From IMG/VR virus record IMGVR_UViG_3300025018_000246, positions 1 through 42,932 of that record: DNA of 42,932 bases. One strand, 5' to 3'. Of this stretch, positions 1 through 42,932 are shown piece after piece. The position numbers and the translations under genes are program-made. Within the stretch, counting starts at the first letter, position 1, and the number at the start of each line of letters is the position of its first letter. Below the pieces are notes generated by a model. The model worked only from the letters and a program-made list of their open reading frames with translations, did not search any database and was not told the origin of the DNA. This DNA comes from a virus (Duplodnaviria > Caudoviricetes).

Positions 1-149
1 TAGATCCACTTTCATAGGCTACATGATCTATGTTAATGCCCCCTTTAGCATCATCTATTTTACGAAACTTAAATGGAGATGTACCGTTACCTGTGAATGT
101 TCCAGCTATAGCATTATTAAGAGTATATATAATGATGCCGCCAGAATGA
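1..149. repeat. Terminal direct repeat, left copy (circular assembly overlap)
   Basis: 1-149 matches 42784-42932 except for A23 vs T42806. It lies inside a gene, so it is probably an assembly overlap rather than a biological DTR. Confidence 0.95.
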
Positions 150-829
150 GGAAGAACAAATTTTATAGGGCCATCTATTCCAGGAACATTACCTCCTCCA
201 GCTCCAGTAACTGCACTTGGAGTAAAGTCAGTTGGAACTATAAGGCTGCTCCAAGCTATAGCATCTTTTGTATAGGCTATAAGATAGTTCTGAGTAGTTA
301 CTATACCAAGAATACTAGGAATCTCTAAACCAGTTAAAGTTACTGGAACTAAAGCATTGCTAGTCTCATTATAAATTAGTGCTATTAATTTAGAATAAAA
401 GATATAGCTTAGCCCATTCACTGTAGCTATAGTTACTAAGTTTGGATCAAATCCAGGAATAGAACCAAAGCCAGTAGATAAGACTTTTCTCCATTCATAG
501 GATCCATAGCCTATTACATAAGGATTTCCATTGGCATCCCAAGTAAGATTAAATCTGTTACCTTTATCGCCAAAGATAGTTCTTACATCATCAACTCTAT
601 TAGATGCCGACAGATCTTCTATCTTAGCTATTGAAGGCCGAAAACCTACAGAATATAATCCACGCTGGGAGGGCATTACATTATGGCAATAAGATATACT
701 CGGTTTCTCATAGTTAGAAGTATTAGGATCATCAGAAGTTCTTCCTTTCATAACTGTACGAGACTGTTGTTCAGACAGTAAAGGAAAAGAAGCTGTTTTA
801 AGGTCTATAGTATAATAAGACTGTGCCAT
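1..829 (-). CDS. 5' part of a ~508-aa tail nozzle/head-closure-like protein that crosses the contig join (continues 42783..42086)
   Basis: ATG at 829 (MAQSYYTIDLKTASFPLLSEQ...), with GGAG upstream. It is in frame with ORF 42086..42475, giving 1527 nt in total. Function is inferred from size and position between the tailspike and the ejection genes. Confidence 0.7.
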   Translation of the reverse strand, partial: MAQSYYTIDLKTASFPLLSEQQSRTVMKGRTSDDPNTSNYEKPSISYCHNVMPSQRGLYSVGFRPSIAKIEDLSASNRVDDVRTIFGDKGNRFNLTWDANGNPYVIGYGSYEWRKVLSTGFGSIPGFDPNLVTIATVNGLSYIFYSKLIALIYNETSNALVPVTLTGLEIPSILGIVTTQNYLIAYTKDAIAWSSLIVPTDFTPSAVTGAGGGNVPGIDGPIKFVLPHSGGIIIYTLNNAIAGTFTGNGTSPFKFRKIDDAKGGINIDHVAYESGS

Positions 830-842
830 TCTATATTATCTC

Positions 843-3008
843 CTAAGGAATAACACTTCTACTAACCTCAATCCACGAACTTATTCTAGGATTCCACATA
901 AGAGTTATATTATTCTTTTCATTGTTAAGAGTTATATCTGCGCCGCCTGTCAACTGTAAATTTCCAGTACCATGTTTTACAGTTATAGTCCTAGTTGGAA
1001 ATGCATTGTATACATTAATAATAGCCCCTGGCATTATTTGACTTGCTCCGCCATTAACGTCTAGTATACTATCAAGATCTTCTGGCCCAGCTCCTAATAT
1101 ACCTATAGGAAACTCGCCATCTTGACTAATCAACAAACATTCTTTAGTATCTACTACACTGAATACAGTAGGGTTCGTAGGCAGAGTTAATGAGCCCCAA
1201 TAGTTATTATAGCTTATATCTGCATTCTTTATAGTATAAACGCCAAACGGATTTATAGATACCCCAATCGGCCCAGTTAGTCCAGCTTCACATACATTAC
1301 CTATCCAGATGAAACCAGTAACTCCATCCACTTTTGCTAAGGATTGTATACTGCCAGCATACTCTCTTTCAAACCTACAGCTTCTTACCTCTATATTAAA
1401 GTTATCTGTATCGGCAATATATAACCCATTGTTAAATTCATAAAAACTGCAGTTATCAAAAATAATGTTTCCAGCGCCCCGAATAACAATACAAGATCCG
1501 CTAGTACCTGCTACTGCATAATCTCTTGTAAAGAGCCCACTATTATAAAAAGTAATACCTTCCGGAAAAGCAACCCCATCTTTAATAATAGCAATATTAG
1601 AGTCAAGATCTACTGTTGGATCCCCGTTATTTCTAGTTAGGAAATTATCAAGGTTAACAAGATTAACATTTCCTGATATATAAAGCCCATTAATAGTGCT
1701 AGTATTAACCCTAACATTGGTTATATTAACATTAGCAACAGCTCTATCTAATGCTAATATAGTGTCACCGCCAATCATGGAAATTCCTCGCCTACCGCAG
1801 TCAGTAATTTCCATGTTAGTTATGTTAATATTAGCCATAGTATAAGTTGCTGCTGGCTGTAAAAGTATCCCATCTTGATTAGAATAAGATCCTTTAGTTA
1901 ATGAGCCATCTATATTTATATTCTTTACGCTAAGACCAATTATCTCATCATCAGGCTTTGCTGTGATTACTGGAGCATCAGATGCAGGAATAAGAGTAAC
2001 CCCAGATACAGCTCCAAGTAAGCTAAACCCATTAGGTAATACTAAATTGCACTTATAGCTCAATGGAGAAAAAGGGAGAAATAACTCTTTACTAAAATTA
2101 GCGGCTACAGTATTAATAGCATTTTGCATGCCAGCAGTTAAATCAGTAGTGTTCCCGTCAGCAAATACTCCCCACTGGTTACAGCTATAAGTATTACCTG
2201 GAAATAGTCCTTTAGCTTGTAAGTTAGATCCAGTAAGATTTATATAGTAGCCGCCATCATCAACTCCAGTTCCGGCAGCTACTACTACATAAGTATTGTC
2301 TCCACCATCGCCAGAAGCTAAATAGCCATCAGTAGAGATACTGTCTCCAATTTTAAATGCTGGGTAGGCTACTATATCAGCTTTAGTTTTAAATGAATAT
2401 GTGGCAGTTTTAGTTACCCAAGCATAAGATCCATCTCCGCCTGTAGGAACTAATATATTAGTATTATCATCAACAAAATCACCGGGAGCTCCCCCAGTCA
2501 CAAAGTTAAAGAATGCTCCACCACTATCAAACTGGGTGATTTTACCTGTAGCATATACAGTTGTAAGGTCGCCAGTATAATCTCTAACTGCTTGAAAATT
2601 ATCAAGATAAATATCGACTTCTAAGATTACTACTTCCCCAGTAACAGCAGTTAGAGCAGAAGCTATAACAGAATCTCCTGCTACAGCTGGAACTGTTAAT
2701 TGAAAAGAGTTTTGTGATCTTTCTACCCAATCAATGCCTTTTCTAAGAAGTAGCCCATTCTTATGAACAGATAAAGAGCCAGTCCCAGGAGTATATAAAA
2801 AGGAAGTTATAGTAAAAATAGTTTGCCCAACAGAAGCTGGAATAAATTCCTCTGCGGCCTTAGTATCTGCGGAAAACTTAACTAAATTAAAAGGGTTCCA
2901 AGCACTAGCAGAAGATCCTGCATTATCATTAGGACAAACTTCCCCATCTACTGTTTCTAAACAGGGCTCAGTTAAAGGGCCGCCACCGTCACTAATACAC
3001 TCAGCCAT
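843..3008 (-). CDS. Tailspike / tail fibre with right-handed beta-helix (pectate-lyase-like depolymerase) domain
   Basis: Two tandem G..GDGG-type tailspike N-terminal repeats, then WGVFADGNTTDLTAGMQNAIN (Pectate_lyase_3-like start) and Asn/Ile-rich beta-helix rungs. Confidence 0.85.
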   Translation of the reverse strand: MAECISDGGGPLTEPCLETVDGEVCPNDNAGSSASAWNPFNLVKFSADTKAAEEFIPASVGQTIFTITSFLYTPGTGSLSVHKNGLLLRKGIDWVERSQNSFQLTVPAVAGDSVIASALTAVTGEVVILEVDIYLDNFQAVRDYTGDLTTVYATGKITQFDSGGAFFNFVTGGAPGDFVDDNTNILVPTGGDGSYAWVTKTATYSFKTKADIVAYPAFKIGDSISTDGYLASGDGGDNTYVVVAAGTGVDDGGYYINLTGSNLQAKGLFPGNTYSCNQWGVFADGNTTDLTAGMQNAINTVAANFSKELFLPFSPLSYKCNLVLPNGFSLLGAVSGVTLIPASDAPVITAKPDDEIIGLSVKNINIDGSLTKGSYSNQDGILLQPAATYTMANINITNMEITDCGRRGISMIGGDTILALDRAVANVNITNVRVNTSTINGLYISGNVNLVNLDNFLTRNNGDPTVDLDSNIAIIKDGVAFPEGITFYNSGLFTRDYAVAGTSGSCIVIRGAGNIIFDNCSFYEFNNGLYIADTDNFNIEVRSCRFEREYAGSIQSLAKVDGVTGFIWIGNVCEAGLTGPIGVSINPFGVYTIKNADISYNNYWGSLTLPTNPTVFSVVDTKECLLISQDGEFPIGILGAGPEDLDSILDVNGGASQIMPGAIINVYNAFPTRTITVKHGTGNLQLTGGADITLNNEKNNITLMWNPRISSWIEVSRSVIP

Positions 3009-3009
3009 G

Positions 3010-3609
3010 TTAATATCCTATATCTTGGATTGAATTTAATTTTAAGACTAATATAGACTCTGCTACTAGTCTTTCATATACAGAAGCTTGCTCATCATAT
3101 CCTATGGTTTTAAATATAACCCTAGCTGCCTCGTTAACTATAGCATGAGGAAATAAGGAGGCTATCCAAGAACAGTATCCAGACTTAGATACGTTAGGAT
3201 TAACATAGCAGCCCAATAAAGCATAGGCAAACTCTACTGTAGACCGTATCTCTAAAGTAGATCCTGCAACATAAGCTACATCTGACCGCTGTCTGCCATA
3301 GCTATCTAATATTTCTTCTGGAGTTATAATTTCTATATCACAAGCTCCGTCGCCACAAGAGTTCTCAGTACGACGGAAATATTTAAAAGCTCTTAAATTT
3401 GGAACTTGAGTAACATATTCAAAAGACTGTCTATATCCCGCCTGACTAAACTTAATTCCAGTCTCATAAATGTCTTTAGAATAAAAGTCTGTTTGGTGCA
3501 TCTTAAGAGTAGCCATCCTAACAGCTAAGAGAGTTTCTCTCTCTAAATCTTCTCTAGAAGTTAAAGCATATACATCTTCTATAAGATCATCTAATTGTGC
3601 TGTGCTCAT
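3010..3609 (-). CDS. Putative head-tail adaptor (tail tubular protein A-like)
   Basis: 199 aa with helical termini and a beta-rich middle; position in the structural operon. Confidence 0.55.
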   Translation of the reverse strand: MSTAQLDDLIEDVYALTSREDLERETLLAVRMATLKMHQTDFYSKDIYETGIKFSQAGYRQSFEYVTQVPNLRAFKYFRRTENSCGDGACDIEIITPEEILDSYGRQRSDVAYVAGSTLEIRSTVEFAYALLGCYVNPNVSKSGYCSWIASLFPHAIVNEAARVIFKTIGYDEQASVYERLVAESILVLKLNSIQDIGY

Positions 3610-3613
3610 ATTT

Positions 3614-4231
3614 TTATCCGCCTGGAACTAAACATTTCAAAAGAACATCATCAAAAACTATCTGATTAGAGGAGCCTTGGAAATCTATTGATTTAGCTAC
3701 GCCAGAGAAAGTCGCACTAGCTTCTACAAAAGGACAAAACTCAGCGCCGTATCCAGGAACTCCGCCATTAGGAGTAGTACCTAAGAGTAATGTAGCTAGG
3801 ATAGTTCCTGTACCTCCCAGTCCATCAAATATTTGAATTGAGCCTCCTACATTAGGAGAGGAGTAAAAGAAAGAGATCTCTTCAACAAAACCATTAGGTA
3901 CGTTCATAATTGAGCTAGGGCCAGCAAGCCAAAATAAGGCACCTCTACTAGAGGTAGGATCTCCTAGCCCGCAACGAGAAGTATTAGATACATTAACAGT
4001 TAAAGTATTTAATTTAAGAGCCAGTGCATTTGGATCAAAATTGATATTATAATCAGTCCCACTAGTTCCTGCACTACTAGTCCCTCCATTATAGAAGTCC
4101 AGAACTGTAGCAAGATCCCCAGAGACATCTTCGTTTATATTAATACCTTCAAACTTAAGATAAACGATTTTATACTCTGCGCCGCTTTCTTGATAAGCAT
4201 AGTTATGTGCAGCTAGAGAGAAGTTGCTCAT
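3614..4231 (-). CDS. Putative receptor-binding/decoration protein resembling the passenger domain of PEP-CTERM exoproteins
   Basis: Pattern L.FEG...FYNGG...NALAL...MNVP.GF...SFFYS...DGL.GTG..LA...FCPF...FSG.AKS.DF....NQI.FDD recalled from PEP-CTERM proteins. No signal peptide or PEP-CTERM tail. Confidence 0.6.
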   Translation of the reverse strand: MSNFSLAAHNYAYQESGAEYKIVYLKFEGININEDVSGDLATVLDFYNGGTSSAGTSGTDYNINFDPNALALKLNTLTVNVSNTSRCGLGDPTSSRGALFWLAGPSSIMNVPNGFVEEISFFYSSPNVGGSIQIFDGLGGTGTILATLLLGTTPNGGVPGYGAEFCPFVEASATFSGVAKSIDFQGSSNQIVFDDVLLKCLVPGG

Positions 4232-4731
4232 TTTATTAGATCTCCAGCATCACCTATAACACTGTACACTCCCTCAGCTACGCATATAACTGACAAGGAA
4301 GAATACTGTACTCTAGTTGTAAGACCTACTGCATAGTTTAAAGTAGCTCCTACTTCAGCCTGTACAGTTACTTGAATATTGGAGTCATATTGATGAAGAT
4401 GGATTATAGACCCAACTTGTATTCCTGTAGCAGGGGCAATAGCTACTGTTGTACCAGAGTCATTAGTAAAGAGCAGGGCGCAGTTATTATCTTCATCTAA
4501 TAGCTCATAAGAACTATCTGGAATAGTCTTAACTTCTATACGAGTAGAAGGCTCAGGAGGAACATAAGCTGGATTAACCCAATAACTAAGGGAATTCCAA
4601 GGAGTAACTCCATCTCCTACTTTAAGTTTTCCAGTATTAGATTCAAACCCCCACTCATTTTCTAAAAGAACAGGGTTAATTTCTGTCCAAAGAGAAGCTA
4701 TCCCACCTCTCATTTTTCTTCTCTCTTGCAT
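4228..4731 (-). CDS. Fibre protein with Mtd_N (major tropism determinant N-terminal) domain
   Basis: RGGIASLWTEINPVLLENEWGFESNTGKLKVGDGVTPWNSLSY is the Mtd_N signature. It is followed by a common fibre C-terminal beta domain (TRVQYSSLSVI...VIGD). Confidence 0.8.
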   Translation of the reverse strand: MQERRKMRGGIASLWTEINPVLLENEWGFESNTGKLKVGDGVTPWNSLSYWVNPAYVPPEPSTRIEVKTIPDSSYELLDEDNNCALLFTNDSGTTVAIAPATGIQVGSIIHLHQYDSNIQVTVQAEVGATLNYAVGLTTRVQYSSLSVICVAEGVYSVIGDAGDLIK

Positions 4732-4735
4732 ACTG

Positions 4736-5086
4736 TTAATCCTTCTCTTTAGATCTACTAAGTAAAATATCAGTTATTCTATCTAAACGAGTATCTAATA
4801 CATCTTCCCTTTTATCCAACTTCTCATTGATAGATCTAACTTGATCCATAATGCTATCTTGGTTAGCAGAAAAGCTGGCTAATTGAAGATCTCTCTTAAC
4901 TTGGTTTTGTTCTAATGTAGACACTCTCTGATCAATATCTACTATCTGCTCAGAGTTCTTAACATAAAAAGCCCATACACCTCCAGCAGAAAATACACAA
5001 GCTAATACGGTTATTACATTCTGAGCCCCTAATACTTTAACCCACCATACAGTTGTATGCGGAGTTTTTGTATTCTTAACAGACAT
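4736..5086 (-). CDS. Membrane protein, 1 TM plus coiled coil (holin/XhlA-like or i-spanin-like)
   Basis: Hydrophobic VITVLACVFSAGGVWAFYV followed by a heptad-rich C-terminus. Confidence 0.5.
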   Translation of the reverse strand: MSVKNTKTPHTTVWWVKVLGAQNVITVLACVFSAGGVWAFYVKNSEQIVDIDQRVSTLEQNQVKRDLQLASFSANQDSIMDQVRSINEKLDKREDVLDTRLDRITDILLSRSKEKD

Positions 5087-5120
5087 AAAAATACCTCACA
5101 AACTTAAAGTAAAAGTAAGT

Positions 5121-6317
5121 TTACGGTGTTGGCTCAGGAGTTAGTACTTGAGGACAATCATTTTGGGATACAGACCATTGCCAAGTCTGTCCAACAGTAG
5201 GAGTTACGGTTAGAAAACCAACTACATTAAAAAAGTCTTGGACTGTATAAGTAAACCCAGCTTCTCCAGCTTCATTTAATATATTAAACCCTTTATTAGA
5301 TCCATTCAAATACCACACATGAATAACTGCGCTATAGTATTTAGTTTTAAATTTATTCATGCAGAATATATTAAAGATGCTGCTGCCTTTACTGCCTCCT
5401 AATGTAAAAGGAGCTGTACCTACAGAGCTATAGTTCCAATAATAAAGATCATTTTTTCTGCCATTCTCAGGGTACCTTGCAGCACTAGGGCTATTTAAAA
5501 ATACCCCACAGGCATCTTTACCTATAGCATTAGCCTCATTTCCTAAATAATGATATTCTGTAGTTGATTGTCTGCCAGCAGTACTAACATAACAAGCATT
5601 AATTTTAAGAAGATCTACAGCTTTTATTACACCATCCCATAAACCAAGACGCTCTGGTATATCAACAACTAGCCACTTAGTATAACCAGGAGTAGACCAT
5701 CCAGCCCTTTCTGCTTCTGTTCTCGCTGTTAGAACTGCATTAGCAAAAGTAGGAGGATTAGAACCTTCTAATCTATCAGACTCCCCTTGTTGATATAAAA
5801 CACAATCAATCTTATCTCCTCCAGATTCTTCTAGGAACCCTGGCAATCTAGCTTCTATCTCCTCAGCTACATCACCGCCTTCTGCCCAAAAGGTAGAATT
5901 AGCTCCAAGCATAGTTACTTGTAACATATCTACAAAAATACCAGTAGATTTATTTAGCGTATCGCAAAAAGAAAACCCTATATTACCGTTGCCTTCACCT
6001 ACCATACCAGTCCAAGGGGTAAATCCAGTAAGTCCTGATACTCTATCTGGATCAGCTATGTTAAGAGAGAAGTTGGTCATATCAGTAGAAGGAGCATTGT
6101 AATCACGAACCCCTAAGTTTTTAATCATGCTCCCAGCAGTTGCAGGCTCTATTCCGCTAGCATTAGATTGCCCAGTAACTACTACTCTTAACTTGTCCCC
6201 TTTTTCCTTGTTAGGAAACATAGAAGCGATCGTAATCTGAAAAAGCTCTTGAAGCATAGCATCAATAAGGCCTTTGCGAGCTCCTTCAGTTTGTCCGCTA
6301 TCATAAGGTATAAACAT
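5121..6317 (-). CDS. SGNH/SASA carbohydrate O-acetylesterase, probably virion-associated
   Basis: Block I TGQSN, block III QQGESD and a C-terminal His (EYHY). Confidence 0.8.
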   Translation of the reverse strand: MFIPYDSGQTEGARKGLIDAMLQELFQITIASMFPNKEKGDKLRVVVTGQSNASGIEPATAGSMIKNLGVRDYNAPSTDMTNFSLNIADPDRVSGLTGFTPWTGMVGEGNGNIGFSFCDTLNKSTGIFVDMLQVTMLGANSTFWAEGGDVAEEIEARLPGFLEESGGDKIDCVLYQQGESDRLEGSNPPTFANAVLTARTEAERAGWSTPGYTKWLVVDIPERLGLWDGVIKAVDLLKINACYVSTAGRQSTTEYHYLGNEANAIGKDACGVFLNSPSAARYPENGRKNDLYYWNYSSVGTAPFTLGGSKGSSIFNIFCMNKFKTKYYSAVIHVWYLNGSNKGFNILNEAGEAGFTYTVQDFFNVVGFLTVTPTVGQTWQWSVSQNDCPQVLTPEPTP

Positions 6318-6344
6318 TTTATGTCTCCAGCTTTTAGTGTTTAA

Positions 6345-6391
6345 TAAAAATAAATACTTATGCTAGCTCTCTATTAAAAGTAGAGAGCTAG
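6345..6391 (-). terminator. Intrinsic terminator
   Basis: 11-bp perfect stem CTAGCTCTCTA/TAGAGAGCTAG (6363-6391) followed on the minus strand by a T-rich tract. Confidence 0.6.
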
Positions 6392-6400
6392 ACTAAGTAT

Positions 6401-6835
6401 TTACTTAGGTTGATCTTTCGTAGACGTACCTTTGAAAAGGCGCTTATCATCAGTGCCGCCGAAATCTTTATCTCCAATAATAGCTTCTTCTTGTTTTTTC
6501 CTTAGATCTTCAAGAAACTCATTGATAATTTTCTTCTTAACAGATAGCACAGGATCTGCTTCTGTAGCAGTAAGAGCTTCGCCTCTAGTAATTCCAGGCA
6601 GACCTCTAGTAATCTGACTATCAAGATAGCTAATAGCTTCTCTGCTATCAGTAATATATTGAAAGTTTACAAAGTTAATTACCATCCCACTCTCAGTAAT
6701 TAAACGAACCGCAGATCGAGCAGAAGAATAATGTTGGAATCGTTTCTCTTCTTTTTCTTCTCCTTTTCTGCTATTAAGTATTTCATCAATATCTAACTTC
6801 TTACCTGTGGGTAGATCTTGTTTTACAGTTTCCAT
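6401..6835 (-). CDS. Hypothetical protein downstream of the capsid gene
   Basis: 144-aa ORF with AGGA RBS. Confidence 0.7.
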   Translation of the reverse strand: METVKQDLPTGKKLDIDEILNSRKGEEKEEKRFQHYSSARSAVRLITESGMVINFVNFQYITDSREAISYLDSQITRGLPGITRGEALTATEADPVLSVKKKIINEFLEDLRKKQEEAIIGDKDFGGTDDKRLFKGTSTKDQPK

Positions 6836-6853
6836 TGCTTGTTCCTTTTGATT

Positions 6854-6883
6854 AAAAATACTGCCCTTTAATCGGGGCAGTAT
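6854..6883 (-). terminator. Intrinsic terminator after the major capsid gene
   Basis: ATACTGCCC...GGGCAGTAT stem followed by a T-run on the minus strand. Confidence 0.75.
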
Positions 6884-6911
6884 ACAGTTTAGCTAAGTAT
6901 AGAATATAGGT

Positions 6912-8141
6912 TTAACCTTGTGCAGCCGCAGTAAGGTTGCGAAGAACTACATTAGCAGGAGGGTTTTTAACAAGAACAGTACACTCAGTAGTAAGAGTAC
7001 CGCCAACAGCATCAATGCCGTTATCTGCTGCTTGTTCGCCTTTAGTATTAAACTCCATATTAGAAGTTTTACGTCCAGCAAGATAGGCAATGTTAAATGT
7101 AGAAAGATCTACACCAACTGCCATTTTAGCCCAAGTGGGGTTAGTATTGAACAGAGGATGCTCAATCAAACGGAACTTACCACGAGCAGTAGTCAAAGTT
7201 GAGAACTGAAGTCCCCAGTTAGTTTGACCATCTATCAATTGATAAGTACCATTCAAACGGCCAATGTTATTAAGAACTACTTTAGCCTTACCTCCAACAA
7301 ACAACAGTCGCTCATTTGCTACTTTAGGATCAGTTGCTTGATCAAATACTGGATCTAAGTAACCTTCCAACTGAGTCCAGTTAGTAGTAGCGCCCGCTAC
7401 GAAAGTATTAGCAATACCTCCATAACTAGGAGGATAGTAAGCAGGGTTCTCAATCATAGAGATCAAGCCATCACAAGTACGAAATGGCTGACCATTACGA
7501 GTTCCTTGTGATTTCTGACTAAAGAAGATAGCTTTCTCAAGATCGGCAGCGTGGAAAGCAGCGCAATCTTGTCTGTTCTCTGCATCAGTAGAGTTACCAG
7601 CAATAACTTCTGTAGCTTTAGAAGAACCAGAAAGTCCCCAAGTGTTACGGAAGATCTGAGTAAGGTTAGTTACTCGAACAGGAATAACATTATTCGCTTG
7701 TGGGCGAACTGAAGATTCCTCAAACGCATTACCAACTTGATATATTGGATCCTCATCTACAATAGCTGCTGCTGCAACATTACCAACTGCACGAGTTACA
7801 GTAACAGAAGTAGCGCTTGGAACTGTATTGATAATAATATTCTCGCCAGTACGCTCAACTCGCATAATCATACCAGGGAGCAAGTTAGCAGTAGAAAGTA
7901 CTGTAAAAGTAGTTGCTGCTGCGTTATATCCTGCGCCGTTATCAATAGTCATTTCTGGAAAGATCATAGTCTTAGTAAAGAATCCATGCTCTACTTGAGC
8001 AGCAGTTTCAGAACTAAGCATAGAAGTTAGACCAAACAACGGAGCAGTTCCATTAGGCATTAAACGGGTGATCATTCCAGCAAAAGATTTCTTTGCAAGA
8101 TCAGTAGTAAAATTACCAGTATTAAAAATACCAACACTCAT
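6912..8141 (-). CDS. Major capsid protein (DUF5309/SU10-MCP-like, HK97 fold with inserted beta domain)
   Basis: GGAG-preceded ATG at 8141 (MSVGIFN...). Motifs N.TQIFR, DLEKAIFF...G..R...G and GKFRLIEHP; highly expressed codon bias; follows the scaffold gene. Confidence 0.9.
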   Translation of the reverse strand: MSVGIFNTGNFTTDLAKKSFAGMITRLMPNGTAPLFGLTSMLSSETAAQVEHGFFTKTMIFPEMTIDNGAGYNAAATTFTVLSTANLLPGMIMRVERTGENIIINTVPSATSVTVTRAVGNVAAAAIVDEDPIYQVGNAFEESSVRPQANNVIPVRVTNLTQIFRNTWGLSGSSKATEVIAGNSTDAENRQDCAAFHAADLEKAIFFSQKSQGTRNGQPFRTCDGLISMIENPAYYPPSYGGIANTFVAGATTNWTQLEGYLDPVFDQATDPKVANERLLFVGGKAKVVLNNIGRLNGTYQLIDGQTNWGLQFSTLTTARGKFRLIEHPLFNTNPTWAKMAVGVDLSTFNIAYLAGRKTSNMEFNTKGEQAADNGIDAVGGTLTTECTVLVKNPPANVVLRNLTAAAQG

Positions 8142-8182
8142 GATAGTTTCTCCAGCCAACAGGCTTTAATTAAATAAAAGAT

Positions 8183-8920
8183 TTAGGGAGCTTTAAAGTA
8201 ATCTTCCCAGTTTTCGCCATCGGTGGTAGAATTAACTGGCTTAGGTGCGAACTGCTGTCCCATAGCAATAATATATTCTTTTGCCATATTATTAATCTCT
8301 GTGGGAGAGCTGGTTGGGTATTTATTTAATAGAGCTGTTTGGATTGATTCCATGACTGGTTTTACTGCCGGATTATCAAAGATTGGGTTTGAATCTCTTG
8401 AGTTATCCGCTACTGCTTGTTTTTTAAGTAAGTTAGGGATTTCTTTCTTTTGAGCCTCTAGTGCTTCCCTAACTTTCTTTTCAGATAGTTTGTTATTAAC
8501 TAGTGTAGATTGTATCATAACTTGACGTGCTACATTGTTAAGAGCATCTACAAAAGCTTTTTGTGCGCCTTCGCCTCCTTCTGATATACTAGCAAACATC
8601 TCTGGAGTTACAGTGTTTGCAAAATCAGCTCCACTTACTGCTTTAGATAGATCTTCCGCTGTAAGTTCCCTTGGCGGTTCTCCACTTCCTTCTTTAGCTT
8701 CACTAGGATCCCATAGGTCTTTAAAGTTAGCAAGAGGGGAATCATCATTGCCTTGTGAATTTCCACTGGGCACTATTCCGTTGCCAGCAGTAGTTTCATT
8801 CTCTAAAGTAGAAGGAGTTTGCTGATTAGGTATATTACCTGGGGTCGTTGCTGTTTGTTGTTGAGTAGGTTGTTGAGTTGGTTGCTCAGTTTTAGGTGTA
8901 AACATATCGAAAATGCCCAT
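8183..8920 (-). CDS. Capsid scaffolding protein
   Basis: Q/T/P-rich disordered N-terminus and helical body; lies between portal and capsid. Confidence 0.7.
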   Translation of the reverse strand: MGIFDMFTPKTEQPTQQPTQQQTATTPGNIPNQQTPSTLENETTAGNGIVPSGNSQGNDDSPLANFKDLWDPSEAKEGSGEPPRELTAEDLSKAVSGADFANTVTPEMFASISEGGEGAQKAFVDALNNVARQVMIQSTLVNNKLSEKKVREALEAQKKEIPNLLKKQAVADNSRDSNPIFDNPAVKPVMESIQTALLNKYPTSSPTEINNMAKEYIIAMGQQFAPKPVNSTTDGENWEDYFKAP

Positions 8921-8950
8921 TGTATATTTCCTCTAGGGTTAGTTTAATTG

Positions 8951-9211
8951 TTACTCAGTAATATCTTCTGCTGACTCGCTACAAATTAATATATGCATAT
9001 ACGACTCTAGCTGTCCTTTAAGGTATGCCTCATTTTGAACAAACTCTAATTGATTAGAAGGATCCATCTTTAGAGCTAAGATACCTTCAGCAATTGAAGC
9101 TCTGCTATTTTGTATAACTTGTTTTTGGAGGGCTGTTAATTTCTGACCTTCTTTTAGTTCATCTTCAGTTAAATCAAAAGAAGTAAATGAATTAGGGATC
9201 ATAGTAGCCAT
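8951..9211 (-). CDS. Hypothetical small head-assembly protein
   Basis: 86-aa helical ORF between portal and scaffold. Confidence 0.65.
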   Translation of the reverse strand: MATMIPNSFTSFDLTEDELKEGQKLTALQKQVIQNSRASIAEGILALKMDPSNQLEFVQNEAYLKGQLESYMHILICSESAEDITE

Positions 9212-9214
9212 TGC

Positions 9215-11245
9215 TTATCCTTGTGGGGTAGTTGCAGGAACATTAGTTCCTTCTGTTTGTGGGGAGGGGTTGTTTTTAGACGGATCATAATTAAACTGCT
9301 GAGGTAAAGGTTGCGGGGGCATTCCTTTAACTTCTCCAGTCTCTTCATCTATTTCAGCGCCTTTTTCAATAGCAAACATTACTGCTTGTTGCCATGCTTG
9401 TACAGCTTGCTCATATGCTAACTGTTCTTGAGATTTCTCAAAAGGAGAAAGATCTGCTCCTTGAGTTTTCATAAGATAGGAGAACATTGGGCCTATATTA
9501 TAAGCACCTCCTATTTGTGGAGAACTGGCAATAGTCTGCAAACTCATACCAAAAGCTTCTCCGTTTATAATCTTACTAGATGGTATAATACCATCAGAAA
9601 CTTTAAACTCAAGAACGGCTTTTCTAAGTTTCAGAGGATCTATTTCAATAACTTTTCGTTTTTCTCTGTTATATATTTCAGTCCCTCCTTCATACTGAAG
9701 TACATTTAATTTGAGTATAAACTTCATAGCAGTAAAAACTTGATGCTCAAGAAGTATAGAAGCTAACTGATCCCTGCCGTTAGCATTCTGCATAGTTTCT
9801 TCAAATTCAGATAAAGTTTTATTACCTTTCTGAAATTGACCCTGAGATACTCTATTCTGTCCTGCAAGAGAATTAGCTAGCCCAAGTAAAGTTTGAATTT
9901 GCTGCATTGAATTACTTGCTTGATCCTCTCTATAAGGAAAAGAATATACAGCATCTTGTATACTTTTATTATAAGCTCCAGGCCTTACTGGAATTTTAGC
10001 ACTTGGGTTAGTAGAATTAATATGATGAGAAGCTATTCTTGCTGGATCATAAAAGGTTCTATCACTTATAGCCCGTCGTCTTGATTCTAAGATAGAAACC
10101 ATATATGCAGTAGTAACTTCTTGAAAAGGAGTAGCATTCTCAGCTAGTGATTTTGTCTGATAATCTAACCCATCTTCAAGCGGCTGACCAATTAAAACTG
10201 GCAAAAAGTTATGAGCATTAGTTTGCTTCTCAGCATATATAACATACTCATGGTTAACAATAAGAAGTTTATAGATCTGCGGAGTACTAGACTTCGGTAC
10301 AACTAAACCAAATTCACTAGGAAGTATTTTGCAATACAGAGTAGTTACTTCATAGGAATCTTTATATGAAATATTTTTATTCCTAAGCTCTGACAGTCCT
10401 GCCCAGGAAAGCCAATCAGTTCCAGATTTAAATCTTTCTGATATTTCTTCTTTATCATTAACCTGGGGAGAGTAAAAAGAATAGCTACTTTCGGTATCTG
10501 GAATTGCATTAGAGTTAGAATTAAAAGCTGGAACTATATTTCGTATAATTCTATCTGGCAATGAAGCTATAAGCTCTTTTAACTCTATTCTGGACATAAA
10601 CTCAGTATGACTGGCCCACTCTCCGCGAGAATAAACTTCAGATGGAGAAACTCTTGGATCTACAGATGTATTATATGGATTCCAGCGTTTTACTTTATTC
10701 CCAGACCAAAGTAATTCAGTAGGTATACCTTGCGAAGTATTAACTGTTAGGTCAGTTTCAACTGCGGAAGTCACTTGATCTGTCCAAGTAACTTCTAGTG
10801 GAGCAAAGTTATATTTGAATCCATCACGGAAAAATAGAATTAGCTGTCGTGCCCACCCTCCTTTAATAGAATCATCTTCTATCTTTGATTCTAACATCAT
10901 AGCCTCATCCATATATTCTGGACTAGATACTACTCCAAAGATAGGATAACCAGTAAGAAATACAGAAGTTTGATAAGTAACAGCAGCTTCTACTTGGGGC
11001 ATTACAACAGGTACAGTTATATCTTGATACCTTGAGGCATCTCCTCGTTTATTAGCAGCTTTAGCATCTTCATTTTCTTGAAGCTTATTCTTTTCCCTTT
11101 GATACTGTTTATCCATCTCAAGAAAATACTCTCTACGAGAGCTAAGTAAAGTAGCATAAGCATCTTGGTTAGTTTTATAGTAAGCTATAAACGCTTTTTC
11201 AGAATCTTCACTTATTTGTATTGGACTAGCTGGAGAAGTTGCCAT
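9215..11245 (-). CDS. Portal protein
   Basis: 676 aa; motifs VPVVMPQVEAAV, DGFKYN and SQGQFQKGNKTLSE; Q/P-rich C-terminus; downstream of terminase. Confidence 0.85.
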   Translation of the reverse strand: MATSPASPIQISEDSEKAFIAYYKTNQDAYATLLSSRREYFLEMDKQYQREKNKLQENEDAKAANKRGDASRYQDITVPVVMPQVEAAVTYQTSVFLTGYPIFGVVSSPEYMDEAMMLESKIEDDSIKGGWARQLILFFRDGFKYNFAPLEVTWTDQVTSAVETDLTVNTSQGIPTELLWSGNKVKRWNPYNTSVDPRVSPSEVYSRGEWASHTEFMSRIELKELIASLPDRIIRNIVPAFNSNSNAIPDTESSYSFYSPQVNDKEEISERFKSGTDWLSWAGLSELRNKNISYKDSYEVTTLYCKILPSEFGLVVPKSSTPQIYKLLIVNHEYVIYAEKQTNAHNFLPVLIGQPLEDGLDYQTKSLAENATPFQEVTTAYMVSILESRRRAISDRTFYDPARIASHHINSTNPSAKIPVRPGAYNKSIQDAVYSFPYREDQASNSMQQIQTLLGLANSLAGQNRVSQGQFQKGNKTLSEFEETMQNANGRDQLASILLEHQVFTAMKFILKLNVLQYEGGTEIYNREKRKVIEIDPLKLRKAVLEFKVSDGIIPSSKIINGEAFGMSLQTIASSPQIGGAYNIGPMFSYLMKTQGADLSPFEKSQEQLAYEQAVQAWQQAVMFAIEKGAEIDEETGEVKGMPPQPLPQQFNYDPSKNNPSPQTEGTNVPATTPQG

Positions 11246-11598
11246 TACTTCGGCCTCTTTGGTTGATACTCTATGTGGATATGATTAGTTTCAGAAATTA
11301 CTTCGATCCAATCTTTTGGGATATTTATCTTTTTACAATAACTCTCTGCTGCAATTAGTAGTACTCCAGCTATAGATTTAATTCCAGGAAGTCCTCTGGA
11401 GTTAACTCTTATATCAGCAGCTTGTGCTGGAGTAGCATAATGTAAAGAAGTATACCCATGATCTTTAATTGGCTCAGATCCAGAAGTTATTATAACCTCT
11501 TGATCCCAGTTTTCTCTATACACTTCATCTACTAAGAAAAGGAAACCAGTAAGAACTGGATGAAAACTACACTGAACAGATTTGTCCTTAGTTCTCAC
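11245..11598 (-). CDS. Endolysin, peptidase M15 (zinc peptidase) family
   Basis: Motifs IITSG, SLHY...AADIR and HIHIEY. Probable GTG start at 11598 after the upstream peptide gene (track start is 11634). Confidence 0.8.
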   Translation of the reverse strand: MRTKDKSVQCSFHPVLTGFLFLVDEVYRENWDQEVIITSGSEPIKDHGYTSLHYATPAQAADIRVNSRGLPGIKSIAGVLLIAAESYCKKINIPKDWIEVISETNHIHIEYQPKRPK

Positions 11599-11605
11599 TG
11601 TGCGA

Positions 11606-11782
11606 TTACTCTTTATTCTTAGCTTTAAATACATTAAAAGCTACAGTATCTATAACTTTCTTCAGTATTCGTAAAGCTGGATTTTTAGGGGCTGGTATGA
11701 CAGAAGCTGTAACTGCGAAAGCTCCAATTATAGAAAGGATAGCTTCAACAATAGCTTGAATTTGTTCAGGTGTAAGATCCAT
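11606..11782 (-). CDS. Small holin-like membrane protein (58 aa, not in ORF track)
   Basis: MDLTPEQIQAIVEAILSIIGAFAVTASVIPAPKNPALRILKKVIDTVAFNVFKAKNKE; AGGA RBS; TM segment plus basic tail; adjacent to the endolysin. Confidence 0.7.
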   Translation of the reverse strand: MDLTPEQIQAIVEAILSIIGAFAVTASVIPAPKNPALRILKKVIDTVAFNVFKAKNKE

Positions 11783-11798
11783 AATGTTTTTCCTACAA

Positions 11799-13358
11799 TT
11801 AAAAGTTAGTGCTACATTCGGGTATTTCTATTTCACTATAATCCTGATTCTGTATAATATTACCAGCTACAACAAGATCAGGATATTCATTAAGTACTCG
11901 CGGTGCATAAGTAAGTAAATCTAAAAGTCCATCTGTATTATCTCTTTTCAGTGGATTGAATTGAGTTATTTGTAAATGAACTTGTAACTTACACTCATCG
12001 TGTACAAACATCTCTCCAGCTCTATAGCTTTTAAACATCTCAAGTATTCTATTGTTTTTAGATGTTACTCCAGAGTACAAAGGAACTACATGAATACCAG
12101 AAATCTGTAATTGAGTGCAGATAAAATTAAACCAATAGAGTAGAGAGTACTGATAAGCATTAGCTTCTATTCCTATTAAAACTGATCCTTTAGTAAGAGC
12201 ATAGTTTAAAGCTACTCTAATTGTCTCTCCTGGAGATAATCTATCCTCTGTTAATGCCATAAGTATTGGCTTAGTATCATGAACTTCAAAATATCCAATA
12301 GATACAGCATCAGAATCTTTTTTATCATTTGATGGATCTATTATTATAAAACTGCCAGCTGATATATCGCCTTCTTCATAAGGTATCGGCGGAAGTTTAG
12401 CTAAATCGATTAAATTATTAGCTTGGATATTTTCATCATTAAGTACTTCTGAAAAGAAAATATCTCCTTTACCCATAGCTAAGTCGTTTTCTAACTCAGT
12501 CATTAACTGTTCTATGGGCTGCAAATCTTCCCAAAGAGAAGTACCATCTGCTAATATTCCACCAGCTATAAACTTAGTCCATGTAGGATTATTTTTTAGT
12601 TTCCTAAGTATAGAATATTTAGTAGGATACATATTAGCTACAAATAAGAACATACATCCATGAGGAGACTTAGCCTTCATTGCAGTTCCTACCATCCAAT
12701 TCTCTAGTGAAGTAGACTGGACTTCTGAATCTGCACACTCCCTAGATTGTATATCTTCAAAGATCATTACATCTGGGCGCTCATTTTTAATGTTGAGTCC
12801 TCGCAATGATGATTCTGCTCCTATTGCTGCTAAAGATATATTCCTTCCTCTAAATCCAAACTTCTTAAGAGATTGAGTATCTTTCTCCACACCTAACTTC
12901 CAATCACCAAAAAGGCTTTTAATGTTAGGCTCTTCTAACATATCTATTATATCTGATAATATATTCTCAGCTAGCTTTGCAGTAGCAGATATAATAAGTA
13001 TGAATTTTTTATCAGTAAAGAGTATGCAGTAAACTACAAATATTTTAACTAGCGTAGTTTTACCAAAACCTCTAGGTAATCCAAGAGCTAACTGAGGAAA
13101 TACTCTCACCTTATGAACAAAACTTAATAACCAATCCCAAACTGATTTAAATACTGGTGGAAAGCAGTAAATAAAAATAGTTGGCATTATGATACTAGCT
13201 AAGAAGTCTAAACTTCTTTTAGCTAAGCTTTGAGCTTCTTGAGAAGATACTCCTACCTGCTCTACCTCTAGCTCAGATCTTTCTTTTTTCTTTTCTGGCT
13301 GTTTAGGAAGAATTGAATCTGGTAACTTTCCACCTAAAGATTCTAGTAAAGTTTCCAT
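11799..13358 (-). CDS. terL: Terminase large subunit
   Basis: Walker A PRGFGKTT, Walker B VMIFED, and RNase H-like IIDPS...D and DGLLD. Confidence 0.95.
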   Translation of the reverse strand: METLLESLGGKLPDSILPKQPEKKKERSELEVEQVGVSSQEAQSLAKRSLDFLASIIMPTIFIYCFPPVFKSVWDWLLSFVHKVRVFPQLALGLPRGFGKTTLVKIFVVYCILFTDKKFILIISATAKLAENILSDIIDMLEEPNIKSLFGDWKLGVEKDTQSLKKFGFRGRNISLAAIGAESSLRGLNIKNERPDVMIFEDIQSRECADSEVQSTSLENWMVGTAMKAKSPHGCMFLFVANMYPTKYSILRKLKNNPTWTKFIAGGILADGTSLWEDLQPIEQLMTELENDLAMGKGDIFFSEVLNDENIQANNLIDLAKLPPIPYEEGDISAGSFIIIDPSNDKKDSDAVSIGYFEVHDTKPILMALTEDRLSPGETIRVALNYALTKGSVLIGIEANAYQYSLLYWFNFICTQLQISGIHVVPLYSGVTSKNNRILEMFKSYRAGEMFVHDECKLQVHLQITQFNPLKRDNTDGLLDLLTYAPRVLNEYPDLVVAGNIIQNQDYSEIEIPECSTNF

Positions 13359-13359
13359 T

Positions 13360-13551
13360 TTAATCAACTTCTACTATTTGTATGATTGTAGTTATAGAAG
13401 ATACAGTAGGACGCTCTTTATAGTCAAGAATTTTATTCAAAACTTTTTGAGCTTTATCAGCATCTCGTTTCCTATGAATAGTGTCTTCTAAAACTATAGT
13501 TGGTTTAATACCTCGTTTTCTTGCTGTAAACTCTTTGATTGTTTTTGGCAT
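13360..13551 (-). CDS. Hypothetical protein
   Basis: 63-aa basic ORF between the terminase genes. Confidence 0.5.
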   Translation of the reverse strand: MPKTIKEFTARKRGIKPTIVLEDTIHRKRDADKAQKVLNKILDYKERPTVSSITTIIQIVEVD

Positions 13552-14246
13552 GGCTGCTTATCTTCCTGGGGGAGATGTTCTATTGCTCTTTCTTTTCTTC
13601 TTTCAACTTGTTCTAACAATGTGTTTGATTGCATAGTTTGTAAGTCTTGGTCTCCAGCTCTGATAACTTGATTCTCTATATTAGTAGAGAACTGAGTAAT
13701 AATATGAGCAGGCAAAATTAGGTTTACTATATTGTTCTGATTAGTTACTTGATCCGGAGAAGATTGACCTCTGCGCTTAGCTCCATTAATAGTGCTAATA
13801 GCTTTTAATATAGTATCTGGCTTAAACATCAAAGGCATAGCATTTTTTAACTTAGCAAGCAACAGATCTTCTAATTCATCATAACTATTATCTCTAATGT
13901 TATGTTTCTGTAAATGTTCATATCTTCGTTTTGCTACTTTATCACTAAAGTCTTCATTAGATAATAATTGAGAAATATAGCTAGGAGTTACTCCCAAAGC
14001 TAAAGCTACGTTTTCTGAATTAATGCCGCTGCCTAATAAATCTAATGCCCTCTCTTCAGTACTCGATGTTTTGCCCGGCGAATAATGATTAGATTTATCT
14101 TCTACTCCTTTAGTAATCGGAGAAGTTATATTTCCACCTAAATCTTCCACAGAGATATTAGCTATTCTCTCGGGAGCAGCTCTAGTTACTTCTTTCTTTA
14201 GTGACTTTAACAGCTCTGCTGTTCTTTCAGGTGATAAGCTATTCAT
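13494..14246 (-). CDS. Putative terminase small subunit (HTH)
   Basis: HTH-like INSENVALALGVTPSYISQLL; upstream of terL. Start is uncertain (14246-14294). Confidence 0.6.
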   Translation of the reverse strand: MNSLSPERTAELLKSLKKEVTRAAPERIANISVEDLGGNITSPITKGVEDKSNHYSPGKTSSTEERALDLLGSGINSENVALALGVTPSYISQLLSNEDFSDKVAKRRYEHLQKHNIRDNSYDELEDLLLAKLKNAMPLMFKPDTILKAISTINGAKRRGQSSPDQVTNQNNIVNLILPAHIITQFSTNIENQVIRAGDQDLQTMQSNTLLEQVERRKERAIEHLPQEDKQPCQKQSKSLQQENEVLNQL

Positions 14247-14453
14247 ACTTAGTATCATACTATTGCTATATAATAAATGGAATCGGGTAATCAAATATCT
14301 TATGCAAATATTAAGTTGTGAATATGAATAGAATCTAAGATCAATGTTTCTAAAAAAGTTTAGTAAAATTTAAAGCTCTCTTTAGGATAGCAGCTCGATC
14401 ACAACCAAAAAAGGCTCCTGCCCCCCTATCAACTACTAGCTACTAGTCATTAG

Positions 14454-14488
14454 TTTGAATGAGAATGATTAGCATTATTATTATCATT
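14454..14488. promoter_or_regulatory. Fur-box-like hexamer array 1
   Basis: AATGAGAATGATTAGCATT (14458-14476), extended by ATTATTATCATT. One mismatch to the AATGANAATNATTNTCATT Fur consensus. Confidence 0.65.
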
Positions 14489-14535
14489 AGTGTTAGCACT
14501 AGCACTAACATTAATACCTTGCCTAGCATAGTAAG

Positions 14536-14570
14536 AATGATAATGATAATGAGAATGATACTCATTCAAC
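14536..14570. promoter_or_regulatory. Fur-box-like hexamer array 2 (inverted copy of array 1)
   Basis: AATGAT AATGAT AATGAG AATGAT ACTCATT: a GATAAT hexamer array. Confidence 0.65.
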
Positions 14571-14585
14571 GCTGGCGCAGTGCCT

Positions 14586-14658
14586 ATAGTTTTTAACTAT
14601 TAAATATAAGCATTCAATAGATTTAAACTATGGTGCCCCTTTGATAGTCATAAACTAT
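14586..14658. promoter_or_regulatory. Three ATAG-N7-CTAT palindromes (OxyR/LysR-type boxes)
   Basis: Boxes at 14586-14600, 14617-14631 and 14644-14658. Confidence 0.5.
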
Positions 14659-14682
14659 TAAATAACTCATCCCTGGTTATGC

Positions 14683-14734
14683 ACACTATCGGTAACACTA
14701 TCGGTAACATAGTAACAAAAAAGTAACACCTTAC
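14683..14734. repeat. GTAACA repeat cluster (candidate UAS or LacI/GntR-like operators)
   Basis: Tandem ACACTATCGGTA x2; GTAACA at 14692, 14704, 14712 and 14723. Confidence 0.6.
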
Positions 14735-14750
14735 ATTTTATAGGGTTATT

Positions 14751-14763
14751 TAAGTGCTTGATT
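14751..14763 (-). promoter_or_regulatory. IHF binding site
   Basis: Reverse complement AATCAAGCACTTA matches WATCAANNNNTTR exactly; about 25 bp upstream of the sigma54 -24 box. Confidence 0.6.
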
Positions 14764-14787
14764 TTAGCTAGGTTAATAGTTCCGAGT

Positions 14788-14804
14788 TTGGCACGGACAT
14801 TGCA
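14788..14804 (+). promoter_or_regulatory. Sigma54 (RpoN) -24/-12 promoter
   Basis: TTGGCACGGACATTGCA is an exact match to YTGGCACGRNNNTTGCW; 80 bp upstream of the first early gene. Confidence 0.75.
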
Positions 14805-14883
14805 TATATATATGGTAAGGGAATTATCCCTGGTTAACTATTTAGTTATAGTTAATTCAATTAACTTACTTGGAGTAAGACTA

Positions 14884-15552
14884 ATGGAAACTACACCCAA
14901 TTTTGGCGCTTTTGAGCAACTGACACCTACAACTGTACTACCTGAAATTAAAGGGGTACGTATCATTGAATGCCCTACTAAGGGTAAAACAGTAGACGGT
15001 AAGTATGTACCACCTAAGATAGCCAGTAGCTATACATTGATACCAGACTTTATAACCGAAGAAGCTATCAATGAGCGTATGGATGATCTAACTCCCCACT
15101 TCATTGAATACCTTTATTCAGTTGTCCGTGCTGACATACAAGCACAGCACAAGGCGGCAGCTACCAAGATATACACTGAATACCTTGATATGGATAAGGT
15201 AATCGAACTGTTAGAAGCTACTAACACTAGTTCTAGGTTGTCTGGGGAGCAAATTACTGCTTACTTTACTGAGTACTTGGCTGACACTTATCAGGCAATG
15301 TTACTCACTAATGCCGGTGTAGATCATCCTACAGAAGAACAGCTTGCCAAGTTAGAATTGCTTACTAACAAAGCTAGTAAGATGTTTAGTTCTCTGGCGG
15401 GCCCTAACACTATATTGGTGGATGCTGATAAAGAAGCAGCTAAAACTTTGTTAGAGCTAGCAGATGCTAAAGACCACCTGATCGGGCGTAAATTGTTAGC
15501 TAGACTTGAAGCTATGGATAAGAAGAAAGAATCCGTACTCGGGTCTTTGTAA
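14884..15552 (+). CDS. Hypothetical protein, first early gene (222 aa)
   Basis: GGAG RBS before ATG 14884; highly expressed codon bias; has its own terminator. Confidence 0.8.
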   Translation: METTPNFGAFEQLTPTTVLPEIKGVRIIECPTKGKTVDGKYVPPKIASSYTLIPDFITEEAINERMDDLTPHFIEYLYSVVRADIQAQHKAAATKIYTEYLDMDKVIELLEATNTSSRLSGEQITAYFTEYLADTYQAMLLTNAGVDHPTEEQLAKLELLTNKASKMFSSLAGPNTILVDADKEAAKTLLELADAKDHLIGRKLLARLEAMDKKKESVLGSL

Positions 15553-15593
15553 TACCGCTAACTGACTAGTTCAGTCTAAACTGCCTATACTAT

Positions 15594-15614
15594 GCCCCTT
15601 AATTGGGGCTTTGT
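15594..15614 (+). terminator. Intrinsic terminator
   Basis: GCCCC-ttaatt-GGGGC followed by TTTGT. Confidence 0.6.
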
Positions 15615-15734
15615 GCTGTCTAGGATTTAAGATATTCAGGTTAATTATCATGTATCTTTTGCACCATTCTTTAGTTAACCAGGGTTATTTGAATGCTAAG
15701 TTTCAAGTGATAATAACTAATCTAATATCTAACT

Positions 15735-16092
15735 CTGACATCTTATGCCAGTCTCTGACAGTTTGTGCCAGAATGCCAGAATGCCAGAGCTTTTTTGGGG
15801 TATCTATCTGTGACTGTATTTCTCATGCTATGTAATCTAAGCTATCTAATATACTCTTTATATCTTTATAGGTGTATAGGTATCTTTTATTATCTTTTAA
15901 ATTTAACACACCCCCAAAATACAGTAAGATATACACATAAGGATATAGATATAGATATATAAGTTAGTTACTATCTTAGTGTTACTATAGTAGTTAGATT
16001 ACATAGCTACAGGTTGACATAGTAACAGTAACATAGTGGTTGACATATCAATGGCATTATGGCACTATGGCACACTATGGCACGGGCTGGCA
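15735..16092. other. Putative replication origin: inverted TGGCA iterons flanking an AT-rich core
   Basis: TGCCAG x4 (15746, 15766, 15774, 15782) and TGGCA x5 (16052-16092); 14-bp perfect inverted repeat 15827-15840 / 15994-16007. Confidence 0.5.
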
Positions 16093-16143
16093 CAGTTCGC
16101 TAGCTTAGATTTTAATTAGATTTAACCCACTGGAGATAATACT

Positions 16144-16557
16144 ATGAGCTATACTAGAATGAAATCTGTGGTTATAAATAACCATGCTGTGCAAGTATAT
16201 AAACTAACTATTTTCGATAATATATCTATAAATGAAGAAGAAGATGAAAAGCTTGCTTTAAATTTCTCTGAGGCTATAGAAATAGAGGTTATCCAAGAGA
16301 TTAATATCTATGATGCCGCTAGAAGAATACTGGGGTTTACTAGCTATAAGCATTCGGCAGAGAAAATCTTTGAGGCACTTGATGAATATTCAAAAGAGTT
16401 CTCTATAGATTATCTTTCATTATCATCCGCTTTACCGAAAATGGTTATACTTAATAATAAAAAAAATAAGATGCTCGTACTAGAATGTTTAGTTGAAGAA
16501 GTTGACAATGAGAATCATAGTATCAAAGTTGTCGATAGTGCTAAAGTACTTCATTAA
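16144..16557 (+). CDS. Hypothetical protein
   Basis: GGAG RBS; 137 aa. Confidence 0.75.
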   Translation: MSYTRMKSVVINNHAVQVYKLTIFDNISINEEEDEKLALNFSEAIEIEVIQEINIYDAARRILGFTSYKHSAEKIFEALDEYSKEFSIDYLSLSSALPKMVILNNKKNKMLVLECLVEEVDNENHSIKVVDSAKVLH

Positions 16558-16578
16558 GCTAATAATAGGATATAACTT

Positions 16579-17085
16579 ATGAACCTTAAAGAAGCAGAGC
16601 AATTAGCTCTCACTATGATAGAGACCCACTTAACAAACCAGGGTATTACTGGTTGGACTTTTAAATGGCATAATAGTATAAAGATCTTAGGCACTTGCTC
16701 TTATAAATATAAGCGTATTATGTTATCTAAAAGATGGTCTTTAACTAACTCTAAAGAAGAAGTATTAGATACTATCTTACATGAAATAGCTCATGCTATG
16801 ACGCCAGAGGATGAAGGTCACGGTGAACTATGGAAAGCAGCTTGTAGAAAAATAGGAGCTAAAGATGCTAGGTTATATTCTGGCAAAGTTAAAGCTACTG
16901 ATGTAGCTGTACCTACCCATGTTATATATCACATAGAGACTGGTAAGATATATAAAACATATTTCCGTAAACCTTCTAAAAGATTATATAGTTCTATACA
17001 TAGAAGGTTTATAAAAAGTGATAGAGCTGGTACAGAAGGTAAGCTAGCTATTAGAGAGATTGGTATATCCGATCTTAAATTATAA
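16579..17085 (+). CDS. SprT-like zinc metalloprotease
   Basis: Motifs LGTC, DTILHEIAH and GHGELWK. Confidence 0.85.
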   Translation: MNLKEAEQLALTMIETHLTNQGITGWTFKWHNSIKILGTCSYKYKRIMLSKRWSLTNSKEEVLDTILHEIAHAMTPEDEGHGELWKAACRKIGAKDARLYSGKVKATDVAVPTHVIYHIETGKIYKTYFRKPSKRLYSSIHRRFIKSDRAGTEGKLAIREIGISDLKL

Positions 17086-17110
17086 TCATAGTCCTATAGG
17101 AGAAGTTATT

Positions 17111-17344
17111 ATGGCAGCACTAGTAGTCACACTTAAATCTAATAATAATAACATCATAGGGGCAGGAAGGATAGTTAAGTTATACCCTGCTATCGACCCT
17201 AGAAATATCAATGATGTTATTAAAGAATCTGAGGCATTTATAGCTAAAATGTCCAGAGTATTTAATGGCACTTATACTATAGCCAAGGTTAATAGTATAG
17301 GAATAACCAAACCAGTTAAAACAATCCAAAAGAGAGGTAAATAG
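17111..17344 (+). CDS. Hypothetical protein
   Basis: AGGAG RBS before ATG 17111. Confidence 0.7.
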   Translation: MAALVVTLKSNNNNIIGAGRIVKLYPAIDPRNINDVIKESEAFIAKMSRVFNGTYTIAKVNSIGITKPVKTIQKRGK

Positions 17345-17346
17345 CA

Positions 17347-17877
17347 ATGTCTAATATATTTGAAAAAAGAATCAAATCAATGTCTGCAAAAGAGATAATC
17401 TTAACTATGGTTGAGAGTCTTAGGAACCCAGTTACAGAAATTAATATGGATACTTATGGCCGTGCAGTCTTGAAACATACAGGTGAAATAGTATGTTATG
17501 GCTGTGCAGCAACTAATACAATACTAAAATTAATAGAGATAGAAAACCAAGCAGAGCTTATTAAGGAGCTTGAGTTAAGACCTATTGTAGAGAAGACTCT
17601 AACGACGCACATTAGTTTAAATATATATAAATATATATATACACGTGAAAACAATTCGAGAGAGTTATACCTTGTAAATTTAAATACGTTTAGAGATTTT
17701 GAGAGAGCCATTGACAGTCTAAGATATGGCAATATAGAGTATTATAATATAATAGCTAAAAATATAAAAATAGCTACTATAAAAATTCCAGATGAACTCC
17801 TCATGTTACCCGGTCTTAAAGATGATTATACAGAGGCAGATTTAATGGCTTATGTTGAACTCGCAGAAATGCAATAA
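17347..17877 (+). CDS. Hypothetical protein
   Basis: GAGG RBS; contains a CYGCAAT motif. Confidence 0.75.
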   Translation: MSNIFEKRIKSMSAKEIILTMVESLRNPVTEINMDTYGRAVLKHTGEIVCYGCAATNTILKLIEIENQAELIKELELRPIVEKTLTTHISLNIYKYIYTRENNSRELYLVNLNTFRDFERAIDSLRYGNIEYYNIIAKNIKIATIKIPDELLMLPGLKDDYTEADLMAYVELAEMQ

Positions 17878-17894
17878 ATAAAAGGAATACAACT

Positions 17895-18227
17895 ATGTAT
17901 ACTTCACAAGCTTGGAGAAATAAACCAATCCTAGGGACAGTTAAGTTTCGTGGGATTGAATGCAATGTAGTACAGGATAACTATGTAATAGATTTCTCGC
18001 CCTGTATAGTTCTAACAAATAAAGAAACTCACGAAAAGATAGTTACTGTAACTGTCTATATAAAATCTTTATATTTAGAATATCCATACGATCATGTAGC
18101 TATTAAAAATAGTTTTGAAACTGAAGGACTATTAGATTTACTTATTGAGGCAAACATTATATCTGAACCTGTAGACGAGTTTCATATAGGGTCTGTAACT
18201 ATTTATGTATGTAAGCTACATAAATAA
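17895..18227 (+). CDS. Hypothetical protein (DUF4313-like)
   Basis: Pattern TVTV...VAIKN..E.EGLLD.LIEA.II...G...VCKL. Confidence 0.55.
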   Translation: MYTSQAWRNKPILGTVKFRGIECNVVQDNYVIDFSPCIVLTNKETHEKIVTVTVYIKSLYLEYPYDHVAIKNSFETEGLLDLLIEANIISEPVDEFHIGSVTIYVCKLHK

Positions 18228-18250
18228 CTATATTAACTAATACAGCAATC

Positions 18251-18301
18251 AGAGAACTACTAAAGTCAGTTAGGTAATACTAGCTGACTTTGTTGGTTTC
18301 T
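18251..18301 (+). terminator. Long stem-loop (terminator or RNase III site)
   Basis: 12-bp stem AAAGTCAGTTAG/CTAGCTGACTTT, extendable imperfectly by about 10 bp. Confidence 0.5.
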
Positions 18302-18384
18302 ACTGTATATACTGTATATACTGTATGTATGCATAATCGAAACCACTATGAAATACAATTAACTATCTAAAAGGGAATACTATT

Positions 18385-18783
18385 ATGAATAGGGTAAAAG
18401 AGAATGTTAAAGTAGATAAAAGTTTAGGCGATCTTATTAATTTTAGGTTCAGCTTAGTTGAGCTATTAGAGACTGGGCTAGTTAAAATGTACAGACAACC
18501 TTTGGGAACTCCTGAGCAGATTAGGTTGCAAGAATATTATAAAGATAATGATAATAATAGATACCTAGGGGATCATTATCTTAGTCTTATAAAGGCTGAA
18601 AATATTATGTTTGATCTTGGCAAAGCAGGAGTAACTAAAGTTGGATCTTATTGTCCTGATTTATCATCTAATGATGGCACTGTTACTTTTACCTTAAGAG
18701 AGAATAGTATATCTTATCTCCATATAATGTCTTTTATTGACTATACTAGTATAGCTTATACTATAGAATTTTATTCTCTCTAA
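18385..18783 (+). CDS. Hypothetical protein
   Basis: AAGGGA RBS; 132 aa. Confidence 0.7.
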   Translation: MNRVKENVKVDKSLGDLINFRFSLVELLETGLVKMYRQPLGTPEQIRLQEYYKDNDNNRYLGDHYLSLIKAENIMFDLGKAGVTKVGSYCPDLSSNDGTVTFTLRENSISYLHIMSFIDYTSIAYTIEFYSL

Positions 18784-18806
18784 CCCACTGATACAGGTGA
18801 ACTAGT

Positions 18807-19271
18807 ATGAATTCAATATACAAAGCATTATTAGGTGCTAAAGAAAAAGGTATTAAGCACCCCAGAATTAAACTAACAGGGTATTCATTTACATTAGCTC
18901 CAGCTTCTGGATTTAATGCAGGTTGCGTATATGTTAAAAATGATACCACTAAAGCATACTGTGGTAAGATAGATAGTGAGGATAACTTTGAGCTACATTA
19001 TTCTATGGGTAAAGAACTCACAGAAGAAGAAAGGAACTCACTAAATACTTTTATATCTAACTGCATTAATGATCCTCTTGAATACGTCAGGATATATGGA
19101 TATAAAACTGGTAATTGTTCATGCTGTGGTAAGAAACTCAAGAACAAAGAATCTGTTAGATTAGGTATTGGCCCTATCTGTAGAGAAAAATATGGTTGGG
19201 GAAATATAGATATACCTGAAACGATAAATGAAACTAATGAAAACACTATACAACGGAGTTTAGACTTATGA
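18807..19271 (+). CDS. DUF6011-like zinc-binding protein
   Basis: GNCSCCGKKLKNKESVRLGIGPIC. Confidence 0.7.
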   Translation: MNSIYKALLGAKEKGIKHPRIKLTGYSFTLAPASGFNAGCVYVKNDTTKAYCGKIDSEDNFELHYSMGKELTEEERNSLNTFISNCINDPLEYVRIYGYKTGNCSCCGKKLKNKESVRLGIGPICREKYGWGNIDIPETINETNENTIQRSLDL

Positions 19272-19780
19272 GCAATCATCTTAGAAAACAGACTAAAGCT
19301 AGCAGGCATAAGTATCGACCCGTACTAACTGCCTCTCAGATTTCACATATCTTACATTTAGCTAAGAGTGAAATGCCTATAAGTGAGCTATCTTTTGAAG
19401 TGATAGCTAGCCTAGCACCATTTGAAGCTAAGATAAAAACTAAAGCAATTAAGCCAGCTTATGCTGAACCCGACCCAAATAAACCTAAATCCTTTAAAGG
19501 TAAGACTATTACTTTAGAAGATCTTGGCGGTACAAGTTCTACAGCTAATCAAAAGCATGAAGAAAATGAAGGTTTCCTAGCACAAGAAGATTTCCCTACT
19601 AAAGAAGCTTATTGGGAAGCCTGTTATAATAAATATAAAAAGAGTATAGCTTCTTGTAACATATATGAAATAGCTGCCGCTACAGAGCATATGTATCTTA
19701 ATGATCTTATGACCCCAGAACAATTAGCTAAGTTTGAAGAACAAAATATTCAAAACTATGATCCTATAGGTGATTTATAG
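19268..19780 (+). CDS. Hypothetical protein
   Basis: ATGA overlap with the upstream gene; GGAG RBS. Confidence 0.75.
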   Translation: MSNHLRKQTKASRHKYRPVLTASQISHILHLAKSEMPISELSFEVIASLAPFEAKIKTKAIKPAYAEPDPNKPKSFKGKTITLEDLGGTSSTANQKHEENEGFLAQEDFPTKEAYWEACYNKYKKSIASCNIYEIAAATEHMYLNDLMTPEQLAKFEEQNIQNYDPIGDL

Positions 19781-19781
19781 T

Positions 19782-20849
19782 ATGGCTAGAGTTACTTGTG
19801 CAATTAGCGGAATAAGATTAGAGATTAGCGGCTTTAGCTCTTTATCTCTACCTCACACTGTAGGATATTACCATCCTATATTCACACTACCTGAGAAGAA
19901 GTTATATCAATATTACATTGATCATTGTCATGGTAGGTTACAGTCAGTAGATAGCTATTTGTTATTTCTAGCTCTACTTAATTCTAGTGGTAAGATAACA
20001 TGGGAACACCCTAGCGTATGTGATCCTAATGAATCTAGAACTAAGATGCTAGTACAAAATAATATAGCGCAGCTAGTTAGGATACTAGAGAAAACTTCTG
20101 TTATTAAACACCCTATGTTTAAACAGCCTAGTTTTAGACTCACCTATGATAACTCCCATCTTGATCAGATACCCAATTGGATTAAAGCATGGGAAAATAA
20201 TCTAACAGAGTTCAATAACAATAGGGCTTCAATAAGAATAAGACAGACTATAGCAGAGATAGAACGTAAGCTATCTGAAGTAGTTATCTATGGAGAAGAT
20301 CCTGAAAAGTATGCTCACTTAGTAGCAGAGTGGGCTTGTCAAGCTAGTGACTTCCCTCCTGATAAGAAAGATTTATGGAAGGCTACTATAAGATCTTGTT
20401 ATAACTCAATGAAGATGTTAAATACAGACTCTGAGTTATTGCTAGAGATTAAAGACTACTGTGAGTGTAATTTAGAGGCTGGTTCACTATATTTTCATAC
20501 CTTATGTAATACTCTTAGGGAAGGGTTAAGTAGGAAAACCAACCATTTGGGTGGCGGATTTTCTACTACTGATTTTGAGCTAGCTCCAAAACTAGGCAGT
20601 AAGGAAAGTATTGAAGCTTGGAAACGCGAACAGTTAGCTAATGAGCAGCTACTTAATTTAGCTATGAACGCTGATGCAGAAGAACCAAAAGAGCATAGTT
20701 ACCCAAATAAACTTACTTTCTTAAAGGCTAAACTTGCTTATAGAGTAGCAAAAAATATAGCTAAAAAAGAAGCTGTAGAAGCAAGAGCTAAGATAGCCAG
20801 GGAAAAGATAGAATCTATGAGAAGTAATAAACCGGAGGATAATTTATGA
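19782..20849 (+). CDS. Hypothetical protein (355 aa)
   Basis: Long ORF coupled to the helicase gene; no family recognised. Confidence 0.8.
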   Translation: MARVTCAISGIRLEISGFSSLSLPHTVGYYHPIFTLPEKKLYQYYIDHCHGRLQSVDSYLLFLALLNSSGKITWEHPSVCDPNESRTKMLVQNNIAQLVRILEKTSVIKHPMFKQPSFRLTYDNSHLDQIPNWIKAWENNLTEFNNNRASIRIRQTIAEIERKLSEVVIYGEDPEKYAHLVAEWACQASDFPPDKKDLWKATIRSCYNSMKMLNTDSELLLEIKDYCECNLEAGSLYFHTLCNTLREGLSRKTNHLGGGFSTTDFELAPKLGSKESIEAWKREQLANEQLLNLAMNADAEEPKEHSYPNKLTFLKAKLAYRVAKNIAKKEAVEARAKIAREKIESMRSNKPEDNL

Positions 20850-22630
20850 ACACTAAAGTCAATAAGCCAGATTTAGCTGCTGCACTAGCCAGAATAAAAG
20901 CAGCTAAAGCAGCTAAGATAACTAAAGAGCCAGAAGTAACAGATACTCCTGAGACTATTAATACTATGTCTATGGCAGAAAGGATAGCTTTATTAAAAAA
21001 GAAAAAAGAAACTAATCCTATAATCTCTACTGAAACTGTTGCCGATAAGGTAGCAGAAGTAATAACAGAAACTGGGCATACTAATACTACTGGTATGCAT
21101 GGGGAAGTTATTACTTACAATAAAGAGCAACAAGAGTTTATAAACCTAGCTGGAGCCGGTAAATCTTGTGTATTAATTGGTGCGGCTGGTACTGGTAAAA
21201 CTACTTGTAGTCAAGGCGGCATTAGAGCATTAATACAGTCAGGCAGAGTACCTGTATTACAAGCTGATGGACATGCACATTTAAAAGATGGTAGTCCGGG
21301 AATACTTATCATATCTTATACTAGAAGGGCAGTTAATAATATAAGAAAAGTACAGTCTGATGATATGAAAGCTAACTGTATCACAGCACATAAATTACTT
21401 GAATATGCCCCTGAGTATTTTGATATAGTTGATCCAGAAACTCAAGAAACTAAGAAGTCAATGCGCTTTATACCACAGCGTAATGAATATAACTTATTGC
21501 CTAACTCTATACATACAGTAGTAGTTGAAGAAGCTAGTATGTTATCTGGTACACCTAAAAAAGAAGGTGAAGAGCTATATAATAGAATAGTAAGTGCTTT
21601 AGGTCATGAGGTGCAATGGATATTTATAGGTGACATACAGCAGTTGCCCCCAGTATTCGGCCCGGCTATTCTAGGGTTTAAGATGAATGAGTTACCAGTT
21701 ATAGAATTAACTCATGTATATAGACAAGCTCTTGAGTCACCTATTATAAGATTAGCTCATAGAATATTGTCAGGTAATCCTATCCCTGCTAAAGAATTTC
21801 CAGAGTGGAAGGTACCAGATAAGCTAACTATACATCCTTGGAAAAAGAAACTACATGAAGATGTAGCTACTTTAACTCTTGCTGCCTTCTTCACAAAAGC
21901 AATAGAGAATAAAGTCTATGATCCAGATGAGGATATGATACTCATACCTTTTAATAAGGGCTGTGGAACTATCGAAGTTAATAAACACATAGCTAATTAC
22001 TTAGCCAGAGCAAGAGGAGTAATAACTTACGAGATAATAGCTGGTTTTAATAAGCACTATTTCTCTACTGGAGATAAGGTACTCTATGATAAAGAAGATG
22101 CTGAGATAGTAGATATATGTATTAACTCAGCATATACAGGGGCTAATTTCCAACCCTGCTCTGAAACCTTAGATTATTGGGGACACAATCCCAATCAAGC
22201 AGAAGATTCTAATTCTGGCAGTAACTATGAAACTGACGATATAGACTTTTTACTAGATCAAGTAGCTGCTAGTGAAGATAGAGTAGCACAAGCTAGCCAT
22301 AAAATAGTAATAAGACTATTAGATACTCAACAAGAGGTTAGTCTTACTAAGGCCAGTGAGATAAATTCTTTACTTCACTCTTATGCACTAACTGTACATA
22401 AAGCGCAAGGTAGCGAATGGCGTAAGGTATTCTTTATACTACACCAATCTCATGCAACTATGTTACAAAGAGAGCTGCTATATACTGGAGTAACTAGAGC
22501 TAGAGAGGAGCTATATATTATATGCGAACCCGAGTCTCTTGTTAAGGGCATCAAATCACAAAAGATAAAAGGCAATACACTAGCTGAAAAAGCTGAGTTC
22601 TTTAAGGGTAAACAAAAGGAGTATAAGTAA
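20846..22630 (+). CDS. SF1B RecD/Dda-like DNA helicase
   Basis: Motifs GAAGTGKT, VVEEASM, IGDIQQLPPV, YRQA, YALTVHKAQGSE and LLYTGVTRA. Confidence 0.95.
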   Translation: MNTKVNKPDLAAALARIKAAKAAKITKEPEVTDTPETINTMSMAERIALLKKKKETNPIISTETVADKVAEVITETGHTNTTGMHGEVITYNKEQQEFINLAGAGKSCVLIGAAGTGKTTCSQGGIRALIQSGRVPVLQADGHAHLKDGSPGILIISYTRRAVNNIRKVQSDDMKANCITAHKLLEYAPEYFDIVDPETQETKKSMRFIPQRNEYNLLPNSIHTVVVEEASMLSGTPKKEGEELYNRIVSALGHEVQWIFIGDIQQLPPVFGPAILGFKMNELPVIELTHVYRQALESPIIRLAHRILSGNPIPAKEFPEWKVPDKLTIHPWKKKLHEDVATLTLAAFFTKAIENKVYDPDEDMILIPFNKGCGTIEVNKHIANYLARARGVITYEIIAGFNKHYFSTGDKVLYDKEDAEIVDICINSAYTGANFQPCSETLDYWGHNPNQAEDSNSGSNYETDDIDFLLDQVAASEDRVAQASHKIVIRLLDTQQEVSLTKASEINSLLHSYALTVHKAQGSEWRKVFFILHQSHATMLQRELLYTGVTRAREELYIICEPESLVKGIKSQKIKGNTLAEKAEFFKGKQKEYK

Positions 22631-22896
22631 TGACTACTAACATTAAATCTAAATATAAACCAAGATCTGAGTTACAAAAACTACAATCAGAGTATAATTG
22701 GCTAGTATACTTTAGCTGTCCTCTTTTGTCGGTTTATAAGCTTCAAAGCATGAACCCTAGTCAGTATACTTTAATGCTGCATAATAAGAGGGAACAGCTA
22801 ACAAAAGAACTTAAAGAATCTATTAAACGAGATTATAATAGAGAGCGTGAGCGTATAAAAAATAAGATTAAAAAAGGAGTTGACGGGTTCCGATAA
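22630..22896 (+). CDS. Hypothetical protein
   Basis: TAATG coupling; AAGGAG RBS. Confidence 0.65.
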   Translation: MTTNIKSKYKPRSELQKLQSEYNWLVYFSCPLLSVYKLQSMNPSQYTLMLHNKREQLTKELKESIKRDYNRERERIKNKIKKGVDGFR

Positions 22897-22907
22897 TCCT
22901 GTATGAT
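22880..22907 (+). promoter_or_regulatory. Putative sigma70 promoter
   Basis: TTGACG-N16-TATGAT upstream of gene 22981. Confidence 0.5.
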
Positions 22908-22980
22908 TACAAATCCTATCGGATTGTTTCCGTCGGATTGTTTTAAAACAATTGCAATTTAAACTTAAGGAATTAATACA

Positions 22981-23736
22981 ATGAATGACCAAAATGAGCT
23001 ACAAGCACAAGCAGAAGAAGTTAACTCTCAAACAGAGGGAACTGATAACGACGTTAAAACCAAAGTTATTGAAGTTCAAAACCCTACTGCCGAAGAGATG
23101 CAAAATCTTCTAAAAGATGTAAAGGTTAACTATGACTTCGAGGTAGATGTTAAGCCTATGAAGTTTAAGTTTAAAAAGTCTGTGGATAAGGATACTGGTA
23201 TTGAGACTGTACGCAAACCAGTTGAGTTAGCTATCCCAGTCCCTTCTATGGAAGGTCTTGTTAACATTCTGGAACGTGGCGGAAAAGGTTTGGAACTTCT
23301 TATGGAAGTTATCGAGACTACTATTAAAAATAGTGCTCGTGATCTTCTTAATGAAGATGAATCTCTTAACGCTTCTACCTTCCCTGTAGAGAAACTTTCT
23401 TGGGAATATGTTGCTAACTTGCCTAAAGCACAACGTCGTGGTGGCGGTATTGCTAAAGAAACTTGGACTGAGTTTGCTCAGGATTATGTCGAAGTTATGC
23501 CTGCTGTTACTGGTAAGTCTCTTGAGCAAGTTACTAATGCTTCTAAGATTCTTATGGCTAAACTGCAACAAGTTCGTACTAATGAGCCAGTACTGCAACT
23601 GCTTGTTGAACAGCTTGCATTGTATGCTGAGCACTCCCCTAACATTGAAGATTATCAAGAGTGTGTAGACTTCCTGCTCACTAAAGCTAATACTTTCCTC
23701 AATGTGTCTGAAGAAGAGTTGCTTGCTAACCTGTAA
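22981..23736 (+). CDS. Hypothetical, probably highly expressed protein (251 aa)
   Basis: TAAGGA RBS; CGT/GGT/AAC codon bias; own promoter and terminator. Confidence 0.85.
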   Translation: MNDQNELQAQAEEVNSQTEGTDNDVKTKVIEVQNPTAEEMQNLLKDVKVNYDFEVDVKPMKFKFKKSVDKDTGIETVRKPVELAIPVPSMEGLVNILERGGKGLELLMEVIETTIKNSARDLLNEDESLNASTFPVEKLSWEYVANLPKAQRRGGGIAKETWTEFAQDYVEVMPAVTGKSLEQVTNASKILMAKLQQVRTNEPVLQLLVEQLALYAEHSPNIEDYQECVDFLLTKANTFLNVSEEELLANL

Positions 23737-23774
23737 GTAAAACTTCTTATTTGATATAATATCCTGTCCCCTTT

Positions 23775-23820
23775 CCCTCGATATAGTATATTGTCCTGTT
23801 ACTATATCGAGGGCTTTTTT
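23775..23820 (+). terminator. Intrinsic terminator
   Basis: 14-bp perfect stem CCCTCGATATAGTA/TACTATATCGAGGG followed by CTTTTTT. Confidence 0.85.
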
Positions 23821-23892
23821 AAGAACATTATTAACTTACTAGTGTGCTTAAAAAAGATACTTTCCTTTTTACTAAGTGTAATTATATATCTA

Positions 23893-24141
23893 ATGAGAAA
23901 ATACCAGCCAGTCTGGGAAGCTATTAAAAGAGATGGAATAGCCATACTCAGAGTAGCCCAAGGCAAAGAAGATAGAATTATAAAAGCTGTTAGAAAAGAA
24001 AAGACATTAGATAATGTCTGGAAACTTACTAACTCTGAGAAAGGCATAAGGTATAAACTAAAAGAAACTATAGACTCTGGCTTTATTACATTTGAATTAG
24101 AGCAAGATAAAAGTAGTTATGTATCTGATATGAAATTTTAG
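23893..24141 (+). CDS. Hypothetical protein (82 aa)
   Basis: ATG 23893 (MRKYQPVWEAIK); the track's upstream extension overlaps the terminator. Confidence 0.65.
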   Translation: MRKYQPVWEAIKRDGIAILRVAQGKEDRIIKAVRKEKTLDNVWKLTNSEKGIRYKLKETIDSGFITFELEQDKSSYVSDMKF

Positions 24142-24152
24142 GGAGACTGTTT

Positions 24153-24419
24153 ATGACAGATCAAGCATTTGAAGTAAGAGAAAAGTTAGCAAAATTAGAG
24201 GGCATGTTACTTAAAGCTACCCCAGAAATGCCAGTACTCTTACGAGAGATACATAGAAATCTAAAACAAGATCCCGACGTAGTTACTTTACTTAGTGATC
24301 CTGAAAAACATATTCTTGTAGCAGCTCTCAAGAAACAGACTAACACTGATATAGCTACCAAAGCTGTTAAGAAAAATCCTAAAAAAGCTATGTCTAAAAT
24401 GACTGTGGAGGATCTATAA
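24153..24419 (+). CDS. Hypothetical protein
   Basis: GGGAG RBS; 88 aa. Confidence 0.75.
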   Translation: MTDQAFEVREKLAKLEGMLLKATPEMPVLLREIHRNLKQDPDVVTLLSDPEKHILVAALKKQTNTDIATKAVKKNPKKAMSKMTVEDL

Positions 24420-24808
24420 TGCCCACGTCTTTGGCTTCTAGGCTTAAAGTTCTAGTTGATAAAAATAATAAAAGCTCTAAATCTAACTGCTATAATACAA
24501 CTTCTATAGCTACATTTTTAGATATATATGAGTCCACTGATAATCTTTGCAGATTAGGTTATATGCAAGGTGCTAGGGATTTATTCAGTTGGTTAAGACC
24601 TTTTGAGCTTGATGTGCATAAGCATCCTGAGATTTTAGATATATCTATTACAGTCCCTAAGTTATTTATAAGCTATGAGCTTGTAGAGCTTGCTAAAATA
24701 ATGTCTAAAGATCTGATAGAAAATCCTGCATATAAATCAGATCAATTAGAGGCTGTTAACATCTGCATGAAAGCACTTTACTATGCCATTCTTGATAGAC
24801 AAAAATAG
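24419..24808 (+). CDS. Hypothetical protein
   Basis: TAATG coupling; GGAGG RBS. Confidence 0.7.
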   Translation: MPTSLASRLKVLVDKNNKSSKSNCYNTTSIATFLDIYESTDNLCRLGYMQGARDLFSWLRPFELDVHKHPEILDISITVPKLFISYELVELAKIMSKDLIENPAYKSDQLEAVNICMKALYYAILDRQK

Positions 24809-24818
24809 GTAACAGCTA

Positions 24819-25892
24819 ATGTCTTCCCACAATATCACCCCAGAGCTAGATGAAATCTTAGATGAAATAACAGACGAGTATTCTGACTTAGACCCTATTA
24901 ATAATATAGAGGGAGTAGAGGATGCTATCATACCAATAGTTCAGCTAGAAGAAGGTGAGATAGATCCAAGGCTTAAACTACTATCTCATTCATCTAGGAC
25001 TCTACTGCATAAGTGCCCCCGTAAGTACCAGCTATACAGGAAATCAGCTAAGAAAGTTACTATGGCTGATGAAAAAGAGATGGAGCAAGGATTAACTTTT
25101 GCCTATGGTACAGTAGTAGGTATGGGCTTACAGTTTTGTCTCGAAGGTATACCAGAAGATGATGCTATATTAGAAGTATTCTTAGCTTGGGATGCTGATT
25201 TACTAGACGAGAACCCTAAGCAGCATAAATCTTTTTGGTTAGCTATCTTTGCTATTCAGAGATTCTATAATATGAGAGAAGCTGGATTTCTTTCTGATTA
25301 CGAACTAGTAACTTATGAAGGCAAGTCAGCCGTAGAGTTGTCTTTTCAGATATTACTTCCTAATGGCTTTCGTTATCGTGGCTTTGTTGATGCTGTATTG
25401 CAACATAAAGAAACTAAAGCAGTGCTTGTAGTAGAAGCTAAAACATCTTCTGGAACTGCTCAACCAGCTATGTATAAAAATTCAGGTCAAGCATTAGGTT
25501 ACTCAGTCGTGCTAGATAAACTATTTCCAAAACTCTCTGCTTACTCTGTGCTCTATTTAGTATATGAAACTAAGAGCTACGAGTATAAGGAGCTTCCTTT
25601 TGGTAAGTCTTTATTACAGAGGGCTTTATGGTTACAAGAACTATTAATTGATTGTCAATTGGTGGAACTCTATGAATCGTATCATACTTATCCTATGCAT
25701 GGTGAGTCTTGTTTTGACTTTTTTCGTGATTGTGAATATCTTGGAATATGCACTATGTCAACTAGTAGCCTTACTAAGCCACTTACTACTAGTGTGTTAG
25801 ATAGCATAGAAAAAGAATCGGATAGCTATCAATTTGTTGTGGACTTTTTTGATCTTGTTGAGCAACAAGTTACTAAGGGGGAAGAACTGTGA
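24819..25892 (+). CDS. PD-(D/E)xK exonuclease (Cas4/RecB-like)
   Basis: LSHSS...CPRKY, GFVDAVL...VVEAKT, Q..GY, and C-terminal C.....C.Y..IC. Confidence 0.85.
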   Translation: MSSHNITPELDEILDEITDEYSDLDPINNIEGVEDAIIPIVQLEEGEIDPRLKLLSHSSRTLLHKCPRKYQLYRKSAKKVTMADEKEMEQGLTFAYGTVVGMGLQFCLEGIPEDDAILEVFLAWDADLLDENPKQHKSFWLAIFAIQRFYNMREAGFLSDYELVTYEGKSAVELSFQILLPNGFRYRGFVDAVLQHKETKAVLVVEAKTSSGTAQPAMYKNSGQALGYSVVLDKLFPKLSAYSVLYLVYETKSYEYKELPFGKSLLQRALWLQELLIDCQLVELYESYHTYPMHGESCFDFFRDCEYLGICTMSTSSLTKPLTTSVLDSIEKESDSYQFVVDFFDLVEQQVTKGEEL

Positions 25893-26086
25893 GCAGAGAG
25901 ACTAGAACTGATTGGCTAGAAGAGCTATCTCTTGATTATATATTTACCTTTGGTAAGCATAGAGGAGAAATGTTAGAAGATGTAATAGAAGATGATCCAT
26001 ACTATATGAAATGGATAGCAGAAGAAGATATTAGACTTCTCGATGAAGAAGTAATGCAGAAGCTAGAGAAGAAAGGTATAATATAA
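25889..26086 (+). CDS. Small FGKHRG-motif protein (DUF3820 / ExoX C-terminal-like)
   Basis: FTFGKHRGEMLEDVIEDDPYYMKW. Confidence 0.7.
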   Translation: MSRETRTDWLEELSLDYIFTFGKHRGEMLEDVIEDDPYYMKWIAEEDIRLLDEEVMQKLEKKGII

Positions 26087-26175
26087 TGAATGATCTTTTT
26101 AATTATATTTGGAATTGGTTAATCATTGGATTTATTATATATTTTACTATAAGGGTTTTATCATGCGTAAGCTAA
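26086..26175 (+). CDS. Small membrane peptide (29 aa, not in track)
   Basis: MNDLFNYIWNWLIIGFIIYFTIRVLSCVS; TAATG-coupled and fills the gap exactly. Confidence 0.5.
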   Translation: MNDLFNYIWNWLIIGFIIYFTIRVLSCVS

Positions 26176-27146
26176 GCGAAAAGAAAGCTAGCAGTACACA
26201 TAGAGTTATAGTATTCGGCGGCCCGAAAACAGGGAAATCTTTAATAGCTGGGATGCTAGCAGAATTCTATAACATAATATGGGTAGATTTAGAGAATGGA
26301 CACGAGGTTCTATTTCAATTACCAGAGGAATGGCAAGAAAGAATTACTCTCATAGATCTTAAAGATACCAGAGACTTTCCTATTGCTAGTGAGACTTGTC
26401 TTAAAATGGTAAAGAAAGCAGTTTCTATCTGTGATGAGCATGGTAAAGTTGGGTGTATGATCTGCTCTAAAAAAGAAAAAGAATCTGAAGAAGAAAATGC
26501 TCATGAGTTGTTTTTTACTGATGTTGATCTACCTAATTTAGACAATAACTCGCTAGTAGTATTTGATTCTTTAACTCAGCTAACTAATAGTTGCATAGCT
26601 CATATCACTAAAAATATGCCTGATGACTATAAGTTAGACTTTGATGACTGGGGAAATCTTGGAAAGCTATTGGATATATTTTTATCTCATATCCAACAAG
26701 CTAAATATAATGTTGTAGTTATATCTCATGAAACAGAAGCTCAAACTGAAGGTAAGAAAAGAACACTTGTGCCAGTTGGAGGTACTAGAAACTTCTCTCG
26801 TAATGTAGCTAAATATTTTGATCATGTAGTATATGCTGAGCGCAAGAATAATAAGCATGTATTTTCTTGTGCATCTACAGGCTCTACTACTATTCTTACT
26901 GGATCTAGGACTGGAGCTAGAGTAGAAGATTATGATGGAGAAGATGCTTCTTTACTTCCTATCTTTAAGCCAGAGTTATATCCTAAGCCCATGACTATAG
27001 TTCGTGCTCATGTGGATAAATATGGCAAACCTATAGCTGTTGCGCCAAAGAATAGATCTACTACTAAACAAACTACAACTGAGATTAAAGGAGGTGATAA
27101 GGCTAATGATGTTCTGGCCAGACTAAAGAAAAATATAGGTAAATAA
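26163..27146 (+). CDS. AAA_24/Sak4-like ATPase (single-strand annealing recombinase)
   Basis: Motifs GGPKTGKS, VDLENG, VVFDSLT, VISHE and YFDHV; lies between exonuclease and SSB-like genes. Confidence 0.8.
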   Translation: MRKLSEKKASSTHRVIVFGGPKTGKSLIAGMLAEFYNIIWVDLENGHEVLFQLPEEWQERITLIDLKDTRDFPIASETCLKMVKKAVSICDEHGKVGCMICSKKEKESEEENAHELFFTDVDLPNLDNNSLVVFDSLTQLTNSCIAHITKNMPDDYKLDFDDWGNLGKLLDIFLSHIQQAKYNVVVISHETEAQTEGKKRTLVPVGGTRNFSRNVAKYFDHVVYAERKNNKHVFSCASTGSTTILTGSRTGARVEDYDGEDASLLPIFKPELYPKPMTIVRAHVDKYGKPIAVAPKNRSTTKQTTTEIKGGDKANDVLARLKKNIGK

Positions 27147-27169
27147 TTCAATTCAATTCAATTCAATTT
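27145..27169 (+). repeat. (AATTC)4-AATTT tandem repeat in the leader of the SSB-like gene
   Basis: Seen directly upstream of the AGGA RBS. Confidence 0.9.
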
Positions 27170-27182
27170 AGGAATTATATTT

Positions 27183-27656
27183 ATGAGCGGAGAAAACACA
27201 GCAACAGATGTATTGGATATGGTAGAAGAACTTGATCTTGATTCATTGTTGGATACTCAACTTGATGATATTGAAGATCTTCCTAGTTTTAAACCTTTTG
27301 CTCCGGGCTTGCATAATGTTATGGCCTCTTTTGAACTTACTGATGTTAATGGTAAGTCAGCAGTTGAGCTTCAGTTTACTTATGTAAGCACTATTGAGTT
27401 GGCTGATCCAGAAGATGAGCCACCCAAAGAAGGAGATACTTGTAATACTATGTTCATTCTTAGTAATAAGTATGGTCTTGGTAATTTCAAGAAATGTGCT
27501 TCTCCTTTTAAAGAAGCTCTGGGTCTTAGCACTTTGCGAGATGTTATCGAAAATGCTAAGTCAGTTGAGTGCGTACTGCTTAATGGCAAGCATCGAAGTG
27601 ACAAAGAGGATCCCGATAAGAAGTACCTCAATGTTAAAGAGATTGTAATAAGCTAA
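27183..27656 (+). CDS. Putative single-stranded DNA-binding protein (DUF669-like OB fold)
   Basis: Acidic protein with a P.G.H.V...F beta pattern; follows the Sak4-like gene. Confidence 0.55.
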   Translation: MSGENTATDVLDMVEELDLDSLLDTQLDDIEDLPSFKPFAPGLHNVMASFELTDVNGKSAVELQFTYVSTIELADPEDEPPKEGDTCNTMFILSNKYGLGNFKKCASPFKEALGLSTLRDVIENAKSVECVLLNGKHRSDKEDPDKKYLNVKEIVIS

Positions 27657-27683
27657 GCGCAGTAAATGATGTAAGCAAATGAG

Positions 27684-27714
27684 ACCTGCCTTGGGTAACT
27701 GGGGCAGGTTTTCT
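27684..27714 (+). terminator. Intrinsic terminator
   Basis: ACCTGCC...GGCAGGT stem followed by TTTCT. Confidence 0.7.
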
Positions 27715-27733
27715 AACATAGTAAGGGATAAAA

Positions 27734-30157
27734 ATGAGTAGCATAAAAGCCAAGTACTCAATTCAAGAGCATATTAAAAAGATAAAAGCTGCTGATAAGA
27801 CTGACCGTACTGACAGAGATAGAATAGTATTCTGGGGAACCAGTCAAGATAAATCTTTTTTGCCCCACCTTAAAGCCTGTGTTGGCTCCACACTAGTAAT
27901 GCTTAGACTTGATACTATAACCACAGTATCTCAAGTACAGCTATACTGTAAAACTAAGCATATCACAAAAGTAATCTCTACTTCTATACCATTACTTAAG
28001 AAGTTATTAGATTGGACTAATAGCCGATCTTCTCCTTCTTTATCAAACTATGCTGGAAGCTATTTTACATTGCCTCCTTTAGATAAAGATGGTGATGAGA
28101 TAGAAGTAGTTTTTATTAATCCTCTCAAGCATATAGCCACTGTACCGCAGGGCAGATTCATGGCTACTAGGCTTATAACTAAGTTGACTAAGCAGGATAC
28201 TTGGTTTAAGCCTACAGCCTATAGAGGATTTACATTACTTACAGAAGATAATTACAGTAGTTTCTTAGCAACTTTTGATTCAGCTTTTTTAATCTCAATA
28301 GATATAGAAACTATAAAAGAGGGAGCTACTATTAGGTGTGTAGGATACACTGCTTTTTTCTATGACAGTAAAGAAGAATGTGGTATGAGATCTGAATCAG
28401 TTGTATTAGCTTTAAATACCCCGTTTATGTTATCTGTAATGAGAAAGTTTAATTCTACTAAACCTCCTAAAGTATTTCAAAATGGGAAGTATGATATTTC
28501 TTATATGACTAGGTATGGTGCTCCAGTTTATAACTATCTATATGATACTGCTAACTTTTTTCATAGCTGGCTTAGTGAGCTACCTAAAGATCTCGGATTT
28601 CTTAACTCCTTCTTTATCCGTAAGGCAGTGTATTGGAAAGATCTAGCTAAGACTAATGATCTTCATGAATATTATAACTATAATGCTCTTGATACTTGGG
28701 GCACTGGCAACACTTTCTTAGCTATGTTATTAGAAGCTCCAGAGTTTGCAATAAATAATTACCTATTAGAGTTCCCCTTAGTTTTTCCTTGCCATCTATG
28801 TGAAATGACTGGTATAGAGAGGGATATGGATGCTCTTGAGGCAGCAAGAAAAATACAACAGGATATTATAGATAAAGAGACAGCTTCACTAAATACTATT
28901 TTAGGTATTCCAGAAGGAGAATCATTTAATACTAACTCTCCTTTACAAATGAAAGCGCTACTTAAAATACTTGGATGCTCAGATCTTAAGAAGGCAGATG
29001 AGAAAGCTCTCAAGAAAGCTAAGTTCAGGCACCCTCTTAACAGTGATATACTTGGCAAAGTTATTACAATAAGAAAAGCTAGGAAATTAGTATCAACGTA
29101 TTTAACTCCAGGGAAAGAATTCAGTAATCAGAATGGAGAAGGTAATAGAATCTTATTCGCACTTAATCCTCACGCTACTGATACTAGTAGACTTGCTTCC
29201 AGAGAGCATCATTTCTGGTGTGGTTTACAGGTACAGAATATACCAAGAGGTAAATCTGTTAAATGTACTCTTAAAGCTGACCCTGGCTTTAACTTTGCAG
29301 AAGTAGATCTTGAGCAAGCAGAGAGTAGGGACACAGCTTATATATCTGGAGATCTTAAGCTAATACATAATGTAGAATTTTCTCCTGATTTCCACTGTGC
29401 TAATGCTTCTGCTTTCTTCGGTATCCCTTTTGAAGAGTTATATGATGTTGCTACTAATAAAAAATTAAACGTGCCTATAAGAGATATAGCCAAGAACGTA
29501 AATCACGGAGCTAATTATAACATGGGTGCTTATGTTCTAGTGGATACTATGGGAGAGGAAAACATACTTAAAGCTAAACGCTTGTTAGGGCTACCAAGGC
29601 AATGGAACTTCTTACAAGTAGCTGAACACTTGTTAGCTCAGTTTCATGCTACCTACCCTAGTATCAGAGAAGTATACTATGAAGGAGTTAAAGTAGAGAT
29701 AGCTAAGAGTAGGAGACTAACTAGTAAAGCTGTGCATGGAGTATTTTCCGCTGAGGAGTATGCGGGAGCTTTAGAAAAGAATCCAGGTTGGGTAAGAAGT
29801 TGCTTTTCAGATCCTAGTAAATCTAAGACTGCTCTTAATTCTTATATAGCACACCCGCCACAGTCACTTAATGCACAGACTCTTAACAAAGCATTCTTAC
29901 CAGTGTTTAAAGATATAGCTATGAATCCTGAACACAGATTTAATTTTAAGTTATTGGCACAGATCCATGATAGCATCTTGTTCCAATGGAGAGATGGGCA
30001 TAGATATTTATGTGATATGGTTAAAGAGAGGATGGAGATACCTGTTACTATTAAAGCATATGATAATAAAATCAGAACTTTTACTGTCCCTGCTGGCATT
30101 AAATCAGGAGAGCACACACTTAATAAGGTAGCCAAATACTGGAGTGAAACAGAATGA
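27734..30157 (+). CDS. polA: Family A DNA polymerase with 3'-5' exonuclease and degenerate UDG-like N-terminal domain
   Basis: Exo motifs DIET, NGKYD and YNALD; TSRLAS; QNIP; motif A DLEQAESR, motif B RDIAKNVNHGANY, motif C QIHDS. Confidence 0.95.
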   Translation: MSSIKAKYSIQEHIKKIKAADKTDRTDRDRIVFWGTSQDKSFLPHLKACVGSTLVMLRLDTITTVSQVQLYCKTKHITKVISTSIPLLKKLLDWTNSRSSPSLSNYAGSYFTLPPLDKDGDEIEVVFINPLKHIATVPQGRFMATRLITKLTKQDTWFKPTAYRGFTLLTEDNYSSFLATFDSAFLISIDIETIKEGATIRCVGYTAFFYDSKEECGMRSESVVLALNTPFMLSVMRKFNSTKPPKVFQNGKYDISYMTRYGAPVYNYLYDTANFFHSWLSELPKDLGFLNSFFIRKAVYWKDLAKTNDLHEYYNYNALDTWGTGNTFLAMLLEAPEFAINNYLLEFPLVFPCHLCEMTGIERDMDALEAARKIQQDIIDKETASLNTILGIPEGESFNTNSPLQMKALLKILGCSDLKKADEKALKKAKFRHPLNSDILGKVITIRKARKLVSTYLTPGKEFSNQNGEGNRILFALNPHATDTSRLASREHHFWCGLQVQNIPRGKSVKCTLKADPGFNFAEVDLEQAESRDTAYISGDLKLIHNVEFSPDFHCANASAFFGIPFEELYDVATNKKLNVPIRDIAKNVNHGANYNMGAYVLVDTMGEENILKAKRLLGLPRQWNFLQVAEHLLAQFHATYPSIREVYYEGVKVEIAKSRRLTSKAVHGVFSAEEYAGALEKNPGWVRSCFSDPSKSKTALNSYIAHPPQSLNAQTLNKAFLPVFKDIAMNPEHRFNFKLLAQIHDSILFQWRDGHRYLCDMVKERMEIPVTIKAYDNKIRTFTVPAGIKSGEHTLNKVAKYWSETE

Positions 30158-30693
30158 GTAGTTTTATAATTACAGCTCTTGGAGATAAGTTTGATTTTGA
30201 TAATCCAGAAAGCTCTTATATGGATATATATCAAATAGGCTTATCTTTATCTAAACAATGTAGATTCAATGGCCATACTAGTGTATTCTATTCAGTAGCG
30301 CAGCACTCTGTATTGGTTTCTTATTATCTGCCCCCTGAATTAGCTCTAGCTGGATTGCTTCATGATGCTTCAGAAGCTTTTATTGGAGACTTAGTTACTC
30401 CTCTTAAAAAGAGGTTCCCAGAGTTTAAAGAGTTAGAGGATAAAATACAAAGAGCGATTAACTTACGGTTTAACTTACCTCTTACTGTAGATCCTAGAAT
30501 TAAACAAACTGACTTGAGAGTATTAGCTACTGAAAAACGAGATGTAATGCCACCTAATAATTATCATTGGGCAATACTAGATGGCATTGATCCATTTGGA
30601 GAAAAAATACGAGCACAAAATAATGCTCAAGCCTATGCATCTTTTATAGCTAGGTATAAAGATATAATGCGGAACGGTGCTAAATTCTTGTGA
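30154..30693 (+). CDS. HD-domain 5'-deoxynucleotidase-like phosphohydrolase (YfbR/YfdR-like)
   Basis: Motifs CRFNGH, YSVAQHS and LLHDASEAFIGD..TPLK. Confidence 0.9.
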   Translation: MSSFIITALGDKFDFDNPESSYMDIYQIGLSLSKQCRFNGHTSVFYSVAQHSVLVSYYLPPELALAGLLHDASEAFIGDLVTPLKKRFPEFKELEDKIQRAINLRFNLPLTVDPRIKQTDLRVLATEKRDVMPPNNYHWAILDGIDPFGEKIRAQNNAQAYASFIARYKDIMRNGAKFL

Positions 30694-31952
30694 AAGAAGA
30701 TTTTATTTCTACTTATTTACAGTATACATCTGAAACTGAATGTCCCACATTCTTCCATAGATGGACAGCAGTCACTTGCTTAGCTGCTTACTTAGGACGT
30801 AGACCCTATTTTAGGTTTGGTCACTTTGATATATATCCTAATATATACTGTATGCTAATAGGATCTCCAGGAACTAAAAAATCTTCAGCTATTAAAATAG
30901 GCAGTAAGCTATTAAAGATAGCTGGCTATAATACTTTTGCTGCTAAGAAAACTAGACAAGAGAAGTTCTTATTAGATCTAGCTGAACAAACTGAGAACTA
31001 TGGTTCATTTGATGAATCAGACATACTAGACCAAAATCTTTGGGGAGATACTATAGATGAGAATATATTATCTCGACCCCCGGCAGAATGTTTTATTGCG
31101 GCAGACGAGTTTAATACTTTTATAGGTATGGGTAACACAGATTTTATTTCTATCCTAGGAGATCTATGGGATTATGAAGGAGTCTATGACTATAAATTAA
31201 AGAACTCTAAATCAGTATTCATACCAAACCCAACTATTAATATCTTAGGAGGTAATACTCCTACTGGCTTCTCTCAGGCATTTCCAGTAGATACTATAGG
31301 ACAGGGTTTCTTTAGCAGACTGCTCCTAGTATATGGTGAGCCAAGTGGAGTTAAATATACGTTTCCTAATCCGCCGGATTTAGTATTACAGAAAAGGTTA
31401 ATTAACTTATTACATACAATTAAGACAGAGGTAGTTGGAGAAATTGGTATATCAGAAAAAGCTAGGGACTTGGTTCATATCATATATCATAACTGGGAAA
31501 ACTTAACTGATGTTAGGTTCGATCATTATTCTAATCGAAGGCTCCAACATTTATTAAAACTTTCATTGGTAATAACAGCATCAAGAATTTCTACTGAGAT
31601 AAGTTTTGAAGATGTAGTAAGTGCTAATACTTTATTAACTTTTACAGAGCATCTAATGCCTAAAGCTCTTGGCGAGTTTGGTAGAGCAAGAAACTCTGGA
31701 GTATCACATAAAGTAATGAATGCTATATATGATGCTAGACTACCTATAACATTTCAGGGCATATGGAAGTTAGTGCATCAAGACTTAGAACATAGAAATC
31801 AATTAATAGAAATTATAGGAGGCTTACAGATAGCTGAAAAGATACAGGCAGTAGGTAATGGATACTTGCCTTTAAAAAAGGTTAGAGAAGAAGCAGTGAG
31901 TGGAACTCTTGATTGGAGCTTATTAACACAAGAAGAAAGAGAATTACTATGA
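30690..31952 (+). CDS. DUF3987/YfjI-family ATPase (putative replicative helicase/initiator)
   Basis: PNIYCMLIGSPGTKKSSA, ADEF, LWD, ILGG.TP and GFFSRLL; C-terminal winged-helix-like segment. Confidence 0.75.
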   Translation: MKEDFISTYLQYTSETECPTFFHRWTAVTCLAAYLGRRPYFRFGHFDIYPNIYCMLIGSPGTKKSSAIKIGSKLLKIAGYNTFAAKKTRQEKFLLDLAEQTENYGSFDESDILDQNLWGDTIDENILSRPPAECFIAADEFNTFIGMGNTDFISILGDLWDYEGVYDYKLKNSKSVFIPNPTINILGGNTPTGFSQAFPVDTIGQGFFSRLLLVYGEPSGVKYTFPNPPDLVLQKRLINLLHTIKTEVVGEIGISEKARDLVHIIYHNWENLTDVRFDHYSNRRLQHLLKLSLVITASRISTEISFEDVVSANTLLTFTEHLMPKALGEFGRARNSGVSHKVMNAIYDARLPITFQGIWKLVHQDLEHRNQLIEIIGGLQIAEKIQAVGNGYLPLKKVREEAVSGTLDWSLLTQEERELL

Positions 31953-32587
31953 CTATCCAATTATCTGTTTTAGTTGTGTGTGAAGAATCGGGCAAGGTAA
32001 GAAATGAGTTTAGGCGCTTAGGGCATAACGCATATTCAAATGATTTAGTTCAAGCTAGAGATGGGAGTGAGTACCATTTAAAAATGGATGCCTTCGATGC
32101 TATAAGTACAAGGGTGTGGGATATTATAATCTTACATCCGCCCTGTGACTATCTAGCCTCTTCTGGCAATAATTGGTATTCGTATGGAAAACCAAAGTTT
32201 TATTTAAGAAAAGAAGCTTTAGCTTGGACTATTAAATTGTGGTATCATGCTAAAAATCATAGCGATCATGTTGCTATGGAAAATCCTATAGGTGTACTTA
32301 GTGGTATAGCTTTTATGGAGGCAACTCAATGGATTCATCCTAGAGATCATGGGCATATAGAGAGTAAAAAGACTGGCTTATGGTTACACAACTTACCTAA
32401 GTTAGTTCCTACTAAAATAGTTCCTAAGCCCCAGAAAGGATCTATAGAAGAAATGGCAGCACACAGACTCACTAATATGCCAAGGAAAGAAAGTAGAAAG
32501 AGAGATAGATCAGAAACTTTCTTAGGTATAGCAAAAGCAATGGCCTATCAATGGTCACAACATGTAATTAACCAAAAGGAAATATAG
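31949..32587 (+). CDS. Short DNA cytosine-C5 methyltransferase-like protein
   Basis: Motif I variant VCEESG, HPPC, ENP and RSETF.GIA.AMA.QW; ATGA-coupled start at 31949. Confidence 0.75.
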   Translation: MTIQLSVLVVCEESGKVRNEFRRLGHNAYSNDLVQARDGSEYHLKMDAFDAISTRVWDIIILHPPCDYLASSGNNWYSYGKPKFYLRKEALAWTIKLWYHAKNHSDHVAMENPIGVLSGIAFMEATQWIHPRDHGHIESKKTGLWLHNLPKLVPTKIVPKPQKGSIEEMAAHRLTNMPRKESRKRDRSETFLGIAKAMAYQWSQHVINQKEI

Positions 32588-32589
32588 TT

Positions 32590-33510
32590 ATGAACAGACC
32601 GAACGTTTTAGTGGCGTACCACGCTAATTGCATAGATGGTTTTACATCTGCGTGGATACTTAATAGATTCTTTAACCGTAAAGCAATTAAAGTTGATTGC
32701 ATTCCGGTGAACTATACAGAGAAATCATATCAATCTATAGAAAAAGTTATAAAAGAATTATACATAACTGATGTATATATTGTAGATTTTTCTATACCCA
32801 CACAATTAATTACTCATATTACTAATATCATTTCTGGAGAGTTATGGATATTGGATCATCATAGAACAGCTTTTGAAAAGTATTTTCAAAAGGATAACTA
32901 TGTAGAAGGGCAGAGAAAAACAATAACTAGCAGCGCCTGTAAGATAATACTAGATGATTCAGAATCTGGGGCTTCATTAGTTTGGAAACATATCATGAAC
33001 TGCATTGAGGTTCCTAATCTCATAAGATATGTTAGAGAGTATGATCTGCATAAGTTTACTGATGAGAAAAGAGCTCGAGCAGTTAATATGTATCTGCGCT
33101 CTTTAAATAAGACTTTTGAAGATTGGGATAAAGTATATACAAATTTAGAATACTATGAAGGCGAGGAGTATATTATTAATTATGGTAACTACTTATTAGA
33201 TATTTTTGAAAAGAATTGTCAAGATATAGCTAAAAATTGCTATCCTATAAGTTTCAATAATATAAGTGGGCTAGCTGTAGAAACTCATCCTGAGTATTCA
33301 ACTAGGGTAGGAAATATATTAGCAGAAAAATCTGGCACCTTTGGGGCAACAGTATATCATTCTGATGATACAGTACAATGGTCATTTAGATCAACGCCGG
33401 AAACTGGAGTAAATGTAGCTGCTATAGCTAAAACTTTAGGCGGCGGAGGACATACTAGAGCTGCCGGAGCTATAATAAAAAAGGATAAAGGAAATGAGAC
33501 TATTAATTGA
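32590..33510 (+). CDS. DHH/DHHA1 phosphoesterase (NrnB-like)
   Basis: Motifs YH..C.DG, VDFS, LDHH, SGA and GGGGH..AAG. Confidence 0.9.
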   Translation: MNRPNVLVAYHANCIDGFTSAWILNRFFNRKAIKVDCIPVNYTEKSYQSIEKVIKELYITDVYIVDFSIPTQLITHITNIISGELWILDHHRTAFEKYFQKDNYVEGQRKTITSSACKIILDDSESGASLVWKHIMNCIEVPNLIRYVREYDLHKFTDEKRARAVNMYLRSLNKTFEDWDKVYTNLEYYEGEEYIINYGNYLLDIFEKNCQDIAKNCYPISFNNISGLAVETHPEYSTRVGNILAEKSGTFGATVYHSDDTVQWSFRSTPETGVNVAAIAKTLGGGGHTRAAGAIIKKDKGNETIN

Positions 33511-33586
33511 TACTTTTACGATCTTGTTCTGGGGTATTATTATATGGTTGATAGCTGTAGGCTGGACTAATTTGATACCTCAGTAA
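33494..33586 (+). CDS. Small membrane peptide (30 aa, not in track)
   Basis: MRLLIDTFTILFWGIIIWLIAVGWTNLIPQ, with AAGGA upstream. Confidence 0.5.
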   Translation: MRLLIDTFTILFWGIIIWLIAVGWTNLIPQ

Positions 33587-33616
33587 CTTTTAAACTAGTA
33601 TAATTGGAGATATATC

Positions 33617-33898
33617 ATGAGCACCATAGATGGCAAAGAATTAAAAACTGGCAAGACTAATCTTCATTACTTTAGTATGGCTAGATTAGCATTAAACATG
33701 GAGGTGAAGCATCATACACCTTTATTATTATTATTACAGCAGTATAATCCTAATACTCAGTATCCAGAAATCTTAGGAGAGATAGCTGCTTATTGCAATA
33801 TAGCTATGGATGGACTATATACACAAGAGGATCTTGATAGACTTTGTGGGATACTATATAGAAAGTTAACTGAAATGAGAAAGATAATACTGCACTAA
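33617..33898 (+). CDS. Hypothetical protein, last gene of the plus-strand arm
   Basis: GGAG RBS; 93 aa. Confidence 0.75.
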   Translation: MSTIDGKELKTGKTNLHYFSMARLALNMEVKHHTPLLLLLQQYNPNTQYPEILGEIAAYCNIAMDGLYTQEDLDRLCGILYRKLTEMRKIILH

Positions 33899-33901
33899 TC
33901 A

Positions 33902-36900
33902 TTAATCATTAGTAAAATCTCTAAGCTCTCGATCTCCCATGAGTTCCTGCATCGCTTTAGCATATGGAGTATCGAGGGCTCTACTTATTTCATTAGCTTG
34001 TGAAGTATTAGCTGCTGAATATAACTGTCCTATCCACTGATTAAACTCAGCTTGCTTTCCTCCCCTCTGCACAAACTTATCTATAAAGCTATCTAACTGT
34101 TCTTGTGTTGGCATATTGCCAGCTAGCATAGTTGACTTTATAGCTTTTCCTAATTGTTGTTTTCTCTTATTTTGTTGTAAAGCATAGGCTTTAAATCTAA
34201 ATGCAGCATCTAATGCTATAGCTTCATCCAAAGGCTTACCACCTACAAGTCTTGATAGGTTAGCAACCGATAAAAGATCATTAGCAGCTATTACGTTTCC
34301 TCTATTAGAAGTAGAATAACTAGCTTTAAGCGGGTTATTAAAACCTTCAAGAGCTTGAGCAAGTCCAGCAAGAGGTCTACTAAGTCCATTCTTTTCAAAC
34401 CCCTGTAGTATAGTTGTAGTAACATCTCCACCTAAAGCGAGCTGTTTACTCGTATTCATTAAGTTACTAAAAAACCTACCGTAAGCTTGAACTATAGGGA
34501 TCTCAGCGGGATTAACTGGTAATATAGTAACATTTCTTGGATTAAGATCTCCACGAGTATACAAGTTAATTCTTAAATCTGGGTGCAATAAACCTAATGC
34601 ATTAGATGCAGCTCCGTACATTAGCCAATCGCCAGCAGTTTTGCCAGCTACTCCATACAGTGTTGTATAAATATCTTTGTTTTCTGTATTACCTGAAGCT
34701 GTTCCTATAATATGAGTATTAACTGCATTAAATGCAGGCAATCCATTCATACCATGTATAGTTCCTTGCAAGGCTAACAGAGTAGCAGCATCTTTAGCAG
34801 ATCCTTCTCCAACATGACGTAACAATTGTTGCATTAAGTTAAACTGATAAGTTTGAAATAAAGATACAGCTTGTCCGACAGCTCCCTGAAATACTATGGG
34901 TCTTTGAGAAGCTTGATAGTTTCCTTGCGTCCTATTAACAAATGTATTTATATAACTAAGCTGCTCTTTTGTTGTCATTAGATTCTTACTGACTGCTATA
35001 TCAGTAAGCTGTTTCATAACATCAGCAGCTACGAATCTGTTAAACTCTTCAGCCAGTCTGTTACCAGTTAATACTTCACCTTTATCTCCCATCTCTTTAG
35101 CTGTCTTGAATGCTTTATTGATTCCAGCACTAAAGTCACCCGCAGTTCCTCTAAAAGATAGGTCATCTAATACGTTTCTATATTGATCAGAGATCCGAGT
35201 CATGAATCCATGATCTTCAAAAAATCTAAACTCATCACTATTTCTTCCAACTTCATGGAACTTTCTGATGGCATTAGATATTAGTTTACCAGCGGAGAAT
35301 ACAGTTTGATCTGTTCCAGGAACAGCTATTCTAGTTAATTCTGCTAGCTGCCCTACTGCTTCTGAGTCTCCTCTTTCTATAGCTCTTATTACAGCTTTAA
35401 CTTCAGTACCTAAAAGTACGTTAGCAGATACTGCGTTGTTAATAGCATTAAGAGTATCCCAGCGAAGAACTACAGTAGCTAGAACACTATTAGCTTTTTG
35501 AACTAAGGAAGATAAAGCTCCTCTTGCAGGATTTATATTAGAAAAAATCTCCATAGATTCATCATACTGAGCTCCCTTATAACCTACCCTTTCCATTATA
35601 GCTTGGATCTCAAGTAAATCTTCTGGAGACTTAGCTTTCTGTTGAACCTTAGCTATATTTTTATACATCTTACTAAAAATATCATCTACGTTTTTATTAA
35701 AATTAGTTAAGATCGGATAGTCAGAAGTACGACGAACATTAAGTGCAGTTTTAATAAAGTCTACATAGGGGTTAGCAACCACACTATCTGCGAATTCATC
35801 TAAAGATAAGTTACCAAATTTAGATGTAGCGACATTAGTAAAGTTCTCTCCGAGGCTTCTAAGCTCATCGAAAGCAACTTCATATTTAGCAGATACAGCT
35901 TCTCTAACTAAGCCAGCTTCTCTTTCCATATGCCATTTAAGCATATCTTTAACAATCTTATTAGGATCCGTTGGCACAATATACGGAGCACTATCTCCCA
36001 TTCGTTTCATGGAAGAATCTGCATAGTTATCATGCAAAGTTTTTTCGTATTCAAACTGCCCTTTGCCCTTAAAGTAAGCTTCAGTTTCCGCTTTAGTCCT
36101 GATAGTAACTCCTGGATTATTATTAGTAATCCGAGTTATCATGTCTTTTAATTCTTGCTCAGAAGTTGCATAGAGCATAGTATTAGGATTACCAACAGCA
36201 GTTAGTCTTTCATCATAGACTGATGCAAAGTATTGATAATCTCTAGTATCAACTGGCAACGGATAAAATACATCAGGAGCTCTATTAAATTGTTGACCCT
36301 GCGCAGCTCTTATACTTGCTAGTCCCATATTTCTTTTGCCATTTAATTCTATATGAGCTCCAACTAGTTTCCTTACTGTATCATCTTTTATATCAATTCT
36401 TGCTAACATAGCTGGAGATATTTCTGGCATAGGTGGAGCTTCTTTTCCAACAGCAGCAGCTTGCTCAGCCATTTGTTTCCATCTTACAATAGCAGCAGGC
36501 TCTAATGCATCTCCAGCAGCATTAAGAGCATAATCTCCTTCTATTCCTCTAAGTGTTCTATTAAGAACTGCCCACTCTATAGCAGCTTCTCTATTTTTTG
36601 CTAGCTTAGAAAGTAAAGGATTTAAAGCTTCAGTAGTTCTTGACTGAAACTTAGTTATTACACTGGCAGTTTGTTTACCTATAAACTCTACTGTAGCTCC
36701 TAAAGATCCATATCTACTAATCGCCGCTGAGAAAGCACCAGCGCCAGCTCCGCTCGAAGTAGCTTTAGTTGCTATATCCCCAGCAGCTCCTCCAGATATG
36801 TCTAAAAACTTTCCAAAATCTTCTGCTAGTACATAAGAAGCAGCATTATCAAGATCCATACCATATAACTTTTGCTGTTCTTTTATTATAGCTAAGTTAT

Positions 36901-39034
36901 CTAGTACATGATTATTTAGCTCTCCTATGCTATTGCCTTTTAAAGCAGTAAAATTAATATTTTTATTTCTCTCTACTGCTTTTCTTGCAGCTAATTCCGT
37001 ATCATAAGTAAGCCTTATATGCTGAGGCTGTTCCCAAATCCTAACTAATCCAGCATCAGGCTTTAAATCTCCTTGTGCAATTAGCTTTTCAGTATACTCT
37101 CTAGCATAAGATTGCAATGCCATTAAATCATCAGGGTGCAAAGTAGCATTAGGGCTAGGGATAACTTGACCTTCAAATACAGATTTTCTGATATTGACAA
37201 TAGCTGCTATTTGCTCATTATCAAGAAATGATTTTAATGGTTTCCCACCTCTAGTAATCCCTTCTCCTTTTTTAGCCAATAAGTTAGTTGCTACTTTAAT
37301 TTTCTGTGCCTGTAAAAATGCAGGAAAATCTACAGTAGCTAAATCCAGCTCTCCTTCTTTTAAACCTACGAATCTAATTTGTTCTATTTCTGTTTTAGAT
37401 AGTCCATCAGTAAGAACTTTTTCCATTAAAGGAATATCTTCTACATGAATAGTGAGCCCTTTTGACGTATCAAACTTATCAAGAGATTGTGCCCATATAA
37501 ATCTAGCATTAGCATCTAGTGGATTAGATCCAGCTTTAGTGGAAGTCCACATTTTTTTAATATCGATAGGCTCTGCCTTTTTACCTAACTTTACTTTCTT
37601 TGGTAGGTTAGGGATCAAAGAGTGCTTATATTTAAGCTCTCCAGCTTTTTTAGAAGTGGCTCCCTTTTTAACTATACGAACTCCCTTCTTAGGATCTACT
37701 CTTATTTCTTCTCCTTTTTTTAGAGTGTCAGATACTTGAGTTAATCTTTCTTTAACCCCATCTATAACTTTACCAGCATCTTCTCCCCACATTTTAACTG
37801 TACCAACATGCACACTTGTATTAAGGTACTCAGTGGCTTCTTCAGCAGTTAGCCCATCAGCTTTAGGGCTTGTAGCTTTTCTTTCTAACTCAGCTAATCT
37901 TTTCCCTAACTTACCTACCTCAGTTACACGAGACATCTCTCCTAAAGATACAAATGCACTTAAGGCAGTATCTCTATCAGCAGTCTTAAATATATCAAAC
38001 ATAGTATTAGCTATGACATCGTCGCCATTAGCTATTTCTCGCAAATCAGTTCTTATCCTGTTATGCAGAGTAGCAACTGTTCTTCTTGCAATAGTCTTTC
38101 TATGTGCGATTACAGACTCGGTAAGATCGTCGCTTATAATAGGCATGTTAGCTATAGTGTCTAAATCAATAGCTATTCTTTCATAAGGGGTAGATGAAGA
38201 AGCATGAGCAGGAATCATTGTCCAAGGACGATCTGCTAAATCAGCAGTATCTCTGGCTTTACCTAAAGCAGAGTTGAGTTTGGCTCCAGTAACTACTCCG
38301 CCTAGGATACCAAATACACCACCGCTTATAGCTATATTAGTGATATAGTCTTTAAACTCTTGACCTTCTAATACAGGAGAATTAAACAAAGTGGCAGCAG
38401 TAGCTATCTCGAAAGCAGCAGCCTCTAATACATTTTGATGAACCCCAGAAGCTATAGCTTTAAGGGAAGATGCATTTGTTAATGAAGCTACAGAATTATA
38501 ATTAATTACTTCGTCTACAGCTTTTGCCATCTTAGCTTTACTATTGGGAGCAAGAACTTTCATTGCTATCCCCATACCTTTGCCAACTTTACCTGCTTGC
38601 GCTCCTCTAAGTGCTATCTGACCAGCATTAAGAGCTTTAACCCCAGCAGTGCCTGGGATCAGAGAAGAAGCAATAAAGCCTACTAAATCAATGCCTTCTT
38701 GGTTTTCTTGATAAAAACGACCAAGGTCTGAATCTAAAGAGTTAACTACATCAACAGTTTCAGTTCTCTCAAAATCCCCACCAAAAAGATTGCCAATATC
38801 AGCAGGTATATTAGTTACCTGATTCACAGCAGATAGCGCAGAAAGTCCTATAAACTTTTGGACAGAGTCTACTGTATCTACTGCTGACTCTAAAAAAGTT
38901 TTATTATTATTAGCAGTGTTTAAAGTGTCAGCAGCTACCATATAAGAAGGTACGCCAGTCTCTAGTGCATCAAGAGCCTCTTGGAAAGGATCTCTATCTT
39001 GATCTTCTTCTAGCTCTTTACGACCAAACGCCAT
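33902..39034 (-). CDS. Large internal virion / DNA ejection protein (1710 aa)
   Basis: Size, Ala-rich helical composition with hydrophobic segments, and last position in the structural operon. Confidence 0.65.
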   Translation of the reverse strand: MAFGRKELEEDQDRDPFQEALDALETGVPSYMVAADTLNTANNNKTFLESAVDTVDSVQKFIGLSALSAVNQVTNIPADIGNLFGGDFERTETVDVVNSLDSDLGRFYQENQEGIDLVGFIASSLIPGTAGVKALNAGQIALRGAQAGKVGKGMGIAMKVLAPNSKAKMAKAVDEVINYNSVASLTNASSLKAIASGVHQNVLEAAAFEIATAATLFNSPVLEGQEFKDYITNIAISGGVFGILGGVVTGAKLNSALGKARDTADLADRPWTMIPAHASSSTPYERIAIDLDTIANMPIISDDLTESVIAHRKTIARRTVATLHNRIRTDLREIANGDDVIANTMFDIFKTADRDTALSAFVSLGEMSRVTEVGKLGKRLAELERKATSPKADGLTAEEATEYLNTSVHVGTVKMWGEDAGKVIDGVKERLTQVSDTLKKGEEIRVDPKKGVRIVKKGATSKKAGELKYKHSLIPNLPKKVKLGKKAEPIDIKKMWTSTKAGSNPLDANARFIWAQSLDKFDTSKGLTIHVEDIPLMEKVLTDGLSKTEIEQIRFVGLKEGELDLATVDFPAFLQAQKIKVATNLLAKKGEGITRGGKPLKSFLDNEQIAAIVNIRKSVFEGQVIPSPNATLHPDDLMALQSYAREYTEKLIAQGDLKPDAGLVRIWEQPQHIRLTYDTELAARKAVERNKNINFTALKGNSIGELNNHVLDNLAIIKEQQKLYGMDLDNAASYVLAEDFGKFLDISGGAAGDIATKATSSGAGAGAFSAAISRYGSLGATVEFIGKQTASVITKFQSRTTEALNPLLSKLAKNREAAIEWAVLNRTLRGIEGDYALNAAGDALEPAAIVRWKQMAEQAAAVGKEAPPMPEISPAMLARIDIKDDTVRKLVGAHIELNGKRNMGLASIRAAQGQQFNRAPDVFYPLPVDTRDYQYFASVYDERLTAVGNPNTMLYATSEQELKDMITRITNNNPGVTIRTKAETEAYFKGKGQFEYEKTLHDNYADSSMKRMGDSAPYIVPTDPNKIVKDMLKWHMEREAGLVREAVSAKYEVAFDELRSLGENFTNVATSKFGNLSLDEFADSVVANPYVDFIKTALNVRRTSDYPILTNFNKNVDDIFSKMYKNIAKVQQKAKSPEDLLEIQAIMERVGYKGAQYDESMEIFSNINPARGALSSLVQKANSVLATVVLRWDTLNAINNAVSANVLLGTEVKAVIRAIERGDSEAVGQLAELTRIAVPGTDQTVFSAGKLISNAIRKFHEVGRNSDEFRFFEDHGFMTRISDQYRNVLDDLSFRGTAGDFSAGINKAFKTAKEMGDKGEVLTGNRLAEEFNRFVAADVMKQLTDIAVSKNLMTTKEQLSYINTFVNRTQGNYQASQRPIVFQGAVGQAVSLFQTYQFNLMQQLLRHVGEGSAKDAATLLALQGTIHGMNGLPAFNAVNTHIIGTASGNTENKDIYTTLYGVAGKTAGDWLMYGAASNALGLLHPDLRINLYTRGDLNPRNVTILPVNPAEIPIVQAYGRFFSNLMNTSKQLALGGDVTTTILQGFEKNGLSRPLAGLAQALEGFNNPLKASYSTSNRGNVIAANDLLSVANLSRLVGGKPLDEAIALDAAFRFKAYALQQNKRKQQLGKAIKSTMLAGNMPTQEQLDSFIDKFVQRGGKQAEFNQWIGQLYSAANTSQANEISRALDTPYAKAMQELMGDRELRDFTND

Positions 39035-41130
39035 TACTGATTCTCCTCAGTATCTTCTTTAGGGAGGAATTTAAGTATTTTAGCCATAGTATCTCTTATT
39101 GATGATGGATCAGTAAGATCAGTAACAGTTTTACCTCCGCCCAATACATTAAGTGTACTATTTAATCTAGTAGCCACACCAGCAGTCCAGAAAAATTGCC
39201 CTGCGAGGTTATCTGGAACCAATAAGTTAGTAGCAGCAGCCTGTAATTTATTATCATCAACTACTACTTTAATAGGAACTTTAATCTCGTTTTGTAGATC
39301 TTGTGGCTGAAATCCATATTTTGAAAAACCCTCTGGGCCGAAGTTATTTATAATTTTTCCAGCATTAATAAGAGCTGACATACCAGTTACGAATTCCTCT
39401 ATAGTAATAACTTTATTAGCTATCATTCTAGCAGATAATCCAAAGATTTTTTGAGAATCAAATTCATTCATTCCTGATGGAGCTAAAACTTTTTGCCAAA
39501 GAGGTTGTCTTGTTACTTCATTTACTTTAGAGTAGGCAAATAGCGGAGGAAGATTAAGTTCGCTCTCCGGAGTTACGTTAGCTTTAAGCTCTTTCATATA
39601 TACAGACGCTTCATAATTAAAAGCAGCTTTATAAGCTTCTTCATCGGAAGCTCCTATGGTATATGTTCCTGCCATTTTTCCTTCTTCTACTCTTTGAGCA
39701 ACAGCAATTAACAGTCTATTACCTTTAGTATCTGGCAAGCCTCCTCTGGGGTTTGTTAAGTTCTGCATTTTAAATGCATCATATGGAGTAGATCCGTAAG
39801 TTCCTCTGCTAAAAGGATCTGACTGTGCCCTCATGCCTGCTTCATAATAACCATTAATCTGAGCTAATAGAGTGCTATCTCTACCATTTTCTATTACATC
39901 ATTAATATAAGCTTCGGAGAAAGGCTCTGCATCTGGTTTGAATACTTTTAAGCCTAAGTTAACAGCCTCAGTTCTTACTTGTCTATAAGCTTGTTGCTGC
40001 TCTTGACTAAGCTTATTAAACTCTGCAGATTGCTCAGTAGAAGCAATGCTAGCTTTCATAGAATCTATTGAAAGCTGTTGAATTAGCTTATCATTAGGGA
40101 TAGCTTCTACCTGAGCAGCAGTGAGCTTCGCATTACTCCTAAGTATTCTTTCTCGTACAGGAGCCATTGCAGCATCTCTTTCAGCGGCTGCAAGATCAAG
40201 AACTCTCTTTTGTTTATTATATGCTGCTTGATCATTTCTATCAGTAGCATCTAACTTCTCTTGTTCACGTTTCCAAACATTATGAGCATAAGAAGCCAAT
40301 TCATCTTGAGCACGAGGCTCTCTCAAAGTAGCTTCATATTCAAGCGCCTCTAGCTGAGCTTGAGAAGTTTCTAACCCAAGTTGAGCTCTCGCTAGTTCTA
40401 TTGGAGCGCGCTTTATATCAGCTTCTATCTGATGAATATTAGCTAACATATTAAGCTGGGCTGAGCTGGCTGTAGACATTCTATACATCATATCAGCGTT
40501 AGTTGATAGACCTTCTATCTTAGCTCTAGCTGCTTCTATATTATAAGTTGCAGCTATAGCTTTACTCTCGGCAGCTATAGTTCCTTGATTAATGGACTTC
40601 TTAGCATTGTTAGCTGTAGTGCTAATTGAGTTAGTAGCTTCGGCTATCCCTTGAATAGTTCTAAGAGTTCTATTCTGATTATTATTCTTAACAGCTAATT
40701 GATAATTTATAGATGTATTTCTGAATTGATTTATAGCAGTATCAATTACACCTATTCCAGTAAACTCATCGTCAGCTATATCTTCTTTTCTGGCTTGCAA
40801 ATCAAGCAGCTCTTTAGCACCTTCGTTATACTCTTTTAATAAATCAGCTTGATTCTTAAAAGAGTTCGTGGATGATATAGTATCAATAATCATATTCTGA
40901 GCTTTAAGTTCTGCTTGCTGCTTCACAGTATTAACTACTTCTTTAGCAGAACTAAGAGCTTCTATATTATTGAGCACATCTTCAGTTTGGGCTGCAATCT
41001 GATTCATAGTATCAGCAGCAGATCCTGTAAACTTATTAGCACTGTTTCTAGCAGACTCAAAAAGACCCCTAAGCTCAGTTATCCTAGGATCTTCAGACTC
41101 TTCTGGTTTAGCTGGCGCTGACTCTTCCAT
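39034..41130 (-). CDS. Internal virion / ejection protein (698 aa, coiled-coil)
   Basis: A/Q-rich helical protein; middle member of the small-medium-large ejection triad. Confidence 0.6.
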   Translation of the reverse strand: MEESAPAKPEESEDPRITELRGLFESARNSANKFTGSAADTMNQIAAQTEDVLNNIEALSSAKEVVNTVKQQAELKAQNMIIDTISSTNSFKNQADLLKEYNEGAKELLDLQARKEDIADDEFTGIGVIDTAINQFRNTSINYQLAVKNNNQNRTLRTIQGIAEATNSISTTANNAKKSINQGTIAAESKAIAATYNIEAARAKIEGLSTNADMMYRMSTASSAQLNMLANIHQIEADIKRAPIELARAQLGLETSQAQLEALEYEATLREPRAQDELASYAHNVWKREQEKLDATDRNDQAAYNKQKRVLDLAAAERDAAMAPVRERILRSNAKLTAAQVEAIPNDKLIQQLSIDSMKASIASTEQSAEFNKLSQEQQQAYRQVRTEAVNLGLKVFKPDAEPFSEAYINDVIENGRDSTLLAQINGYYEAGMRAQSDPFSRGTYGSTPYDAFKMQNLTNPRGGLPDTKGNRLLIAVAQRVEEGKMAGTYTIGASDEEAYKAAFNYEASVYMKELKANVTPESELNLPPLFAYSKVNEVTRQPLWQKVLAPSGMNEFDSQKIFGLSARMIANKVITIEEFVTGMSALINAGKIINNFGPEGFSKYGFQPQDLQNEIKVPIKVVVDDNKLQAAATNLLVPDNLAGQFFWTAGVATRLNSTLNVLGGGKTVTDLTDPSSIRDTMAKILKFLPKEDTEENQ

Positions 41131-41142
41131 AATTATTTACTC

Positions 41143-41673
41143 CTATAAGCCGACTAAATTGCCGATAGAACCTATAAGCCCACCATCTTTATTATCTTGT
41201 GTCTGAGTAGATGTGGTACTAGTGGTTTGATTAATCTCCTCGATAACATCAAGCTCTTTACTGCCTTCTTCTCCAGTTTTACCTTTAGTAACTTTCTTAC
41301 CAGTAATTTTAGCTATCTCTCCAATGATTCTAGCAACTAAATCACCAGAAGCATTTAGGGCAGCGGATGAATTATAAAGACCAGAGGATCTTTCTCCAGC
41401 AAAGATGTCAGCTAAGCCACCAGTTCCTTCAAGGGTATCTTGAATAATCTTATATACAGCCTCTGCTTCTAGCTGTAATTGCTCAAAGGAATCAGTGAAT
41501 CCAGATTTAGAAGTTGTCTCTTTGCTCTGAGTAGTATTAGTTCCTTTAATTACAGAGTTAGAGTTACCCTTTATTTTACTTGAAGTATCAGACCCAAGTA
41601 TATCCCCAAAAGCTCCAGTTATATCTCTGAAAAAACTGAACCCGCCTTCTCCACCTTCGCTTTGTTCTCCCAT
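41143..41673 (-). CDS. Small internal virion / ejection protein (176 aa)
   Basis: G/S/T-rich with amphipathic Gly-rich termini. Confidence 0.55.
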   Translation of the reverse strand: MGEQSEGGEGGFSFFRDITGAFGDILGSDTSSKIKGNSNSVIKGTNTTQSKETTSKSGFTDSFEQLQLEAEAVYKIIQDTLEGTGGLADIFAGERSSGLYNSSAALNASGDLVARIIGEIAKITGKKVTKGKTGEEGSKELDVIEEINQTTSTTSTQTQDNKDGGLIGSIGNLVGL

Positions 41674-41688
41674 TACTTTTCTCCTAAA

Positions 41689-42084
41689 CTAAATAGACCA
41701 AACACTTAATTTAGTGCTCGCTAAGATTTTTGATTCATTAAGAGCGAGAGTTAGAGTACTTGCTCCATCTACTAACTCTCCGTTACTGCAACTGATAATA
41801 GTGGAATTAGCCCCAGCTATTTGTCGAACTGATATTCTAATTCCACTAGATACTAAATCAGATGGTATAGATATATTTACATTATTAGCTGTAGTGTCAG
41901 TTAATATTACTATCTTACCATAGGGTACATCATAAAAGCTCTCTGTTACAACTTCAACAGAGTCAGTCGCTGAAGCTAGTAGCTCTATTGCATTATGAAT
42001 GTTCAAGAGTAAATCGTAAAGAGAGGGATCATCAACTTCAGGTATCTCACCTAAGTTAAGATTAATGCCAGATTTGTATGTCAT
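41689..42084 (-). CDS. Hypothetical tail-associated protein
   Basis: 131 aa with a fibre-like C-terminal beta domain. Confidence 0.6.
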   Translation of the reverse strand: MTYKSGINLNLGEIPEVDDPSLYDLLLNIHNAIELLASATDSVEVVTESFYDVPYGKIVILTDTTANNVNISIPSDLVSSGIRISVRQIAGANSTIISCSNGELVDGASTLTLALNESKILASTKLSVWSI

Positions 42085-42085
42085 A

Positions 42086-42932
42086 CTATCTTCTACCGTT
42101 CAAAGTGTATACCAATAGAGCAGTTACTAGATTAAATTTTCCTAACATAGCTATTGTATGATTTTTTGCTGCTAACTTAAAATAGTAAACTCTTAAGTTT
42201 GGCTCGCTGCTAGATAAGTATCCTTGCACTTTTCTATTGTAATTTTTACCATCTAAAGAAGTGAAATCATATAAAGTATAATCAGTAGTAGGCTCTTGAA
42301 CATTCTCAATTTCCACACTTAGGAGAGTTGTTATTCTTGAAAAAGATGCTTGTATTTTTCCTAACAGTAAAACACCAGAACTATCTAGCGTTACAGAAGT
42401 TTCCATTACATCTACACTTCCATCTTTTTTAAGAAACCCTATTGATTCTTTAGATGGCTCACTAGTAGCAGACACAAATTCAAATACATCTACATGATCT
42501 ATTTTAACTTTACCAAGCCTGTCTAATATAATATCATATATGAGAGCATAATTAAACCCTTGCCACCCATAAGATATAACTAAATATCTGGAAGATATAA
42601 ACTTTAATTTCTTTGCTATAGTTTCGTTGACTGGTATATCGTAAGAAACTAAGTCCAGAGAATCTTCATTGAAATCTTCAAACCTCCTCCCAGATAAAAA
42701 ATCTGTAACTTGCGGGAGTATAGTATCAGCAGATTGAGTATTAACAACTTGTAAGCCAGCTCTAGTATAAGAAAACTGAAATTTAGATCCACTTTCATAG
42801 GCTACTTGATCTATGTTAATGCCCCCTTTAGCATCATCTATTTTACGAAACTTAAATGGAGATGTACCGTTACCTGTGAATGTTCCAGCTATAGCATTAT
42901 TAAGAGTATATATAATGATGCCGCCAGAATGA
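42086..42932 (-). CDS. 3' part of the join-spanning nozzle-like gene (starts at 829)
   Basis: In frame with ATG 829 through the overlap; track ORF 42086..42475 is only its C-terminus. Confidence 0.7.
   Translation of the reverse strand, partial: HSGGIIIYTLNNAIAGTFTGNGTSPFKFRKIDDAKGGINIDQVAYESGSKFQFSYTRAGLQVVNTQSADTILPQVTDFLSGRRFEDFNEDSLDLVSYDIPVNETIAKKLKFISSRYLVISYGWQGFNYALIYDIILDRLGKVKIDHVDVFEFVSATSEPSKESIGFLKKDGSVDVMETSVTLDSSGVLLLGKIQASFSRITTLLSVEIENVQEPTTDYTLYDFTSLDGKNYNRKVQGYLSSSEPNLRVYYFKLAAKNHTIAMLGKFNLVTALLVYTLNGRR
42784..42932. repeat. Terminal direct repeat, right copy
   Basis: Matches 1-149 with one mismatch. Confidence 0.95.

Follow-up and report, generated by a model that had tools for sequence, protein, structure and literature searches.

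Host proteins acting close to the packaging or entry signals of phages are familiar from the control that LexA exerts over packaging genes of prophages and SaPIs, from IHF at lambda cos and from the injection-stop region of T5. Phage promoters under host regulation are likewise already known, as exemplified by PhoB promoters (PMC10976474) and by the sigma54-like promoter of phage YuA (PMC10914365), each according to the available text of the source. In the PhoB work, predicted boxes often failed to bind, as stated in the accessible part of that paper (PMC10976474). For bacterial targets of CbrB, the accessible sections of PMC6296734 describe an enhancer (UAS), an IHF site and a sigma54 promoter in this order, together with a GTAACA subsite, and report no single subsite as essential. 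Activation by Fur and relief from H-NS silencing are assigned, in the available portion of PMC10219339, to extended sites 60-240 bp upstream.

The locus analysed here combines elements of these systems in the gap between the divergent genes terS and geneX. The window, meaning the whole stretch of DNA analysed, is one complete contig of 42.9 kb (42,932 nucleotides) with a 150-nt overlap between its ends. A single sequencing run contains it in full; that run is labelled aquifer metagenome and is possibly where the contig comes from. Its TerL is 32% identical (over 95%) to that of PaMx41, 119X and PaP2 and 36% identical to that of Aeromonas phage P5, and its gene order is that of PaMx41 (terS, then terL, portal, capsid). 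Based on this TerL identity and gene order, the virus is classified from its sequence as a distant PaMx41 relative, a Fredfastierviridae-like podovirus; the core genes and gene order common with Jamesmcgillvirus are present. In our best explanation, to which we assign a probability of about 0.5, the gap is a divergent control region wired to the state of the host, with a sigma54/enhancer module serving geneX and a Fur slot serving the packaging genes. The array is likely to let the virus read the iron and nutrient state of its host, and this would assist in deciding whether to produce particles or to stay dormant.

The lifestyle of the family bears on this explanation. The initial annotation took the phage to look lytic, which is doubtful given that Shea, a close relative of PaP2 (98.6% ANI), persists episomally and has no predicted lysogeny genes (PMC13348215). 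PaP2 itself is described as temperate in the available text of PMC3652863, and PaMx41-like phages as lytic in that of bioRxiv 10.1101/2022.03.30.486325; the latter description counts against our explanation. No integrase was found in the 4 family virus records checked. For Shea, the long-read assembly of the episome falls 1,799 bp short of that of the virion (PMC13348215). A 43.3-kb family contig (L176) is binned within a Nitrosomonadaceae MAG and may be episomal or mis-binned.

Layout of the region between terS and geneX

The features of the region are collected in Table 1. Direct inspection confirmed the motif blocks of the initial annotation in position and in order, although the blocks span 206 of 361 bp in a region that had been called almost fully covered. 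Counts in the gap were compared with those in 300 dinucleotide shuffles of positions 14258-14883, using plain consensus sequences of the motifs in place of curated matrices. In this comparison, named as a check in the initial annotation, the Fur, ATAG-N7-CTAT, GTAACA and sigma54 motifs all stand above 300/300 shuffles. The Fur 19-mer is found at 7 positions with up to 5 mismatches (shuffle mean 0.08; 0/300 reach 7). There are three ATAG-N7-CTAT units (shuffle mean 0.03; 0/300 reach 3; 4 genome-wide) and four GTAACA repeats (shuffle mean 0.36; 0/300 reach 4), and the -24/-12 match to sigma54, perfect and better than in 300/300 shuffles, is the sole one in the genome at ≤1 mismatch. The proposed IHF site holds as a perfect consensus at the correct position for the promoter, but is weak against the shuffles, 26/300 of which reach its single perfect match in the gap; 4 are present genome-wide.

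Table 1. Features in and around the terS-geneX gap (window coordinates; promoter-relative positions where given).
Feature	Coordinates	Strand	Remarks
terS	13494..14258	-	PHROG terminase match; first gene of leftward packaging/lysis/structure operon
Three-box anchor	14353..14428		box A 14353-14367, box B 14381-14389, box C 14406-14428
Fur-type array 1	14455..14488		anchor-proximal slot; 1 mismatch to family 19-mer at 14458
Inverted repeat TGTTAG-N8-CTAACA	14491..14510		seen directly in sequence
Fur-type array 2	14533..14569		inverted relative to array 1; 1 mismatch to family 19-mer at 14548
Three ATAG-N7-CTAT units	14586..14658		LysR-type
Four GTAACA repeats	14686..14728	+	predicted enhancer (UAS), CbrB R-subsite type; -129 to -87
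IHF consensus site	14751..14763	-	-64 to -52
Sigma54 promoter	14788..14804	+	GG 14790-91, GC 14802-03; predicted start 14815
geneX	14884..15552	+	222 aa; fast-evolving phage family
Terminator-like hairpin	15594..15619	+	past geneX
TGCCA-type inverted repeat arrays around AT-rich core	15740..16095		origin or genome-end candidate

The two Fur-type arrays together form a 34-bp inverted repeat (85%), in agreement with the inverted pair originally proposed. They show the arrangement typical of Fur operators, a 7-1-7 palindrome or 19-bp box with hexamer-spaced overlaps, and two weak 9/12 matches to -35/-10 elements lie beneath array 1. The triple ATAG-N7-CTAT is sound as a motif block, but its assignment to OxyR was not upheld. 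An OxyR site consists of two such units 7 nt apart; the gaps in the window are 16 and 12 nt. Among 369 loci, paired units are present solely in the window's own contig, and single units, in 4/104 relative loci against a shuffle mean of 2.5, are not enriched. The LacI/GntR label was similarly lost: with up to 3 mismatches allowed, the region contains no match to the 14-bp palindrome that serves as GntR/LacI operator. Sites for CRP and FNR are not enriched in the family loci. The TGTTAG repeat was considered as an instance of the family palindrome AGTRAGYRCTYACT and rejected, since the eight best scores of AGTRAGYRCTYACT in the window do not include it.

On the side of geneX, the region has the layout expected of an enhancer-dependent sigma54 promoter, with the GG-N10-GC consensus, a predicted UAS that falls within the usual range of about 80-150 bp upstream, and IHF placed between this predicted enhancer and the promoter. 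Two copies of TATCGGTAACA had been noted; both are present, but they are part of the run of four GTAACA repeats, which start at 14692, 14704, 14712 and 14723. The pairs are 20 and 19 apart, consistent with the CbrB spacing of about 20-25 bp. The forward TGTTAC subsite about 20 nt before the GTAACA repeats is absent in the window, which argues against our explanation; two relatives (L087, L005) carry a block homologous to that of the window with TGTTAC-N14-GTAACA. The sigma54 dependence and the enhancer role are predictions for the window, made from known promoter geometry.

A conserved anchor with exchangeable neighbours

Relatives retrieved with terL have a three-box motif in common just left of the array, here referred to as the anchor. 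A scan with the anchor pattern gave 119 loci; of 134 anchors in a set of 143 sequences, 112 have terS or terL adjoining. A motif-independent search based on terS gave 80 loci, of which 50 have the anchor by the strict pattern and most others show it by eye. The pooled set holds 215 terS loci, 175 with the anchor by pattern and 115 of these non-redundant, and the 40 without it are in part short contigs or cases that the pattern overlooked. One copy of the anchor is present in each of the window, PaMx41 and Tiera genomes. Its A-B spacer is 13 nt in 101/110, its end lies 101-262 nt before the terS ATG in 62/68, and boxes A and B contain one TAnnnT hexamer each on the terS strand. Because the late operon needs a leftward promoter at this place, and the anchor is the sole conserved element noticed, the anchor is likely the late promoter; it is possibly also a pac site.

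The equivalent arrays to be looked for upstream of terS in relatives were indeed found, in the form of host-regulator-type sites and a sigma54/IHF promoter occurring family-wide. Two of the refuting outcomes named in the initial annotation, motif scores at the level of shuffled sequence and lack of conservation among relatives, did not occur. Occupancy of the slot beside the anchor was counted in the first 150 nt past it for 104 non-redundant loci, window included. Textbook Fur boxes (≤2 mismatches) are present in 11/104 against a shuffle mean of 0.3, boxes at ≤3 mismatches in 33/104 against 2.95, and those found by a degenerate motif, chosen after viewing the data, in 37/104 against 0.5. On the terS side of the anchor the count is 0/40. 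When 300 nt past the anchor are considered, 30/75 family loci have Fur, compared to 3/114 past chance anchor matches in cell genomes. The slot region also harbours AGTRAGYRCTYACT palindromes (14/104) and LexA-type boxes (6/104), several of the family motifs having been defined post hoc, after viewing the data. The 46/104 loci with zero listed motifs imply that no single factor is required, a point against our explanation. Overall, AGTRAGYRCTYACT, a 14-bp palindrome that we take to resemble TetR-type sites, has 24 copies in 17 loci (e.g., L054, L064, L312).

Most relatives have a single Fur box (37 matches in 30 loci). Among the 37 loci with the degenerate Fur motif, 21 have the Fur centre at 22-44 nt from box C, and 21 have it 11-33 nt away from where the C-run ends; the distance between Fur and the rightward promoter varies between 51 and 539 nt (16 loci). 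Helical phasing of Fur to the anchor is not seen in the 37 Fur loci, a point against our explanation, and overlap of the Fur box with sigma70-like promoters (2 and 2 of 37) does not exceed the about 4 expected. Strong tandem Fur arrays are found in the window, L136 and L332; the inverted pair was not seen in the relatives inspected. Six Pseudomonas phage records have a Fur-like box beside the anchor that, with 3 mismatches to the 15-mer, falls below the cut-off and is uncounted. A stretch of about 90 bp made up of ATT/ATG/ATC triplets looks like a long Fur array; it lies amid early genes of one relative and away from the anchor (L021, 2690-2780).

The occupant of the slot changes between close relatives. 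Loci L326 and L327 differ in the Fur slot at 99% identity of terS, L035 and L054 have Fur in one and the AGTRAGYRCTYACT palindrome in the other, and the hexamers of L332 and L333 are unequal in number. In a rapidly built terS tree with weak support, the Fur label, present in 27/79 rows, needs 16 changes.

The right module was counted in 74 loci for which the region as far as the first gene is defined. The sigma54 motif is oriented toward geneX in 28/74 and toward terS in 4/74. An IHF site 25-75 nt upstream of sigma54 accompanies 11/28, compared to any IHF site in 2/46 other loci, and enhancer-type clusters (GTAACA, NtrC-type, TGAC/GTCA; motifs chosen post hoc) are present in 16/28 sigma54 loci versus 4/46 others. 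In the anchor-geneX interval of four loci (L022, L069, L326, L327), DnaA-box clusters with NtrC-type and IHF sites come before the sigma54 promoter. The geneX module is inverted and converges on the anchor in L284, L365 and Tiera (L145, 44172-45185). The left and right modules are separable, on few cases, because IHF (L284) or sigma54 (L365) sites have relocated with geneX while the AGTRAGYRCTYACT palindrome of L365 stays near the anchor. L365 is the sole inverted locus keeping a listed motif there; Tiera has none beside the anchor.

The presumed output of the right module, geneX, was found in 55/65 long loci (inverted in 2 of them). It was not found in 4/5 family records tested, three of which were picked for its absence beside the anchor; its absence in these records weighs against our explanation. 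The protein is 15-35% identical to 32 relatives, compared to 32-60% for terS and 56-73% for the gene at 22981, and its family comprises 1,007 clusters at 50% identity. Its structure model is confident (pLDDT 91.6). Matches were absent in Pfam, PHROG, Atlas, Foldseek and VIA (best Z 5.7), and a search with the single sequence returned only geneX itself. A weak alignment with the family of the highly conserved protein encoded at 22981-23736 (173 columns, E 2.8e-4, probability 41%) suggests that geneX may be a distant, fast-evolving paralog of it.

Other elements were noted. The TGCCA-type layout is family-wide, with a repeat sequence that varies among relatives; four Pseudomonas phage records open there, and in the window the right array comes after a TTGACA. 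The idea of geneX as binder of these repeats is weakened by two loci (L266, L091) that have the repeats and no geneX match. A candidate repeat binder or repressor is the conserved KYRP-helix-helix protein at 19268-19780, whose strand residue is V with TGGCA (4 loci) and Y with CAGTCT/CGGTCT (8), a correlation confounded by the loci forming two clades. An RHH fold for this protein is without support, the model being an extended stretch and two helices with no RHH among the matches. The early genes of L266 include two short ones rich in Cys-x-x-Cys repeats, possibly metal-binding.

Proposed control by host state and its rivals

Rightward, a host enhancer protein, likely of CbrB type and active under carbon limitation, would loop via IHF to the sigma54 promoter, and geneX would be turned on only while this protein is active. 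Leftward, iron-bound Fur would sit upstream of the candidate late starts, at a distance of 78-138 nt, and probably act as a barrier to silencing; for either candidate -10 of the anchor, the distance from Fur to the start is within 60-240 bp. A barrier role would explain that the occupants are interchangeable, unphased and apparently off any promoter. Ample iron in the host would favour the packaging genes, and the net effect would be particles in replete hosts and persistence in starved hosts. With less assurance we infer a late promoter in the anchor, activation and not repression by Fur, and a geneX that would favour the carrier state; least secure are the direction in which Fur acts and the part played by geneX. 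The "logic board" of the initial annotation, which tied the first early gene to host iron, peroxide and carbon status, fits best among its models, but the array divides into two modules, sigma54 and Fur.

Relatives would plug other host sensors (NtrC-, LexA- and DnaA-type, or AGTRAGYRCTYACT-type palindromes) into the same slots. Extended to the family, the proposal becomes tentative and is held at clearly less than even odds: a large integrase-less podovirus lineage, mostly uncultured, may outsource the choice between lysis and persistence to the host via plug-in site cassettes. These would occupy an anchor slot (Fur commonest, else LexA-type or other) and an enhancer slot of the sigma54 promoter, filled by CbrB-, NtrC-type or other sites, and would be swapped between near-identical phages to match the host niche.

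The rival that survives best, although rather unlikely in our view, takes the anchor as the packaging cut site, that is, as pac and not promoter, with adjacent sites coating the DNA with any tight-binding host protein, much as in the landing pad of the initial annotation. The coat would limit nuclease run-off, gate cutting or aid entry, and the sigma54 module would be the sole promoter. The single-copy anchor just upstream of terS, with interchangeable and unphased occupants beside it, is well suited to such a role, and the pac site of SPP1 overlaps its late promoters, as given in the available text of PMC6316719. The Tiera record begins inside box B, as it would also after manual rotation; according to its paper, the genome was rearranged after PhageTerm. 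Elsewhere in this record lies a perfect 72-nt tandem duplication, likely an assembly overlap (L145, 43928-44072). Tiera itself, however, has no listed motif in the slot, and the records of PaP2, 119X, PaMx41 and Ph_15, all without terminal repeats, open ≤1 nt apart in the other intergenic region, a shared opening due to biology or convention. Contig ends form no sharp peak among 56 array-side ends (115 loci). Moreover, the occupants of the slot are sites of signal-dependent regulators, and IHF is mainly at the promoter position, both of which count against a coat.

Divergent control by host state could also operate with the opposite sign, which we regard as distinctly unlikely. Fur, LexA and TetR-type repressors would keep the late promoter repressed as long as the carrier cell is healthy and would free it upon iron starvation, peroxide or DNA damage. 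Repression is the usual mode of LexA and TetR-type proteins, which argues against the activation sign, and LexA-type boxes and the AGTRAGYRCTYACT palindromes do occur in the slot region. The Fur centre is near enough to the C-run end to block an activator, and episomal persistence as in Shea would suit repression. The sigma70-like overlap with the Fur box at no more than expectation speaks against it, and the upstream extended arrays match the mode of activation.

Quite improbable is that phage proteins are the ligands of the repeats, or that a hairpin is what the repeats make, their likeness to host sites being convergence of AT-rich repeats. As ssDNA, the window region folds at z = -4.5, and the ATAG-N7-CTAT triple and the TGTTAG repeat are without an assigned partner. 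The hairpin, however, arises from the inverted Fur arrays, and the motifs agree with several host consensus sites that are unrelated to one another, and vary between phages whose terS is 99% identical. A structured RNA was rejected, the window region having no match in Rfam and the hairpin being a by-product of the arrays. Lastly, a decoy that after replication titrates Fur and other regulators (OxyR, in the initial annotation) and de-represses host iron uptake fits poorly and is highly improbable, for although tandem arrays and the Fur-like run in L021 are what it would use, most relatives have one box, tied in position to the anchor when a decoy could sit anywhere, and sigma54, IHF and UAS retain promoter geometry.

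Relation to known systems

We know of no switch for pseudolysogeny, and the locus offers a concrete candidate in cultured models, since both the anchor and a Fur-like box are present in PaMx41, PaP2 and their relatives. If the proposal is true, phage regulatory DNA evolves by exchanging host operator cassettes, the motif set reveals which stresses each phage monitors, and iron and carbon status are tied to virion production, with a bearing on phage behaviour in therapy. As the presumed output, geneX is worth study. In the literature searched, subscription papers being mostly outside its scope, there was no description of a family-wide, swappable multi-regulator array beside an element upstream of terS, in agreement with the initial annotation, which knew of none for the combined array.

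The LexA/SaPI, lambda cos and T5 cases involve a fixed single factor, whereas the occupant here is variable. The cyanophages S-PM2d and P-SSM2 similarly place boxes of a host stress regulator on phage promoters, but the available text of PMC10976474 describes one regulator at scattered genes, unlike several regulators in a swappable array at one locus. Phage YuA likewise has a sigma54-type promoter on a phage; an enhancer/IHF module or a Fur array is not mentioned in the accessible part of PMC10914365. SPP1 pac over PL1/PL2 is, like the anchor, one cis element that lies upstream of terS and may serve as promoter and cut site at once; a host-regulator array is not mentioned in the available portion of PMC6316719, and cutting at the anchor is a candidate function here.

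Among bacterial systems, the Pseudomonas promoters of crcZ, crcY and PP2810 resemble the window in GTAACA, IHF, GG-N10-GC and fitting distances, going by the available sections of PMC6296734. The window differs in being phage-borne, with four reverse subsites and no forward TGTTAC, and its relatives use other enhancer types. The Fur-activated promoters of the E. coli ftnA type have, in the accessible text of PMC10219339, extended arrays 60-240 bp upstream of the start and clear of -35/-10, a placement that the arrays here would share relative to a presumed start; the presumed target in the window is instead a phage late operon, and the slot may hold other regulators. Within Fredfastierviridae, PaMx41, PaP2, 119X and Shea have in common with the window the gene order, the anchor and the Fur-like box beside it; terL is only 32% identical, and in PaMx41 the rightward promoter is of sigma70 type and the array much shorter.
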